A stretch of DNA of 64,000 bases from an uncultured Aminicenantes bacterium (GCA_965195285.1 CBDAFS010000062.1:1-64000); one strand, 5' to 3'. Positions 1-64,000 are shown, counted from the first letter of the stretch. The notes: a model not told the origin generated them from the letters alone. Program-made: numbers and translations.

Positions 1-1680
1 ATCATAGAGATTGGCTTTAAAGTCTACCACCTGATATCCGGCCAGTATTCCGCTCTGTCTGGCTTCCTGAATCCCCTTTTCCACGGCCGGAATATAATTT
101 TTGGGAATGGAACCACCAAAAATGGTATCCTCAAACTGAAAATCTTCCCCGCGGGGAAGGTGTTCCATTTTAATCAACACATGGCCGTATTGACCCCGGC
201 CCCCGCTCTGTTTCTTGTATTTGATTTCCACATCTGATTTGCCGGTAATGGTTTCCAGGTAGGGAATTTTCGGGGGTTTCATGATTACGTCAACCCCGTA
301 CTTTTTTCTCAATTTATTGACCACCAGTTCAACATGTAATTGCCCGTTACCCGAAATGATCAATTCCTTGGTCTGGGCCTCTCTCCGTGTTTTCACCGTC
401 GGATCTTCCTCAATGATGCGGTGAATGGCATTTGAAATCTTGTTTTCATCCGCCCTGGATTTGGGTTCTATGGCAAATGAAATGGAGGGGATTGGAAATA
501 CGATTTCCGGAAATTGGATCTTTTTCCCTTTCACGGTCAGGGTATCACCGGTCTGGGTTTCCTTCAATTTGGCAACGGCAACGATCTCTCCCGGGTTTAC
601 CTCGCCCGCTGATTCCTGATTTTTGCCCTGCAGGAAAAACAATCCACCCACCCGTTCTTCAACGGACTTATTGGTATTATGATAATTAGAGTCGGGTTTG
701 AACACACCGGCAAACACTTTAATGATTGAAATTTTTCCGGTAAAAGGATCTGAAATGGTTTTAAATACCAGCCCGGCAAAGGCTTCGGATTTATCAGGCT
801 TAACATGGCCCTCCAGGCATTCTATCTCTCCGGTATCAAGGGGTGAAGGGGTATATTTGATTATAAAATCGATCAGGTGATTGACCCCGATATTGGCCAG
901 GGCATCGGTCAATAGGACCGGAAAAACATCCCGGTTCAGGATTCCAGCCCTCAGCCCAGAGGTAATTTCATCCGTGCTTAAATCGCCTTCATCAAAATAT
1001 TTTTCCATCAGTTTCTCATCATTTTCGGCAATTTTTTCAATCAACTCTTCTCTTGCCTTTTGAATTTCATCGCTCAATTCCGCCGGGATTTCAATGGCCT
1101 CAAAACTCCCCTTTTCATCGCCACTGTATTGATAGGCCTTCATCTCGATCAAATCCACGATCCCGGAAAAATCGCTCCCATTTCCAATCGGGAGCTGGAT
1201 AGCAATGGCATTTTTCCCAAAGGAATCCTTGATAGAAGTATAGGCAGCTTTGAAATCAGCCAGCTCTTTTTTCATCTTATTGATCACGAGAATCAGGGAA
1301 CGGTTCGATTCTTGAGTGTATTCAAAAACTTTTTCGGACTGTACTTTAACCCCCTCGATAGCATTGACCAGTAGAACCGCGGTTTCGACCGCTCTTAAAC
1401 TGACCCTGGCTTCCCAGATAAAATTGGCATAGCCCGGGGTATCGATCATATTGATCTTGTGATTATCCTTCACACAATAGGCCAGGGCAGCTTGGATTGA
1501 AATTTTCTTCTCAATTTCATCTTCATCGTAATCGGTAACCGTGTTTCCTTGATCAACCTTACCCAAACGGTTCACCATTCCGGTGTTATATATAATAGCG
1601 GAAACCAGGCTGGTTTTTCCGGTCTGACCGTGCCCCACAAAAGCCACATTTTTTAAACTTTCACTTGATACATCTTTCAT
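1..1680 (-). CDS. fusA: Elongation factor G paralog (EF-G2 type), 3' end runs off the window
   Basis: Not in ORF track; read manually from ATG 1680 after GGAGG: MKDVSSESLKNVAFVGHGQTGKTS...MIDTPGY...KKQSGGRGQYGHV. Confidence 0.93.
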   Translation of the reverse strand, partial: MKDVSSESLKNVAFVGHGQTGKTSLVSAIIYNTGMVNRLGKVDQGNTVTDYDEDEIEKKISIQAALAYCVKDNHKINMIDTPGYANFIWEARVSLRAVETAVLLVNAIEGVKVQSEKVFEYTQESNRSLILVINKMKKELADFKAAYTSIKDSFGKNAIAIQLPIGNGSDFSGIVDLIEMKAYQYSGDEKGSFEAIEIPAELSDEIQKAREELIEKIAENDEKLMEKYFDEGDLSTDEITSGLRAGILNRDVFPVLLTDALANIGVNHLIDFIIKYTPSPLDTGEIECLEGHVKPDKSEAFAGLVFKTISDPFTGKISIIKVFAGVFKPDSNYHNTNKSVEERVGGLFFLQGKNQESAGEVNPGEIVAVAKLKETQTGDTLTVKGKKIQFPEIVFPIPSISFAIEPKSRADENKISNAIHRIIEEDPTVKTRREAQTKELIISGNGQLHVELVVNKLRKKYGVDVIMKPPKIPYLETITGKSDVEIKYKKQSGGRGQYGHVLIKMEHLPRGEDFQFEDTIFGGSIPKNYIPAVEKGIQEARQSGILAGYQVVDFKANLYD

Positions 1681-1760
1681 GTTCTTTTCCTCCTGATCTC
1701 ATCTTTTAAGTTCTGTGAATAGCTGCCACCACAACATCTTGTGTGAATAAATAATGCTAC

Positions 1761-1789
1761 ATAATAAGCGATGAGACTCACTTTGTCAA
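1761..1789 (-). promoter_or_regulatory. sigma70-type promoter of fusA paralog
   Basis: TTGACA-17 bp-TATTAT on minus strand. Confidence 0.6.
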
Positions 1790-1867
1790 GGTTGTTTTCA
1801 GGATACGAGCCACTGGATCATTTGATTTCCATCCGGAAAAATTATAAACTACTCCCGAGAGAACAAA

Positions 1868-4270
1868 ATGATTGACTCAGAGCAAGAGCTCAGTTATCTG
1901 TCCCGCTTTCCGCTTTTAATAACCTATTTTTTTGTCGGGTTCTATGCCATCATTATCCAAACCGTGGTTTGCAGAGAACTTTTAGTGGTCGCACTGGGAA
2001 ACGAAATCGTTTTCGGCATTTCTCTCTTCAACTGGTTGATCGGGGTCTTTTTCGGGGCCCGGCTGGGAAGTTTTCGGGTGAAACGGACCACCCGCATGCT
2101 AAGGACATTCACATTATCTCTTCTGTTCATGTTGATTTTTTCTCCCCTGGCCACCACCGGCATCCGGCTGCTCTATCATTTGAGCCGGACCCCGGCCGGA
2201 AGCCACCTTCACTTCCTCCAGGTATTTTACCTGTCAGCAGCCTGCATCATTCCCCTGAGCTTTGCCATCGGTTTCACCTTTCCCATCGCCTCTACATTAT
2301 TCTTTTACCGACATAACCGGACCAAGGATAAGGTGACCTTCATTTCAAAAATATACATCGTTGAATCCCTGGGTTCCCTGCTTGGAGGCATCGTGGTCAG
2401 CTTTATTCTGGTAGAACATTTCAATTCATACACCATTCTGTCAATGGTCTCGTTACCCCTAATGTTCATGCTGGCCTTCCTGACCTTTCGGGCCCGGCAT
2501 ATCATTTTATTTTTGATCATCACAACCATCGGCCTGGTCGATCTGGTCACCCTGATGCCTTCAATCAATCGGCAGATTAACCGGATCACCATTCAAAAAC
2601 GGTGGCAGGGATTTTCTTCCAGTGAGCTGGTTTGGATCCGGGATTCGCGTTATCAAAACCTCATGCTGGGAAAAATCCATGAACAGTACAATTTGTATTT
2701 CAACGGGCAGTTTTCAACCAGCTTCCCGGAACCCACGGACAATCGGATCTTCTCAGCTCATCTCATCTGCCAGCACCCCGGCCCGAAAAAAATCCTGATC
2801 ATCGGTGAAGCCATAAGCGGGCTGGCCAGACACCTGCTGGAATACAATATCAATAAGCTGAAATCCATTGAACTGGATGAGGCCTCCATTGAAGGAATCA
2901 AACCATTCCTTCCCCGACCGGATCAATCTATATTTTCTGACCCCCGGTTTTCCATCCAAATCGGGGACGGCCGGAAAGCCATCAGAGAAAAGAGTCCCGA
3001 AAATTCAGACTGGGATATTATTTTTATCAATATAGCCGAGCCCTCAACCCTTTTGTTAAATCGCTACTACACCCAGGAATTTTTCAGGGATGCCGCAGCC
3101 GTTCTGGCCAGAGACGGAATCCTCTGCCTGCGAATCACTTCCTCTGAAAATTACAGTGCCGGCTTTGTCAGCCAATATACCGCTTCTATTTATCACACCC
3201 TGAAAACGGTATTTCCCCGTATTGTCATTGCCCCGGGAGATAAAAATGTCTTTTTCGCCAGCCAATCCCCGGGCGTAATCACCGGGTCTGCCCGTATTCT
3301 GGGGCAACGGTACCGGGAAACCGGCATGCAGCCTGCCCGGCTGGGATTGATTTTTAAATCATTGTACCCCCGGGAAAAAACCGATTTCATTTCCCGCTCT
3401 CTCGAGATGCAAACCAATCCAGTCATTAACACCGATCAAAAACCCGTCTCTCTCCTGTATTTCAACAAAATACTGGGCTGGACCAGCAGTGGCCAATCCG
3501 GAGTCATCCTCTCCTTTTTTGAGCTGACAAATTTGTTCCGGATCTCGATCATATTATTTGCACTTCTCCTGGCCCGCTGGATATTCCTGCTGTTCAAGGC
3601 CGTTTATCATTACCTGGCCTCCAAAAAGCAGGCTTCAACTCCGGGACTGGCTACCTTGCTGAAAAAATCTTTGCTTGCCCGCTTCAATATCATTTTTATA
3701 GTGGTTGCTACCGGGTTCTCCGGCCTATCACTTGAAATCCTGATCATTTACTCATTTCAAAACATCTATGGTTATGTCTATCAATTCATTGGATTTATCA
3801 TTGCCCTTTTCATGACCGGACTGCCGCTGGGAGCCCAGATATCGACAAAATGGATGAATCAAAAAAAGCGTGACCGTTTCCAGCAATTTGGATGGCTGCT
3901 GCTCATTCAAATCTGCTTCATGGTCCTGGCACTGGTTTTCCCGCTTTTATTGAAGATGGCCACAATAATGGGCCTGACCGGAAAAATCTTAATCTGCTGC
4001 CTGATCGCCCTGGATGGAGTTCTGGTGGGAGCCCTTTTCCCGGTGGCCCTCCAGGTCTATATTCAAAAGAAAGATCAGGCGGCTGTGGCTGCAGGGATCA
4101 TTGATGCCTCGGATCATCTGGGAGCCGCTATCGGGGCGCTTTTTACCGGTGCACTGCTGCTGCCCATTCTGGGCATTTCCGGAATCAGTAATCTGATTGC
4201 CATCATATCGGCTATTTCGGTGACACTCCTGATTCCACATATTGTAATGCCCCGCAGAACGATCAATTGA
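1868..4270 (+). CDS. Membrane-fused spermidine synthase-like (MFS/SpeE-type) protein
   Basis: N- and C-terminal multi-TM blocks around a SAM-fold domain (SRYQ, ILIIGE, DPRF..IGDGR, YYTQEFF). Confidence 0.8.
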   Translation: MIDSEQELSYLSRFPLLITYFFVGFYAIIIQTVVCRELLVVALGNEIVFGISLFNWLIGVFFGARLGSFRVKRTTRMLRTFTLSLLFMLIFSPLATTGIRLLYHLSRTPAGSHLHFLQVFYLSAACIIPLSFAIGFTFPIASTLFFYRHNRTKDKVTFISKIYIVESLGSLLGGIVVSFILVEHFNSYTILSMVSLPLMFMLAFLTFRARHIILFLIITTIGLVDLVTLMPSINRQINRITIQKRWQGFSSSELVWIRDSRYQNLMLGKIHEQYNLYFNGQFSTSFPEPTDNRIFSAHLICQHPGPKKILIIGEAISGLARHLLEYNINKLKSIELDEASIEGIKPFLPRPDQSIFSDPRFSIQIGDGRKAIREKSPENSDWDIIFINIAEPSTLLLNRYYTQEFFRDAAAVLARDGILCLRITSSENYSAGFVSQYTASIYHTLKTVFPRIVIAPGDKNVFFASQSPGVITGSARILGQRYRETGMQPARLGLIFKSLYPREKTDFISRSLEMQTNPVINTDQKPVSLLYFNKILGWTSSGQSGVILSFFELTNLFRISIILFALLLARWIFLLFKAVYHYLASKKQASTPGLATLLKKSLLARFNIIFIVVATGFSGLSLEILIIYSFQNIYGYVYQFIGFIIALFMTGLPLGAQISTKWMNQKKRDRFQQFGWLLLIQICFMVLALVFPLLLKMATIMGLTGKILICCLIALDGVLVGALFPVALQVYIQKKDQAAVAAGIIDASDHLGAAIGALFTGALLLPILGISGISNLIAIISAISVTLLIPHIVMPRRTIN

Positions 4271-4282
4271 AGAATATCCTGA

Positions 4283-4972
4283 TTATTTTTCTTTTCTCTC
4301 CATGATATCCAGATCGGAACCATTCTCGATCATTCCAGCTGAAAGTCGTGATTCCGGTGATTTGGAGAGGGAAAAATTTCGAAACTGGGCCTCTACCTTA
4401 TTAACATAAGAGTAGTTTTTATATTTATAACCGTTGTTGTACAGATGAAGCGCCCGTTTCAGATTCCCTTTGGATTCCAGGTAATACCGCTTGAGGATCT
4501 GCAACCCCAGATCAATATTATAATCAATATCGAAAATCCGTTTTTTATCAATGCCCAGTTCATCCTTCCATACTGAAAAATTCACCTGCATCAAACCATA
4601 GGCTCCTCTCCGGGATACGGCCCGGGGATTATACCCGCTCTCAACCTTCATCATGCTCAGAACAAGCTCAGGTTGAAACCCGTAATGGGTACTTTTTTTA
4701 TACACCGATTTGGTAATCCTGGACAAATGCGGGTCTCGTTTTTCAAATACATTGGCCTTGAAGGCCAGAAAATCATAGTTGCCCAATTGGGTCCTGGCCA
4801 GGTTCATCTGGCTTTCCAACTGCTCCAGCTCAGCAGAGAGACTGCTGATCTTCAAATGCTTTTCCCGGTAACTGGTATTGAATTCGACCAGGGCCAGAAA
4901 AACACCCACCAGTCCCACGCCAAAGAGAGCTATCAATAAGTAAAATGATTTTTTCAAATTCCGCCTAAACAT
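4283..4972 (-). CDS. Lytic transglycosylase (SLT domain), membrane anchored
   Basis: MKVESGYNPRAVSRRGAYGLMQV and ALHLYN motifs; N-terminal TM and coiled coil. Confidence 0.9.
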   Translation of the reverse strand: MFRRNLKKSFYLLIALFGVGLVGVFLALVEFNTSYREKHLKISSLSAELEQLESQMNLARTQLGNYDFLAFKANVFEKRDPHLSRITKSVYKKSTHYGFQPELVLSMMKVESGYNPRAVSRRGAYGLMQVNFSVWKDELGIDKKRIFDIDYNIDLGLQILKRYYLESKGNLKRALHLYNNGYKYKNYSYVNKVEAQFRNFSLSKSPESRLSAGMIENGSDLDIMERKEK

Positions 4973-5037
4973 GCTTCATGCCTTTTAAATTATAATTATA
5001 TAATATAAGAAAAACAAAAATCAATGGTTTGGTCCAT

Positions 5038-6075
5038 TCAAATATTTCGGATTTTCCGGGTAAAACGGCATTCCGGGTAATTGCTGCAACCCAGAAAGGA
5101 ACCGAATTTCCCCTTTCTTTCCCGGAGTACGCTCCCGCATTCCGGGCAAATCTCCCGGGCATCCCGGGATCGCTCAGAATCTCTGAAATCCAGGATATAG
5201 CGGCATTCCGGGTAATTGCTGCAACCCAGAAAGGAACCGAATTTTCCCTTTCTTTTCCTCAATACACTTCCACACTCCGGACAGAATTGCTCTGGTTCCT
5301 GTTGTTCAGATGTATCCTGAAAGCCCAGATCCTTGACCGACTCATGGGCGAATTCGCAAATCCCGTGATACCCGCACCACTGGCACAATCGGGACGGGTT
5401 AGCCGGGAAATGCTCGGTTTTCCGGATTGATTCAATCTCGCTTTCCAGCTGTCCGGAAACCTCTGCCATCAGGTTTCGGTTATACGGGGTCACAATGGTT
5501 TTCCGGGACTGCAAGTCTTCATAACACAACTCAATGTTTTCATCCGGATGCTGGCCGAAAATATACAGGGCATAGGATGGAAGCTGCAGATTATCCAAGG
5601 GATCAGAGACCTTTCCGGTCTTAAAATCGGTTATCCGGATACCACCATCCGGCTGGCGGGCCACCCGGTCAATGATTCCCCGGTAGGCAATATCGGCCTT
5701 TAGAGAAATCTCAAACCGGTGTTCCAGCATCAGGGTGGTACTGCTGTCAGCCGGGAACACCCTCTGAAAAAAAGAATCCAGTAAGTCCAGCCCTTTCAAG
5801 AAATAATCTTCAAGACTTTTTTCCACCCGGATAATTCTTACCTGGTGAAGTTCCGGGATATTCCAACTCTTTTCATAAACCGCTCTCATTCCGGTCAGAT
5901 CCGGTTCCTCCTGCTTCAATCGTTCGGCATAGGCCCAATTCAGAATTTCATGAACACAGGTCCCCATATGCCGTTCAACGGATACAAAAGCCTCCTTTAC
6001 CTTCTTGATGTATTTGAATTCAAAGGACTTGGGACAGGATTTAAAGGAAGAAATCGCCGAATAACTGAAATTCAT
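5038..6075 (-). CDS. PD-(D/E)XK (RecB/AddB-like) nuclease with two C-terminal topoisomerase-type C4 zinc ribbons
   Basis: SYSAI...CP, GIIDRV...ITDFKTG, LCQWCGYHGIC; two CPECG...GKFGSFLGCSNYPEC repeats. Confidence 0.85.
   Translation of the reverse strand: MNFSYSAISSFKSCPKSFEFKYIKKVKEAFVSVERHMGTCVHEILNWAYAERLKQEEPDLTGMRAVYEKSWNIPELHQVRIIRVEKSLEDYFLKGLDLLDSFFQRVFPADSSTTLMLEHRFEISLKADIAYRGIIDRVARQPDGGIRITDFKTGKVSDPLDNLQLPSYALYIFGQHPDENIELCYEDLQSRKTIVTPYNRNLMAEVSGQLESEIESIRKTEHFPANPSRLCQWCGYHGICEFAHESVKDLGFQDTSEQQEPEQFCPECGSVLRKRKGKFGSFLGCSNYPECRYILDFRDSERSRDAREICPECGSVLRERKGKFGSFLGCSNYPECRFTRKIRNI
5066..5283. repeat. Intragenic 135-bp-period duplication encoding the two Zn ribbons
   Basis: 5066-5109 and 5201-5244 are identical over 44 bp. 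Confidence 0.9.
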
Positions 6076-6081
6076 TTGGTT

Positions 6082-7116
6082 TTAGGGTTGTCGCTGAATA
6101 ATTCTGGGAATTACAAATAACTCAACCCTTCGGTTTTTAGCTCTGCCCATCCGGGAGTCGTTGTCGGCAATCGGTTTGTATTCCCCGTATCCAGCCGCGG
6201 TTAATTTTTCAGGTTTCAGGCCCTTGGTTGTCAGGTATTTGACCACCTCAATAGCCCGGTAAGTTGACAAATCCCAGTTGGAATTGTACTGGTGTCTGAA
6301 TTCCTTTTTGATGGGAACATTATCGGTATGCCCGGCAATAAACAGGTCGTTCTTCTGGGTGCTCTTCAGAAAGACCGGCAATACCGATTCCAGCAAATCA
6401 ATACCCGAGGCTTTCAGTTGATGACTTCCCGAATCAAACAGAATGTCTCCCTTAAAACTGACTTTCAACCGTCCATCCTCGATTTTGGTCTCCAGATCAA
6501 TTACAATATTTTTTAAATCCGTTCGAATATCTTTCAATTCCTGGATGTAATTTTTCTGCCGGTCAACTTCCCGCTTGTAAACCTCAACTTCTTCCAGATT
6601 CTTATTGAGCTCCAGGTTTTTTTCCCTCAGTTTGGTATTCATATTCACCAGTTCCAGGTTCAAACCGGCCAATTTTTCTCTCAGTATTCCCCTGGACACA
6701 TCCAGGATGGTTTTAATCTTTTCATTGACGCCCTCTTTGACCTCGCGAATGGAATCATCATCGGAGGCAGTCGGCTTGAATAGCATTTCGTTGGAGGGGG
6801 GGCGCAGTATTATTTTACCCATGGTTCCATCAGCATCCGAAGTTCCGGCCAGCAAAGACTCTTTGGTCAGGTTAAAATAATCTTTGGTCTGTATTTCCTT
6901 CAGAAAATGTCCCAGGCCGGCCTGTTTCTTTTTCAGCTCGGCCTCAATCTCATGATAGCGTTGCCGGCATTTGGCCAGCTGGTTTTCCAGGCTTTTTCTG
7001 GTCAGAAAAACCTCTTTATCAAAAAGTTGATTGACCGCATTCAGAATGGGTTCGGATATGACCAGTCCCAGAATAAAAATCCCTATCAATAAAACCACCA
7101 AAATCGCTTTTTTCAT
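6082..7116 (-). CDS. OmpA/MotB family peptidoglycan-binding protein
   Basis: ILFDSGS, GHTDNVP, NWDLSTYRA, GYGEYKP, NRRVE; start moved to ATG after AAGGAG. Confidence 0.88.
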   Translation of the reverse strand: MKKAILVVLLIGIFILGLVISEPILNAVNQLFDKEVFLTRKSLENQLAKCRQRYHEIEAELKKKQAGLGHFLKEIQTKDYFNLTKESLLAGTSDADGTMGKIILRPPSNEMLFKPTASDDDSIREVKEGVNEKIKTILDVSRGILREKLAGLNLELVNMNTKLREKNLELNKNLEEVEVYKREVDRQKNYIQELKDIRTDLKNIVIDLETKIEDGRLKVSFKGDILFDSGSHQLKASGIDLLESVLPVFLKSTQKNDLFIAGHTDNVPIKKEFRHQYNSNWDLSTYRAIEVVKYLTTKGLKPEKLTAAGYGEYKPIADNDSRMGRAKNRRVELFVIPRIIQRQP

Positions 7117-7160
7117 TCCAGTTCTCCTTATCAATATATTGATATTAAAAATGAATTATT

Positions 7161-9341
7161 TCAAATTCCGGTTTCCATCTCTTTCAGCAGATGGGATGCG
7201 TTACCGAATTTTTCAATGAACCAGAGAATGTAACGGATATCAACCCCGATGGAACGGCTGTATTTTTCATTCCAGGCATAATCATTGATGGTGGCTTCAA
7301 AAGTACGATCAAAATTCAGGCCGACGAGTTCCCCTCTGGCATTTAAAACCGGACTGCCCGAATTCCCCCCGGTGGTATCGGCATTGTACAGCATGGCAAC
7401 CGGGACATCATTCAACCCGGGATGCTTGAACAGCCCGAAATCCCGCTGGCGGAACAGTTCCAGAAGCCGGGGCGGTGCCCGGAAGGGGAAAAAACCGGTA
7501 TTCTTTTCTACAATCCCCTTCAGGGTGGTAAGCGGCCGGTAGTATACCGCATCCCGGGGGTAATACCCGCGGATGTGTCCAAAGGTCAGACGCAGGGTAC
7601 TGTTGGCATCAGGGATAAAGTTTCGGCCCAGAAATTGTTTTTTTATATCACTGAGCTGAGCGGACAAATCATCCATAATTCCTTTTCGCTGCTTGGAGAT
7701 CTCATCCAGTTTCCGGTACTGGAGGTACAGGGATATGGCCAGGTCCATGAAAGGATCATTGATTTTTTTCAGTTCCAGACTGTTCAGGGCAAACAATTTT
7801 TCCACTACCTCGGGCCGGGCCAGCCGGGTTTCGGCATAGGATTTCTTCAAAAAATCATCAATAGACTGTTCATAACCGGAGAGGTCCGCTTCCACTGTTT
7901 TCCCATCCTTTATACCCAGCAGTCTGTCAACCCCGTTTATCCGCTGGCCTTCCAATTTCAAGGTCCTCATTAAAAATTCCTTGAATATAACCGCATCCGT
8001 TGGCTGGTGGAAATCTTTCAATCTCAACATCAACCGTTTCCGGGTCCGCTCGAATTTCCGGTCCATATAGGCCGGTTTTCTCTCGCTATCGTCCTTCTGA
8101 CGCTCGATGGAGGCCTCATACAGGGTGTGAGCGGTATAGAGCAAGTAGGAACTGCCCTTTAGAAAACCCATGAGCAGCTCAAAATCAGCGGTCAGGGTTT
8201 TCTGTTGATAAAAGTTTTTGATCCTTTCCAGCAAGTTGCCATAACGATTCTGACGATCGGGATGGGAAAGGATGAATTTCTGCAATCGGTATTCCTGGGC
8301 GGATTTCTCCTTGATCAGCCCGATTCTTTCCAGGCCAATCAATTTTCCCCGGTAATTTTTCAATCGATTGGAAAGATTCTTGATCCGGGAGACCAATTTC
8401 AGTTCAACCGAACGCTCCCGGTAGCCCGGGGCTTCCAGTGCCGATATCATCCAGGCACTTGCCTGCACCACATAGGGCATGCGAATCTCCTTTTCAAAGG
8501 CAATGAAATATGAAGTCCGATGCCGGTAGGTACGCCCGGGGTATCCTAACAGAAAGACCAGATCTTCCTCATTCACTCCCCGGGGATTTATCTTTAAATA
8601 CCTTCTGGGATGAAAGGGGATATTTTCCGGAGAATAATCGGCCGGTTTTCCATCCGGACCCACATAGGCCCTGAGAAAAGAAAAATCACCGGTATGGCGG
8701 GGCCACATCCAGTTATCCTCCTCACCACCGAATTCTCCGATATCATGGGGCGGGGCATAGACCAGCCGGATGTCCTTCAGGTAGGACGAAATGAAGAGCA
8801 CATAGGTCTGACCCGGGAACATTTCCGCCACTTTCGCCCGTTTTCCGGGATGCTTTTTCTCGGCCTCGATGACCAGTTGTTTTGTCTTTTTCTCAATGGC
8901 CTTGGTCCTCTGGGCAAAAGTCATTTTATTATTGATGACACTGAGTACCTCTGCAGAAACATCCCGGTAGGTTTCGGTAATTCGCACCGTATACGCCTTG
9001 GCTTCCTTTTCCTGGCTGCGGTCACCGGCTGAAAAACCGTTTTTCAGATAATCCTTCTCTTTGCAGCTGGCCGACTGGATGGCCCGGAACGAACAATGGT
9101 GATTGGTCAATATCAATCCGTCAGCGGAAACAAAGGACCCGGTACAAAAGCTTAAATCGGCAATGGCATCGATGATGCTGATTCCCTGCGGATTGTAGAT
9201 ATCCGTGGGATCGATCATGAATCCCATTGATTTTAAATCCAGCTTGTGGATTTCACTCAGGGGGTACATGCCCTCCTCGGAAAACAGCTGGCTACCGATT
9301 ATTAAGATGAATACCAGACTCAGTATGATTTTAAATTTCAT
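7161..9341 (-). CDS. S46 family dipeptidyl peptidase (DPP11-like)
   Basis: Signal peptide, EGMYP, TNHHC, NWMWPRHTGDFS, TTGGNSGSPV, GLNFDR. Confidence 0.92.
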   Translation of the reverse strand: MKFKIILSLVFILIIGSQLFSEEGMYPLSEIHKLDLKSMGFMIDPTDIYNPQGISIIDAIADLSFCTGSFVSADGLILTNHHCSFRAIQSASCKEKDYLKNGFSAGDRSQEKEAKAYTVRITETYRDVSAEVLSVINNKMTFAQRTKAIEKKTKQLVIEAEKKHPGKRAKVAEMFPGQTYVLFISSYLKDIRLVYAPPHDIGEFGGEEDNWMWPRHTGDFSFLRAYVGPDGKPADYSPENIPFHPRRYLKINPRGVNEEDLVFLLGYPGRTYRHRTSYFIAFEKEIRMPYVVQASAWMISALEAPGYRERSVELKLVSRIKNLSNRLKNYRGKLIGLERIGLIKEKSAQEYRLQKFILSHPDRQNRYGNLLERIKNFYQQKTLTADFELLMGFLKGSSYLLYTAHTLYEASIERQKDDSERKPAYMDRKFERTRKRLMLRLKDFHQPTDAVIFKEFLMRTLKLEGQRINGVDRLLGIKDGKTVEADLSGYEQSIDDFLKKSYAETRLARPEVVEKLFALNSLELKKINDPFMDLAISLYLQYRKLDEISKQRKGIMDDLSAQLSDIKKQFLGRNFIPDANSTLRLTFGHIRGYYPRDAVYYRPLTTLKGIVEKNTGFFPFRAPPRLLELFRQRDFGLFKHPGLNDVPVAMLYNADTTGGNSGSPVLNARGELVGLNFDRTFEATINDYAWNEKYSRSIGVDIRYILWFIEKFGNASHLLKEMETGI

Positions 9342-9525
9342 ATGTATTTCTCCTGAAAATTTAAATTAACTATGTATAATATATAAAAACCCAACCTTTT
9401 TCAAATCCAGATAATTCATTTTCCCCTATTAAATGCAAGGAGATGTTGTTCGGTCACCATTACAGGTAAAGGAAAAGAAAAAAACGTGATGCGTAAGGAC
9501 GTAAGACGTGAAGATTGATAGTAAT

Positions 9526-9700
9526 CTGGTCATGAGAGCTTTCTGGAAATCGTCATTAAAGCTCTCTCATTCTTGTCAGGTAAACTCTCTTTCACTTGTC
9601 AGTAAAGTAGTTCTTAAAAGCTCTTAATGACGTGAGCGTAGTGAACAAATGACGCATGCTCTGCATGCACCTGACGTGACCAACGGTCACAAATGACCAG
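9526..9700. repeat. Phased GTCA x4 / TGAC x4 repeat element with 8-bp terminal inverted repeat
   Basis: GTCA at 9529/9552/9575/9598, TGAC at 9628/9650/9672/9694; ends CTGGTCAT...ATGACCAG. Confidence 0.75.
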
Positions 9701-9716
9701 TATGTTCCAATCTCTG

Positions 9717-9868
9717 TTTCAAATTTCGTGCTTAGGATTTCGGATTTGGGATTTGATTTTTTTCTTCTGGCTCCTGTCTCCTGAATTTTTTTTGATCCCG
9801 GGTTTTGAACATTGGTATTTTGGGTCATTCGAGATTGTTTCGGATTTCGTGCTTCGTGCTTCGAATTT
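9717..9868. repeat. Degenerate 7-bp tandem repeat arrays
   Basis: TTTCAAA-TTTCGTG-CTTAGGA-TTTCGGA-TTTGGGA; CTTCTGG-CTCCTGT-CTCCTGA; TTTCGGA-TTTCGTG-CTTCGTG-CTTCGAA. Confidence 0.8.
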
Positions 9869-9885
9869 AATAGTATATCATCCTA

Positions 9886-9914
9886 TTGACTCAAAGCAGT
9901 CATTACGGTAAAAT
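9886..9914 (+). promoter_or_regulatory. sigma70-type promoter of tRNA-His
   Basis: TTGACT-17 bp-TAAAAT, 14 nt upstream of the tRNA. Confidence 0.7.
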
Positions 9915-9928
9915 AGCAATCACAGTAC

Positions 9929-10003
9929 GGTGAGTGTAGCTCAACGGTAGAGTATCGGTCTGTGGAACCGAATGTTGCGGGTTCAAATCCCGTCACTCAC
10001 CCA
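9929..10003 (+). tRNA. tRNA-His (GTG)
   Basis: G-1, acceptor GTGAGTG/CACTCAC, anticodon arm TCGGT-CTGTGGA-ACCGA, T arm GCGGG-TTCAAAT-CCCGT, discriminator C. Confidence 0.96.
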
Positions 10004-10194
10004 TTTTGATTCACCATCCAAATAATCCCCCTATCCAACCCAGATAATCTAAATTTATTTTGATTATTTAATTTCCAAGTTTCAAAGCACCGTCCCCGTT
10101 TTTTTCTCTATTATAAAAAGGGCATTTTAGGAAATAAGGGTTACAAAATAGTTGCAAAAATTTGATATAAAAATGTTTAAACGTTTTAGTGGCT

Positions 10195-11463
10195 TCATAT
10201 TTTTACATTTTCTAGGATTTGTTGACGTATTTCTTCATTTCTAATTTTTTTTTCAAGCTCATTTCTCTCCCTTTTTTCTTTTGTACGAAGTTCTATTTCT
10301 AATTGATTTTTATATTCGTCATTTGTCATTTTCAAATAGTGCTTTAAAAAATTTGCTTGATCTTGAGCCATCCCTTTATCCTCACATACAATACGTGTGT
10401 ATTTCCCATGAATCTGAAATTTACTAACTTTTGTTGACAAGTTAGAGTCACAATGACTTGGGCGCCGGAAAATCTCTATCCATTTAGAATTAGGAGCCTG
10501 ATTGAATGTAAAAATTAATACTCCTTTGTGTGTGTCAAAATCAAAACCATTAATACTAATAGGATCATTTATCAAAGGATCGTCAAGTTCTAATTTTGGG
10601 ATCACTTGTTTGCTCAACTTACTTTTTTTTTGCCTCGTTTCAAACTCTTTTCTAAATTGACTTAAGCGGATTTTTATTTCATCAATCGAAGAAGGACGAT
10701 TTTGAGGATCCTGCATAATCATTGATTCCACTACTTTATCCAAGTACTCAAACTCAGGAGCGACATCACTGATCTTGATAAAATTGGTCCCAAGAGGTAC
10801 CTTTTGGGTAAACATTTCATTAAGAATGAAACCTAAAGCAAAAATATCTGCTTTAAATTCAACCTTAACCTTGGAGTTTCTTTCTCTTTGTTCAGGGGCA
10901 GCATATTGGGCATTAAAAAGTTTCGTGTTTGTTTTGGTTTTAAACTTGGTCAACAACCATTCTTCAGAAAAATGAGCGATACCAAAATCTGCGACTACTG
11001 CAGTTTCTGATTCTTCATCCCATAAAATATTTTCGGGTTTGATATCCCTATGATAAATATTTAATAGATGTGCAGCTTCGACTCCATCCAAAATTTGATA
11101 GAAAACCCTCAACACTCTCTCATGGGGCAATTTTTCATCTATGAGGTTTCGGAGTGTTTTGGGATAATATTTCATTACATAAAAGGGTGTTTTTGTTCCT
11201 TTTTGAAGACAAGATCCCCAATCAAGGACCTCAATAATATTTTGGTGGCCTACCATAGCGCAAAAACCAAGCTCATGTTTAAATCTTACCAATTTTTCAC
11301 TTATTAGAATTTCTGGCTTCAAGCATTTTACTGCTAGTTCATCACTCGAATCACTCCTTACTCTATAAACCGAACCAGACCCTCCCTCTCCAATTTGTTT
11401 TTCAACAATATATGTTTGGAATGGTGATTCAAATTTGAAATCTTTACGAATTTTATCAGCCAT
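10195..11463 (-). CDS. Hanks-type Ser/Thr protein kinase with C-terminal extension
   Basis: GEGGSGSVY, LAVK, HRDIKPEN, DFG, YAAPEQ; no TM segment. Confidence 0.92.
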   Translation of the reverse strand: MADKIRKDFKFESPFQTYIVEKQIGEGGSGSVYRVRSDSSDELAVKCLKPEILISEKLVRFKHELGFCAMVGHQNIIEVLDWGSCLQKGTKTPFYVMKYYPKTLRNLIDEKLPHERVLRVFYQILDGVEAAHLLNIYHRDIKPENILWDEESETAVVADFGIAHFSEEWLLTKFKTKTNTKLFNAQYAAPEQRERNSKVKVEFKADIFALGFILNEMFTQKVPLGTNFIKISDVAPEFEYLDKVVESMIMQDPQNRPSSIDEIKIRLSQFRKEFETRQKKSKLSKQVIPKLELDDPLINDPISINGFDFDTHKGVLIFTFNQAPNSKWIEIFRRPSHCDSNLSTKVSKFQIHGKYTRIVCEDKGMAQDQANFLKHYLKMTNDEYKNQLEIELRTKEKRERNELEKKIRNEEIRQQILENVKI

Positions 11464-11471
11464 AGAATTTT

Positions 11472-11621
11472 TCAGTTATTTTTTTCAACTGTCTTGGTGA
11501 ATTTTTCATCTTTTAAAATTTCACTGATTAATTCGTTCCAATAATATTCTGCCTGTCTGAGAGAATATAATTGCAGATTTGTTTCTGGCCCTGATGTATC
11601 AAGATGACAAAAATATCCCAT
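11472..11621 (-). CDS. 49-aa small ORF upstream of the kinase
   Basis: GGGGAG SD then MGYFCHLDTSGPETNLQLYSLRQAEYYWNELISEILKDEKFTKTVEKNN*; ends 8 nt before kinase ATG. Confidence 0.5.
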   Translation of the reverse strand: MGYFCHLDTSGPETNLQLYSLRQAEYYWNELISEILKDEKFTKTVEKNN

Positions 11622-11788
11622 TTTATCTCCCCTTTAAAAAATCCCATATCATTCTACCACACCCAAAACTTTTTTGGAATTGGAACTAATATTATTTTCT
11701 TGACGATAGATCCCCGGTTCCTGTAAAATATAAAAAAAGATGAATTACTAGCTTTAAAAGTAATAAAATAAATGGGGGCAGGTTAATT

Positions 11789-12580
11789 ATGAATATAGTG
11801 AAAATAGAAATTATTATAAATGCTATTGTTGCAGTAGCTACTGTTCTAGCCTTAATTGTTATTTGGAAAACTTTGAGAGAAATGAAAATTCAAAGACACA
11901 AAATTTTCGAACCTCAGATTTTTCCTATGATGTTTAAGGTGTATATTTTATGCAACTATCCAGTTGAAATCTTTCCAGTAAAATGGGCTTTAAAGAAAGA
12001 AAACTTGATTATTTCAGAAACAGCTGATAAATTTTTAGAGTTAAGAAATATTGGACAGGGAATTGCGAATAAGATAGTTGTTGAAGTTTTCTGGAATGTA
12101 AAATATCAAGAATACTTTAATAAACTTAAAACAGAATTTAAACAATGTGATAGTGATATCAATATAACCGTATCTGATGCTTCCTGTCAGATTTATGTTA
12201 GAAAGAATAATAAAAATGTTTATGGCTCAAATTTTCCTTTTGATTTAAAAACTCAGCATTTATATGATTATTTATTACCTGTTAGAGAAAACAATGAATC
12301 CATTAAAATCCCTATCCCTAGATCTATTGAATTAATGATTTCACTAACCTTGATATTGTATGAACTATATAATGCTTTATCTTATTCAAAAAAATATGTA
12401 ATTGTAAAAAGATTAATTGATTATTTGGATATTGGTATTAATATTCAATTTAAAGATAATTTAGACAAATTTTATTCCAGACATTTTAAACTTGGTCTAT
12501 CAATGCCGATGGTTGAATTCAACAGTAAATATCATGGGAAAATTTATACAATTCATTTAGAAAGTGTTCGGAGTCACTAG
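11789..12580 (+). CDS. Hypothetical protein with N-terminal TM helix
   Basis: 263-aa ORF, hydrophobic N-terminus, LELRNIGQGIA motif. Confidence 0.7.
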   Translation: MNIVKIEIIINAIVAVATVLALIVIWKTLREMKIQRHKIFEPQIFPMMFKVYILCNYPVEIFPVKWALKKENLIISETADKFLELRNIGQGIANKIVVEVFWNVKYQEYFNKLKTEFKQCDSDINITVSDASCQIYVRKNNKNVYGSNFPFDLKTQHLYDYLLPVRENNESIKIPIPRSIELMISLTLILYELYNALSYSKKYVIVKRLIDYLDIGINIQFKDNLDKFYSRHFKLGLSMPMVEFNSKYHGKIYTIHLESVRSH

Positions 12581-12680
12581 GTTTAAGATTTTTATGGACA
12601 AAAGATTTGAGATTTTTTTAGTAATATATAAGACATTTTGGAAGATGAAGGAATCTAGCTTATTATGATAAGTCTATACA

Positions 12681-13421
12681 ATGAAGTGTAAATTATGTTT
12701 AAAGGAAGCAACATTACTAAAAAAATCTCATATAATTCCAAATTTCTTAATAAAAGATGTTGTTGATGATAAACATAGATTAGCATTACTTACAGCATCT
12801 AATGGTCAATTAAAAGACCAAATTATACAGTCAAGTTATTGGGAAGGAAATATTTTATGCAAACGATGTGAAAACACAATTTTGTCAAGGCTCGAAAGAT
12901 ATTTCGAGAGACATTTTTACACAGAAATTATCAGAAAATTAAAAGATAAAAATGTCCCAAATAATGAGGTGTTACCACTAAGGATTAGTGCCAATAGAAA
13001 TATCATAAAATTATTTCTATTATCAATTCTTTGGCGTTGCAATATTTCTAAAAATTTGTCCAAAGAAGTTCAATTGGGCCCCCATAAAGAAATTATTCGT
13101 AAAATGATTCTTGAAAATGATCCGAAAACCTATTATAGCTATCCCTATGCTGTTTTTACTTTTATTAATAAAAATAGTTATTCGAATAGTGGGTCATATG
13201 CAAAAATTGGTATTAGCCCTCGACGACTAAAAAATGAACATGGATATCAATATAGTATATTATGCCCTGGCTTTTTTTTTCATATATATATATCAAGTCA
13301 CAATCTGCCAAATTATATTGACGATATTAATATTGACCCAAATATTGTATTGGTTGGAGTTACGCTAGATGATGTTAATAAAAAGCTTGTTAATAGTATC
13401 TTGAATGCAAACCTATTTTGA
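12681..13421 (+). CDS. HNH-endonuclease-like Zn-binding protein
   Basis: CKLC...SHIIP...LCKRCE..LSRLE. Confidence 0.65.
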   Translation: MKCKLCLKEATLLKKSHIIPNFLIKDVVDDKHRLALLTASNGQLKDQIIQSSYWEGNILCKRCENTILSRLERYFERHFYTEIIRKLKDKNVPNNEVLPLRISANRNIIKLFLLSILWRCNISKNLSKEVQLGPHKEIIRKMILENDPKTYYSYPYAVFTFINKNSYSNSGSYAKIGISPRRLKNEHGYQYSILCPGFFFHIYISSHNLPNYIDDINIDPNIVLVGVTLDDVNKKLVNSILNANLF

Positions 13422-13569
13422 ATCAAGAAAAAAGTTGTCCACTTTTTTGACCAAGAAATTCAATAAATGCCCGTTTTTGGCAATAAAATCCAATAATCAG
13501 GCTGATTAGAAATATTATAAAAAATCCCGGAAACGTTCTGATAACAAGGGTATTAGAGGGTTTTGGGAA

Positions 13570-13616
13570 AACCGATGCCCAGAGTCGAACTGGGGACCTT
13601 TTGATTACGAATCAAA
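13570..13616 (-). pseudogene. 3' half of tRNA-Thr(CGT), att-like fragment
   Basis: Minus strand TTTGA-TTCGTAA-TCAAA AGGTC CCCAG-TTCGACT-CTGGG CATCGGT; no D arm or 5' acceptor strand. Confidence 0.8.
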
Positions 13617-13836
13617 TCCAGCATTTTTCAAATTTTTCCCAGAAACCCTCTCATATAGCTCAAAACGAAGTTTAAGAGATGATTCCAATTAATTTTCACC
13701 ATTACGTATAATCCATTTAAATACATTTAAATCCAATTTATTATGGTTTATTATGGTCACAATTTGGTCACATTTTATTTCGGAGCAAGTCCACCATAAT
13801 TAGTTGTGTTAAGCAAAGACTTGACCCCTCTACAAA

Positions 13837-13983
13837 GATATTCCAATCATTGCCATGACTGCAGAGGCCATGAAAGGGGATCGAGAAAAGTGCATAAAGG
13901 CGGGTATGAAGGATTATATTCCCAAACCGATAAAACGTGATGTGGTTTATAAGATGGTCAAAAACTGGTGTTTTACCAAGTAG
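13837..13983 (+). pseudogene. C-terminal remnant of a response-regulator receiver domain (hybrid kinase type)
   Basis: [48 protein letters not shown]; N-terminal half of the domain absent. Confidence 0.8.
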
Positions 13984-14125
13984 GCTTATCTATTCTAAGC
14001 TCTAATTTTAACCGATTGTTCCTTTGAGGTCTGAAAGTATTTTATTATGTTAATTCTTTTTACTTTATATATCTATACATTGCCAGCTATAAAAGTACCT
14101 TAAAAACTAAAACACCCAAACATTA

Positions 14126-15604
14126 TTATTTTTTCAAGTCCAATTTTTTCAACATCTCTTCAATGGCTCGTTCCAATTGGGCATCCTTTCCGCTCATCAA
14201 ATCTTCCGGGCGGTTGGTTATTTCAACATCCGGTGATACGCCAACATTTTCAACAACCAGTTTCCCCTGTTTATCCACGTTTCCTTTAACGGGGAAAACA
14301 ACATAGCCTTTATCGATTAAATACGCAGCATTTGCACCGGCCATGATACCTGTGGTCCGTTTCCCAATCAACAATCCAGCTTCATGTTTGCGGAAAAGGT
14401 GGGCAAACATATCCCCGCCAGATTCAGACCACTCATTGATCAAGCAAACTTTCGGACTGTAAGAGACTCTTCCAGGATCATCAATATATACCTTTCCATT
14501 AGGCACTTTCCATCTGAATTCTTGAATCTGATTCATGCGGTCAATCATAACAGATGGGGAATAACCACCGCTGTTATATCGTACATCAACGATGAGCGCC
14601 TCTTTGTTTATCTGAGAGGAGAAGCCATCGATAAAAGATTCAAAACCTAAAAGATAGGTGTCGGGAAGATGGATATATCCAATACGTCCATCGCTGGCTT
14701 TACTTACCAATCTGGCATTATTTTGCGACCACTGGTGGTATCTTAAAAAATCTTCACCATTTTGTGTTACCTTATGGGTCTTCACCTGAATGGTCCGGGT
14801 ATCTTTTGTATTCGATAACCTAGAGATGGTGACCATCACATTCTTATTGGCTTTGCCAAGAAGAAAAGAATAAGGATTCACTCCTTTAGTCAGTTTTTTC
14901 CCATCTATAGCAATGAGGTAATCTCCGCAACTGACATTCATTCCAGGAAGAGTCAGCGGACTCTCTCTGCCCGGCACCCAATTCTGCCCGGGGTAGATGT
15001 GGGAGATTCGGTATGCCTTTTTCTGCTCATCCCATTGCAGATCGATACCCAATACACCATCATTGTTATCCTCTTCCACTGGGAAGTCCCCGCCAGCTAT
15101 CTCTATATGGCCGTATCCCAATTCAGCAAACATCTCCTCTATCAAATAACTCAATGTCCTGCGGCTTCCCACATGGGGCAGCAATTGCTCATACTTAGCC
15201 TTTATTGCCAACCAATCCACCCCATTCAATTTTTCATCAAAACATAAATCCCTCTGAAGACGCCAGGCTTCATTGAAGATCTGTTTCCACTCTTGTTTCA
15301 AATCCACAGACAGATTTATACTCGAAAGATCTACACATCCAACATCAAGTTTTTGATCTGGCTGGAGGTCCAACAGTGAAAGATATTCACGCTTTATGTA
15401 TAAAATCTTATTTCCAGTAGCTGACACTTGAAAATAATTGACATTTTCCATCAGCTCATACTCTTTCATATCTTTAAAATCGAACAATTTGACGGATGCG
15501 TTACTATTTTCGGGTACAGAGGAGTAGATCAGTTTTCCAGCCACACTTATCAGATTATCGTAATGGGAATTAGCGATAGGTAATGCGGTTATGCGGTGGC
15601 CCAA
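14126..15604 (-). CDS. Tricorn protease (S41) C-terminal part: PDZ and catalytic domain
   Basis: EWKQIFNEAWR, IGYIHLP, IVDVRYNSGG, SESGGD, ENVGVSPD, DAQLERAI. Confidence 0.85.
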   Translation of the reverse strand: MGHRITALPIANSHYDNLISVAGKLIYSSVPENSNASVKLFDFKDMKEYELMENVNYFQVSATGNKILYIKREYLSLLDLQPDQKLDVGCVDLSSINLSVDLKQEWKQIFNEAWRLQRDLCFDEKLNGVDWLAIKAKYEQLLPHVGSRRTLSYLIEEMFAELGYGHIEIAGGDFPVEEDNNDGVLGIDLQWDEQKKAYRISHIYPGQNWVPGRESPLTLPGMNVSCGDYLIAIDGKKLTKGVNPYSFLLGKANKNVMVTISRLSNTKDTRTIQVKTHKVTQNGEDFLRYHQWSQNNARLVSKASDGRIGYIHLPDTYLLGFESFIDGFSSQINKEALIVDVRYNSGGYSPSVMIDRMNQIQEFRWKVPNGKVYIDDPGRVSYSPKVCLINEWSESGGDMFAHLFRKHEAGLLIGKRTTGIMAGANAAYLIDKGYVVFPVKGNVDKQGKLVVENVGVSPDVEITNRPEDLMSGKDAQLERAIEEMLKKLDLKK

Positions 15605-15621
15605 CCCTTCCAGATCAATTT

Positions 15622-17319
15622 TTATATCCCCCGTCTGTCCGTCCCCCCCCCTTTCTCACTTTTTCCTTGACCTGCCAGGGGCGAGATCATATCCCTTCTT
15701 AGATTTGCAGCAATGATGATGGATGGATTGGACTGAAAAAAGGTTTCATTATTGCCTACACTAACGAATTCAACGTTTACTTTTCTGTTGGATACCCAAT
15801 AAAGATAGTTACCCTGTGGATCAAACACCGGGCTGAAATCATCGGTTCTCCCATCTGTCACGGTATATATCCTATTCTTTTTCAGGGAGTACAATTGAAT
15901 GAATCGGAGCCTGTTATCTGCCCGCCTGTCAAAAACCAACCAATTACTATCTGGAGACCATGATGCGTCAACATAATATTTACTCCCCGCATAGACATCA
16001 AAAAAGACTTTTTGTGTTTTCATGCTGTCAAGTTCAATAAGGAAATAGCTGGATCTCTGATCTGAATAACCGATTTTTTTTCCATCCGGAGACCAGCTGA
16101 GATTGCGTAAGCGTTGCTTTGAACAATTTGAGATCACTCTTTGTCTACTGTTTTTCTCAATATTTTTTAGATATATCTGCTCATCACCACTCTCATCCGA
16201 AATAAAAACAACACTTTTTCCATCCGGACTCCAGGCAGTCCTCCGCTCATGATGTCCGGAGGTATTGGTTAGGTTTTCCCAATTTCCGTTTTCCGTTTCA
16301 TAGAGGAGAAGATCACCTCTAACACAGCTGATGATCCGTTTACCATCCGGAGACAGAGCGCTGTCACTAGCAAACAGGTTGCTCTTTGCTCCCTTGATAT
16401 TGCGTACAAAAGAAGATTGAGGCAAAATAATTTTAACTTTTATCTGAGTGTTTGTATTGTCCTTAAGTGAATATCTATAAAGCGCTCCTCCCATTTCGTA
16501 GATGATCTGATTCTTACCTTTGCTTGGCCATTTAATGCCCCATTCTTCGCTGTGTGTTACCTGTTTCACACTCCCACTCGATGTTTGATATGCCCACAGA
16601 TTTTGCACACTATCGGCAGATCGATCACTGATAAAATAGATAGTGCCTCCTATCCACAGGGGGTGATGGTTAACCGAGTTGTTTTCAACAATCAGTTTTG
16701 ATTTTTTCTCATTAAAATTATAGATCCATATATTGGGCGCCATACCTCCACGATATCTCTTGAAATTCAACATCTTGACACTGGTACGACAGAATGCGAC
16801 CTGATCTCCTGTGTCATTAAAATCGGATAATTCAGCTTCAGGTAAGGCTATACATTGTGGAAGACCACCTTTTACACTGACAGCATGAAGCCGATTAAAT
16901 CGGTAGCTGAAGCTTTTGCTTATAGATCGAAACACAATGCGTTTGCCATCAGGGTGCCAGTCGACGATCTCTTCCTCAGTTGGATCGTAGGTCAAGCGCG
17001 TCACCTTGCCCCCCCTCACAGGAATCACAAAGACATCCACATTCCCTTCTCGATTGGCAGTAAAAGCGATGTGCTTCCCGTTTGGAGAAAATTTTGGCAG
17101 TTTTTCTTCTCCGGGATAATTGGTCAACTGATTCACATTCTCTCCTGTGATTGTAGATGTATAGATGTCTCCACCATAACAAAATACAATTTTACTTTTA
17201 AAAATATCCGGGTAACGGAGCAATTTTGTTTCAGAAGCAGCGCTCAGTGAATTAAAAACAAATGAAATTAAAAATAAAATAAACAATTTTTTCATCCAAG
17301 ACTCCTTTGATTTTTTCAT
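15622..17319 (-). CDS. Tricorn protease N-terminal beta-propeller part, frameshifted from the downstream part
   Basis: Signal peptide, LLRYPDI, repeated FSPNG/WSPDG (PD40) motifs, KRYRGGMA; ends just after a G9 tract. Confidence 0.85.
   Translation of the reverse strand: MKKSKESWMKKLFILFLISFVFNSLSAASETKLLRYPDIFKSKIVFCYGGDIYTSTITGENVNQLTNYPGEEKLPKFSPNGKHIAFTANREGNVDVFVIPVRGGKVTRLTYDPTEEEIVDWHPDGKRIVFRSISKSFSYRFNRLHAVSVKGGLPQCIALPEAELSDFNDTGDQVAFCRTSVKMLNFKRYRGGMAPNIWIYNFNEKKSKLIVENNSVNHHPLWIGGTIYFISDRSADSVQNLWAYQTSSGSVKQVTHSEEWGIKWPSKGKNQIIYEMGGALYRYSLKDNTNTQIKVKIILPQSSFVRNIKGAKSNLFASDSALSPDGKRIISCVRGDLLLYETENGNWENLTNTSGHHERRTAWSPDGKSVVFISDESGDEQIYLKNIEKNSRQRVISNCSKQRLRNLSWSPDGKKIGYSDQRSSYFLIELDSMKTQKVFFDVYAGSKYYVDASWSPDSNWLVFDRRADNRLRFIQLYSLKKNRIYTVTDGRTDDFSPVFDPQGNYLYWVSNRKVNVEFVSVGNNETFFQSNPSIIIAANLRRDMISPLAGQGKSEKGGGTDRRGI
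15643..15651 (-). repeat. G9 homopolymer at tricorn frameshift
   Basis: G10 or G7 restores ...DGQTGDIKIDLEGLGHRIT. Confidence 0.75.
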
Positions 17320-17431
17320 TTTGACCTCCTCAGCAGCTTGATTTGAACTTTTTCATTTTTGCATCCACGGCTATTTTAATATCAAACCACACTGAATTCG
17401 CCTGATATTGTAATTTAATACCTAAAAAAAG

Positions 17432-17453
17432 GTTCTAAATTGCAATTTAGAAC
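17432..17453. promoter_or_regulatory. Perfect 22-bp palindrome upstream of tricorn gene
   Basis: GTTCTAAATTGCAATTTAGAAC, flanked by A and T runs. Confidence 0.5.
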
Positions 17454-17574
17454 TTTTTCACTCGATTGTTATTTCCTTGTTTGGTAGGGATATAAAATTG
17501 AATCATATTTCAAGGAGGTTTCAATGTGATCTTTTTGTGGTCAATGATGACATGGATTAACTAGATTAAGTTAA

Positions 17575-17649
17575 GGTGCCTGATGTTAAACTCCCGACCT
17601 TTTGATTACGAATCAAGCGTTCTTTAACCTAACCAATTTAGGCCCAGGC
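17575..17649 (-). pseudogene. Degenerate tRNA-Thr(CGT)-like sequence
   Basis: 75 nt, GCCTG...CAGGC-ACC ends, CGT anticodon loop retained, broken T arm; 21 bp identical to 13595-13615. Confidence 0.5.
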
Positions 17650-17705
17650 GCATATGTCGTGTGGGACAGAAAATATTCCGGAGCTTATGGCAGGGATAAT
17701 GGAAT

Positions 17706-18017
17706 TTAAGCTTCAAAATTCCAGATACGTTTTTTCATCTCTCGGGCAAAATTTATAGTAGGTATTTTTTCTTTTGACCTACTGACAGTATCAATCGTTA
17801 ATGCATCACAATTTTTAATAATTTCCTGATTCATTTTTAAAATTGCATCCTCTCCATATTTATCAGTTTCAGGATGATAGATTTGCACAGGTATATTATA
17901 CTCATTTGCATATTTCTCTCCCAGAGATTGCTCACCCTCAACACCACCACATATTATTTCTTTAAATACTATGTTTGATTCTGAAGAATGTTTATGGTGA
18001 ACGGACAGCGTCGGCAT
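17706..18017 (-). pseudogene. DUF2493/SLOG-like protein fragment
   Basis: IICGGVEGEQSLGEKYANEYNIPV...DKYG...NQEIIKNCDAL; N-terminus looks foreign. Confidence 0.5.
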
Positions 18018-18277
18018 TCAGTGGAGGAATGATGGCATTAGAGCAGTCAGGCTGGCAAACTTACTGCCTCCGGGATTTCTGATTGATCCGGACCAAGTAC
18101 CGGTCGTTGATGTATATGAATAATCGATCATGATTATTATAGGCGGTTAGGAGCAACATAGTAAACTGTGGCAAAAATGTGGCAAAAAATATTTTCTTTT
18201 TTCTTCAATTTCCTTGGCGGATACGCCACATCGCCTGAATTATCAAGGATATACGCGGGTTTGAAAAATATACTATC

Positions 18278-18407
18278 CGGTCTGTGGAACCGAATGTTGC
18301 GGGTTCAAATCCCGTCACTCACCCATTTTGATCCACCATCCAAATAATCTAAATTTATTTTGAATATTTAATTTCCAAGTTTCAAAGCACCGTCCCTGTT
18401 TTTTTCT
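18278..18407 (+). repeat. attR-like copy of tRNA-His 3' half plus downstream flank
   Basis: 55 bp identical to 9956-10010, then near-identical with a 22-bp indel. Confidence 0.92.
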
Positions 18408-18469
18408 ACATACAAATGTAATGATTTATAAATTTAAAAAACTGTAATAACTTACAATGTAATAATTAG

Positions 18470-20011
18470 TTAAGGTAAAAGACATATTACATAATCCAAA
18501 ATAATACTTGATTCTTTAAATTCAAAATATATCAAAGGTAAAAGATTTTCATATTTTAAACGTTTTAAATGAGCAGAAATGTTTATTAATAGTAAATGAA
18601 ATTTATTTTTTTTGGGAAAATTATTTGAAGATTTCTCAAATTGCTTTATAACTCTATTTTTTTCTAAGAAAAAATTTGATATTATTCTAAAAGTTGAAAA
18701 TAATTTTTTAAAATCAAAATTTATACCTGTATTAGATTGAATTGTTTCAATTGCTATATCAAAATGTTTTTTTGCATTATAAGAATCTTTCTTTAATAAA
18801 TAAACTTCTCCTAAATAAAAATGAGCTAATGGAATATCATTATTTATTTTAATTAATATTTGTGAAAAAAATATTATTTTTTCTATTAACTGATTCAATT
18901 TAAATGTTTTTTTTTCAAATAAATGTATATATGAATTTATAACATCTAAAATGAATGAATTATATTTAAGAATATCTTTTTTGCTTAATTCTCTCTCCGA
19001 AAGTGTTTCAATTACATTCTCTATTTCATCCAAATAATTCCTATTAATATTCTTTATTAAAATTCCACCATCCTTTTTTTGACCTATATATGGTTCTTGT
19101 AAAGCAAACCAATATAATCGCCCCAATTCTAAAATGTTTCTAAAATTGTGAGGATTTAAATTAACTAATTTTTTACTATATACTATTGCTTCATGATAAG
19201 CACCTTGAATTGTTTTGATGTAAGAAAGATGATTCAATGCAATTTCATTTTCAGAATCTTTTTCTAATATTTGACTTAATAATCTCTCAGCCTGATAAAA
19301 AGAATTTTCTACATCAGAAGGTAATTTCCTCGTTCTGAATTTATATGTTACATTTTTACCTTTTACACTTGCGATACTGAAGATAAATGGTCCTACAATT
19401 TCTGGCCCATAATTTATTTTTTTACTAGACCAAAATTCATTAAGATCCCAAGCAAAATATTTCTGATCAGGCTTAGGTAATTCACAATCTGGAAAGTACT
19501 TTTTATAAGCATTCACAACATACAATTGAGCTAAATGTATCTTTTGATTATTTATTTTTTTCATGCTAAAAGTTGGAATGTTAATTATTTTTTTTTGCAT
19601 ACTAATAGCATTTTCTATATCATTATTATTCCAAAATGATTTAACTAATTTTTTAAGAACTATTAGATTGGTTTTATCTATTTCTGCTGCTTTTTTATAT
19701 TCTCTGATTGCAAGAGACCACAACTTTTCTTCATAAAATCTATTTCCAGAATAAACAAATTTTTCAATTTGTTTTGGATATGACAATTTCCCCAGAAATG
19801 TGTTTCCAATGATTACAATAAAAAAGACTATAGAGATAATGAAAATAGTATTACCTTTCTTTTTAAATCCTATAAGAAGAGTACCTATTGTTATTAATCC
19901 AGTTATAATAGGAATGCAAAATAAATAAAAATCAAATCCTTTCCAAATATTTAAAAATATAAATATAAAAATACAAATTATTGTTATAAAAAACAATATT
20001 GTTTTTTTCAT
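18470..20011 (-). CDS. Membrane-anchored TPR protein
   Basis: Three N-terminal TM segments and several TPR-like helical repeats; very AT-rich. Confidence 0.7.
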   Translation of the reverse strand: MKKTILFFITIICIFIFIFLNIWKGFDFYLFCIPIITGLITIGTLLIGFKKKGNTIFIISIVFFIVIIGNTFLGKLSYPKQIEKFVYSGNRFYEEKLWSLAIREYKKAAEIDKTNLIVLKKLVKSFWNNNDIENAISMQKKIINIPTFSMKKINNQKIHLAQLYVVNAYKKYFPDCELPKPDQKYFAWDLNEFWSSKKINYGPEIVGPFIFSIASVKGKNVTYKFRTRKLPSDVENSFYQAERLLSQILEKDSENEIALNHLSYIKTIQGAYHEAIVYSKKLVNLNPHNFRNILELGRLYWFALQEPYIGQKKDGGILIKNINRNYLDEIENVIETLSERELSKKDILKYNSFILDVINSYIHLFEKKTFKLNQLIEKIIFFSQILIKINNDIPLAHFYLGEVYLLKKDSYNAKKHFDIAIETIQSNTGINFDFKKLFSTFRIISNFFLEKNRVIKQFEKSSNNFPKKNKFHLLLINISAHLKRLKYENLLPLIYFEFKESSIILDYVICLLP

Positions 20012-20311
20012 TTTCTCTCCCTTTATTTGATTATACTATAAAAAATTATTCACGAAAAAAATTTTTCAATTTTTTATTTGCGTTTCACTCAATATAGTCT
20101 TTTCCATAAATATTAGTTTGAGAATTTGAAGAATAAAAAGTTTAAAACATTTCTGCTAATATTGATTAGAATAAAGTCTTGCACTAAAAATCTCAAATCT
20201 CATTCCCTTGCAATATTACATCTTATGGGGAGAGGATTTATTAACTTATATTTAACAAAGGACTTAATTTAAGATCAAGAAAAATCATTCATTTTGGATA
20301 GAATGAACTAA

Positions 20312-21154
20312 CTAAAATTTAATCCCAGCACGCCTTGATTTATCAATTAAATAGTTGATGAATGCTGAACAACTCACTAACATATATTTTGCATCAGCGA
20401 AATCAATATTCGCTTTTTCTTGCATTGAATGTCGAATTCCATCTGCATCGCTTGTATAACCATAAATTGCTGAAAATCCTTTCTTTAATGCAGGATGAAG
20501 TTCAATTGAAGATTCAATTTTTTTCAATGCATCTCCTAAAGTAGCCTTTTTATTTTTTGCAATGATACGACAAATGCTTTCTACAGCACTTATTGATTCT
20601 TTAATTGAGTTCCTATAATCAGGCGATTTTCGATCTGATAACTTATCTAAAGCCTCTTTTAGGTGCTTATTGACACCAGCAAGTTTGGTTTCTTTTGATT
20701 TTTCTAAGGCTGTCTCTATCTCTGAAATTTCATTTTTATTTGTAATTGGAGTAATTTTCTCACTAATAATTCTGTAACCAGCAAGTTCTCTTTCCAACAT
20801 TTGATTACAAAATTTTATAAATTTTTCTGTATTTGTAGGACATTCTATCTTACAAATAAACTCAATGAAATCGTAAACTTCATACCATTTCCAAATAAAA
20901 AAAAGTTCCAATATTTTCTTATAAGTTGTATTAAAATAATCATCTAATGTATCAAGCGGCCATTTAAAGAAGTGAAGCCACACTATATTAAAAAAATAAT
21001 CATATTCTGAATCTGAAATATTGTTGAATTGAACTTTATCGAAATAAAATAATTTAATTGCATTCCATAATGAGTTTCGCAGATCATCATCCATACTTTC
21101 AATTTGGAAGTCAATTTTAAAAGGAGTTTTGCCAATTCGTTGAGAGAATTTCAT
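20312..21154 (-). CDS. AbiJ-NTD4-like abortive-infection protein (putative HEPN C-terminus)
   Basis: MKFSQRIG...LRNSLWN...WYEVYDFIE...NSIKESISAVE...HPAL...YGYTSDADGIRH. Confidence 0.75.
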   Translation of the reverse strand: MKFSQRIGKTPFKIDFQIESMDDDLRNSLWNAIKLFYFDKVQFNNISDSEYDYFFNIVWLHFFKWPLDTLDDYFNTTYKKILELFFIWKWYEVYDFIEFICKIECPTNTEKFIKFCNQMLERELAGYRIISEKITPITNKNEISEIETALEKSKETKLAGVNKHLKEALDKLSDRKSPDYRNSIKESISAVESICRIIAKNKKATLGDALKKIESSIELHPALKKGFSAIYGYTSDADGIRHSMQEKANIDFADAKYMLVSCSAFINYLIDKSRRAGIKF

Positions 21155-21179
21155 GTTCTAATTATTAAATGAAAACAAA

Positions 21180-21638
21180 TCATTTTATTTTGAATCCATT
21201 ATCTTCATATTTCACTTTTACATTATTCCAGATATCAAGGGCTATTGTTAAATCATCAGAAACATCATCCATGATTTTTTTAATTGCCTGCATATTGTTG
21301 ATATTATTTAGATCAGTAAAATGATTTTCTAAATAAATTAGTTTTTCTATTAAATCCTGAACCATAACTAATGTAATTCTAATACTATGATTATTTATGC
21401 GTTCAATTTCAACTTTGTTAGACTCTAATACTTCTTTTTCATTCGAAGTTCCTAATAAGTCTCCAAACAAACGCTCTGCATTTTTCACTTTGGGAGCTGT
21501 ATTGTTTAATATCACCTGTGCAGGTTTTAATTCATTTAAATTATCAAGGTTTCTTAAATCAATGATATGGGAAATGCTTCTGTGTATTCTTTGGAAGATA
21601 TCTTCAAAACAGTGTTCATTTGTTAAATAATATTTCAT
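21180..21638 (-). CDS. Hypothetical helical protein
   Basis: 152-aa ORF with GGCGGGGA SD, 25 nt upstream of the AbiJ-like gene. Confidence 0.65.
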   Translation of the reverse strand: MKYYLTNEHCFEDIFQRIHRSISHIIDLRNLDNLNELKPAQVILNNTAPKVKNAERLFGDLLGTSNEKEVLESNKVEIERINNHSIRITLVMVQDLIEKLIYLENHFTDLNNINNMQAIKKIMDDVSDDLTIALDIWNNVKVKYEDNGFKIK

Positions 21639-21663
21639 TTTCCCCGCCTTTAATTATTTTTTT

Positions 21664-21741
21664 TTACTTCTTCTTTATTCTCCTTTTCATCTCCCTTAAG
21701 ATGTTTACAGCTGTATACTTTGTGTAGATGTTGAAGGGCAC
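21664..21741 (-). CDS. 25-aa micropeptide, copy 1
   Basis: GTG start, (M)PFNIYTKYTAVNILREMKRRIKKK*; synonymous divergence from copy 2. Confidence 0.5.
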   Translation of the reverse strand: MPFNIYTKYTAVNILREMKRRIKKK

Positions 21742-21747
21742 TGGTTT

Positions 21748-21900
21748 TTAATTATTTACTAGGTTTGACTTAAAGAAAAAATGGTAACCATATTGCTGAT
21801 CTTTTGATTTCAACACCAAAACTACTCTAAAATTTTGCTGTTCTATGAACTTTATTAAATCAAAATCTGGCTCATATTTTTTGATCTTTCCCTCCTTTTT
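21748..21900 (-). pseudogene. Orphan C-terminus paralogous to 22738-23394
   Basis: QQNFRVVLVLKSKDQQYGYHFFFKSNL vs PISFRVILVLEKEKNKFIYNFYFTTKL; no start codon. Confidence 0.6.
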
Positions 21901-21931
21901 TTATCCTGAAATATCAGGGGATTTATCTATA

Positions 21932-22597
21932 TTAGAAATCTATTTCTGTTACTTTTCCGTCAACAAAGGTTATTTTCCAATCATCGTATTTGTATAATAA
22001 TTTATTTCCAATCTTTGCTATTTTATTGGGTTTACCCAATATTTTTTCAACCTCCTCGATAGTCATCCCTTCCTTAATTTGAACTTGATCTTTTGTTGAA
22101 ACAAAATCCTTGGCTTTTTTTAGGGTTTCGAAAATTTCAAAAAAACTATTAAATTCTATTTTCTTATTTATCGGGGTAGTGCCTTTTTTAAAAACAAAGG
22201 TTATTCCAGCCGCATGTATAGCATATTTATTCTTGTTAATGCCATAGCTCATTGGCTTTAAGGATTGAACCTGCATCTTGACGTTCCCTCTTATTAATTT
22301 TATTTTTTTTATTTCAAGAATTTGGTTCCTTTTGAATGATCCAGTGCCTTCCAACCTACCGGCAACTCCACCAAGGACTTGCCTTACTTTCCACTCTCCG
22401 TTTTTAATTATAATTGGAACAGTATTGGCTCCACTTAATCCCTTCTTTGCCTGTGCTGATAGTTCGTCGGTTAGCAACACAGCAAATTTTTTGTTTTTAA
22501 AATAGTTTCTCGAATCAATTAATTCTTTGGCAATGCTTGCAGAAAGAAACGAAAAACAAAACAATAATAAAAAAAATAATTTACTTAATTTTCTCAT
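21932..22597 (-). CDS. Secreted protein with C-terminal SmpA/BamE-like domain
   Basis: Signal peptide; IKEGMTIEEVEKILGKP...YKY...ITFVDGKV. Confidence 0.7.
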   Translation of the reverse strand: MRKLSKLFFLLLFCFSFLSASIAKELIDSRNYFKNKKFAVLLTDELSAQAKKGLSGANTVPIIIKNGEWKVRQVLGGVAGRLEGTGSFKRNQILEIKKIKLIRGNVKMQVQSLKPMSYGINKNKYAIHAAGITFVFKKGTTPINKKIEFNSFFEIFETLKKAKDFVSTKDQVQIKEGMTIEEVEKILGKPNKIAKIGNKLLYKYDDWKITFVDGKVTEIDF

Positions 22598-22668
22598 CTT
22601 TCCCTACCTTAAATTTATATTAAAAGAATTTTATTCAAACCCTTAATAATTTAATTTTTTTACTCCTT

Positions 22669-22737
22669 TTAAATTCTCCTTTTCATCTCTCTCAAAATGT
22701 TAACCTCCATATACTTTGTGTAGATGTTGAACGGCAT
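22669..22737 (-). CDS. 22-aa micropeptide, copy 2
   Basis: TAA-ATG junction with upstream gene; MPFNIYTKYMEVNILREMKRRI*. Confidence 0.5.
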   Translation of the reverse strand: MPFNIYTKYMEVNILREMKRRI

Positions 22738-23394
22738 TTATTTTACTTCCGTAATTGATTCCCAGTCCCCCCTTTTTTTAGTCCTGGAGAACTTAAACAG
22801 CTTGGTCGTGAAATAAAAGTTATAGATGAATTTGTTTTTTTCTTTTTCAAGTACCAAAATCACACGGAAAGAAATAGGATTCCATCCACATTCTTTTAAT
22901 ACCTTTTCTTTAAAGAATTCTCCATTAAAAATATCCCTAGTTTGCCACCCTTTCCCTTTCCATTGCATATAATAAATATTGTCAGTAGGGACAATCATAT
23001 CAGAGACTTTAACTCCAGACGGAATTATTGTGGGTGACATAGGATCATTTCTACTTACATATCTAATGCCCGCATGCATTATTTTACTGGCATTATTTTT
23101 ATGGTCAACAAAAACACATTCATCCCACACAATAGACATTGAATATTTAGTGGCATTTAATATACGGAATCCAATTTGTTTTCGAGAAGGAGAAAACACA
23201 ATTACTATTAAATCGTCAGAAAATGAGGTGGCGGTTAATTTTGTTTCACCATCAATTTGAGGTTCTCTTTCTGCCTTTGTGAATTCTGCTCTAATTCGAT
23301 ATCTTTCAATAATTTTTTTCTTTTTCCCGTAAATGGTATTGGCCTGGAAAATAAGAATAAAAAGAATAACGATTAGGTAATATTTCCGAAACAT
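22738..23394 (-). CDS. Secreted hypothetical protein
   Basis: Signal peptide, AAGGAG SD, beta-rich sequence. Confidence 0.72.
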   Translation of the reverse strand: MFRKYYLIVILFILIFQANTIYGKKKKIIERYRIRAEFTKAEREPQIDGETKLTATSFSDDLIVIVFSPSRKQIGFRILNATKYSMSIVWDECVFVDHKNNASKIMHAGIRYVSRNDPMSPTIIPSGVKVSDMIVPTDNIYYMQWKGKGWQTRDIFNGEFFKEKVLKECGWNPISFRVILVLEKEKNKFIYNFYFTTKLFKFSRTKKRGDWESITEVK

Positions 23395-23568
23395 TTTTCT
23401 CTCCTTTTCGTGATATTAATGCACTCTTTTTGCCTTAAATGTTCAAATTACTTAAAAAGTCCTCTCCCTGCCATACCTGATAGAATATTATATTTTTTTA
23501 TAAATCTTTTTGCAACTCATTTCAAAAAAATTTAGTTTACTATTAAAACAGGAAAAAGTTTACAACCT

Positions 23569-24576
23569 TTATTGAAGCTTTAAAACATTCTGCGCATTGA
23601 GAAAAACCTTTTTGGAAAAGCCCATCTTTTCTATCAGGTAACTGTTTTTATCCAATGGATTGCCGGTGAAGAAGGCTTTGAAAAATATCTTGATCTGCTT
23701 CCACATGTTCGAGGTCTTTTTATAGGTAAATTCAAACATGGGTATCGGATAATCGCTCCCATATAGAAGTTTTTCTTCATTGATTAGCTTCTGGATATCT
23801 TTAATAAACGGATTCCGAAAGGGAACGCAAAGCGCTGAAAGGTCTGCATATAAATTCCATCCCTTTTGTTCGGATTCTCTCATCAGTTCGATGAGTTCAA
23901 CAAAGTCCGTGTCCGGCTCCTCGGGGTAAAACGGCAATGCGCAATGCGCGGCAATGACGGTTACGCCGTTCGAAAGCGGGCGTCTGAGGTATATCGTACT
24001 GTCATATTTTTTATAGGTACGATCCCAGGTCGGGATTGCATGCTCCGGTCCCACATGGCATAGAAGCGGTATCTTTAGTTCTGCCAGCCTTTTATAAAAT
24101 TTATCAAACTTTGAATCATCCGGATTGATTAATTGGGTTGAGGGCAACCATTTACACAGTACGGCATCATCCTTGAATGTATCCAGTTCCTTTTCCCAAT
24201 CAGATCTCATTGGATTGATAGACATCCCCAGCAAGATTTTATCTTCTCCATACCTTTCCAAATACTCCTTTTTTAGCCTCATGATACACTCATTGGACGT
24301 ATAGAGATTGGTTTTATCCTTATTCGGTTCACCATTTGGCTCATACACCTGATCAAGGGCAAGCAAAACCACTTTGTCCGATTTCCTGGATTTTCGAATA
24401 ACCTTGAACATATGTTTCCTGACTTTTTTGTAACTGGCTTTCTTTAAAAGAGATTTTGTGACCAATTTCATGGCAATATAAGCCAGCGTTTTTCTGAACT
24501 CTTCCGACCAATAACAATTTCCATCCGGTCCATCAGGTGCTCCAAAATGGACATGTACATCGATTACCTGAGACAT
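23569..24576 (-). CDS. Amidohydrolase family protein (Amidohydro_2)
   Basis: IDVHVH, LLCHVG, IAAHC, YADLS, LYGSDYP. Confidence 0.85.
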   Translation of the reverse strand: MSQVIDVHVHFGAPDGPDGNCYWSEEFRKTLAYIAMKLVTKSLLKKASYKKVRKHMFKVIRKSRKSDKVVLLALDQVYEPNGEPNKDKTNLYTSNECIMRLKKEYLERYGEDKILLGMSINPMRSDWEKELDTFKDDAVLCKWLPSTQLINPDDSKFDKFYKRLAELKIPLLCHVGPEHAIPTWDRTYKKYDSTIYLRRPLSNGVTVIAAHCALPFYPEEPDTDFVELIELMRESEQKGWNLYADLSALCVPFRNPFIKDIQKLINEEKLLYGSDYPIPMFEFTYKKTSNMWKQIKIFFKAFFTGNPLDKNSYLIEKMGFSKKVFLNAQNVLKLQ

Positions 24577-24628
24577 TAAAATTCCTCCCTAATTTTTTTC
24601 ATAGCTGAATTTTATAAAAAATCAAGGA

Positions 24629-24856
24629 TTACTCCCGGGTTAGTAAAAAGTCCCATAGAAAGGTTAGTTTCGTTTCCAGTTCCCTTATCGCCCTTTCATC
24701 CCGGTCCGGTTGTTCCCGTTTTTTATGTTTGTCTATTTCTCTTTCCAGCGAGAAGATGAGTTCGGATATTGAATAACGTTCGATGGGATTCAACATTTTT
24801 CTTCTGTCCGGGTCCAAGCTATGTTCAAGTATACCGCTTCCCGACCTTTTTTTCAA
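24629..24856 (-). CDS. Small hypothetical coiled-coil protein
   Basis: 75 aa, GAGGTGG upstream of TTG start. Confidence 0.5.
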   Translation of the reverse strand: MKKRSGSGILEHSLDPDRRKMLNPIERYSISELIFSLEREIDKHKKREQPDRDERAIRELETKLTFLWDFLLTRE

Positions 24857-24938
24857 GCCACCTCAACATCAAAAGAGACTTGACTTTCTACTTTCAGGAG
24901 AATATGATATTTTTCAGATGGAATGAGTGGGAGGCAAC

Positions 24939-25556
24939 ATGCTTAAAAGAGTGTTTTTTATTTTGTGTTTGGTGGTATGCGTTGGCGTCCTTTTTTTCCC
25001 CGGCTGTAAAACCACGGATGATGCATCATCCGACTACACCCTGACCGTGAGCATTGGCAACGGGGTCAGCGGCACTCCAGCTGCCGGTAGCTACAGCTAC
25101 GGAGAAAATGATACGGTGACCTACAGTTATACGGCTCAGACCGGTTACGGCAACCTGGCCGTGACCCTGGACGGGGCCCCGGTGGGTAACAGCGGAGTGG
25201 TCACCATGACCGCTAACCACACCCTGGAGGTCACCGCCAATATCGATATAAGGGGTACCTGGTCCGGGACGCTGTATATGACTACAGACAAGTATTTTGA
25301 GGTGACCTTCAGCGGAGGGCTCACTTCAGGAACCGCGACTGGTGATTTTGACGGGACTTACGGAGTTGGAAACGGTGAATTCACTCTGAACAACGGCCAG
25401 CTTGAAATTGAACTCCGATTCAACCGCTTCGGAATCATAGATATACTCACCTGTTCCGGGACATTCTCCGATCCAAACCATTTAAACGGAAGCTATGACT
25501 GGGAACAACCCGGTTGCGGGGGAGCTTCGGGGAACTGGGAGCTGGAAAGAAATTAG
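24939..25556 (+). CDS. Lipoprotein, paralog 1
   Basis: Lipobox FPGC, GGGAGG SD, promoter TTGACT-17-TATGAT at 24880-24908. Confidence 0.8.
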   Translation: MLKRVFFILCLVVCVGVLFFPGCKTTDDASSDYTLTVSIGNGVSGTPAAGSYSYGENDTVTYSYTAQTGYGNLAVTLDGAPVGNSGVVTMTANHTLEVTANIDIRGTWSGTLYMTTDKYFEVTFSGGLTSGTATGDFDGTYGVGNGEFTLNNGQLEIELRFNRFGIIDILTCSGTFSDPNHLNGSYDWEQPGCGGASGNWELERN

Positions 25557-25688
25557 AAATTATCCCACAGTAAAAATATTCCTTTATCATTGAATTTGAA
25601 AAATTACCGGTTCACCTCTCTATTGAAAAAATTCCTTGACTTTTTATTTCAATAAAAATATGATTGTTTCATATATTAAGGAGGAAAC

Positions 25689-26300
25689 ATGTGTAAAAAA
25701 CAATTTTTTACATTGCTTATTTCCGTATTGCTGGGCGTACTGCTTTTTACCGGCTGCCCGGAAAGTGAGGAAACATCCGACTATACCCTGACCATAACCA
25801 TGGGCAGCGGGGCCACTGGTACTCCGGCTGCCGGCAGTTACACCTATTCGGAAAACGAAATTGTCAATTACAACTATTCGGCCCAGGCCGGCTACGGCAA
25901 CCTGATCGTTACCCTGGACGGAGCCCCGGTCGGAAACAGCGGAGTGGTCACCATGACCGCCAACCATACCCTGGATGTTACTGCGACTATCGATGTAAGG
26001 GGTACTACCTGGACCGGCCTGGCCTATAACCCCAATGAACCCCCTCCAAACAATTTTTATTTTGAATGCACTTTCAGCGGAGGTGTGCTTTCAGGAACAG
26101 CTCATGCCCACATAGAGACTCTGGGCAATCTCAATGGTGAGTATACCGTGGATGGAAATGAAATCACTGCCACTCTACGTTATGGTGCAAACACCCTAAC
26201 CTGTACCGGTACCTTTTCAAATGCCAATTATATGAATGGAGATTGGGATTGGGATGAGTATGGCAACCCCCAGACCGGAACCTGGTACCTGGAACGATAA
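25689..26300 (+). CDS. Lipoprotein, paralog 2
   Basis: Lipobox FTGC, AAGGAGG SD, promoter TTGACT-17-TATGAT at 25636-25664. Confidence 0.8.
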   Translation: MCKKQFFTLLISVLLGVLLFTGCPESEETSDYTLTITMGSGATGTPAAGSYTYSENEIVNYNYSAQAGYGNLIVTLDGAPVGNSGVVTMTANHTLDVTATIDVRGTTWTGLAYNPNEPPPNNFYFECTFSGGVLSGTAHAHIETLGNLNGEYTVDGNEITATLRYGANTLTCTGTFSNANYMNGDWDWDEYGNPQTGTWYLER

Positions 26301-26410
26301 ACCGTAAATAATAACCATTAACCCCTGTTTTAACCGGGTAACCGATTACCGGATACTGCCTTACCCATTCATATCTTGCTTTTTACCGCCCACTGGCCTA
26401 TAATGGGGGC

Positions 26411-27454
26411 ATGAAGTTCAATTCCTTCTTTGTAAAATTGGACCATCCGGAAAACAGTTTTACCGGGAATTTACTCATTAATGATAAATCCGGCCTGGCC
26501 AATTTCAAACGGGTCGAAAACCACCTGTTCATTGCTTACTTTAAAAACCAGGTCAAACTCAAGCACCGGGAAAAACTGACCTTCAAGAATAAAAAAATAA
26601 CCATTGAAATTCTGCTCCCGGTATTGAGCAAATACAACAAGCGAAAACTGAACCGAATAAGCCGCATCCTGGAGAAATCAGGCCTCGAAAACACCAGGGA
26701 TATCATACCCGACCTCCTTTCCATCGATAAATTTCTGAAAGTTCAAGAAATACTGGAATTTTTCTCTTTTGAAAAACAAGAAATAATTGACTACCTGATT
26801 GAGATGGAATTAAACAAGAAGATCAAAATCATTGACTTTAATTCCCTGTATATCATTTCCTATGATCATTTTCAAAATTACCTGAACGAATTAAAATCCC
26901 TGCTGAATTACCTATTTGAAAACCGGATCAATACCATTAAATTTTCAGAAATCGAAGCCAAGATAAAAATGTCCCAGTCATCCATATTCTTTAAATACCT
27001 GCTGAGTTCCCTGGATAATCTTTTTTCTTTCAAGATATTGAAGGATAAAATCCTGCTCGAAAAGGTATCCTTGAATGACAAAGAGAAACAGGATATTGAA
27101 GTCATTGAAACCGTTCTGAAACAAGACAATCGTCATGTCTTTTCCATTGAGAATATTCTGAAACCATCCGGTTTAAAATACAACGAAGTCAACAATTCGC
27201 TCTGGTATCTGGTTGAAGAGGGTGAATTGATCCAGTTAAACCAGGACTGTTTTATCTATAGCACCGATTTTAACAAAATTCTGAACCGTTTAAAAAAATT
27301 CAAGAGAAACCAGGGTGAAATCATTGATATTCAATCTTTTCGGGAATTGACCAGCTTCAACCGGAAATCCATCATTACCATACTGGAATACCTGGATTCC
27401 CAGCATATCACCCAGCGGGTGGAGAATAAACGGAAAATATTACTGGTGGTCTAA
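26411..27454 (+). CDS. SelB C-terminal winged-helix domain protein lacking the GTPase domain
   Basis: C-terminal FRELTSFNRKSIITILEYLDSQHITQRVENKR resembles SelB WH4; no P-loop. Confidence 0.72.
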   Translation: MKFNSFFVKLDHPENSFTGNLLINDKSGLANFKRVENHLFIAYFKNQVKLKHREKLTFKNKKITIEILLPVLSKYNKRKLNRISRILEKSGLENTRDIIPDLLSIDKFLKVQEILEFFSFEKQEIIDYLIEMELNKKIKIIDFNSLYIISYDHFQNYLNELKSLLNYLFENRINTIKFSEIEAKIKMSQSSIFFKYLLSSLDNLFSFKILKDKILLEKVSLNDKEKQDIEVIETVLKQDNRHVFSIENILKPSGLKYNEVNNSLWYLVEEGELIQLNQDCFIYSTDFNKILNRLKKFKRNQGEIIDIQSFRELTSFNRKSIITILEYLDSQHITQRVENKRKILLVV

Positions 27455-27473
27455 AAAATTTCAGACCATATCA

Positions 27474-28508
27474 TTATTCGGACATATCCAGACGTGATCT
27501 GGCCGCACTCAGGATATCCGACAAACCCTTATCCTGATCTTCCTGGGGTTTGCCTTTGGCAAGATCATTGAACCATAAGTGCTGCAAATATTTATAGGCT
27601 TTGGATTCTTTGTCAGAATTCAGCAATAAAAAGGCTTCGGCAAAATAACCGATGGCTTTCATTTTTTCTTTCTTAGACAGCAAAACACCGATATTTAAGG
27701 CTGTTTTGGCTGCCCGATCATCCTTATCCTGAATTTTGTAGTATTTATCAAAATAAAAAATAGCCCTGTCCTTGTCTCCCTTTTTATTGTACCAGGTTCC
27801 CAGCATATTGTAGCATTTGGCATTTTCCTCGGTCTGATCACACACCTTTTCCACAAAATGTATGGCCTTATCAACCATATTTATTTTGCTCAACTTATAG
27901 GCCAGGCTCAGTATCAATGCCAGGTTTCGATCGGTTTTGTGGATATTGTAGGCTTCAATTCCTTTCTGGGCTGCTTCAACCAAGGTTTCCGGATTGTCCT
28001 TACCCTTTTCAAACAATAAAAGGGTTTGGATGCGGTAGGCGGGGGCAATGAAAAGTTTATCGATATTTTCGCTCAATTGCTTGCTTCGATCAGTGGTTTC
28101 GGTGGTCATTTTAATGGAATTTCCGAACTCGATCACCAGTCCTGCATAGTGATAGGCCTTATCCAGGTCAGACTTGGTCAAATAAAAGGCTTTGGACAGA
28201 ATCAGATATGTCTGAAGTTTAAAATTGGCTTCCAGATCCTTATGCTCCAGGGCCTGTTCGCCATATTCAATCGAGTTATCATATTTCTTTAATTGAAATG
28301 AAGTTTGGCAGAGATTGAAATACAAATATTTGGAGTGTTTACCTTCTTTTTTCTCGAATTTCTGTAAAAATTCCTCAAAATACTGCAATCTGAGTTCTAG
28401 ATTCTTCTCAGCAGCGGCTTTTAACCACAAATCCTGTCTCTCATCCGCAATCAATAAGAGAGAAGCACAAAAAACAAAGAACAAAACCAAAATAACAACT
28501 TTTTTCAT
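27474..28508 (-). CDS. Secreted TPR protein
   Basis: Signal peptide, TPR-like repeats, GGAGG SD. Confidence 0.78.
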   Translation of the reverse strand: MKKVVILVLFFVFCASLLLIADERQDLWLKAAAEKNLELRLQYFEEFLQKFEKKEGKHSKYLYFNLCQTSFQLKKYDNSIEYGEQALEHKDLEANFKLQTYLILSKAFYLTKSDLDKAYHYAGLVIEFGNSIKMTTETTDRSKQLSENIDKLFIAPAYRIQTLLLFEKGKDNPETLVEAAQKGIEAYNIHKTDRNLALILSLAYKLSKINMVDKAIHFVEKVCDQTEENAKCYNMLGTWYNKKGDKDRAIFYFDKYYKIQDKDDRAAKTALNIGVLLSKKEKMKAIGYFAEAFLLLNSDKESKAYKYLQHLWFNDLAKGKPQEDQDKGLSDILSAARSRLDMSE

Positions 28509-28727
28509 CTGGATTCCTCCAAAAATTTATTTGCACCCGTTTTTATTATGAAAAATATTTTTTGTTTTGTCAAGCATTGGTATTCGAAATCAGATATTCT
28601 TTGCCTGTCTTCCGGCCCGGTGCCTAACTTCACCCGACATTATGCCGCACCAGTGAATTCGGTCAAATTTTAACCTTGATTTTTGACTGACGATATGTTA
28701 TTTTTATCTTTAATTTCGGAGACTGGG

Positions 28728-29819
28728 ATGAAAAAAACAAAACTCAACAAAGCCCATCATTTTCTTAAAGGTAAAATGATCGATTTTCTGGGATGGGAGC
28801 TCCCGCTTCAATTCTCAGGCATCAATGAAGAACACAATGCAGTCAGAACCACAGGTGGCATATTCGATGTCAGTCACATGGGGGAAATTTTTTTCAGGGG
28901 TGAACAGGCACTGGATGCCATCCAATTCCTGACCTCCAACAATGCGACCAAACTGGTCCCGGGCAAAATCCAGTACTCTGCCTTGCTCACTGAAAAAGGC
29001 TGTTTCATCGATGACCTGCTGGTTTATATGATGGCTGACAACCAATACATGCTTGTAGTCAATGCCGCCAATATCGAAAAAGATTTCAACTGGATGAAAA
29101 CCAGGACATCCCATTTTAAAGTGGAAATTAAAAATGAAAGTGATGCCTATACCCAGATTGCTATTCAGGGTCCCCGGGCCGGAAAATTACTGGCTCAATT
29201 TACCGATAACGATATTTCAACCATCAACTATTACCATTTTAACTCTGGCGAGATCCTGGGAATCGATGCTATCATTTCCCGAACCGGATACACCGGTGAG
29301 GATGGTTTCGAAGTATATTTTAAATCCACCGATGATCAGGCCGCGGAGGTATTCCTGCAATTGGCCGAGCAAGGGAAAAAAATGGACATTCTGCCTGCCG
29401 GCCTGGGTGCCAGAGATACCCTGAGACTTGAAGCCAAAATGGCACTCTACGGGAATGATATTGACGATTCCCATACGGTTCTGGAAGCGGATCTATCCTG
29501 GATTTTGAAACTCAAGAAGGGGGAATTTATAGGGAAACCAACCCTGCTGGCTCAAAAGGAAAAGGGCATAACCCGAAAACTCATTGGTTTCGAGTTAATT
29601 GAAAAGGGTATTGCCAGACACGGTTATCCGGTCTACCCGGGAGATGAAACAACCAGCACGGTTACCAGCGGAACTTTTGCCCCCTATCTGAAAAAATCGA
29701 TCGGATTAACCTACCTGCCTATTGAATTCAGCCCGATCGGAACCGAATTCAAGATTGGGATCAGAGACAGGAAAGTCAGAGCCCGTGTGGTAGAAACCCC
29801 TTTTTACAAGCGCAAATAA
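28728..29819 (+). CDS. gcvT: Glycine cleavage system aminomethyltransferase T
   Basis: FDVSHMGE, SRTGYTGEDGFE, GLGARDTLRLEA. Confidence 0.96.
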   Translation: MKKTKLNKAHHFLKGKMIDFLGWELPLQFSGINEEHNAVRTTGGIFDVSHMGEIFFRGEQALDAIQFLTSNNATKLVPGKIQYSALLTEKGCFIDDLLVYMMADNQYMLVVNAANIEKDFNWMKTRTSHFKVEIKNESDAYTQIAIQGPRAGKLLAQFTDNDISTINYYHFNSGEILGIDAIISRTGYTGEDGFEVYFKSTDDQAAEVFLQLAEQGKKMDILPAGLGARDTLRLEAKMALYGNDIDDSHTVLEADLSWILKLKKGEFIGKPTLLAQKEKGITRKLIGFELIEKGIARHGYPVYPGDETTSTVTSGTFAPYLKKSIGLTYLPIEFSPIGTEFKIGIRDRKVRARVVETPFYKRK

Positions 29820-29867
29820 TCATGCTTCTTGGCAACCGTCAAAAATAGACTTATAGAGGAGGGAAAA

Positions 29868-30257
29868 TTGAATTTAAAAAATTTCAAATTCACTGAGGAT
29901 CATGAATGGGTGAATTGCGAAGGCAATATTTCCACCATCGGAATCACCGACTATGCCCAGAAGGAGTTGGGCGATGTGGTTTATGTGGAATTGCCAACAC
30001 CGGGTGATGCCATCAAAAAAGGTGATGTCTGTTCCAACATTGAATCTGTGAAAGCTGTCAGCGATATTTATGCTCCGGTTTCAGGAGAAATCACCGAAAT
30101 CAACAACACATTGGATGACCAGCCGGAAAGGGTCAATCAGGATCCCTACGGGGATGGCTGGCTATTCAAAATCAAGATGAATAACCCAGACGAAATCGAA
30201 GCTCTGATCGATGAGGAAAAATACAACAACTATCTGAAGGGAATTTCAGAGGAATAG
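29868..30257 (+). CDS. gcvH: Glycine cleavage system H protein
   Basis: HEW, GITDYAQ, ESVKAVSD lipoyl motif; TTG start after GAGGAGG. Confidence 0.96.
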   Translation: MNLKNFKFTEDHEWVNCEGNISTIGITDYAQKELGDVVYVELPTPGDAIKKGDVCSNIESVKAVSDIYAPVSGEITEINNTLDDQPERVNQDPYGDGWLFKIKMNNPDEIEALIDEEKYNNYLKGISEE

Positions 30258-30260
30258 TGT

Positions 30261-31610
30261 ATGAGATTTCTACCACTGTCCGATGCGGACAGAGAGGAAA
30301 TGAAAAAATTTTTAGGGATCGAGAAAGTCAGGGAGATTTTTTCCGATATCCCCCTGGAGCATTCCTATTACTCTCTGGACCAACTGCCCTCTTCACTCCC
30401 GGAAAACCGGCTGATCGACTTTTTTCGGAAACTGGCCCATCAAAATAAGTTTTCCCAATACATCCATTATCTGGGCGGGGGCGCCTATCAACATTTTATT
30501 CCGGAAGTGGTCAATTATTTAAGTGCCAAAGGTGAATTTCTCACCCCTTATACCCCCTATCAACCGGAAGTCAGCCAGGGAAGCCTTCAGGCCATGTTCG
30601 AATATCAGACCATGATGACCCTGTTAACCGGCATGGATATATCAAACTCCTCTCTGTATGACGGCGGCACCGCTGCCGCCGAGGGAGTACTGCTGGCCCT
30701 CAGAAAATCAAAAAAAAACCGGTTCCTCATGGCTGAAAATCTTCACCCGGAATATATTGAGATTATTAAAACCTATGTTCAAAACCTGAACATTGATTTC
30801 CAGACTGTTGTTTTTCATGAAGAGACCGGAAAAGTGGATATATCCGATCTGAAACAAAAAATGGATGGGGATACTGCCGCTTTCATTTTCCAGTCTCCAA
30901 ATTTTTTCGGTGTTATTGAAGACAGCCATGAGATTTCAAGCCTTCTCCATCAACAAAATGTCTATTCGATCCAGGTCATTACCGAAGCCATGTCTCTGGC
31001 ATTTTTAAATTCACCGGCTGATAATGGTGTGGACATTGCCCTGGGTGAAGCTCAGAGTTTCGGACTCCCTCTGGGTTTCGGAGGACCCTATCTGGGCTTC
31101 CTGACCACCAAGCAGGAATTCCTGCGACAGATGCCCGGACGTATCGTGGGCCAAACCAAAGACAACCAGGGAAGGCGGGGTTATATACTGACCCTCTCCA
31201 CCCGTGAGCAACATATTAAAAGAGAGAAAGCCACATCCAATATTTGCACCAATCAGGCCTGGTGCGCCTTAAGAACCGCCATGTACCTGGCTACCATGGG
31301 TAAAACCGGACTGGAAAAAATCGGGAAACTCAATCATTTGAATACGGCTTATTTTGTCAGATCCATATCCGGATTCGATCATGTAAAAATCAGATATCAA
31401 AAGGATTTTTATAACGAAGTGGTCATGGATATCAAGAACATGAGCGCCAGCAATTTCCTCCAGAAGTTGGAAAAAAAGAACATTCTCGCCGGAATTCCCT
31501 TGAAGTGGTTTTATCCTGAATTTCAGGATTCAATACTCATCAATTTTACCGAGAACCACAAAACCGAAGACATTGATTCTTTAGTGGATTGCATCGGGGA
31601 ACTAAAATGA
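30261..31610 (+). CDS. gcvPA: Glycine dehydrogenase subunit 1
   Basis: YTPYQPEVSQG, TREQHIKREKATSNICTNQ. Confidence 0.95.
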   Translation: MRFLPLSDADREEMKKFLGIEKVREIFSDIPLEHSYYSLDQLPSSLPENRLIDFFRKLAHQNKFSQYIHYLGGGAYQHFIPEVVNYLSAKGEFLTPYTPYQPEVSQGSLQAMFEYQTMMTLLTGMDISNSSLYDGGTAAAEGVLLALRKSKKNRFLMAENLHPEYIEIIKTYVQNLNIDFQTVVFHEETGKVDISDLKQKMDGDTAAFIFQSPNFFGVIEDSHEISSLLHQQNVYSIQVITEAMSLAFLNSPADNGVDIALGEAQSFGLPLGFGGPYLGFLTTKQEFLRQMPGRIVGQTKDNQGRRGYILTLSTREQHIKREKATSNICTNQAWCALRTAMYLATMGKTGLEKIGKLNHLNTAYFVRSISGFDHVKIRYQKDFYNEVVMDIKNMSASNFLQKLEKKNILAGIPLKWFYPEFQDSILINFTENHKTEDIDSLVDCIGELK

Positions 31611-33052
31611 ACAAACTGCCAGAACTCATTTTTAATAAGAGCAAAGCGGGAAAAATCGGTTACTCTTTTTCAGATACTAAACTGGCAGACGACTTGATTG
31701 CCATTGACCATAACAAGCTCAGAAAGGAAATCAACGACTTCCCCCAGCTTTCCGAAGTTGAAATCGTTCGTCATTATACCAATCTGTCTCATTTGAATCA
31801 TTCGGTCGATTCAGGATTCTACCCTCTGGGATCCTGCACCATGAAATACAATCCGAAAATCAACGATAAAGTGGCCGGGTTTGAAGCATTTTCCGCCCAC
31901 CCCTACTCACCTCATCACCTGGTCCAGGGCAACCTGGAGATTTTGAGCCGGTTAGAGAAATGGCTGGTTCAGATCACCGGCATGACCAAATTTACATTAA
32001 CCCCGGCAGCCGGCGCCCATGGCGAACTGGCGGGCATGATGGTCATCCGGAAGTATTTGACCTCAACCGGCAACCCCAGAAAAGTGGTACTGATTCCCGA
32101 TTCCGCTCACGGAACCAATCCGGCATCCGCCCATTTTGCCGGTTATGAAATCCGGGAGATCCCCTCCAATCCGGATGGCATCATCGACGCAGATGAACTG
32201 GAAAAATACCTCAACCCTGAAGTAGCCGCACTGATGATGACCAATCCCAATACCCTGGGGATCTTTGAAAAACATATATGCCGGATCGCGGAAGCCCTGC
32301 ATCGAAATGGATCGCTACTCTATATGGACGGGGCCAACATGAATGCCTTTCTGGGAATTGTAAAGCCGGGAAACCTGGGAGTTGACGTCCTTCATTTAAA
32401 CCTGCATAAAACCTTTTCAACTCCCCATGGTGGTGGTGGACCGGGTTCAGGACCCATCGGAGTGACCCGGCAACTGGAAGCATTCCTGCCGGTTCCCCTG
32501 ATTTCCAGAACTGACAATGAATTCAGGGTCGAATATTTCAGCCAGCAGGGCATCGGCAGGATTAAAAATTTTTACGGCAACTTTCTGGTCATTGTCCGGG
32601 CCTTATCTTATCTTTTATCTCTGGGCAGGGAAAATATCCGAAAAGTAGCCGAAGATGCGGTTTTAAATGCCAACTATATTCGAAAGCATTTGGAAAAATT
32701 ATTTGAATTACCCTATAAATCCAAGACTCTGCATGAAGTTGTTTTTTCGGATAAGGGATTGCCGGTTAAAACCCTTGACCTGGCCAAAAGACTTCTGGAT
32801 TATCATATTCACCCGTTTACGATTTATTTTCCCCTGATCGTTCAAGGTGCCATGATGATTGAACCCACCGAAACCGAAAGCAAAGAAACCCTTGACCGAT
32901 TTATCGAGGTCATGAAAAAAATCATCCGGGAATCGCAAGAAAATCCTGATCTGGTTAAAACATCGCCCCATACCACACCGGTATCAAGACTGGACGAAGT
33001 TCAGGCGGCGCGCCATCCGGTTTTAAAATGGGAAAAAAAGGAGAATCATTGA
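31607..33052 (+). CDS. gcvPB: Glycine dehydrogenase subunit 2
   Basis: PLGSCTMKYNP, HLNLHKTFSTPHGGGGPG. Confidence 0.95.
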   Translation: MNKLPELIFNKSKAGKIGYSFSDTKLADDLIAIDHNKLRKEINDFPQLSEVEIVRHYTNLSHLNHSVDSGFYPLGSCTMKYNPKINDKVAGFEAFSAHPYSPHHLVQGNLEILSRLEKWLVQITGMTKFTLTPAAGAHGELAGMMVIRKYLTSTGNPRKVVLIPDSAHGTNPASAHFAGYEIREIPSNPDGIIDADELEKYLNPEVAALMMTNPNTLGIFEKHICRIAEALHRNGSLLYMDGANMNAFLGIVKPGNLGVDVLHLNLHKTFSTPHGGGGPGSGPIGVTRQLEAFLPVPLISRTDNEFRVEYFSQQGIGRIKNFYGNFLVIVRALSYLLSLGRENIRKVAEDAVLNANYIRKHLEKLFELPYKSKTLHEVVFSDKGLPVKTLDLAKRLLDYHIHPFTIYFPLIVQGAMMIEPTETESKETLDRFIEVMKKIIRESQENPDLVKTSPHTTPVSRLDEVQAARHPVLKWEKKENH

Positions 33053-33921
33053 GTTTACAAGACGTCATATTAAAACTACAGGAATTCTGGTCATTGAATG
33101 GCTGTTGTATTGTTTCAGGATATGATCATGAAGTGGGAGCCGGGACCATGACCCCGGACACATTTTTTCGAGTACTGGGTAAGAAACCCTGGAGAATCGC
33201 CTACTGGCAGCCATCCAGAAGACCTGATGACGGACGGTACGGAGAAAACCCCAACCGGGTACAAAAACACAATCAATTCCAGGTCATTTTAAAACCGGTA
33301 CCTGCAGACGGACAGAATTTATACTTCAACAGCCTGCAACAACTGGGTGTTGATATCAGAAATCATGATATCAAATTCGATGAAGACAACTGGGCCTCCC
33401 CTTCACTGGGAGCCTGGGGAGTGGGCTGGCAGGTGATGTGCGACGGACTGGAAATCACCCAGTATACCTACTTCCAGCAGGCCGGTGGTTTGGAATTAAA
33501 TCCAAACTCTCTGGAAATAACCTATGGGTTGGAACGTCTGGCCATGTTCCTGGATGGCCAGAGCAATATCTACGATCTGACCTGGGGCCATCAGGTCCCC
33601 TATTCCGATTTCAGATATGAAGAGGAAAGGCAATTTTCGAAATACAATTTTGAATACGCCCATATCGATTTTCTGAGAAGTATTTTCAACCAGTACAAGG
33701 ACGAGGCAGAAAGATTAATAGAAGCCAATTTATACCTACCGGCCTTTGACCTGGTCCTGAAATGCTCTCATACTTTCAACATTCTGGATGCCCGAAAGGC
33801 AATTTCCATTGCGGAAAGAACCACCCTGATGGCAACCTTGAGAAGCCTTTCTTCCCGAATTGCCAGGAAGTATATCGAGGATACAGAAGGGGAACCAGAA
33901 AAGGAGGGAACCAGTGGCTGA
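33049..33921 (+). CDS. glyQ: Glycyl-tRNA synthetase alpha subunit
   Basis: EVGAGT, DGRYGENPNR, EITYGLERL; TTG start overlapping gcvPB stop. Confidence 0.96.
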   Translation: MSLQDVILKLQEFWSLNGCCIVSGYDHEVGAGTMTPDTFFRVLGKKPWRIAYWQPSRRPDDGRYGENPNRVQKHNQFQVILKPVPADGQNLYFNSLQQLGVDIRNHDIKFDEDNWASPSLGAWGVGWQVMCDGLEITQYTYFQQAGGLELNPNSLEITYGLERLAMFLDGQSNIYDLTWGHQVPYSDFRYEEERQFSKYNFEYAHIDFLRSIFNQYKDEAERLIEANLYLPAFDLVLKCSHTFNILDARKAISIAERTTLMATLRSLSSRIARKYIEDTEGEPEKEGTSG

Positions 33922-35995
33922 CTTTCTCTTTGAACTGGGAATTGAAGAAGTCCCGGTTTCTGAAATAAAAAGCATTACCGGTCAATTAAAGGATAAATTT
34001 ATCTCAAAACTGGACACCCAGAAGATTACTTTTACTTCCCTGGAATCGGCAGCCACCAACAGAAGATTCATGGTTCACATCTCAGGTCTGGCCGATAAAT
34101 CCCAGGATCATGAAGCGCAGATCCTGGGTCCATCCCTCAACATCGCCTATGATAAAAAGGGAAATTCCACCATTGCCCTGAAAAAATTCATCGAATCCCA
34201 GGACATAAACAAATCAAATCTCATTGAGATCGAAACCAAAAAAGGAATTTACACCGGAACCCAAAAAAAGACCAAGGGAAAACTGACCCATGATGTGTTA
34301 ACTGAAATCATACCCGAAGTCCTAAAAGAACTTGTTTTTTCCAAAACAATGCTGTGGAACAAATACAGAATTCCTTTCATCAGACCCATTAAGAATATTC
34401 TATCGCTTTTAAACAGTCAGTTAATCGAATGCCGGTTTGCCGGAGTCGAATCATCAAACTTTATCCATGGACACAACCTGCTTTCTGCCGACCTGTTGGA
34501 AATTCATTCGGTGAAGGATTACATTGAGAAATTGAATAATAATTTTGTAATGGTCGGAGATAATGAGAGAAGGGAAAAAATATTGAATGAGATCAAGGAT
34601 ATTGAAGAAGAATTGAATGCCAGAGTGGAAATAGATTCGGAATCCCTGGATTATTATATTTATAATAATGAATACCCGGTTGTGTTTACCGGTGAATTCG
34701 AAAAGAAATATCTGTCGCTTCCCTCAGAAATTATTTCCACTTTCATGAGAAAGGAAAAAAAGCTGCAGCCGATATATGATCCCAAAGGTAATCTTATGAA
34801 AATTTTTCTGGGCGTGTCCAATATCCCGGACGAAAACAAAAATGTGGTTCACGGAAACGAAAAGGTCATTCAGGCCACCCTGGAGGATGCCAAATTTTTC
34901 TGGGAAAATGATAAAAAGGATGATTTTATCTCCTTGAGAGAAAAACTGAAAAATGTGATTTTTCAAAAAGACCTGGGCTCTTTTTTTGATAAAACCGAAC
35001 GGTTGAAGGATCTAACCGGATTTCTGGCCCAGATAACCCGGAATACCGACCTGACCGATAGCCTGGGCCAAGCCTCACTCTATTGCAAGAACGACTTGGT
35101 CACCCGCATGGTTAGAGAATTCCCTTCCTTGCAGGGTATTATGGGCGGCCTTTATCTAAAGGAAAATCAATATGATGAAGATATCTGGATAACCATATAC
35201 AGCCATTACCTGCCCAGAGGATTTTCAGATGAAAAGCTGGAACACCTGGGTGCCGGTCTGCTCTCTTTGGCCGATAAAATCGATAATATTACCGGTTTGC
35301 TCCACAAGAGCATCAAAACATCCGGTTCAAAAGATCCCTATGGAATCCGGAGAGATGCCAATGCCATCATCAAACTCATGATCGATTTGAATCTGGATTT
35401 TGATTTAAATCCTCTGATCCAGTTTGCCGCCGAGAATTTGTTCTCTCACCTGAGACCGGAAAAGATCGACGAAGATGCCGTCACCCTGACTTTAAAAATT
35501 AAAAAACTTTTTAACATCAGGATTGAAAATGTTTTCAAGGACAGCCTGAATCTGAAACCCGATCTGATTTCGGCCATAATGAATGAAGATACACTGTTCA
35601 TCCACACCATGTACCAACGGGCCAAAGCGGTTTTAAACATGAAGGAAACTACCTCAATAGAACACCTGATCGTACTCCACAAGCGGCTGAAAAATATCAT
35701 CAAAGATTTTGAACCCTATCCAATAGCCGAAGAACATCTGGTGGAAAAGGAAGAGAAAATCCTGTTTGAAATTTTTAATCAATCAAAAACCAGGGTTGAA
35801 GAATTGATTCTGGATCACCAATATATTCAAGCCGGTTCCATCATACTGGAGATGAAACCGGTGATTGATGATTTCTTTAACCATGTCATGGTAAAGGCCA
35901 AAGACAAAAAACTCAAGAAAAACCGGATCGCCCTCTTGCAGAAAATTGATGAGCTGCTTTCAAAGATAGCCGATTTTTCTTCTATTGTGGAATAG
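33914..35995 (+). CDS. glyS: Glycyl-tRNA synthetase beta subunit
   Basis: FLFELGIEEVP, FIRPI, EFPSLQGIMG, SGSKDPYGIRR; GTG start. Confidence 0.94.
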   Translation: MADFLFELGIEEVPVSEIKSITGQLKDKFISKLDTQKITFTSLESAATNRRFMVHISGLADKSQDHEAQILGPSLNIAYDKKGNSTIALKKFIESQDINKSNLIEIETKKGIYTGTQKKTKGKLTHDVLTEIIPEVLKELVFSKTMLWNKYRIPFIRPIKNILSLLNSQLIECRFAGVESSNFIHGHNLLSADLLEIHSVKDYIEKLNNNFVMVGDNERREKILNEIKDIEEELNARVEIDSESLDYYIYNNEYPVVFTGEFEKKYLSLPSEIISTFMRKEKKLQPIYDPKGNLMKIFLGVSNIPDENKNVVHGNEKVIQATLEDAKFFWENDKKDDFISLREKLKNVIFQKDLGSFFDKTERLKDLTGFLAQITRNTDLTDSLGQASLYCKNDLVTRMVREFPSLQGIMGGLYLKENQYDEDIWITIYSHYLPRGFSDEKLEHLGAGLLSLADKIDNITGLLHKSIKTSGSKDPYGIRRDANAIIKLMIDLNLDFDLNPLIQFAAENLFSHLRPEKIDEDAVTLTLKIKKLFNIRIENVFKDSLNLKPDLISAIMNEDTLFIHTMYQRAKAVLNMKETTSIEHLIVLHKRLKNIIKDFEPYPIAEEHLVEKEEKILFEIFNQSKTRVEELILDHQYIQAGSIILEMKPVIDDFFNHVMVKAKDKKLKKNRIALLQKIDELLSKIADFSSIVE

Positions 35996-36049
35996 GCGGT
36001 CCCATTTATCCCGGGCAAGGATACCGGTAAGTATGGACAAGTGGGTGGC

Positions 36050-37405
36050 ATGAAAAAAAAAGTATTGTTCGAATGCATCGAATGCGGATACCAGAGCCCA
36101 AAATATTACGGCAAATGCCCCCAGTGCCAGAACTGGAACTCAATGGTTGAACTCAGCTCCGGGGATATCGAACCGGGACAACCATCACCGGAACGCCAGG
36201 CCATATCGTTAAGCCAAATCGAAGAGCTCCAGACAAAAAGAACCCTGACCGGTTTGCAGGAGTTTGACCGGGTTCTGGGAGGAGGGATTGTACCGGATTC
36301 GGTAATCCTGATCGGTGGAGAACCGGGGGTTGGAAAATCCACTTTATTACTTGAAGTATCGGGGATATTAACCCGCAACGGTAAAAAAATCCTGTATTTT
36401 TCCGGCGAGGAATCCGCTCACCAGATCAAAATCAGAGCCAAAAGGCTTGGAATCGATTCAAGCGATATTTTCCTATTGACCATGGGTACCCTTTCGGATC
36501 TCAAAAAAGCTGCCAGTGAATTGAAACCCGATTTTATAATCATCGATTCCATCCAAACCCTTCACCCCGACAAGCATTCTCTGGTATCGGGATCTATTTC
36601 AGCCATGAAATGGGCCACTTCCGAGATCATTGGATTTGCCAAAAAAAACGGAATCACCGTCTTCGTAATCGGACATATTACCAAGGATGGCTCCCTGGCC
36701 GGCCCCAAGACCCTGGAACACATGGTTGATGTGGTACTATATTTTCAGGGAGAATTCAAATCAGACCTGAGAATTCTGAGAGCTGAAAAAAACAGATTTG
36801 GCCCGGTGAATGAGCTAGGAATATTTCAGATGACCGGGCAGGGATTAACGTCGATCAAGGATCCTTCTCAGCTTTTTCTTCAGCACCACAGTGTGGCCGA
36901 ATCGGGAATATCCATTTTTCCGGCCATGAACGGTTTGCGCCCGATACTGATTGAGATCCAGGCCCTGGTAACCGAGAGCCCCTTTTCCGGAAACCCACGA
37001 AGAATATCGGTCGGATTTGACAATTACCGGATGTCCATGCTGATATCGGTCATTGAAAAGAAGCTAAAACTCCCCTTTTATAAATCCGATGTTTTTCTCA
37101 ATGTGACCGGAGGTATGAGTATCAGAGAGACGGCAGGCGATTTATCTGTTTTATCGGCATTGATTTCCAGTTACAAAAATATTACTGTGCCCCAGGACAT
37201 CGTGATCATCGGGGAAGTCGGTTTAACCGGAGAGGTGAGATCGGTTGGCTTTATCGATAACCGTATCAAAGAAGCCATCCGTCAAGGTTTCAAGCAATTT
37301 ATCTTACCGGCCTCCCAATCCAGCCTAACCCACATCAAAAATATTTCAATCATTTCAGTGGCAAATATATTTGACTTTTACTCCTATATTGGAAAAAGCA
37401 GATGA
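36050..37405 (+). CDS. radA: DNA repair protein RadA/Sms
   Basis: C4 zinc finger, GGEPGVGKSTL, KNRFG. Confidence 0.96.
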   Translation: MKKKVLFECIECGYQSPKYYGKCPQCQNWNSMVELSSGDIEPGQPSPERQAISLSQIEELQTKRTLTGLQEFDRVLGGGIVPDSVILIGGEPGVGKSTLLLEVSGILTRNGKKILYFSGEESAHQIKIRAKRLGIDSSDIFLLTMGTLSDLKKAASELKPDFIIIDSIQTLHPDKHSLVSGSISAMKWATSEIIGFAKKNGITVFVIGHITKDGSLAGPKTLEHMVDVVLYFQGEFKSDLRILRAEKNRFGPVNELGIFQMTGQGLTSIKDPSQLFLQHHSVAESGISIFPAMNGLRPILIEIQALVTESPFSGNPRRISVGFDNYRMSMLISVIEKKLKLPFYKSDVFLNVTGGMSIRETAGDLSVLSALISSYKNITVPQDIVIIGEVGLTGEVRSVGFIDNRIKEAIRQGFKQFILPASQSSLTHIKNISIISVANIFDFYSYIGKSR

Positions 37406-37417
37406 TTTCAGCAACTG

Positions 37418-39256
37418 CTAAATCATACTCTGAAAGTGGGTCTTCAGTTCCTGAATTTGATTTTTATCCAAAATTTTATTGTCCTTGTGAATGACCAGTA
37501 TGGAATAAGTTCGCTGATTCCATTCGATCTTGGTAAAACAGATATCAAAGTCCCTGAATTTCTTAATCATTTTCCCCAACAGCTGTTTCCGCTTCATATA
37601 GGATAAAACGAATATGGTGCGGTTGGATTCGGTTAGATTTTTATGTTTGATGATTAACTTTTTCCCCTGGGCTCGCTTTGATTCCTCTATGGCCCTGGAA
37701 CACAGAATCATGACTTCATGAAGCACCCTGAACGGAATTTCAATCCGGAAAAGCTCATCAAAATTGAAAAATATATCCCGGATCAGGGACACATTTACCG
37801 TACCCAACTTTTCCAGCAGATCATTCAATACCCTCATGTCGATTTCCCTGAAACCCTGGTCAAAATCCCTGATTTCACCGTACTCTTTTCTTAAGATGGC
37901 CTTCAGGTTCGAGAATATGTCTTTTATTGAAGAAAACTCTGACAGATTGACGTTCAGTTTTAAAATATCAATTCTGACCCGGTTGCCATAAAAGCGGGAA
38001 GGTATGGTTGAATTGATCTTCACACCGGGAATCTTTTCCAAGCGGGTGATTAACCCGTATATTCTTTTTCTTCTGGATTTGAAGCTCACCACGATCAGTT
38101 TGATATCCATATAGAAATCGGTTTTTTCATCGACTTTGATGAAAACCTGGCTGATGCCGGTCTTTTTCAATTCCATCATCAAAAAAGGGATAATGGCCCG
38201 GGCATAATGCTCGTAACCGCCAATGGCTTTCACCCCGGAGAAACTTTTTTTACAGGAGGTCAGGATAAATTTGTCCATGGATTTTTCAATTGATTTGATC
38301 ATCTCTTTATTCAGGGGGTTACCATATTGATCTACAATCTCAATTCGGTAAACCAGTATCCCATCGTGGGACACAAAGCTCTTGTGATGCTTGATTACAT
38401 GTGCAGGTACAATAAAACTGAGTGTTTTCAGAAATTCTTCAATTGATATCAATTCTTCCCGGCAAATAAATGTAATTCCGGTCAGTTTTTCGTATTTGGT
38501 CTCGAAATTTTTTATCTTAATCACTTCATCGGTGGTTCCGCTTCGAATCATTTCCTGGAAACGCATATTATTTATGATCAGCTCTGTCAGGTCACTGATA
38601 TTCCGTTCTTCCAGATATTCTCTGGAACGGGAGGAGATGAATTTTATGGCCTCCCCGCTCTCACCGATCAACTTGGAAATATCGGATCCTGGATAGACTT
38701 TATTTAAACGGTTCACCACATTATTGTAGATTTCAAACTTGATGGTTTCATCTTCCAGCAGCAGTGTTTTGCTGCGACTCCCGATCGAGGCCTCCCTGAT
38801 TTTGGCCACCAATTTCTTTTTTTCAAATACAAATTGCCGGTATTCTTCCTTGGTATCCAGATTGAAAGCCAGGATTACAATTCCGATAGTTTTTTGTTCA
38901 TACTCAACGGTGAATCCCCTAACAAGCAAAACATTTCTACCCTTGTGGTGTACGATACCCAGAATGGAATTGGACATGCCGGGCCAATCTTCCGCCAATA
39001 CTCCCAGAATCATGGTTTTGGGAATGGATGTCGTTTTCAGTTCATCCAGGATAATCACTTCCTTTTTCTGGGTTCTTTCATAATTGACCAGCAAGCGGAT
39101 CAAGAGTGCCCGCTGCTGCAGCAAGGGAAAAATCAATTGGGAATTTGAGATTTTATCAATCTTCTCCTTGATATCTTTTTGAGAGATTTTGATGAGTTTC
39201 TCTTTCAAGATGTGATTCAACTCAATGACTTCGTTCTTTTCCAGTTTTCTGATCAT
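37418..39256 (-). CDS. Hypothetical protein, possible ACT-like domains
   Basis: 612-aa ORF; GVLAEDWPGMSNSILG resembles an ACT beta1-alpha1 loop. Confidence 0.6.
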   Translation of the reverse strand: MIRKLEKNEVIELNHILKEKLIKISQKDIKEKIDKISNSQLIFPLLQQRALLIRLLVNYERTQKKEVIILDELKTTSIPKTMILGVLAEDWPGMSNSILGIVHHKGRNVLLVRGFTVEYEQKTIGIVILAFNLDTKEEYRQFVFEKKKLVAKIREASIGSRSKTLLLEDETIKFEIYNNVVNRLNKVYPGSDISKLIGESGEAIKFISSRSREYLEERNISDLTELIINNMRFQEMIRSGTTDEVIKIKNFETKYEKLTGITFICREELISIEEFLKTLSFIVPAHVIKHHKSFVSHDGILVYRIEIVDQYGNPLNKEMIKSIEKSMDKFILTSCKKSFSGVKAIGGYEHYARAIIPFLMMELKKTGISQVFIKVDEKTDFYMDIKLIVVSFKSRRKRIYGLITRLEKIPGVKINSTIPSRFYGNRVRIDILKLNVNLSEFSSIKDIFSNLKAILRKEYGEIRDFDQGFREIDMRVLNDLLEKLGTVNVSLIRDIFFNFDELFRIEIPFRVLHEVMILCSRAIEESKRAQGKKLIIKHKNLTESNRTIFVLSYMKRKQLLGKMIKKFRDFDICFTKIEWNQRTYSILVIHKDNKILDKNQIQELKTHFQSMI

Positions 39257-39406
39257 TGGTTTATTTTATCCCAATCGGAATTGAAAAGTCAATTTACCCT
39301 TCCCTAGCATATAGGTATTGGTATTCCTCGGCCATGAAAATTGAAAAATGCTTTTTTAATCAGATTCAAAAATAATACAAAATATTGTAAAAATGCAGAT
39401 TATAAC

Positions 39407-39435
39407 TTGACTTTTAGCTTTCTTTTAAATAAAAT
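39407..39435 (+). promoter_or_regulatory. sigma70-type promoter of hup
   Basis: TTGACT-17 bp-TAAAAT, followed by GGGAGG SD. Confidence 0.7.
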
Positions 39436-39452
39436 AGCAACGGGAGGTAATA

Positions 39453-39725
39453 ATGAACAAAACCGAATTGGTTAAGGCTATTGCAGAAAGAGCAAATTTA
39501 AAGGTTGCTGATACTGAAAAACTGGTCAATTCTTTCATTGAAACCATATCCAATGAACTCAAAAAAAACAAGAAAGTCACCTTGGTTGGATTCGGAACCT
39601 TTGCCACATCTCACAGAAAACAGAGAATTGGCGTCAACCCGAAAACCGGAGTAAAATTAACCATTAAAGCCAAGAACGTTCCTGTTTTCAAAGCGGGAAA
39701 AACACTGAAAGACAAAGTTAAATAA
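39453..39725 (+). CDS. hup: DNA-binding protein HU
   Basis: MNKTELV, VTLVGFGTF, GVNPKTG, FKAGKTLK. Confidence 0.95.
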   Translation: MNKTELVKAIAERANLKVADTEKLVNSFIETISNELKKNKKVTLVGFGTFATSHRKQRIGVNPKTGVKLTIKAKNVPVFKAGKTLKDKVK

Positions 39726-39817
39726 TATTTTATAATTAATATTACAGTAATTATAATTTATTACTATTTCGATCAATTGTAAAATCAAGGGATGGGTGGC
39801 AGGGCATTAGGAAAAAT

Positions 39818-41929
39818 TTAGTATACCTGGACCTCGGATGACGAGGTTTTTATTTCAACTTGCCGCTTGTCTTTTGAATAAGCCGTCACATCATCAATGG
39901 TGATGGTGTAATCACCTTTTTCCAGAAACCTGATCTTGAGCTGGGCCAGTATGGTACTTTTGACTGGTTTCCCGAAAAATGAATAGCCAATATCAAATGA
40001 ACTGGAAGAAAAATCCTTCAGCATCCTGACATCGTCATTTTTGAAGAAATCGGTCTTCAATTCATCCACAATCACATTCCCTCCTGAAATGGATCCGCCA
40101 ATCGAAAGGGTAGAGATTTCAGCTTGAGAATTCAGTCGGATGGTGAAAAAAGCTTCACTATTTAACGGTATTCTACGGCGGGCAGGAGAAATTATTACCG
40201 AATTCTGGCGAAGTAGATTTGCCCTTCTTCTGCTGGTATCCCGGGATTTCACGGGCGATACCGGAGTTGATGAATTGAGGGACCGGGTATTACTCCAAAT
40301 CGGTTCAAGGTCTGTTTTTCCGGGGATGGTCTTTCTGATTATTCTGGGAGTAACCGAAAAAATGAGATCGGTTTGCTGAATGGTCTTTTCACTGGAACCA
40401 AAAAGCAGTCCCAGCACCGGGATTTTTGACAGTGTCGGAATGCCATTCATTGAACCCCGTACCTCATCCTTTATAAAACCACCGATTAGGTTGGTTTCAC
40501 CTTCTTTCAGTCGGATAACATTTTCCAGTTCTCTTTTGCCCAAAACCGGAAAAGAATCAACATAAGTGGTCACGAAAGTCATGGAAAATTTTATTCTTAA
40601 GGTCACTTCATTATTGCTGTGAACAAAGGGGGTGACTTTTATTTCAACACCCACATTTTTATATTGATAACTGGTTACCGGGGTGTTTTGGACACCTCCT
40701 GCCGCCATAGCCTGCCATGTAGTACTGGGGATCGGCAACTCCTCACCCACCATGAACTTGATTTCCTCACCCTCTACTCCTCTCAGGTTTGGCTTGGCAA
40801 TGATTTTGTTTTCACTATCGGTTTCGAGTATGTTCAGGGCAACGCTGGGAATAGTCAACATAAAATTGATATTTCCCAGATCGTTCCAGTTAACGGTGGT
40901 ATTCAGGGTGCTGGTGCCTTCCTCATCATCTTCATTTGGGATTCCGGCGGAAATGGAAAGGGGTGTGGTTCCATAATCAATGCCTATCTTTTTCAGAAAA
41001 CTTCTGTTGACTTCTATTATTTCCACATCGACTTCAACTTCATTCCTTTCCTTATCGATCTTTTGAATGAATTCCTCTATATCCATCAGGGTATCCCGGG
41101 AGGCTTTAACGATCAGGGTATTCAGGTTCACATCCTCCTGAAGCATGATTTGCTGATCGCGGAAAACCGTCATGACCAATTTCTTGGCATCTTCAGCCAC
41201 GATATTGTTTAAATAAAAAACCTTGACTCCTTTCAAATCAAAGTTTTTCTTTTTCATGGCGGTATTGGCATACAGAAGTATTGAAGAACTGTCCAGGATC
41301 CGGTAACGAAGATTTGCAACCATGCACATCTGAGTTAATATTTGATAAAAGCCAACATCTTCAATCTCAATGCTGTAGAGAAAGTCCCGAAAATCCTTAT
41401 CAAAAATGAAATTCACATTGAAGGATTTGCCAAGGCTCTTGAATATTTTGGTGATGGGGACATTTCTTAGATCCATTTTAATCTTTTCATTCCCTTTCAA
41501 CTTCAAGATCACCGGGGGTTTAATGGTGGATTCAAATTTAACCGTTTTCTTTTTTTTATCTTTGTTCACATAGGCATTGAATTCATCACCCAATCTCTGG
41601 TTATTGGGAAATATAGCCAGGGCCAGGGTATACTCTTTTTCCGCCTCCGGCTTCATGTCATTATTTTTATAATTTCTGGCTTTGGCCAAATGATGATAAT
41701 AACTGCCGAGCTTTGACCTGAACAACATGGCGCTGATCTCCTTTTTGCCCGGATATTTTTTCAAAGCCTGCTCAAAATATTTTATGGATTTGTCATAATC
41801 GCACTGCTTGTAATATTCCATTCCCTCTTTGAACTTTTCGGAATGTATCGAGCACTGGCATTGAAATATGATCCCAATGGAAAATAAAATAACACAAGAA
41901 AGCAGTATTCTTTTTTTTCTAATCATCAC
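39818..41929 (-). CDS. Secretin (GspD/PilQ) with N-terminal TPR and cohesin-like C-terminus
   Basis: YKNVGVEIKVTP, GETNLIGG, IPTLSKIPVLGLLF, VTPRII. Confidence 0.88.
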   Translation of the reverse strand: MMIRKKRILLSCVILFSIGIIFQCQCSIHSEKFKEGMEYYKQCDYDKSIKYFEQALKKYPGKKEISAMLFRSKLGSYYHHLAKARNYKNNDMKPEAEKEYTLALAIFPNNQRLGDEFNAYVNKDKKKKTVKFESTIKPPVILKLKGNEKIKMDLRNVPITKIFKSLGKSFNVNFIFDKDFRDFLYSIEIEDVGFYQILTQMCMVANLRYRILDSSSILLYANTAMKKKNFDLKGVKVFYLNNIVAEDAKKLVMTVFRDQQIMLQEDVNLNTLIVKASRDTLMDIEEFIQKIDKERNEVEVDVEIIEVNRSFLKKIGIDYGTTPLSISAGIPNEDDEEGTSTLNTTVNWNDLGNINFMLTIPSVALNILETDSENKIIAKPNLRGVEGEEIKFMVGEELPIPSTTWQAMAAGGVQNTPVTSYQYKNVGVEIKVTPFVHSNNEVTLRIKFSMTFVTTYVDSFPVLGKRELENVIRLKEGETNLIGGFIKDEVRGSMNGIPTLSKIPVLGLLFGSSEKTIQQTDLIFSVTPRIIRKTIPGKTDLEPIWSNTRSLNSSTPVSPVKSRDTSRRRANLLRQNSVIISPARRRIPLNSEAFFTIRLNSQAEISTLSIGGSISGGNVIVDELKTDFFKNDDVRMLKDFSSSSFDIGYSFFGKPVKSTILAQLKIRFLEKGDYTITIDDVTAYSKDKRQVEIKTSSSEVQVY

Positions 41930-42341
41930 TATCTCCCTTTAATCGAACTACAATGGGTTGAGACTCCACTTCCAGTAGGATTTGTTTTTTTTCTATTTTT
42001 ACAATTTTAATGGTTTCCATGAAGACTTCCCCCTGCCCAACCACAAAATACTCACCATTCAGACTGATCAGGGCATGAATCCGGTTATTTTTTTCAATAT
42101 AGCCCTCATACAAAATACTTCTTCGGATTTCCTTTTCGGAGTCATCCTGTTTCCGGGCCATGATGGTTTTACCTTTCAATACCTGGTTCTGCAGGGTCGC
42201 TATTTCCTCGGCTGAAATCAGTTTTACCGGAGAAAAAATATCCCTTTTGAAGGTATACGGTAATTTGTCTTTGTTGAGTTCGGAAAAACGAATGACTTCA
42301 GCCCGGAGACAAAAAACACAGGACAGCAGCAATATAAACAT
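41919..42341 (-). CDS. PilP/GspC-like protein
   Basis: Position between pilO and secretin; RDIF, YEGYI, GE..KIVKI; start uncertain. Confidence 0.55.
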   Translation of the reverse strand: MFILLLSCVFCLRAEVIRFSELNKDKLPYTFKRDIFSPVKLISAEEIATLQNQVLKGKTIMARKQDDSEKEIRRSILYEGYIEKNNRIHALISLNGEYFVVGQGEVFMETIKIVKIEKKQILLEVESQPIVVRLKGDSDD

Positions 42342-42342
42342 T

Positions 42343-42861
42343 TTACCTGACAAAATACGCCTCCACCACCACACTCGCCTTAACACCCTCGGGAGATTTG
42401 GCAATTTTCAAATTTTTCATAAAGATGATCCGGTCCATTTGCTCGATTTCATGGACCATTTTTTTCAGGTTTTGATAACGCCCTACGGCTTCAAATCCGA
42501 TTGACACCTGGACAATTTGGCGAGTTATATTCTTTATATCATAGCCCAACCGAGACGAATTTAATAGGTTTCTTTTCAATAGGGATTCAAATCGACCCTT
42601 AAAATCAGAAAATTCACCAAATGGTAACAGTAATTCTCTTTTGAAACGGTTGAAGGATTTTTCTACCTGAAGCCAATCCCGGTGAGACTTTTTCAGTTGT
42701 AAGAACTCAATTTCTTTAGACTTGAGCTTTTGAATCTCGGTTTTTATATTTCCCCTGGAGAACTTTTTTATGGAGGAATGGGAAAAAGCAAAAACCAAAA
42801 ATACCAGGCCCAGAATAAAAATTCCGGAAACGGTGTATACCAGGTATTTAATTCCTTTCAT
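42343..42861 (-). CDS. pilO: PilO-like protein
   Basis: TM and coiled coil; GRYQNLKKMVHEIEQMDRII. Confidence 0.65.
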   Translation of the reverse strand: MKGIKYLVYTVSGIFILGLVFLVFAFSHSSIKKFSRGNIKTEIQKLKSKEIEFLQLKKSHRDWLQVEKSFNRFKRELLLPFGEFSDFKGRFESLLKRNLLNSSRLGYDIKNITRQIVQVSIGFEAVGRYQNLKKMVHEIEQMDRIIFMKNLKIAKSPEGVKASVVVEAYFVR

Positions 42862-43393
42862 TTTCAATTTTGATCACAACACTGGATTTTGCTAACCCTT
42901 TGGGTGTTACCGATTCCTTTATTATGGTCAGATTGAATCGGGCCAGATTGCGGTACAAATCCATCAGTCTCTTGAAGGAACCGGATACAAAATCAAGTTG
43001 AATACCAGATTTGGAATCGTTCTGAATGATGACCGAATTCAGAAAAACCCCGTCCGGAATTTGCTCCTCCAGAATATTGAAGATGCTTAGCATGGAAAAG
43101 CGCTTTCTGCCAATCAGGGAGTTGGATAATCGCACTCTTTTGTCCCACTTTTTCTTGATTTTTCCGATTTCACTCCGGTTATCATCCATCATCTGGGAAA
43201 CATGCCTTAATTTATCCTTTAATAATACCAATTCCTTGCGTTCTATCCTTTCCTGCCTGGTCTCATCAAATAATCTCTCCATTCCGAATACAATACACAG
43301 TAGAGAAATCAAGAGCAGGCCAACCAGGATCGAGAATAACCGGACCCGGTTGATTTTTTTTTGGCTGGCGATATTGTATTTGATTTTTTTCAT
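42848..43393 (-). CDS. pilN: PilN-like protein
   Basis: TM and coiled coil; LEEQIPDGVFLNS. Confidence 0.65.
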   Translation of the reverse strand: MKKIKYNIASQKKINRVRLFSILVGLLLISLLCIVFGMERLFDETRQERIERKELVLLKDKLRHVSQMMDDNRSEIGKIKKKWDKRVRLSNSLIGRKRFSMLSIFNILEEQIPDGVFLNSVIIQNDSKSGIQLDFVSGSFKRLMDLYRNLARFNLTIIKESVTPKGLAKSSVVIKIENERN

Positions 43394-43394
43394 T

Positions 43395-44183
43395 TCAACC
43401 CGGCAAGAACAATCTTTTCCCCTGATCAGGCTTCAGTGTTTTCAACTCCAATTTTCCCAATTCCTGCTGAATCCCGGTCAGCGGCTCATCATTATGGGAG
43501 ATGAGGGCATAGCTGGCCGGTTTTCTGCCGAAATTACTGGCCACAAACCTCAGGGTTTTCTTCAGCTCATCAATCATCTCTTCTCCCCTTTCAATTCTGA
43601 ATTTTCTAATATAAAAGGGTATGGAATGGCTTTGAAAGACAACAATACATAAACCATTATCAATCTCTATAAAAAAGTCCGGAAGACTTTTTCCCCGGAA
43701 AACATGGTTCATGATTTCAATGGTGGAGTTTCCAAAAAAAGTCAAAGGCCGCTGACAATCAGTGAATACATTTTCAATACTCTCCTTCAGGTCCTTTCTG
43801 AACAGAATGGATAAGATTTTTTTCCGGTCCAGTTTAAAAAAATGATTTTCATATTGATTGATATCCTCGGGAAATTGCTTTTTTATTTTCCATTCAATCA
43901 GATCTTTCATCAGGTGTTCCCTCAGGGGGATCCGGTCAAATTCAAGAATATTGAATATAAAATGGCTGGAGCTCAGAATCACTCCGGTCTCGGATTCTTT
44001 AGGTATCTTATCGAGCATTTCGCGGAATTTGTCAGAATTGATTTCAAAAACAGATATCTGCTCACAGGTTTCCTGCTTTTCAACATGCTGATTTTGAACC
44101 CGGTATAATTCAATGTATTCCTCTCCCAGGTAAAAAAACCGAACCGGAGTCCGGTACCTAACAAACAGCTTCATTATGTCCAT
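43395..44183 (-). CDS. pilM: PilM/GspL-like protein
   Basis: Gene order; DLIEWKIKKQFP, FYIRK. Confidence 0.55.
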   Translation of the reverse strand: MDIMKLFVRYRTPVRFFYLGEEYIELYRVQNQHVEKQETCEQISVFEINSDKFREMLDKIPKESETGVILSSSHFIFNILEFDRIPLREHLMKDLIEWKIKKQFPEDINQYENHFFKLDRKKILSILFRKDLKESIENVFTDCQRPLTFFGNSTIEIMNHVFRGKSLPDFFIEIDNGLCIVVFQSHSIPFYIRKFRIERGEEMIDELKKTLRFVASNFGRKPASYALISHNDEPLTGIQQELGKLELKTLKPDQGKRLFLPG

Positions 44184-45709
44184 TCTTTTACGGTCACCCT
44201 GTTTAATTCATTCAAAGAAGTGACACCCTTTCTTACTTTTTCCAGGCCATTCTTTCTAATCGGGGTCATTCCGTTTTTTATGGCAACTTTTTTTATTTCA
44301 GAAGTGGGTTTTTTATCCAGAATCATTTCCTTGATTTCATCGGTCAATTCAAGGGTTTCTCCAATTGCGGTCCGGCCTAAATACCCGGTACCCGAACATT
44401 CCTGACAGCCCGTCGATTGATAGATGGTGGTACCGACATCCTCTCTTTTTATCCGGTTGAATTCCAGATAGGCCTCGCTCAGGGTATGGGATTTTTTGCA
44501 CTCCTTGCACAGAATCCTGACCAGACGCTGGGCAATAATACAGTTCAAAGAGGAAATAAAGCTATAGGTATCCACACCCATATGGATGAACCTGCCCAGG
44601 ACATCAAATACATTATTGGCATGTACCGTAGTAAAAACCAGATGGCCGGTAAGGGCTGACTGTATGGCGATCTGGGCTGTTTCCGGATCCCTTATTTCTC
44701 CGACCATGATTTTATCCGGATCATGCCTGAGTATGCTGCGAAGCCCCCGTGCAAAAGTCAGACCTTTTTTTTCATTGACCGGAATCTGGGTAATTTCATC
44801 GATCTGGTACTCAACCGGATCCTCAATGGTAATGATCTTGTCTTCCGGATTTTTGATCTCGTTCAGGGCGGCATACAGGGTGGTGGTTTTCCCGCTCCCG
44901 GTGGGTCCGGTAACCAGAAACATACCGTAGGGTTGTTTGATATAATACTCAATTTGCTCCAATAACAGGGGATCGAATCCCAGTTGCTGCAGTTTCAATT
45001 CACCGATATTTTCGGTAATCATTTCCCGGTCCAGAATTCTAATTACCGCGTTTTCACCGAATATTGCGGGCATAATCGAGACCCTGAAATCAATGGTTTT
45101 ATGCTTGAATTTCATCCTGAATCGCCCATCCTGTGGAATGCGCCTCTCTGCAATATCAAGCTCGGAAATAACCTTCAAGCGGGTGATCAAGGGAGAATGA
45201 TACATCTTATCCAGGGGATCCATGACTTGATTCAGAATCCCGTCGATTCTGAATTTGACGATCACCGAATGTCCGTTTGCTTCGATATGAATATCAGAAG
45301 ATCTTTTGTTCACTGCAGAAAAAACAATATTATTCCATAGTTTTATGATAGAATCATCTTCTTCGGTTATTTTCTCAATGGTCAAGGATTCATCTTCAAT
45401 TTCTTCAATCTTCTTTTTCAGAAAAAAACTTTCGGTTTTGTCCTTCAGGACTTTGGTAAAGGTATCACTTTTTTTCAGTATTTTTTCAATCTCATCCCTT
45501 TTGGCTTTGAAAGGCAGGATCTTTTTCCGAATGTAGTTTTCAACATTGGAAATTATTTCCAGGTTTTCCGGATCAACCATGGCAATTTCAATGGAATTGC
45601 CATTGTCCTTGAGGGGGAAAAATGCATTTTTGATTAAAAATTCAGCCGGAAACTTGGCCAGCAGATCATAATCAATCTTGAAATTTTTTAAATTCACTTC
45701 TTTAATCAA
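44174..45709 (-). CDS. pilB: GspE/PilB secretion ATPase
   Basis: SDIHIE, PQDGR, GPTGSGKTTT, LRHDPD, TGHLV. Confidence 0.92.
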   Translation of the reverse strand: MIKEVNLKNFKIDYDLLAKFPAEFLIKNAFFPLKDNGNSIEIAMVDPENLEIISNVENYIRKKILPFKAKRDEIEKILKKSDTFTKVLKDKTESFFLKKKIEEIEDESLTIEKITEEDDSIIKLWNNIVFSAVNKRSSDIHIEANGHSVIVKFRIDGILNQVMDPLDKMYHSPLITRLKVISELDIAERRIPQDGRFRMKFKHKTIDFRVSIMPAIFGENAVIRILDREMITENIGELKLQQLGFDPLLLEQIEYYIKQPYGMFLVTGPTGSGKTTTLYAALNEIKNPEDKIITIEDPVEYQIDEITQIPVNEKKGLTFARGLRSILRHDPDKIMVGEIRDPETAQIAIQSALTGHLVFTTVHANNVFDVLGRFIHMGVDTYSFISSLNCIIAQRLVRILCKECKKSHTLSEAYLEFNRIKREDVGTTIYQSTGCQECSGTGYLGRTAIGETLELTDEIKEMILDKKPTSEIKKVAIKNGMTPIRKNGLEKVRKGVTSLNELNRVTVKEWT

Positions 45710-46914
45710 TGGACCACCTGTACGGATTGAAAAATGGGCAAGTATACCGACATCAACATGAAGGCAACCACCAACCCCAATATGATGATTAAAATTGGTT
45801 CTATCAAAGAGGTCATGGAATTTATTTTGAGGTCAATGGAATTCTCATAATATTCGGCATTCTTATCCAGAACATCGATCAGGTTTCCGGATGATTCCCC
45901 CACCCGGATGATTTCGGTCATCATGTTCGGAACAAAACTCACATCTTCCAGAACATCCGACAGGACATTTCCTCCCCTGATTTTTTCAGGGATGTCCTTT
46001 ATTTTTAAATAGAAAAAACAGTTCGAAAAAGTCTCTACCGCAATGGCCGTAGCCTCGGGAACCGGAATCCCCCCGGAAATAAGTACAGAGAGTGTCCTTG
46101 AAAAAACAGCCAGGGCATTTTCCAGGATCATTCGTCCCATGAATGGAGTTCTGGTTTTCATGTAGTCCAGAATAACAATTTTTTCACTATGCCTTTCAAT
46201 CACTTTAACCAGGATATAAAGAAGAGCCAGGATAAAAATGAAGGTCAGGAAATTCTCTTTTAAAAACTCGGCAAGCGAAAGTAACATCAAGGTGGTGGTG
46301 GGCAATTGAGATTCAAAGCTGGCATAAAAAGATGAGAATTTCGGGATGGCATATATCAAAATAACCAGAACCATCAGCACCATGAAGGTCAATAAAATGA
46401 CCGGATAGCTGAGACCGCTGAGTATTTTACGTCTCAGTGTAGCAATTTTATCCAGATACTGGTTGAATTTCTCCAGAATCGATTCCAGATTCCCGCTTTT
46501 TTCGCCGGCCAGTAAAGAGGCCCGGTAGATTTTTTGAAAGGGTATCAAATTGGATGAAAAGGCATCTGAAATTTGAATTCCATTTTTTATATCTGATTCA
46601 ATTTTGATCAATATTTCCTTTAAATTTCCCTCTTTTGAATTTTTTATGATAATGCCCAGGGCTTTAATAAAAGAAACCCCTGATCTTAGCAGGGTAATTA
46701 ATTTTTGATTGAAAAGCAAAAACTCCGAACATTTGATTTTTTTTGAAAACAGCTTGGACAGACTGGCATTGTGCATATACAACTTTCTTATGGTAAAGAG
46801 TTTTTCGTCTGCATTTTTATACGATTCTTTCAATTCATTCCGGCTTTCCCCAAAAAGAATCCTCTGATTGAAGTGGCCCTTTTCATTGACAAAAGTACAC
46901 TTGAAATATGGCAT
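45706..46914 (-). CDS. pilC: GspF/PilC platform protein
   Basis: GEKSGNL, YP, GESSGNL, IEPI, YLPIF. Confidence 0.9.
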   Translation of the reverse strand: MPYFKCTFVNEKGHFNQRILFGESRNELKESYKNADEKLFTIRKLYMHNASLSKLFSKKIKCSEFLLFNQKLITLLRSGVSFIKALGIIIKNSKEGNLKEILIKIESDIKNGIQISDAFSSNLIPFQKIYRASLLAGEKSGNLESILEKFNQYLDKIATLRRKILSGLSYPVILLTFMVLMVLVILIYAIPKFSSFYASFESQLPTTTLMLLSLAEFLKENFLTFIFILALLYILVKVIERHSEKIVILDYMKTRTPFMGRMILENALAVFSRTLSVLISGGIPVPEATAIAVETFSNCFFYLKIKDIPEKIRGGNVLSDVLEDVSFVPNMMTEIIRVGESSGNLIDVLDKNAEYYENSIDLKINSMTSLIEPILIIILGLVVAFMLMSVYLPIFQSVQVVH

Positions 46915-48176
46915 TATAGAACCGTCCTATCGGGAAAATAATTTCTCAGAATATCGGGCACCTTGATTTTTTCCTTCTCAGTTTGATAGTTCTCCATTAT
47001 GGCAGCCACGGTTCTTCCCACTGCCAGTCCCGATCCATTAATGGTATGAACAAAAAATTTTCCGCTTCCGGTTTTATACTTGATTTTGGCTCGCCGGGCC
47101 TGAAAATCTACAAAGTTTGAACAGGAGGAAATCTCAACATATTTTTTCCTGGCCGGCATCCACACTTCCAGGTCATAAGTTTTCGAAGAAGAAAAGGACA
47201 GATCAGCGCTACATAGTATCACCACCCGGTAATGCAAATTCAATTTCTGCAATATGGTCTCGGCATCACGGGTAAGTTGATCCAATTCATGGTTGGAACT
47301 CTCGGCAGCCGAAAACTTCAAAAGCTCAACCTTATTGAATTGATGCTGCCTGATAATTCCCCTCACATCTTTTCCATGCGATCCGGCTTCACTCCGAAAA
47401 CAGGGTGTATAGGCCACATATGATTTTGGAAGTTCTGACTCCGGAATTACCTCCTCGCGATGAATATTGGTCAACGGAACTTCAGCGGTGGGAATCAAGT
47501 AGAGATTATGGTTTTCTACCTTGAACAGATCATCTTTGAACTTGGGTAAATTCCCGGTCCCCACCAGGCTTTCCGCATTCACCAGAAAGGGAGGCAACAC
47601 CTCGGTGTACCCATTTTCCAGGGTATGGGTATTCAGCATGAAATCAATCAGAATCCGCTCCAGTTTGGCCAGGGAATCAAAATACAGGGCAAACCGGGAA
47701 CCCGAAATTTTCGCAGCCCGCGGTAAGTCCAAAAAGCCGTTCAGTTCTCCCAATTCCCAATGGGATCTGGGATTGAAGTCAAAGACTGGTTTTTCTCCCC
47801 ATTCTCTGACCACCTGGTTTTCCGATTCATCCTTACCGATAGGAACAGAATCATCGATCAGATTGGGAATATTCAGTAGAATTTCCTGAAATTTTTTCTC
47901 AATAACAACCAAATCCGCTTCTATCCTGGATATTTCCCCAGTAAAAACATTTGTCTGATCCTCCAGCTCCCGGGTATCCTGATTTTTCCTTTTCAGCAGG
48001 CCAATCTCTTTGGTGATTCTTTTTTTCTCGCTTCGCAACTGTTCGGACCGGGTGATTAATTGTCTTCTATCCTCATCTATTTCAACAAATGAACGAACAT
48101 CAAAACCGACACCCTTGGCCGCACTTTTTTCGGCAACCATATCCAGATTATTCCTGAGGAAATGCATGTCCAGCAT
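46914..48176 (-). CDS. serS: Seryl-tRNA synthetase
   Basis: MLD, LIPTAEVP, FRSEAG, HQFNKVE, EISSCSN, NGSGLAVGR. Confidence 0.97.
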   Translation of the reverse strand: MLDMHFLRNNLDMVAEKSAAKGVGFDVRSFVEIDEDRRQLITRSEQLRSEKKRITKEIGLLKRKNQDTRELEDQTNVFTGEISRIEADLVVIEKKFQEILLNIPNLIDDSVPIGKDESENQVVREWGEKPVFDFNPRSHWELGELNGFLDLPRAAKISGSRFALYFDSLAKLERILIDFMLNTHTLENGYTEVLPPFLVNAESLVGTGNLPKFKDDLFKVENHNLYLIPTAEVPLTNIHREEVIPESELPKSYVAYTPCFRSEAGSHGKDVRGIIRQHQFNKVELLKFSAAESSNHELDQLTRDAETILQKLNLHYRVVILCSADLSFSSSKTYDLEVWMPARKKYVEISSCSNFVDFQARRAKIKYKTGSGKFFVHTINGSGLAVGRTVAAIMENYQTEKEKIKVPDILRNYFPDRTVL

Positions 48177-48264
48177 GGGGAAATTATATCATATGGAGCT
48201 AAATACTGCAAAGAAGGATTATGCTTACAGATCTAAAAAATATTGCCGGTTTTTTTGACCAGCC

Positions 48265-49110
48265 CTATTTATTCATTAATATTTTGGCATCCTCCACAAA
48301 TTCTATGATTTTATTTTCTTTCTTCAATTCGGCCAGTATCCGGTTGATCTCCTTTAAAAACTTCGGGTTCCCTTTTTTGACAGCGATGGCAGAACCCAGC
48401 AACGTATCATAGGCACCGGAATGACACTCAATATTAATCAGGTCTTTGTGACGCATGACAAATGACTCGGCAACAGGTCTTTCCAGAATCGCAGTATCAA
48501 TTTTTTTATTTTTTAAATCGTCAATAAGCTCATTTACAGTATCTTTTACAATAAACTCAGCTCCAACAACCTGTTTTTGTATCATTTCATGTTGAATGGA
48601 ACCCCTTTGGGTGCCAACTCTCTTTCCCCTTAAATCTCTTAAATATGTGATTTTATCGGAATCTGCAGCTCGAATGACCATGTTTTGTATAGCCTGATAG
48701 TAAATGTCAGAAAAATCAACATATTTTTTTCTTCTTTCCGAAGGCACTAAGCCAGCAATGACCATATCGACTTCATCTGAGGTTAAAACATCAAATATCT
48801 TATGAAAAATTACCTCTTTTATTTCAAGCTTAACGCCCAGATCTCTGGCAATTTCCTTGGCAATATCAACATCCAGTCCCACGATCTCTCCCTGGCGATC
48901 ATTGAGCAGGTGAAATTCATACGGAGGATAATCTGGGCTGGTTCCTACCACCAGTTTCCCGGCTTTTTTAATCTGATCAAGTTTGGATACGGCTTTGTCT
49001 GCTTTGGTTTCCGACTGGCTATTGGCAGAAATAGTGAAAAAGACCAATACCACTACCAATAGAAGCACCAAAGATGGAATCTTTCTGATAATATTGCGTT
49101 TACTTCCCAT
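48265..49110 (-). CDS. Amino-acid ABC transporter substrate-binding protein (SBP family 3)
   Basis: GTSPDYPPYEF, GLDVDIA, VDFSDIYY, AIAVKKG. Confidence 0.9.
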   Translation of the reverse strand: MGSKRNIIRKIPSLVLLLVVVLVFFTISANSQSETKADKAVSKLDQIKKAGKLVVGTSPDYPPYEFHLLNDRQGEIVGLDVDIAKEIARDLGVKLEIKEVIFHKIFDVLTSDEVDMVIAGLVPSERRKKYVDFSDIYYQAIQNMVIRAADSDKITYLRDLRGKRVGTQRGSIQHEMIQKQVVGAEFIVKDTVNELIDDLKNKKIDTAILERPVAESFVMRHKDLINIECHSGAYDTLLGSAIAVKKGNPKFLKEINRILAELKKENKIIEFVEDAKILMNK

Positions 49111-49292
49111 TTTTACCTCCAGTTCATTGTTTCGTAAAGATTTTATGTATATATAATAATATAATTTATTTAAAATTAACAGTCATAAAATTTAGAATTT
49201 TGTTTATTTATTGATAAAGCTGGAAAAAAGGGGGATAATCCGGGTCTGCCAAGCGGTTGCTTTTTCCCGGTACTTAATTTATAATATTGGTA

Positions 49293-50585
49293 ATGAGAAA
49301 ATTATTCTGTCTATTACTTCTCTTGATGACCTGGCCGGTTTTCATCTCTTCAACCATTATCAAACTCAAAATCGACGGTCCCATTGACACCATTACCGAG
49401 GAATATATCAGTGACTATTTTGAGAAAATGAAAGGGAGGAAGGATCTCAAACTGACCGTCATTGAAATCGATACTCCCGGTGGCTTCGATACCTCCATGA
49501 GAGCCATCATAAAAAACATCTTGAATTCACCCGTACCGGTTGCCGTATACGTATCGCCCCGGGGAGCCCGGGCCGCCTCAGCCGGCTTTTTCATCACTAT
49601 TTCTGCGGATATCGCTTCCATGGCACCCGGAACCAATATGGGGGCTGCCAGCCCGGTGGCCATATCGGGACAGAAAATCGAAGAAACCATGAAAAAAAAG
49701 ATTACCAACGATGCGGTTTCATATGCCAAGGCCCTGGCCAAAAGCAAAAATAGAAATATGGAGCTCTCGGAAAAGGCAGTCCGAGAAAGCATGTCTTACA
49801 CCGCCGAAGAATGTTTTAACAGCAAACTCATTGAATATATTGCCGAGGATATCGACCACCTGATCGAACAACTGGAGGGCCGTGAAATCACCCTGGCGAG
49901 CGGGAAAAAAGTACGACTTCAATTAAAGGGTGAACGAATCGAAACCTTCTCAATGAGTGGAAGACAAAAATTTCTGAGAACCATCACCAATCCCAACCTG
50001 GCTTATTTTCTCCTGATTTTCGGACTTATCGGACTTTATCTGGAATTTACCCACCCGGGAATCATAATCCCGGGGGTGCTGGGTGGTATTTTCCTGCTGC
50101 TGGCCTTTCTGGCCTTTCAGATACTGCCCATCAATTACGTGGGCCTGTTATTGATCCTGCTCTCAATCGGTTTTTTTATAGCTGAAATAAAAATCCAGGG
50201 TTTCGGCATGCTGGGAATCGGCGGTGTCATTTCTTTTCTTTTGGGTTCAATCATGTTGATCAATGCCCCGGTTCCCGAAATGAGGCCAACCATGTCAATC
50301 ATCATCACTTTTTCCATTTGTTTTGGCTTAATCATATTATTTCTGAGTTTTAAGGTGATTACAGCCATGAAAAAAAAGACCGTAACCGGCCAGGAAGGCC
50401 TGACCGGAGAAATCGGAATCGCCAAAGGCGATATCAACCGTATTTCCGGGAAAGTATTTGCCCATGGAGAATGGTGGAATGCGGTATCCGATGAGGATAT
50501 CCCGGCCGGCTCCAAGGTCAAAATCGTATCCGTACAAGAATTTACCTTGAAAGTAAAAGCAACCAATAATCAAGACAACCAATAG
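49293..50585 (+). CDS. nfeD: NfeD membrane-bound ClpP-class serine protease
   Basis: IDTPGG, AASAG, APGTNMGAA, GEWWNA. Confidence 0.92.
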   Translation: MRKLFCLLLLLMTWPVFISSTIIKLKIDGPIDTITEEYISDYFEKMKGRKDLKLTVIEIDTPGGFDTSMRAIIKNILNSPVPVAVYVSPRGARAASAGFFITISADIASMAPGTNMGAASPVAISGQKIEETMKKKITNDAVSYAKALAKSKNRNMELSEKAVRESMSYTAEECFNSKLIEYIAEDIDHLIEQLEGREITLASGKKVRLQLKGERIETFSMSGRQKFLRTITNPNLAYFLLIFGLIGLYLEFTHPGIIIPGVLGGIFLLLAFLAFQILPINYVGLLLILLSIGFFIAEIKIQGFGMLGIGGVISFLLGSIMLINAPVPEMRPTMSIIITFSICFGLIILFLSFKVITAMKKKTVTGQEGLTGEIGIAKGDINRISGKVFAHGEWWNAVSDEDIPAGSKVKIVSVQEFTLKVKATNNQDNQ

Positions 50586-50594
50586 GAGGAAAAC

Positions 50595-51341
50595 ATGCCT
50601 ACCATTTTGATAACTATTATAATTATCATTTTATTACTTATCTTGAACTGGATAAAAGTGTTAAAGGAATATGAACGGGGAGTTATCTTCAGACTGGGAA
50701 GGGTACTGGAAAAACCCAAGGGACCGGGACTGATTATTGTTATGTATCCCATTGATAAAATGGTAAAGATCAGTTTGAGATTAATCGTACTGGATGTGCC
50801 TCCTCAGGATGTGATTACCAGGGATAATGTTTCTGTCAAAGTCAATGCAGTAGTCTACTGCCGGGTCCTGAATCCGACAAGGGCCGTGATTGAGGTCCAG
50901 GATTACCTCTATGCGACTTCACAATTATCCCAGACCACACTCAGATCGGTTCTGGGGCAGGTTGAACTCGACGAATTGTTATCAGAAAGAGATAAGTTAA
51001 ATCAGAAGCTTCAGGAAATAATTGATGAACATACCGATCCCTGGGGTATCAAGGTTTCGATGGTTGAAATAAAATATGTGGACCTTCCCCAGGAAATGCA
51101 GAGAGCCATGGCCAAGCAGGCAGAAGCCGAACGGGAAAGACGGGCCAAGGTCATACATGCTGATGGAGAATTCCAGGCCTCGGATAAGCTGCTGCAAGCT
51201 GCCAACAAAATGTCACAGAATCCCACAACCATCCAATTGAGATACCTACAGACCCTGGTGGACATTTCCGCTGATAACACCTCCACCATTGTATTCCCTC
51301 TGCCCATTGAAATGCTGAAAGGACTGTTCGCAACGAAGTAA
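50595..51341 (+). CDS. Stomatin/SPFH family protein
   Basis: [38 protein letters not shown]. Confidence 0.93.
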
Positions 51342-51342
51342 A

Positions 51343-51888
51343 ATGGCTGCATCTGACAAATCCTATCTGGAGATCAAGGTTACCTTCATCCATATTGTTG
51401 TTCTTTTAAGCGCGGTTATACTCATTGGAATCTTCCTCTTTTACCTGGGTTTTCAGGCCGGGAAATCTTCGATAAGAAACCAATTCACCACCTCATCGAT
51501 TACCAATACTGCCGGGGATGCAGAAAAAATCGAACTGACTGAAACCGGCTCTGGTCCGGGTGATTCCAGCAACAAATCGAAAATCGATAGCGAGATAAAA
51601 CTGCATAAAGATTCGGATGACGGAAGACTTAGGACCAAGGCCGTGAAAAAAGAATCATACTTTACCATTCAAGTCGGTGCCTATGCTGATTTTTCCAATG
51701 CCAGAACTGAATCCGATAAATTCAGCCGCCTGGGCTACCACACCGAAATATTATCCACACTGCAAGAAAACCAGAAGTTGTTTCGGGTCAGGGTCGGGAA
51801 ATTTAAAACCCTAGAAAAAGCCCAGAAGGAAAAAGCCAAGCTGGAAAAAAAAGATAAACGGAATTTTGATATCATCAAGCCGAATTAA
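51343..51888 (+). CDS. SPOR domain protein
   Basis: N-terminal TM; IQVGAY...FRVRVGKF. Confidence 0.85.
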   Translation: MAASDKSYLEIKVTFIHIVVLLSAVILIGIFLFYLGFQAGKSSIRNQFTTSSITNTAGDAEKIELTETGSGPGDSSNKSKIDSEIKLHKDSDDGRLRTKAVKKESYFTIQVGAYADFSNARTESDKFSRLGYHTEILSTLQENQKLFRVRVGKFKTLEKAQKEKAKLEKKDKRNFDIIKPN

Positions 51889-52000
51889 ATTTCCGTGGAC
51901 TTGGTTCAACTCCAGCCTTCAGAAAGAAACCAAACAATCAAATTGACACCATTTTCCAGCAAAACCTTTAAAAGAATGGGAATTATGGTAAAATAGGCTC

Positions 52001-53050
52001 TTGGAATTTGTCATGGCAATGAAAAACGATAAAAACGGATACTTAACCTACAAGACCCCGGAAGGGAAAATTCGTACTTTTTCCGGAATACAGCCCTCCG
52101 GTGAAGTTCACATCGGAAACTACCTTGGAGCCATTTCCAACTGGATAACCTTTCTGGATCAGTATGAATGCTATTTTTGCATTGTTGATCACCATGCAAC
52201 CACCCTCACCTATGAGCCGGGAGAAATGCAAAACCGGATTTTCGATGCGGCCATTGCCAACATTGCTGCCGGCCTCGACCCGGAACGCTGTACCATTTTT
52301 GTCCAGAGTGAAGTCCCCCAGCACACCGAACTGGCCTGGGTCTTCAATACGGTTACACCCTTCGGAGACCTCTCCCGAATGACCCAGTTTAAGCAAAAAT
52401 CCAAGGAACACAGCGATAATATCAATGTGGGACTGTTTACCTACCCGATACTCCAGGCTGCGGATATACTGCTATACAAGGCCAGTGCCGTTCCGGTTGG
52501 AGAAGATCAGGTCCAGCACATCGAACTGGCCCGGGAGATCGCCCGTAAATTTAATTCCCGCTTCGGAGATGTTTTTCCCGAGTGCCAGGCCTATATCACT
52601 GAGGCCAAACGGATTATGGGGCTGGATGGAGAAAATAAAATGTCCAAAAGTCTGAATAACACCATCGGACTTCTGGAACCGCTTCCCGATATCTGGAAAA
52701 AACTGGCCCCGGCCATCACCGATCCCAGACGCCAGCGCCGGACTGATCCGGGAATCCCTGAAGACTGCAATGTGTTTACCAGCTACCATTTGCACTTCTC
52801 TCCCCGGGCCGATCTCGACTGGGTTCGGGAAGGCTGTACCACTGCCGGCATCGGCTGCCTGGAGTGCAAAAAGAGACTGTTTGAAAACATTGAAAAAATA
52901 CTACAACCCATACAGGAAAGAGCCGATCGATTAAAGTCCTGTCCGCATGATATACATGATATCCTTTCCGATGGGGCAAGAAAGGCAAAAAATATTGCCC
53001 GGGAAGTCATGGAAGATGTTTATTCGGCTATGGGCCTCAAGCGGAAATAG
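52001..53050 (+). CDS. trpS: Tryptophanyl-tRNA synthetase
   Basis: SGIQPSG, HIGNYLGA, YPILQAADIL, KMSKS; start may be 52013 or 52019. Confidence 0.96.
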   Translation: MEFVMAMKNDKNGYLTYKTPEGKIRTFSGIQPSGEVHIGNYLGAISNWITFLDQYECYFCIVDHHATTLTYEPGEMQNRIFDAAIANIAAGLDPERCTIFVQSEVPQHTELAWVFNTVTPFGDLSRMTQFKQKSKEHSDNINVGLFTYPILQAADILLYKASAVPVGEDQVQHIELAREIARKFNSRFGDVFPECQAYITEAKRIMGLDGENKMSKSLNNTIGLLEPLPDIWKKLAPAITDPRRQRRTDPGIPEDCNVFTSYHLHFSPRADLDWVREGCTTAGIGCLECKKRLFENIEKILQPIQERADRLKSCPHDIHDILSDGARKAKNIAREVMEDVYSAMGLKRK

Positions 53051-53095
53051 ACAACCCTGAAGTCAGTTTTCCGGTCAGACCGATTACCTAAATGC

Positions 53096-53935
53096 TTATT
53101 GATTCAGCAGCCGTTTCAATCTGGGGATTTCTTTTTCCATCACTTCAAATCCATTTTCAATCATCCCCCTGGCCTTATGAAAATCAAATATTCTGATCGA
53201 ACCCAATGCCGGCCTGATCAGGATATCCGGACTGTCGAGGGCAATGTTTTTTTCAGTAATCTGGCGCTGCATCATAGAAACCGAACTTTCGATCACATCA
53301 ATGATATTGGGACGATCCGGGGTGAGCCATTCCACAATTGGATTTTTTGATAATTGTTTGCACTTTCTGTACCGCAGCTTTCCCTTAATGAATTCATGAC
53401 TCAGATCCACACCAATGACAATCTCTGCACCCATTTTCCGTACCACATTCACTGGCATGGGATTCACCACGCCGCCATCAATCAGATACTGTTTCCCCTT
53501 TTTAAAGGGCGTAAATATCCCCGGAATGGCAATACTGGCCCGAATGGCATCAATCACTTTGCCCTGGCCAATCCGAACCTCCTCTCCGGTATCCAGATTG
53601 GTGGCCACCACCAGTAAAGGAAGGTTCAACTGATTGAATATTTTGCGGGTGATCAACTGCTCCAACAATTTGACCAGCTTATTGCCTTTAAAAAGACCGA
53701 GGTGGGGAACACCCGGATCAAAATGCCTCACCACATCCGTCCACTTGACTTCCAGCAGGTACTTCTCAAATCGTTCGATGTCACCTGAAGCGAATACACC
53801 TCCCACCACCGAACCGATACTGGTTCCGGCTATATAATCAATCCGTATCCCGGCCGAGGTCAGGGATTTGATGATACCGGTGTGAGCGCAGCCACGTGCA
53901 CCCCCGCTTCCCAAGGCCAACCCCAATTTTTTCAT
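53096..53935 (-). CDS. Patatin-like phospholipase (RssA-type)
   Basis: GSGGARG, GTSIG, DGG. Confidence 0.9.
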   Translation of the reverse strand: MKKLGLALGSGGARGCAHTGIIKSLTSAGIRIDYIAGTSIGSVVGGVFASGDIERFEKYLLEVKWTDVVRHFDPGVPHLGLFKGNKLVKLLEQLITRKIFNQLNLPLLVVATNLDTGEEVRIGQGKVIDAIRASIAIPGIFTPFKKGKQYLIDGGVVNPMPVNVVRKMGAEIVIGVDLSHEFIKGKLRYRKCKQLSKNPIVEWLTPDRPNIIDVIESSVSMMQRQITEKNIALDSPDILIRPALGSIRIFDFHKARGMIENGFEVMEKEIPRLKRLLNQ

Positions 53936-53995
53936 AAATCATAATAATATAAATAAAATAAAATTTCAATAAATCAATGCGAAATTTATCAGCCT

Positions 53996-56900
53996 TCAGC
54001 TGATCAGGAAAAATGGCGGATGATTCACCAGATGAGCAAAATCAGTGATATACCAGACATATTGGTGAGTATTAAGCTTCTCGTATCTGATCTTTTTCAG
54101 GAAAGAAAGATTCACCCAGCCAGGATCCGTGTCCGGTTCCGAAAGTTCGATCTCCACCCGATCCTCAAATATCTCCACCTCTTTGAACCGGAATAACCGG
54201 GCAACTATCCGAATCAAGGCCACCAAAAAAACCTTTTCAACGCTGACATGACAGGGACCGAATCGATCCACCAGTTCATTCCACAGCTCTACAAGATCTT
54301 CAAGGCTGCTGGCTTCCAGTATTTTTTTATAGGTCCGGATTCTTTCAGGTGCATCGGAGATATATTCGGAATCAATCGAATATGAAAAATTGATATTGAT
54401 TTTGTACTGCCACTCTTTCTCCTCTTCCCCTTTCAATTCTTTGATCAACTGATTTAAAAGATCCAGGTAATAATCAAATCCAAGCGCCTCAATATGCCCG
54501 TGCTGTCTATTTCCCAATAACGAACCCATCCCCCTCAATTTTAAATCAAATTCAGCCAGTTTATAACCGGATCCCAGATCGGCAAAATCCCGGATGGCAT
54601 TCAATCTGGACCTGGCCCGGTCACTCACCGGCTTATTCCGAACCAGAAAAAAAGCATAGGCCTGCCGGCTGCTCCTTCCAATCCTCCCCCTCAACTGATA
54701 GAGCTGGGTCAAACCAAAACGGTCCGCATTCACCACGATCAGGGTATTGACATCCGGGATATCAATACCGTTTTCAATAATGGTGGTAGAGACCAGAATC
54801 CGATACCGTTTCTGAATAAAGGACATCAGGTTATTTTCTATTTGATCACTTCTCATCTTGGAATGGATCAGGGTCATCCTGACTTCGGGAAGCCAGGACT
54901 GAAGTTGATCCCTGAATTGATAAATTTTTTCAATATTGTTGTAGACAATGAAAACCAACCCGTCCCGTTCAATCTCATTTAAGACGGCAGACATTATGAT
55001 CTCCTTCGAAAAATCACCCACATAGTTCTTTACTGCCAGGCGACCGATGGGAGGAGACTGGATAACCGATAGATCCTGAAGTCCTGAGAGTGAAAGTGAC
55101 AGGGTGCGGGGGATGGGTGTTGCCGAAAGGCTCAACACATCGATATCTTCCCGGTTTTTCTTCAACTTTTCTTTTTGAAAAACCCCGAAACGCTGTTCCT
55201 CATCAATGATAACCAATCCCAGATCCCTGAACCGGATATCGCTGGATATCAAGGCGTGGGTACCGATCACCACATCAACCTTACCGGTTTTAAGTTCCTC
55301 CAGCACCCGTTTCTTTTCTTGTGTCGATACCATGCGGGACAGGAGTGCAATTCGTACCGGAAAAACCGAAAACCGCTGCCTGAAGGTTTCAAAATGCTGC
55401 CAAGCCAGTATGGTGGTCGGACACAGTACAACCACCTGTTTCCCATTCACTATGACCCTGAATGCGGCCCGAATGGCGACCTCGGTCTTCCCGAAACTGA
55501 CATCACCGCAAACCAGACGATCCATGGGGCTGTCGGCCTCCAGATCATTCATCACATCCTTGATAGCTCTAAATTGATCCCGGGTCTCCAGGTATGGAAA
55601 TCCTTCCCACAATTTGTTTTCCATGTCATCGGGTTTCGGATAGGAATGACCCTTTATGGATCTTCTCACCGCATATAGCTCCAGCAGATCCCGGGCAAAA
55701 TTGACGATACTTTTTTTAGCCCTGGATTGTTTGGACTCCCAGGTTTTTCCGCCCATTTTATCCAGAGGGGGATGATAGCCTTCAGGGGCAACATATCTGC
55801 TCAACACATCCAGTTCATAAACCGGAACGTATAGAAATTCTTTATTCAGATATTCAATCTGCAAGAATTCGGAAATCATACCTCCGAATTGAAGCCGGCG
55901 CAGGCCCAGGTATTTTCCGATTCCATGTTTTTTATGAACAACAAAATCGTCTGTTTTGATTTCCTTTAGCAGTCGGTCAATTTTCTCCGCTTCATTTTCC
56001 ATCCGGATTTCCTTCTGTTCAAAATAAAAATTCTTGAAGGTCAAAAACAGTGTGCGGTTGGCTCTGTTTTCAAAAGAAAAGGGAATGTTGAAATTCAAAT
56101 ACTGAACATCCCCCCAGAAGTCCACAACATGTTCCATGATTTTTTTATTTTCCGAACACAGATAACAGGAATACTTATTATTTATTTTATCAACGATCCG
56201 GTTTATATCGTCCTGATTGAATTCCAGAACACTTTTCTTCAGCTTGACCAATTCCGGTTTTTCGAAAATATCATCAAATATTTCATTCAGACTCAGTATG
56301 GTTTTTTCATCAGGCTGATAGGTAAAAATGTCCTCTGGTTTCTGTTGTCTTTTTTTGGGGGTTCTGGTCAGGACTCGAATTTTGTTGAAATTCTCCAAAA
56401 GCATGCCGAACTCTTTGTTGAGATGGTCAAAATCAGAAGCCACCAGGAAGGGATTCTTAATCAGATCGGGAAGATATTTCATCCGGGTATGATCTCCCCG
56501 GAAATACTGATCCATGGATTGAAAATTTAAAAAATACCGGGCAATCGGTATCTGGATTTGAGGGATTGTTCTGATGGATCTCTGGGTCAGGATATCGAAA
56601 TGCCGGATCGATTTCACGGCTCCCCCCAGAACCTCAATCCGAACCGGATTGTCCTCATTTACCGAGAAGATATCCACGATACTTCCCCGCCAGGAGATAT
56701 CCCCCGGTTGTTCAACAAAATCCCGGGTTTTATAACCCGATTCGATCATAGCGGACAAAAAATCATTTCGGCTGAAACGATCTTCCAGCTTTACCCATCT
56801 GATAAACCGCTCCAACCGGGAATCCTCTTCAATTTTAATGCTGAGGGCAGACAGGGTGGTTACAATGATCCCGTTTTGTGGTTTCAATAAATTTGAAATT

Positions 56901-57211
56901 AATCTGAGTTTGTGATCCAGGGCATCGAGATCGACATCGGAATTGACAAATGGATCTTCAAACGGACGTTTATAGTAGTCAATCGGCACCTCTTTCAGAC
57001 CCAGCAGTTTTAACCATGAATGAAGCTTTTTTTCTTTGGCTTGAAAATCCTCGTTCTCCCCCACTATCCAGATCAAATGGGACCGGCATTGGTAAAAAAT
57101 ACCGGCAATATACAGCTCAATCAAATCTCCGTCAACATTGTTGATATTCCGGGTTTTTGCGGATTTCAAACCCTGGATAAATTGTGGGCTGAATATCTTA
57201 TTAATCATCAC
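53996..57211 (-). CDS. mfd: Transcription-repair coupling factor
   Basis: CarD/RID region, GDVSFGKTE, DEEQRFG, SATPIPR, QLRGRIGR, TRG motif. Confidence 0.93.
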   Translation of the reverse strand: MMINKIFSPQFIQGLKSAKTRNINNVDGDLIELYIAGIFYQCRSHLIWIVGENEDFQAKEKKLHSWLKLLGLKEVPIDYYKRPFEDPFVNSDVDLDALDHKLRLISNLLKPQNGIIVTTLSALSIKIEEDSRLERFIRWVKLEDRFSRNDFLSAMIESGYKTRDFVEQPGDISWRGSIVDIFSVNEDNPVRIEVLGGAVKSIRHFDILTQRSIRTIPQIQIPIARYFLNFQSMDQYFRGDHTRMKYLPDLIKNPFLVASDFDHLNKEFGMLLENFNKIRVLTRTPKKRQQKPEDIFTYQPDEKTILSLNEIFDDIFEKPELVKLKKSVLEFNQDDINRIVDKINNKYSCYLCSENKKIMEHVVDFWGDVQYLNFNIPFSFENRANRTLFLTFKNFYFEQKEIRMENEAEKIDRLLKEIKTDDFVVHKKHGIGKYLGLRRLQFGGMISEFLQIEYLNKEFLYVPVYELDVLSRYVAPEGYHPPLDKMGGKTWESKQSRAKKSIVNFARDLLELYAVRRSIKGHSYPKPDDMENKLWEGFPYLETRDQFRAIKDVMNDLEADSPMDRLVCGDVSFGKTEVAIRAAFRVIVNGKQVVVLCPTTILAWQHFETFRQRFSVFPVRIALLSRMVSTQEKKRVLEELKTGKVDVVIGTHALISSDIRFRDLGLVIIDEEQRFGVFQKEKLKKNREDIDVLSLSATPIPRTLSLSLSGLQDLSVIQSPPIGRLAVKNYVGDFSKEIIMSAVLNEIERDGLVFIVYNNIEKIYQFRDQLQSWLPEVRMTLIHSKMRSDQIENNLMSFIQKRYRILVSTTIIENGIDIPDVNTLIVVNADRFGLTQLYQLRGRIGRSSRQAYAFFLVRNKPVSDRARSRLNAIRDFADLGSGYKLAEFDLKLRGMGSLLGNRQHGHIEALGFDYYLDLLNQLIKELKGEEEKEWQYKININFSYSIDSEYISDAPERIRTYKKILEASSLEDLVELWNELVDRFGPCHVSVEKVFLVALIRIVARLFRFKEVEIFEDRVEIELSEPDTDPGWVNLSFLKKIRYEKLNTHQYVWYITDFAHLVNHPPFFLIS

Positions 57212-57254
57212 TGGTGATCATCCAAATCCACCCCGTCATCATTCAGCCAGGTGA

Positions 57255-58094
57255 TCAATTGAAATCCAGCAGGTATCGAAGTACTTTCAGGGCCCTCACC
57301 ATGTTCTCGACCTGATGAACCCGGATGATGGAAGCCCCGTTCATAATCGAGATAATATTGGCAGTCACTGTTTCCATTTCCCGGTTTTGGGGGATTTTTT
57401 CTCCACTGATTTGCCCCAGAAAAGATTTTCTGGACAGGCCGATAAGAATCGGACATTTGAGCTCAGCGATTTCCCTGAGCCTCCGTATAATTTCAATATT
57501 ATCCTGGAAGCGCTTTCCAAACCCAATCCCCGGATCCACGATGATTTTGTTTCTGGAGATACCGTTGGCCATCGCGTAATCAATCCGTTCACTCAGGTGG
57601 TTTTTGATCTCAACCACTGCATCCTTGTAACGAGGATTCCTCTGCATATTTTTTGGTGTACCCAGGATATGCATAATAATCACAGGAACACCCAGGCTGG
57701 CAACAACAGCAACCATATTATCACTGAATCGAAGCCCGGAAATATCGTTCACCAGGTCAGCACCGGCTTCAGCAACGGCAATATGGGCCACCTCATCCTT
57801 ATTGGTATCAACTGAAACCAGAATTCCAAATTCTTTTTTCACCCGTTCAATGACCGGAATAATTCGATCTATCTCTTCCCGGCCACTCACTGCCCGGGAA
57901 CCGGGGCGGGTACTTTCTCCGCCGATGTCAATAATATCAGCACCGGCTTTTACCATTTTTTCCGCATGGTCAAGAGCTTCATCCGTTTTCAAGAACTGGC
58001 CGCCATCGGAAAAAGAATCCGGAGTAATATTTAAAATGCCCATGATCAAGGGGATTTTCAAATCAATGGATCGTTCTTTCAAAACCAGTTTCAT
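57255..58094 (-). CDS. folP: Dihydropteroate synthase
   Basis: MGILNITPDSFSDGG, GGESTRPG, DPGIGFGK, SRKS. Confidence 0.96.
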   Translation of the reverse strand: MKLVLKERSIDLKIPLIMGILNITPDSFSDGGQFLKTDEALDHAEKMVKAGADIIDIGGESTRPGSRAVSGREEIDRIIPVIERVKKEFGILVSVDTNKDEVAHIAVAEAGADLVNDISGLRFSDNMVAVVASLGVPVIIMHILGTPKNMQRNPRYKDAVVEIKNHLSERIDYAMANGISRNKIIVDPGIGFGKRFQDNIEIIRRLREIAELKCPILIGLSRKSFLGQISGEKIPQNREMETVTANIISIMNGASIIRVHQVENMVRALKVLRYLLDFN

Positions 58095-58143
58095 TTACCA
58101 ACTTCTCCGATCTTTATTTCTGAATAACAATGCTGTCCCGAAT

Positions 58144-58890
58144 TTAAATCACGGTTAACCGGTCCTCTTTAATCCATCCGACTATATCAGAAGAAGCGGA
58201 AACCTGCAGCCACCCATTGCTCCGATCAATAATCCTCACTTCCAATCCGGGATTTACCTTGAAAAGTATGGTATTGTCTTGCCCCGGACCACTCCTCAGT
58301 TGGGCATCATCTCGTATAATAACCGCCGTGTTCTGAGAATTCCGCTTCTGTACCCGGTAGATATGGACCATCGAGGTAAAAATGAACAGGAGCAGAAAAA
58401 AGAAGAGACCGTATAAGGCCCACTTGTTTCTTCTCCTTCTGACCAGAATGAACAAAGAAAAATTGAATATGATGATGAATACGATCAACAGATAGGAAAT
58501 AAAATTCAGGGATATCAAAGACTCAACCTTCAGCACGACCCGTCCTAAGAAATCGATTTCTTTCTCCGGGATTTTATCCTTGAAATTTTTATTCACAATT
58601 TGAATATTATTTCCGATGGAGGACTGAAGGGGTTTGAGCTGTCGGGCCTTCAAATAATAAATCTTGGCTTCAATAAAACGATTGAGCTTAAACTGACAAT
58701 TTCCCATATTATAAAACAATTTCCAGCTAAACAGTGAATTTTCAATTGTACGATACAACTCCAGGGCTTCTGTATAGAGTCCTTTTTCATACAAGTCATT
58801 CGCTGAGTCAAACCTCTGTTGGAAATCCTCTGCAGACGCAACCATAACCGCCAGTACCAGTATGCCAATAAAAACAACGATGCTCTTCAT
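58144..58890 (-). CDS. batE: BatE-like TPR/SH3b protein
   Basis: TPR, two TMs, RSGPG...VGWI SH3b. Confidence 0.78.
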   Translation of the reverse strand: MKSIVVFIGILVLAVMVASAEDFQQRFDSANDLYEKGLYTEALELYRTIENSLFSWKLFYNMGNCQFKLNRFIEAKIYYLKARQLKPLQSSIGNNIQIVNKNFKDKIPEKEIDFLGRVVLKVESLISLNFISYLLIVFIIIFNFSLFILVRRRRNKWALYGLFFFLLLFIFTSMVHIYRVQKRNSQNTAVIIRDDAQLRSGPGQDNTILFKVNPGLEVRIIDRSNGWLQVSASSDIVGWIKEDRLTVI

Positions 58891-60632
58891 TTTATGCGTT
58901 TATCAATCCTTTTTAATATGGAAATCATTAACCTCACATCTTTTTCAATATTCTTTTGGGATTGCTTTTGAGGTGAAAAACGTGCGGATTCCGATTGTGC
59001 TTTGATACGATTGAAGGCCTCAATATCATAGTCGGTAATCTTATGTTTTTTAAAGAATGACTCTATATTGTATTGGTTTAGTTCTGAATAACTCAGGCCT
59101 GATTTCTTCTGGAGATACTTTTCAATGACAACATGAATCTCTCCATAATCGTTTACATTCTTCAATTTCTTTGCTGTGGTATTCAACAACAATTTTTTAT
59201 TCAGGGTACGGTTTTGAAGTAAGATTCTATCCAGAACTGATTTTTTAAGGATAACCAACAGATTCAACCCGAATGGCAGGATGAAAAGAAAGGCAAAAAT
59301 GCCCTGCTGATAAAACAGCCGATTTTCATTACTGATCTTGCCTTTGGCTATAAAATCGATATCTTCCCCTTTCTTCATTATTTCCGTACTGGGAATGGTC
59401 ATGGACGTTTCGATTTTTTCTTTGGTCCCGGTGACAGTGATCTTAATGGGGCGGCTGTTCAAGGCCATCACCTTTTTTAATGAGGGGTTGTAAGATTTGA
59501 ACACCAGTTCGGGCAAAGTCATCAGGCCAGTGGATTTAAAGGCAACCGGGATTTCAGCGGTCAGGGTCCCGGAAAACCTGGAGCCGGAATAATCGTAATT
59601 TCGAGAAATTTTGGCCGGATAGGTTTTGTAGAATTCACTGCTTTTGAATTCAGGGATAATCAGGGTTTTAAGGTTTCCCTGACCCTGGATCCTCATTTTC
59701 AAGGTCAAAATATCATTGATATCCAGGTTGCTTTTGGTTGATCCAATATTAAAACTGAACTCTCCAACCGGCAAATTCCGGACACCAGGAGGAAGTTCGG
59801 AAACATTAATGATAAGCGCGGGAGATTTTTTTATCAATTTTCTGGGGGATGAGAAGAATGAAAAAGTCTGATCCACCAGGCTCAACTCAAATGTGAGGGA
59901 GGGGATGGATAAGGATCCGGAACGGGTGGGAAAAAGCGCCACCTTGCGAATCTCATACAATTGATAGGTTTTTCCATCCTTCTCCACTGTTTTTCCATCA
60001 ATAGATCGGGGCACCGGAAACCATTCCTGCCAGAATCCCGGAAAGGATTGGTTGGAAACCAGATTGATGGATTCGATTCTATTTCGGGTGTACAGCAATA
60101 CTTTAAATAAAACCTGCTGGCCTTTCAGGATATTGCGTTCCGATATCCAGGCATCCAGTTTGACATCAACTTTCTCTTTGGTTTTGCGATCAAAAGGAGA
60201 TGAGAAAAAGTCCTCGTCAAATACCGATCGTCTTCTTTTGGGGGGCGGAGTCGAGCCTTTGCTGCTTTTCACCACCTCAATCCCAAAAGGCTGGGTAGAA
60301 TACTGCTGGCCCTGATGGTTATAGGATATCGGTGGAATGATTAAGGTTCCGGTTTTCAGGGGAATTAAATAAAATTCAAAATTGGTGAAGTAGGAGGAAA
60401 CGCCGTTGACAAAACGGAATTCAGTACTCCGGGAACTCTGGGCGATTCGAAAATTCTTTATGATGGAAATATCCGGTCGAGGAGGATCCTGAATACCCTT
60501 GTAGGTAACGGTATAAATCAACACATCATCAATCCCGATTTTATCGGCATTCACACTGGCCTTGAATTCAAAATCTCCGGCCAGCAGCACCTGAAAAAAG
60601 CACAGCAGGATAAAAACCAATTTACCTTTCAT
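58887..60632 (-). CDS. batD: BatD family protein
   Basis: Signal peptide, Ig-like repeats, VGEF, GQGNL, ARFSP; operon context. Confidence 0.8.
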   Translation of the reverse strand: MKGKLVFILLCFFQVLLAGDFEFKASVNADKIGIDDVLIYTVTYKGIQDPPRPDISIIKNFRIAQSSRSTEFRFVNGVSSYFTNFEFYLIPLKTGTLIIPPISYNHQGQQYSTQPFGIEVVKSSKGSTPPPKRRRSVFDEDFFSSPFDRKTKEKVDVKLDAWISERNILKGQQVLFKVLLYTRNRIESINLVSNQSFPGFWQEWFPVPRSIDGKTVEKDGKTYQLYEIRKVALFPTRSGSLSIPSLTFELSLVDQTFSFFSSPRKLIKKSPALIINVSELPPGVRNLPVGEFSFNIGSTKSNLDINDILTLKMRIQGQGNLKTLIIPEFKSSEFYKTYPAKISRNYDYSGSRFSGTLTAEIPVAFKSTGLMTLPELVFKSYNPSLKKVMALNSRPIKITVTGTKEKIETSMTIPSTEIMKKGEDIDFIAKGKISNENRLFYQQGIFAFLFILPFGLNLLVILKKSVLDRILLQNRTLNKKLLLNTTAKKLKNVNDYGEIHVVIEKYLQKKSGLSYSELNQYNIESFFKKHKITDYDIEAFNRIKAQSESARFSPQKQSQKNIEKDVRLMISILKRIDKRIK

Positions 60633-60634
60633 CT

Positions 60635-61246
60635 CTACCAGTCTTTTTCCTTTTTGACTACTGTCAGTTTTCGCTGTTTTTTCTTCATCTGCTTCTTCTC
60701 ATTTTGATTCAGGTACTGCATCAGGTTTTGATGCTGATTCTTTTTTTTATTCTTTTCCTGCTGATCTTCTTTTTCTTTTTCCGGGTTTCTTTTCTGATCC
60801 TGGCTTTGTTTGTTTTTCTGCTCTTCAAGCTTCTTCAGAGCCAGTTCATAATTCTTTTTGGCATTGATATCATCGGGATTCAGAATCAAACTGTTTTTAT
60901 AGCTTTCCAGTGCCTTTTCATACTGATTCAATCTGAAAAATGCATTTCCCAGATTGTATAAAAATTCAGGCTTCGAAATACCGGACCGCTCGGGATCGAT
61001 TTTTGAAAATTCCTCCAAAGCGGTTTTGTATTTTTTTAACTGATATAGAGTGGAAGCAGTATTATTCTTCAGCTGGGCAAGCTCCGGTTTTACTCCCTTG
61101 GCGGACAGAAATGCCTGTAAGGCCTGTTCATATTTTTTTTCCCCGTAGGCCCTCATGCCCTGCTGATTCTTTTTAGCAGCCGGTTCGAACCAGTGCCAGA
61201 ATAACAAAAAAGGTATTAGCAGCAGTAGGATTATCTTTTTTTCCAT
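60635..61246 (-). CDS. batC: BatC-like TPR protein
   Basis: YNLGNA, AKKNYELA, Q/K-rich tail, terminal KDW. Confidence 0.82.
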   Translation of the reverse strand: MEKKIILLLLIPFLLFWHWFEPAAKKNQQGMRAYGEKKYEQALQAFLSAKGVKPELAQLKNNTASTLYQLKKYKTALEEFSKIDPERSGISKPEFLYNLGNAFFRLNQYEKALESYKNSLILNPDDINAKKNYELALKKLEEQKNKQSQDQKRNPEKEKEDQQEKNKKKNQHQNLMQYLNQNEKKQMKKKQRKLTVVKKEKDW

Positions 61247-62241
61247 AATAGCTTTTTCTCGGTTAAAAACATTTCAAAAATAAGGCATATTATACCAATT
61301 ATCAAGGGGTAGTAAAACCGCTTTTGCTTTTTTAATTTCATTCTTTTTGATAAAGCGGTTCGTTTGAATGATTTCAGGTTTTTCACAAATATATCAATGG
61401 CGGCCACATCGGTCAGGCGAAAATATTGCCCCCCGGTATCCGAAGCAATTCGGATCAGGGTCTTCTCATCGAGCCGGGTTCTGACCAGATTTCCATTTTT
61501 ATCTTTTTTCCAACCGGTAATGTCTCCCTGATCATTTTTAATCGGAATCGGAGCGCCGGCCTGGACCCCGACCCCCACTGTAAAAACAATTATATTTTGC
61601 TTTCTTAACTCCTGGACGTATTCCTGCCACCTTTTTTCCTGATCTTCACCATCGGTGATCAGGATGACGATTTTTTTGCTTTCGGCAGAGGATTTAAACG
61701 ATTGCAGCGCCAGTTTTAATCCCTGACTGAAATCGGTCCCCTGTTCTTCATCGGGACTGATTCCTGAGGCCTCGGTCATCAGCTTAAACGCTTCATAATC
61801 AATGGTGAGCGGACACTGGATATAGGCGGTTCCGGCAAAGTTGATCAAACCGATATAATCCGTATAGAAATGATCGACGATGGCATTCACCAGCTGCTTG
61901 GAGACTTCAAGCCGGTTGGGTTTCAAATCCTCCGCATTCATTGAATTTGAAGTATCCAGGAGAAAAATCATTTCAATACCCTTGATATCGACCTGTTCGA
62001 ACACTTCTCCCCATTCAGGGCCGGCCAATGCCAGACCAAAAAAAATAATGGCTAGAACGGTCAGTGACGCCTTGAAAAATCCAATTTCCCTTCCACTTCT
62101 GAAGCCCAATTTTTTAAAAGCGGTTTCCGATACAAAGGCATTTAAAAGTTTTTTCTTTTTTATGAAATTATGAATAATCAGCAGCACATAGGGAATTAAA
62201 ATCAAAAGTAAAAAAAAGGCTGTGGGATTTGAAAAACTCAT
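61231..62241 (-). CDS. batB: BatB-like vWA domain protein
   Basis: DTSNSM MIDAS, PNRL, CPLTID, TDGED; start moved to MSFSNP. Confidence 0.85.
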   Translation of the reverse strand: MSFSNPTAFFLLLILIPYVLLIIHNFIKKKKLLNAFVSETAFKKLGFRSGREIGFFKASLTVLAIIFFGLALAGPEWGEVFEQVDIKGIEMIFLLDTSNSMNAEDLKPNRLEVSKQLVNAIVDHFYTDYIGLINFAGTAYIQCPLTIDYEAFKLMTEASGISPDEEQGTDFSQGLKLALQSFKSSAESKKIVILITDGEDQEKRWQEYVQELRKQNIIVFTVGVGVQAGAPIPIKNDQGDITGWKKDKNGNLVRTRLDEKTLIRIASDTGGQYFRLTDVAAIDIFVKNLKSFKRTALSKRMKLKKQKRFYYPLIIGIICLIFEMFLTEKKLLWKKR

Positions 62242-62413
62242 TTCATGCGACTCCGGATTTTCATTATAGCAAATTTTTCCTACTTTGCCCAACTGACCTG
62301 AATCTCTCTCTTTATCTGTTTTAGATGCTTCTATTTGAATCATGGTTTCAGGCAATGGCTAGATTCAGGCGATTTCAATTGACTTTTTTTTTGAATCTTC
62401 TTACAATAAATTA

Positions 62414-62626
62414 ATGTCCAAAGACAAAGTGACTTTAAAAATCCCCCGACCACTTTATGATCGGTTATCATCAATTATCAGCGAAAGCGGGTTCAGCAGT
62501 GTCAATGAATTTGTCGTCTATGTGTTAAGAGACCTGGTTTCGCTTGGATTCGATGACAAAAATGAATTAACCAAGGAGGAGACCGAAGCCATCAAAAAAA
62601 GGTTGAAGAACCTGGGCTATTTTTAA
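62414..62626 (+). CDS. CopG/ribbon-helix-helix transcriptional regulator
   Basis: VTLKIPRPLY...GFSSVNEFV...RLKNLGY. Confidence 0.8.
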   Translation: MSKDKVTLKIPRPLYDRLSSIISESGFSSVNEFVVYVLRDLVSLGFDDKNELTKEETEAIKKRLKNLGYF

Positions 62627-62737
62627 TTCCCGGATATTTTAGTATCCCATATTTGACATGAAACCAAAAACCAATCGAAAATTCCGTTTTGAAAAGATAT
62701 TGAAGCTTACCATCCGTTTAATCGACTTATTCTGATT

Positions 62738-64000
62738 ATGCCCTCTTTTCAATTCTGGTATACATTGACACTGCTGGTCACACTCTCTATTATATTAATA
62801 TCCGAATGGATCGAGACTGATATTGCCATATTTACGGCGTTATTGTTGCTGGTACTGGGAGGAGTAATTGATATACAAGAGGCCGTCAGTGGATTTTCCA
62901 ATCAGGGAATGCTGACCGTGGGATTTCTTTTTGTGGTGGCTGCTTCACTTCAGAGAACCGGGATACTCAATACAATCGGGGAAAAACTGCTGGGAGATCC
63001 GGGGTCCACATCCAAAATATTATTTCGTTTCCTCCCGCCGGTTTCCGCAATTTCGGCTTTTTTCAACAATACCCCCATTGTTCTCATGTTAATTCCGGTG
63101 ATCAACCTGTGGGCCAAAAAAACAAACCGATCGGTTTCAAAATTTCTTATCCCCTTGTCTTATGCCGCCATTCTGGGAGGTCTCTGTACCTTGATCGGAA
63201 CCAGTACCACCCTGGTCGTCCACGGGTTAATGCTGGAACAGGGCATGAAAGGCATCTCTTTTTTTGAAATGTCAAAAGTAGGAGTACCCATCGCCATCAT
63301 CGGCCTAATCGTAATCTCCACTATCGTCCACAGGTTTTTACCGGACCGTAAAGACCCCATCACCCGACTCGGTGGTCAGACCCGGGAATTTGTGGTGGTC
63401 ATGATAACAGGAGAAGATTACCCGAATATCGGCAAATCAATCAAGGCGGCGGGATTACGCCATCTGAAAGGACTTTTCCTGTTCCAAATAGAAAGAAACA
63501 ACCAGATCATTAACCCGGTAATCCCCGAAGAGATCCTGCAGTCAGGTGACCGCTTATTTTTTACCGGCCTTCCGGAAACCATCATGGAGCTTCAGAAACT
63601 GCCCGGTTTATATCTTTTAAAAAAAGCGACTCTTGACCTGAAACATTTTGATTCGGACCAAATGGGAGTGTATGAAGCGGTGATTTCACCCAATTCACCA
63701 CTTATCGGGGAAAACATAAGAAAAAGTAATTTCAGAAGCAAATACAATGCGGTCATTATAGCCATCCATCGCAGCGGGGAAAGGATCAATAAAAAAATCG
63801 GAGATATCGTCATTCACCCCGGCGATACCCTGCTAATCCTGGCCAAACATGGATTTGTCGAGCAATGGTATCATTCGGGGGATTTTTATCTGGTTTCAAA
63901 ATCAACGGATGTTTCATCAAAACCACCCAAATACATGATCATTTCCAGCAGCGTTTTGATTGGAATGATCGTAGCCATAGCCCTTAATCTGGTACCGGTT
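62738..64000 (+). CDS. SLC13/CitT-type permease with TrkA-C domains, truncated by window end
   Basis: Not in ORF track; MPSFQFWYT...SGFSN...SAFFNNTPIV...LIPLSYAAILGGLCTLIGTST...LRHLKGLFL. Confidence 0.88.
   Translation, partial: MPSFQFWYTLTLLVTLSIILISEWIETDIAIFTALLLLVLGGVIDIQEAVSGFSNQGMLTVGFLFVVAASLQRTGILNTIGEKLLGDPGSTSKILFRFLPPVSAISAFFNNTPIVLMLIPVINLWAKKTNRSVSKFLIPLSYAAILGGLCTLIGTSTTLVVHGLMLEQGMKGISFFEMSKVGVPIAIIGLIVISTIVHRFLPDRKDPITRLGGQTREFVVVMITGEDYPNIGKSIKAAGLRHLKGLFLFQIERNNQIINPVIPEEILQSGDRLFFTGLPETIMELQKLPGLYLLKKATLDLKHFDSDQMGVYEAVISPNSPLIGENIRKSNFRSKYNAVIIAIHRSGERINKKIGDIVIHPGDTLLILAKHGFVEQWYHSGDFYLVSKSTDVSSKPPKYMIISSSVLIGMIVAIALNLVPV

Follow-up and report, generated by a model that had tools for sequence, protein, structure and literature searches.

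Phased mirrored heptamer arrays with covarying hairpins form a proposed family of non-coding mosaic repeats within one Aminicenantes family

The window analyzed here is a stretch of 64,000 nucleotides from an uncultured Aminicenantes bacterium, and positions 9526-9700 within it are best read as one copy of a non-coding mosaic repeat family, which belongs to a single family of Aminicenantes and is of the general kind of REP/BIME, BOX and NIME. More specifically, we give about even chances to a reading in which the repeat is a gene-less foldback mosaic of REP/BIME- or BOX-like character, probably recognized as folded single strands by a putative factor. If this reading is right, the arrays add a new and well-delimited family of mosaic repeats to a phylum for which metagenomes are the only source. 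Their design is unusually legible: the heptamer is invariant, the period of 22/23 bp is strict, the hairpins covary, and one class of hairpins works on a single strand only. These features in combination point to a putative factor that would read the short word beside a folded single strand and that oligonucleotide binding assays could fish out. On the practical side, short-read assemblies break at the arrays (contigs end at 9698), and the arrays mark variable spacers and could serve as strain markers.

The spacer that contains the array is 590 bp long and separates a peptidase S46 gene (minus strand, 7161-9341) from the tRNA-His gene, which agrees with the placement of the array upstream of tRNA-His in the initial annotation. 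The same annotation stated that no ORF explains the element, and this is borne out by our analysis: no ORF accounts for the array, and unit lengths of 22 and 23 bp are not divisible by three. The features of the spacer and of the neighboring gene are as follows.

9461..9525, plus strand: upstream flank module 'A', purine-rich CGTAAG-like short-period repeats with an A-run at the end; multiple partial copies in the genome
9526..9533, plus strand: left terminal inverted repeat CTGGTCAT, a terminus shared by arrays C42c, C30a, C30b and C15b
9525-9547, 9548-9570, 9571-9593 and 9594-9624, plus strand: left block, four units with a GTCA core, a 23-bp period and a CT-rich linker; the fourth unit includes the junction ..AGCTCT
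9625-9646, 9647-9668 and 9669-9690, plus strand: right block, three 22-bp units, each the inverse core plus a 15-nt hairpin with a 6-bp stem and a 3-nt loop
9691..9700, plus strand: terminal unit AAATGACCAG, which contains the right terminal inverted repeat ATGACCAG
9715..9787, plus strand: downstream flank module 'C', T/C-rich short-period repeats, multicopy
9802..9870, plus strand: downstream module 'D', outside the heptamer array proper, with about a dozen genomic copies
9886..9914, plus strand: promoter-like site of tRNA-His, TTGACT-17-TAAAAT, downstream of every repeat module
9930..10002, plus strand: tRNA-His (GTG), the neighbor gene and the only Rfam match above threshold

The four GTCA words (starts at 9529, 9552, 9575 and 9598) and the four TGAC words (starts at 9628, 9650, 9672 and 9694) can be read directly from the window sequence at the exact 23-bp and 22-bp periods that had been claimed for them; one additional, off-phase TGAC lies at 9677, within a hairpin. 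The right-block cores are, in order, TAATGAC, AAATGAC and ACCTGAC. Both perfect hairpins of the initial annotation, GCATGC-TCT-GCATGC at 9655-9669 and GTGACC-AAC-GGTCAC at 9677-9691, are present, but its count of two has to be raised, as the first right-hand insert (9633-9647) is a third hairpin, with a tandem G.A plus one G.T, of the tandem-G.A type found in the family. The specific complementarity reported between left and right sites was recovered in all three pairs: CTGGTCAT/ATGACCAG, CGTCATTAA/TTAATGACG, and GTCAGGT (9575-9581) with ACCTGAC (9669-9675). The first of these pairs is an 8-bp terminal inverted repeat, complementary at 8/8 positions, which closes the window array and recurs in other copies.

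The surroundings of the array are themselves repetitive. The flank modules (9461-9515 and 9715-9787) are multicopy families in their own right, and at C30:31840-31935 they stand back to back without an array, as a small foldback. Module 'D' has copies on contigs C24, C31, C41, C42, C45, C46 and C50, and its summed depth exceeds that of the rest of the stretch, in DNA contigs as well as in RNA-library contigs. In metagenome run X2, a contig of depth 27 connects 9715 with 9835 on opposite strands, which implies that some genome in the sample has the downstream modules in an inverted arrangement. Further along the window, at 18278-18332 and thus 8.3 kb downstream, a segment of 55 nt repeats the 3' part of tRNA-His (9956-10010) exactly and is followed by sequence resembling 10010-10090 (to about 18400). 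This segment has the appearance of the distal attachment-site repeat of an island that inserted in tRNA-His; the interval contains a protein kinase gene, unnamed ORFs, a weak HNH match and a tricorn-type protease in two ORFs, and no integrase was found there by Pfam.

The phasing of the array is far beyond chance. Chains of at least four GTCA/TGAC words spaced at 21-24 bp occur 22 times in the genome, while block shuffles gave none in 19 of 20 replicates and one in the remaining replicate (1/20), so that shuffled controls do not reproduce the phasing. Control spacings of 17-20, 25-28, 29-32 and 33-36 bp gave zero such chains genome-wide, and seven other tetramer sets gave 0-3 chains each.

We searched the source genome (G000; 3.28 Mb in 62 contigs, 42% G+C) for further copies and found 13 arrays, the window copy included. 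They share a common plan, which begins with the CTGGTCAT end, continues with 0-12 units of (C)TTGTCATTA plus a CT-rich linker up to the junction ..AGCTCT, and then runs through 0-10 units of (W)WATGAC plus 15 nt to the AAATGACCAG end. The left units are built on the core (T)TGTCATTA and the right units on the inverse core TAATGAC plus a hairpin, with a spacing of 23 bp in 35 of 47 left intervals and of 22 bp in 35 of 45 right intervals. There are departures from this plan within both blocks: some right-block units carry no hairpin and consist of the inverted 10-mer TAATGACAAG followed by a CT-rich linker, and some left units have a weaker second word, TCAT or TCAA, about 10-13 bp past the core. 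Most arrays have on one side a purine-rich module, made of 6-8-nt repeats and terminated by an A-run, and on the other a pyrimidine-rich module; in an alignment of the upstream flanks of 11 arrays, purine-rich modules related to 'A' precede most of them. More generally, spacers in this genome are rich in tandem repeats of 6-8 nt, which also flank arrays, including (AGGTAA)n with up to 15 copies, (ATCTTCT)n with 12 copies, (TTTCGGA)n and (TTCTATC)n (for example C15:131350-131442, C42:26801-26884 and C42:20326-20356); these resemble the heptamer repeats of cyanobacteria and Beggiatoaceae.

The arrays tend to cluster, with three within 10 kb on C42 and three within 3 kb on C15, and either block can stand alone (left only at C15:131.5 kb, right only at 2.8 kb and 10.3 kb on C42). 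Contig C16 ends in 61 nt that are identical to the beginning of the reverse complement of C31, which indicates two full arrays in tandem at that locus, and one array carries a 67-bp internal duplication. An ordered series of units (..AAGAACTATCATA / CAGTTCTCTG.. / GTGAAC-nnn-GTGAAC / GCATGC..) is common to C42c, C30a, C30b, C15a, C15c and C45, with units missing or added. Since ordered unit types are common to several loci and the differences are by whole units, it follows that arrays were copied as wholes and that units were later lost or gained. Paralogous arrays are 70-88% identical, which indicates that there was no recent burst. Left and right unit counts do not track each other (4/4, 6/4, 2/4, 12/4, 4/0, 0/4 and so on), and a one-to-one pairing of left with right units was rejected. 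Rare core variants have a complementary partner in their own array in two cases, GTCAGGT/ACCTGAC in the window and GTCAGGA/TCCTGAC in C16, which are few cases, other variants having no such partner. Local GC skew, taken as an indicator of replication-strand bias, is negative on the element strand at nine arrays and positive at four, and the two flanks of one locus disagree.

The array is subject to turnover between related genomes. The orthologous spacer between the peptidase and tRNA-His genes in G001, a member of the same genus with about 70% flank identity, is about 100 bp long and has the tRNA promoter and zero repeat modules; at this level of flank identity the exact borders of the empty site cannot be drawn. 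G003 (89% identity) retains the upstream module, the last hairpin and ATGACCAG, and it lacks 168 bp that were lost between two copies of GACGTGA, at window positions 9505-9511 and 9673-9679. The promoter-like site of tRNA-His is kept in G003, and a similar site is found in the repeat-free spacer of G001. In G002 the orthologue of another array spacer has purine-rich and pyrimidine-rich modules around a different center. As to whether unit number or order varies, a check suggested in the initial annotation, unit number differs between arrays, and the array is lost or shortened in related genomes; no strain-level change in unit number was seen in the contigs of two metagenomes, where contigs drop rare variants. 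Contigs of both runs, X1 and X2, carry window positions 8600-9698 including the array, with 0 and 1 difference, and they break at 9698/9699, as expected for a repeat boundary.

The hairpin inserts are tied to the arrays. ATGAC followed by a perfect hairpin with two 6-nt arms and a 3-nt loop (6/3/6) occurs at 21 of 6,586 ATGAC sites in the genome, 16 of the 21 being inside arrays; five control pentamers gave 0-5 such hairpins each. For an analysis of covariation we used units starting with TGACG in chains of at least three, taken from the window, eight loci of the same genome and 33 loci of relatives; the 248 units in chains reduced to 53 distinct TGACG units, of which three with 4-nt loops were dropped and 50 were aligned. 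In these 50 units, 84% of the cells of the 6-pair stem are paired versus 64% in shuffles, and 83 cells show double-sided changes versus 30 in shuffles, values that 0 of 500 shuffles reach in either case. When stem partners were slid by 1-3 columns, pairing dropped to 18-36%. The stems covary, and the local hairpins are strongly supported. Perfect stems are present in 24 of the 50 units, and there are at least 10 different stems.

A distinct class of hairpins has G.A/A.G at stem positions 3-4, in 15 of the 50 units, and the pairs flanking the tandem G.A covary as well (ACGAGC/GCGAGT, ATGAGC/GCGAAT, ACGAAC/GTGAGT and GTGAGC/GCGAAC). The overall tally is 32 G.A versus 2 C.T. The opposite strand would read a tandem pyrimidine mismatch, and the tandem-G.A class can therefore be stable on the TAATGAC strand only. 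A GAA loop closed by C-G is found in 12 of the 50 units. The pyrimidine-GA-purine context and GAA loops closed by C-G favor stable DNA mini-hairpins. They suit RNA equally and do not separate DNA from RNA. As regards wobble pairs, the tally is 17 G.T versus 7 A.C, with 8 of the G.T at a stem position that is fixed by the selection for TGACG; the remainder of 9 versus 7 is uninformative on strand or RNA nature, and a broader unit set gave 11 versus 14. The GTTCAC/GTGAAC hairpin type recurs in G000, G011, G023 and G085, and the GTGAGC/GCGAAC type in G000 and G024. Hairpin types common to several genera indicate that the inserts are a small, old repertoire and not fresh acquisitions. The suggestion of an array that accretes hairpin units is consequently sustained as far as unit number varies, but the inserts come from this small repertoire common to arrays and genera, and no newly acquired insert was seen.

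Folding of the window copy as RNA (9520-9705) is more stable than that of shuffles on both strands, with z-scores of -4.8 (plus strand) and -5.3 (minus strand), and folding as DNA gave z = -5.1. In the composite C30a the outer modules pair and the cores nest within them (z = -3.6). In the window copy, pairing of the outer modules is unsupported by a wider fold of 9440-9880, which has z = -1.2 on the plus strand and -2.4 on the minus strand.

These observations bear directly on an alternative that we regard as unlikely, namely that the array is transcribed as a structured RNA, in which the right block would provide modules of a linear heptamer plus a hairpin that are bound or cut by an RNA-binding protein (as a sponge, processing or stabilizing element), with pairing of the left block as an alternative structure. 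The covariation of the hairpins and the tandem-G.A class fit RNA as well as DNA, the RNA fold of the plus strand speaks for this alternative, and several arrays lie 47-125 nt from the start or stop of a gene. In addition, in the one RNA-library run examined, a 254-nt contig matches 9618-9699 with 7 differences; it therefore derives from another copy, the library may contain DNA, and contigs show neither strand nor ends. In RNA-library run X20 there is no contig over 8753-9568, which spans the peptidase gene and the left block, a gap in contigs that shows nothing by itself. However, the array is not preceded by a promoter-like site, nor is it followed on the plus strand by a terminator-like site, and a search of Rfam 15 over 9300-10100 at an E of 10 or less returned no match beyond tRNA-His and two chance snoRNA matches. 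The three informative same-strand spacers carry the element once in sense (C42c) and twice in antisense (C42a and C42b), G.U is not in excess over A.C, and the locus is dispensable in G001 and G003. The initial annotation had considered a structured RNA with alternative pairings; the local hairpins stand, by covariation, but the uncorrelated unit numbers of the two blocks, either of which can be missing, argue against an obligatory left-right ladder.

The family appears to be restricted to relatives of the source organism, which are uncultured bacteria of sediments. A three-core pattern matches 20 of 72 genomes of its own taxonomic family, compared with 3 matches for a reversed control pattern, and genomes with at least three matches fall in genera g1 (its own), g2, g8, g9 and g18. 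Match counts are highest in G000 (48), followed by 34 in G084 and 18 in G082, with 13 in G011; in G084, four array sites lie within 14 kb on contig C5. Among 129 genomes from other families of the class, 17 have one or two matches, and those listed are identical tandem units or coding-like strings. A scan of public genomes for three copies of the 8-mer core TGTCATTA at 21-23 bp found at least 119 loci in many phyla, most of which are plain tandem repeats of identical units, and the only clear relatives among them are Candidatus Aminicenantes loci. In viral contigs the real core has 15 loci, the reversed core 14 and the scrambled core 15; counts equal to those of control cores indicate background. 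Given these plain tandem repeats and background counts, we claim no cross-phylum meaning for the core. Plasmid and phage collections gave no match to the array, and a literature search found no description of this Aminicenantes repeat, an absence that is not proof.

An analogous design was observed between unrelated genes in Treponema MAGs, where loci L086, L107, L126 and L132 (about 1360-1800) have 3-4 TGTCATTAYCGG units at 22-23 bp, then two central hairpins and then inverted TGAC units, with at least 10 loci in one MAG. No common family was found among the 26 of 56 ORFs flanking these Treponema loci that were scanned, overlapping shadow ORFs having been dropped.

In order to identify genes associated with the arrays, we examined the neighbors of the other copies. 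They are unrelated: no Pfam family recurs among 24 flanking ORFs in the source genome, which include a peptidase, a kinase, an ABC transporter, TPR proteins, PFOR, ParB, HsdR and a nitroreductase, or among 51 flanking ORFs in relatives. Two of the 13 arrays are upstream of, and co-oriented with, a tRNA gene, an association that is suggestive only. The second such case is the array at C15:129739-129975, which lies about 120 nt upstream of, and co-oriented with, tRNA-Lys CTT (C15:129545-129619); beyond this tRNA there is a DUF4041/T5orf172 gene, typical of mobile islands.

A Y1/RAYT-type transposase was considered as a mobilizer and rejected. One array has a Y1 transposase gene with a DnaA-C domain at a distance of 134 bp; among the 17 Y1 genes in the genome it is the one that adjoins an array, and no array lies within 1.5 kb of the other Y1 loci (0/16). 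Of the 72 genomes of the family, 58 have Y1 homologues. In genus g15 such homologues are present in 22 of 28 genomes and the array pattern in only 1 of 28, and in the array-rich G011 (13 matches, as above) the Y1 homologue is only a 101-aa fragment. The 17 Y1 (IS200-like) genes, mostly of about 300-330 aa (for example C30:32107-33075), are a large paralogous family for a 3.3-Mb genome, and the Y1 gene examined there carries a DnaA C-terminal helix-turn-helix domain. An autonomous element with the same ends was not found in the source genome, and a metagenome scan for the terminal pattern yielded 120 loci, 119 of which were read, mostly chance or coding matches and with no long array-bounded element; 22 of the 119 have a chain of at least three, and the three of these that were read out are coding repeats or chance. 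Aligned flanks of 11 arrays show no direct repeat at the borders that could be a target-site duplication, and the flanks, being composed of repeat modules, do not allow insertion boundaries to be drawn.

It is also conceivable, if rather improbable in our estimate, that the arrays are phased binding sites on duplex DNA in the manner of iterons, partition centromeres or operator arrays, with a heptamer box at every two helical turns and the two blocks opposed, so as to form a nucleoprotein complex that organizes DNA or tunes flanking promoters. Across genera, conservation is confined to the 7-mer core, which is present in both orientations; the tight periods of the two blocks and the weaker second word of some left units point the same way. 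Left-only arrays lie directly 5' of genes in G024 and G084, and about half of the arrays in the source genome either separate divergent genes or adjoin the end of a contig. This alternative leaves unexplained the compensatory changes of the right-spacer hairpins and the one-strand G.A class, and it has to accommodate arrays that are dispensable in close relatives. Neither is there a recurrent adjoining regulator, rep or par gene. A link to replication origins or partition was rejected, with parB beside 1 of 13 arrays in the source genome and no G084 array near dnaA or either parB copy; iterons and partition centromeres were likewise set aside, as helical phasing is present but a consistent rep or par neighbor is not.

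To return to the preferred reading of a foldback mosaic that is recognized as folded single strands, the active form would be the folded strand itself, preferably of DNA during replication or repair. Single-stranded DNA is preferred because the orientation relative to genes is inconsistent (one sense, two antisense) and no promoter or terminator frames the array. The right-hand hairpins would form on the TAATGAC strand, and the complementary heptamers of both blocks could zip the element into a branched foldback, which the terminal repeat would close. Selection for single-strand hairpins beside an invariant heptamer implies a factor that reads a word next to a fold. The heptamer, unchanged across genera, may thus be read by a putative trans-acting, structure-specific factor, which might occasionally place copies of whole arrays in new spacers. 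Unit number would change by slippage or by unequal recombination between phased cores, and microhomology deletion between them may also reshape the array, while effects on neighboring genes would be secondary, if there are any. Against this reading count the divergence of the paralogues, at the 70-88% identity given above, the lack of a mobilizing enzyme, the lack of a target-site duplication, the constant unit number in the metagenome contigs and the wobble pairs without a strand signal. That unit types persist in several genera, although the genomes are small, hints at a function. A protein that binds duplex DNA would likewise fit the conservation of the cores in both orientations, the left blocks that stand alone and the period of 22-23 bp.

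A more speculative proposal, to which we attach little credence, combines the two modes of recognition in one undescribed, lineage-private nucleoprotein system: the left blocks would be duplex boxes that load a protein, and the right blocks, with the heptamer and the single-strand hairpins including the tandem-G.A class, would be its substrate. The outcome might be structure-specific recombination or copy-out without a recognizable transposase, or a chromosome-organizing site.

The ends of Tn7-, Mu- and Tn402-type elements carry several transposase sites of about 22 bp in inverted orientation. A derivation of the arrays from such ends, as MITEs that lost their cargo and whose end sites came to abut, is highly improbable: direct repeats in each half, inverted halves, terminal units unlike internal ones and outermost bases TG...CA all fit, but there is no target duplication of 5 bp or any other length, the sole rve-domain gene of the genome, the one candidate for an rve/DDE partner, has no adjoining arrays, no long element bounded by both blocks emerged from the genome or the metagenome scan, and such ends have neither blocks of as many as 12 units nor hairpin spacers.

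Among known systems, a CRISPR array was rejected since the constant part is only 7-9 nt (versus at least 23) and the 15-nt inserts are palindromic, from a repertoire common to arrays and genera. MITEs and foldback elements resemble the arrays in the terminal inverted repeat, the lack of coding capacity, the foldback of the whole element and, apparently, the presence or absence between relatives, but the arrays have phased subrepeats inside and lack a target-site duplication and an autonomous partner. Of the three options offered by the initial annotation, a MITE-like element is accordingly the closest: the family is multicopy and without genes, its terminal inverted repeat measures 8 bp, and the element is missing at the orthologous site in G001, whereas the flanks are repeat modules and the two hallmarks just named were not found.

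Cyanobacterial STRR are intergenic direct repeats of heptamers. Further intergenic heptamer repeats, of the TAACTGA type, have a patchy spread in Beggiatoaceae, Cyanobacteria and Bacteroidetes and are without an assigned function (PMC4679880). The likeness lies in short phased intergenic words, patchy phylogeny and unrelated downstream genes, and the difference in a word that is spaced by 15-16 variable bases in the arrays and not contiguous, in the many hairpins and in the two inverted blocks.

The arrays differ in dimensions from NIME, in which, as in the arrays, a short conserved core alternates with variable inserts in intergenic arrays of changing length. NIME of Neisseria consist of dRS3 repeats separating RS units, with a core of 20 bp and inserts of 50-150 bp, versus a core of 7-9 bp and inserts of 13-15 bp here, where no phage or integrase link was seen at the arrays. 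BOX elements of Streptococcus pneumoniae have the composition boxA-(boxB)n-boxC, with pairable end modules and units of about 45 bp. Their units are thus longer than the 22-23 bp of the arrays, which also have two mirrored blocks of different unit types; the likeness is one of architecture, with conserved termini around tandem units (0-12 left, 0-10 right) in a gene-less, intergenic element that has a stable predicted fold.

REP/BIME of enterobacteria and pseudomonads are extragenic, multicopy sequences that pair a short word with an imperfect hairpin and form mosaics with linker motifs, a variable unit number and strand-specific structure. The word of the arrays is the 7-mer TAATGAC, while that of REP is a tetranucleotide, and array units run head-to-tail within each block, while REP/BIME units alternate. 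The stems of the arrays differ between units, there is a second block with a complementary word and without hairpins, no RAYT-type gene is linked, and there are only about 13 arrays per genome. What the arrays share with REP/BIME is the joining of a fixed word to a hairpin, TAATGAC plus 6/3/6, found only in intergenic arrays that are mosaic and of variable unit number.
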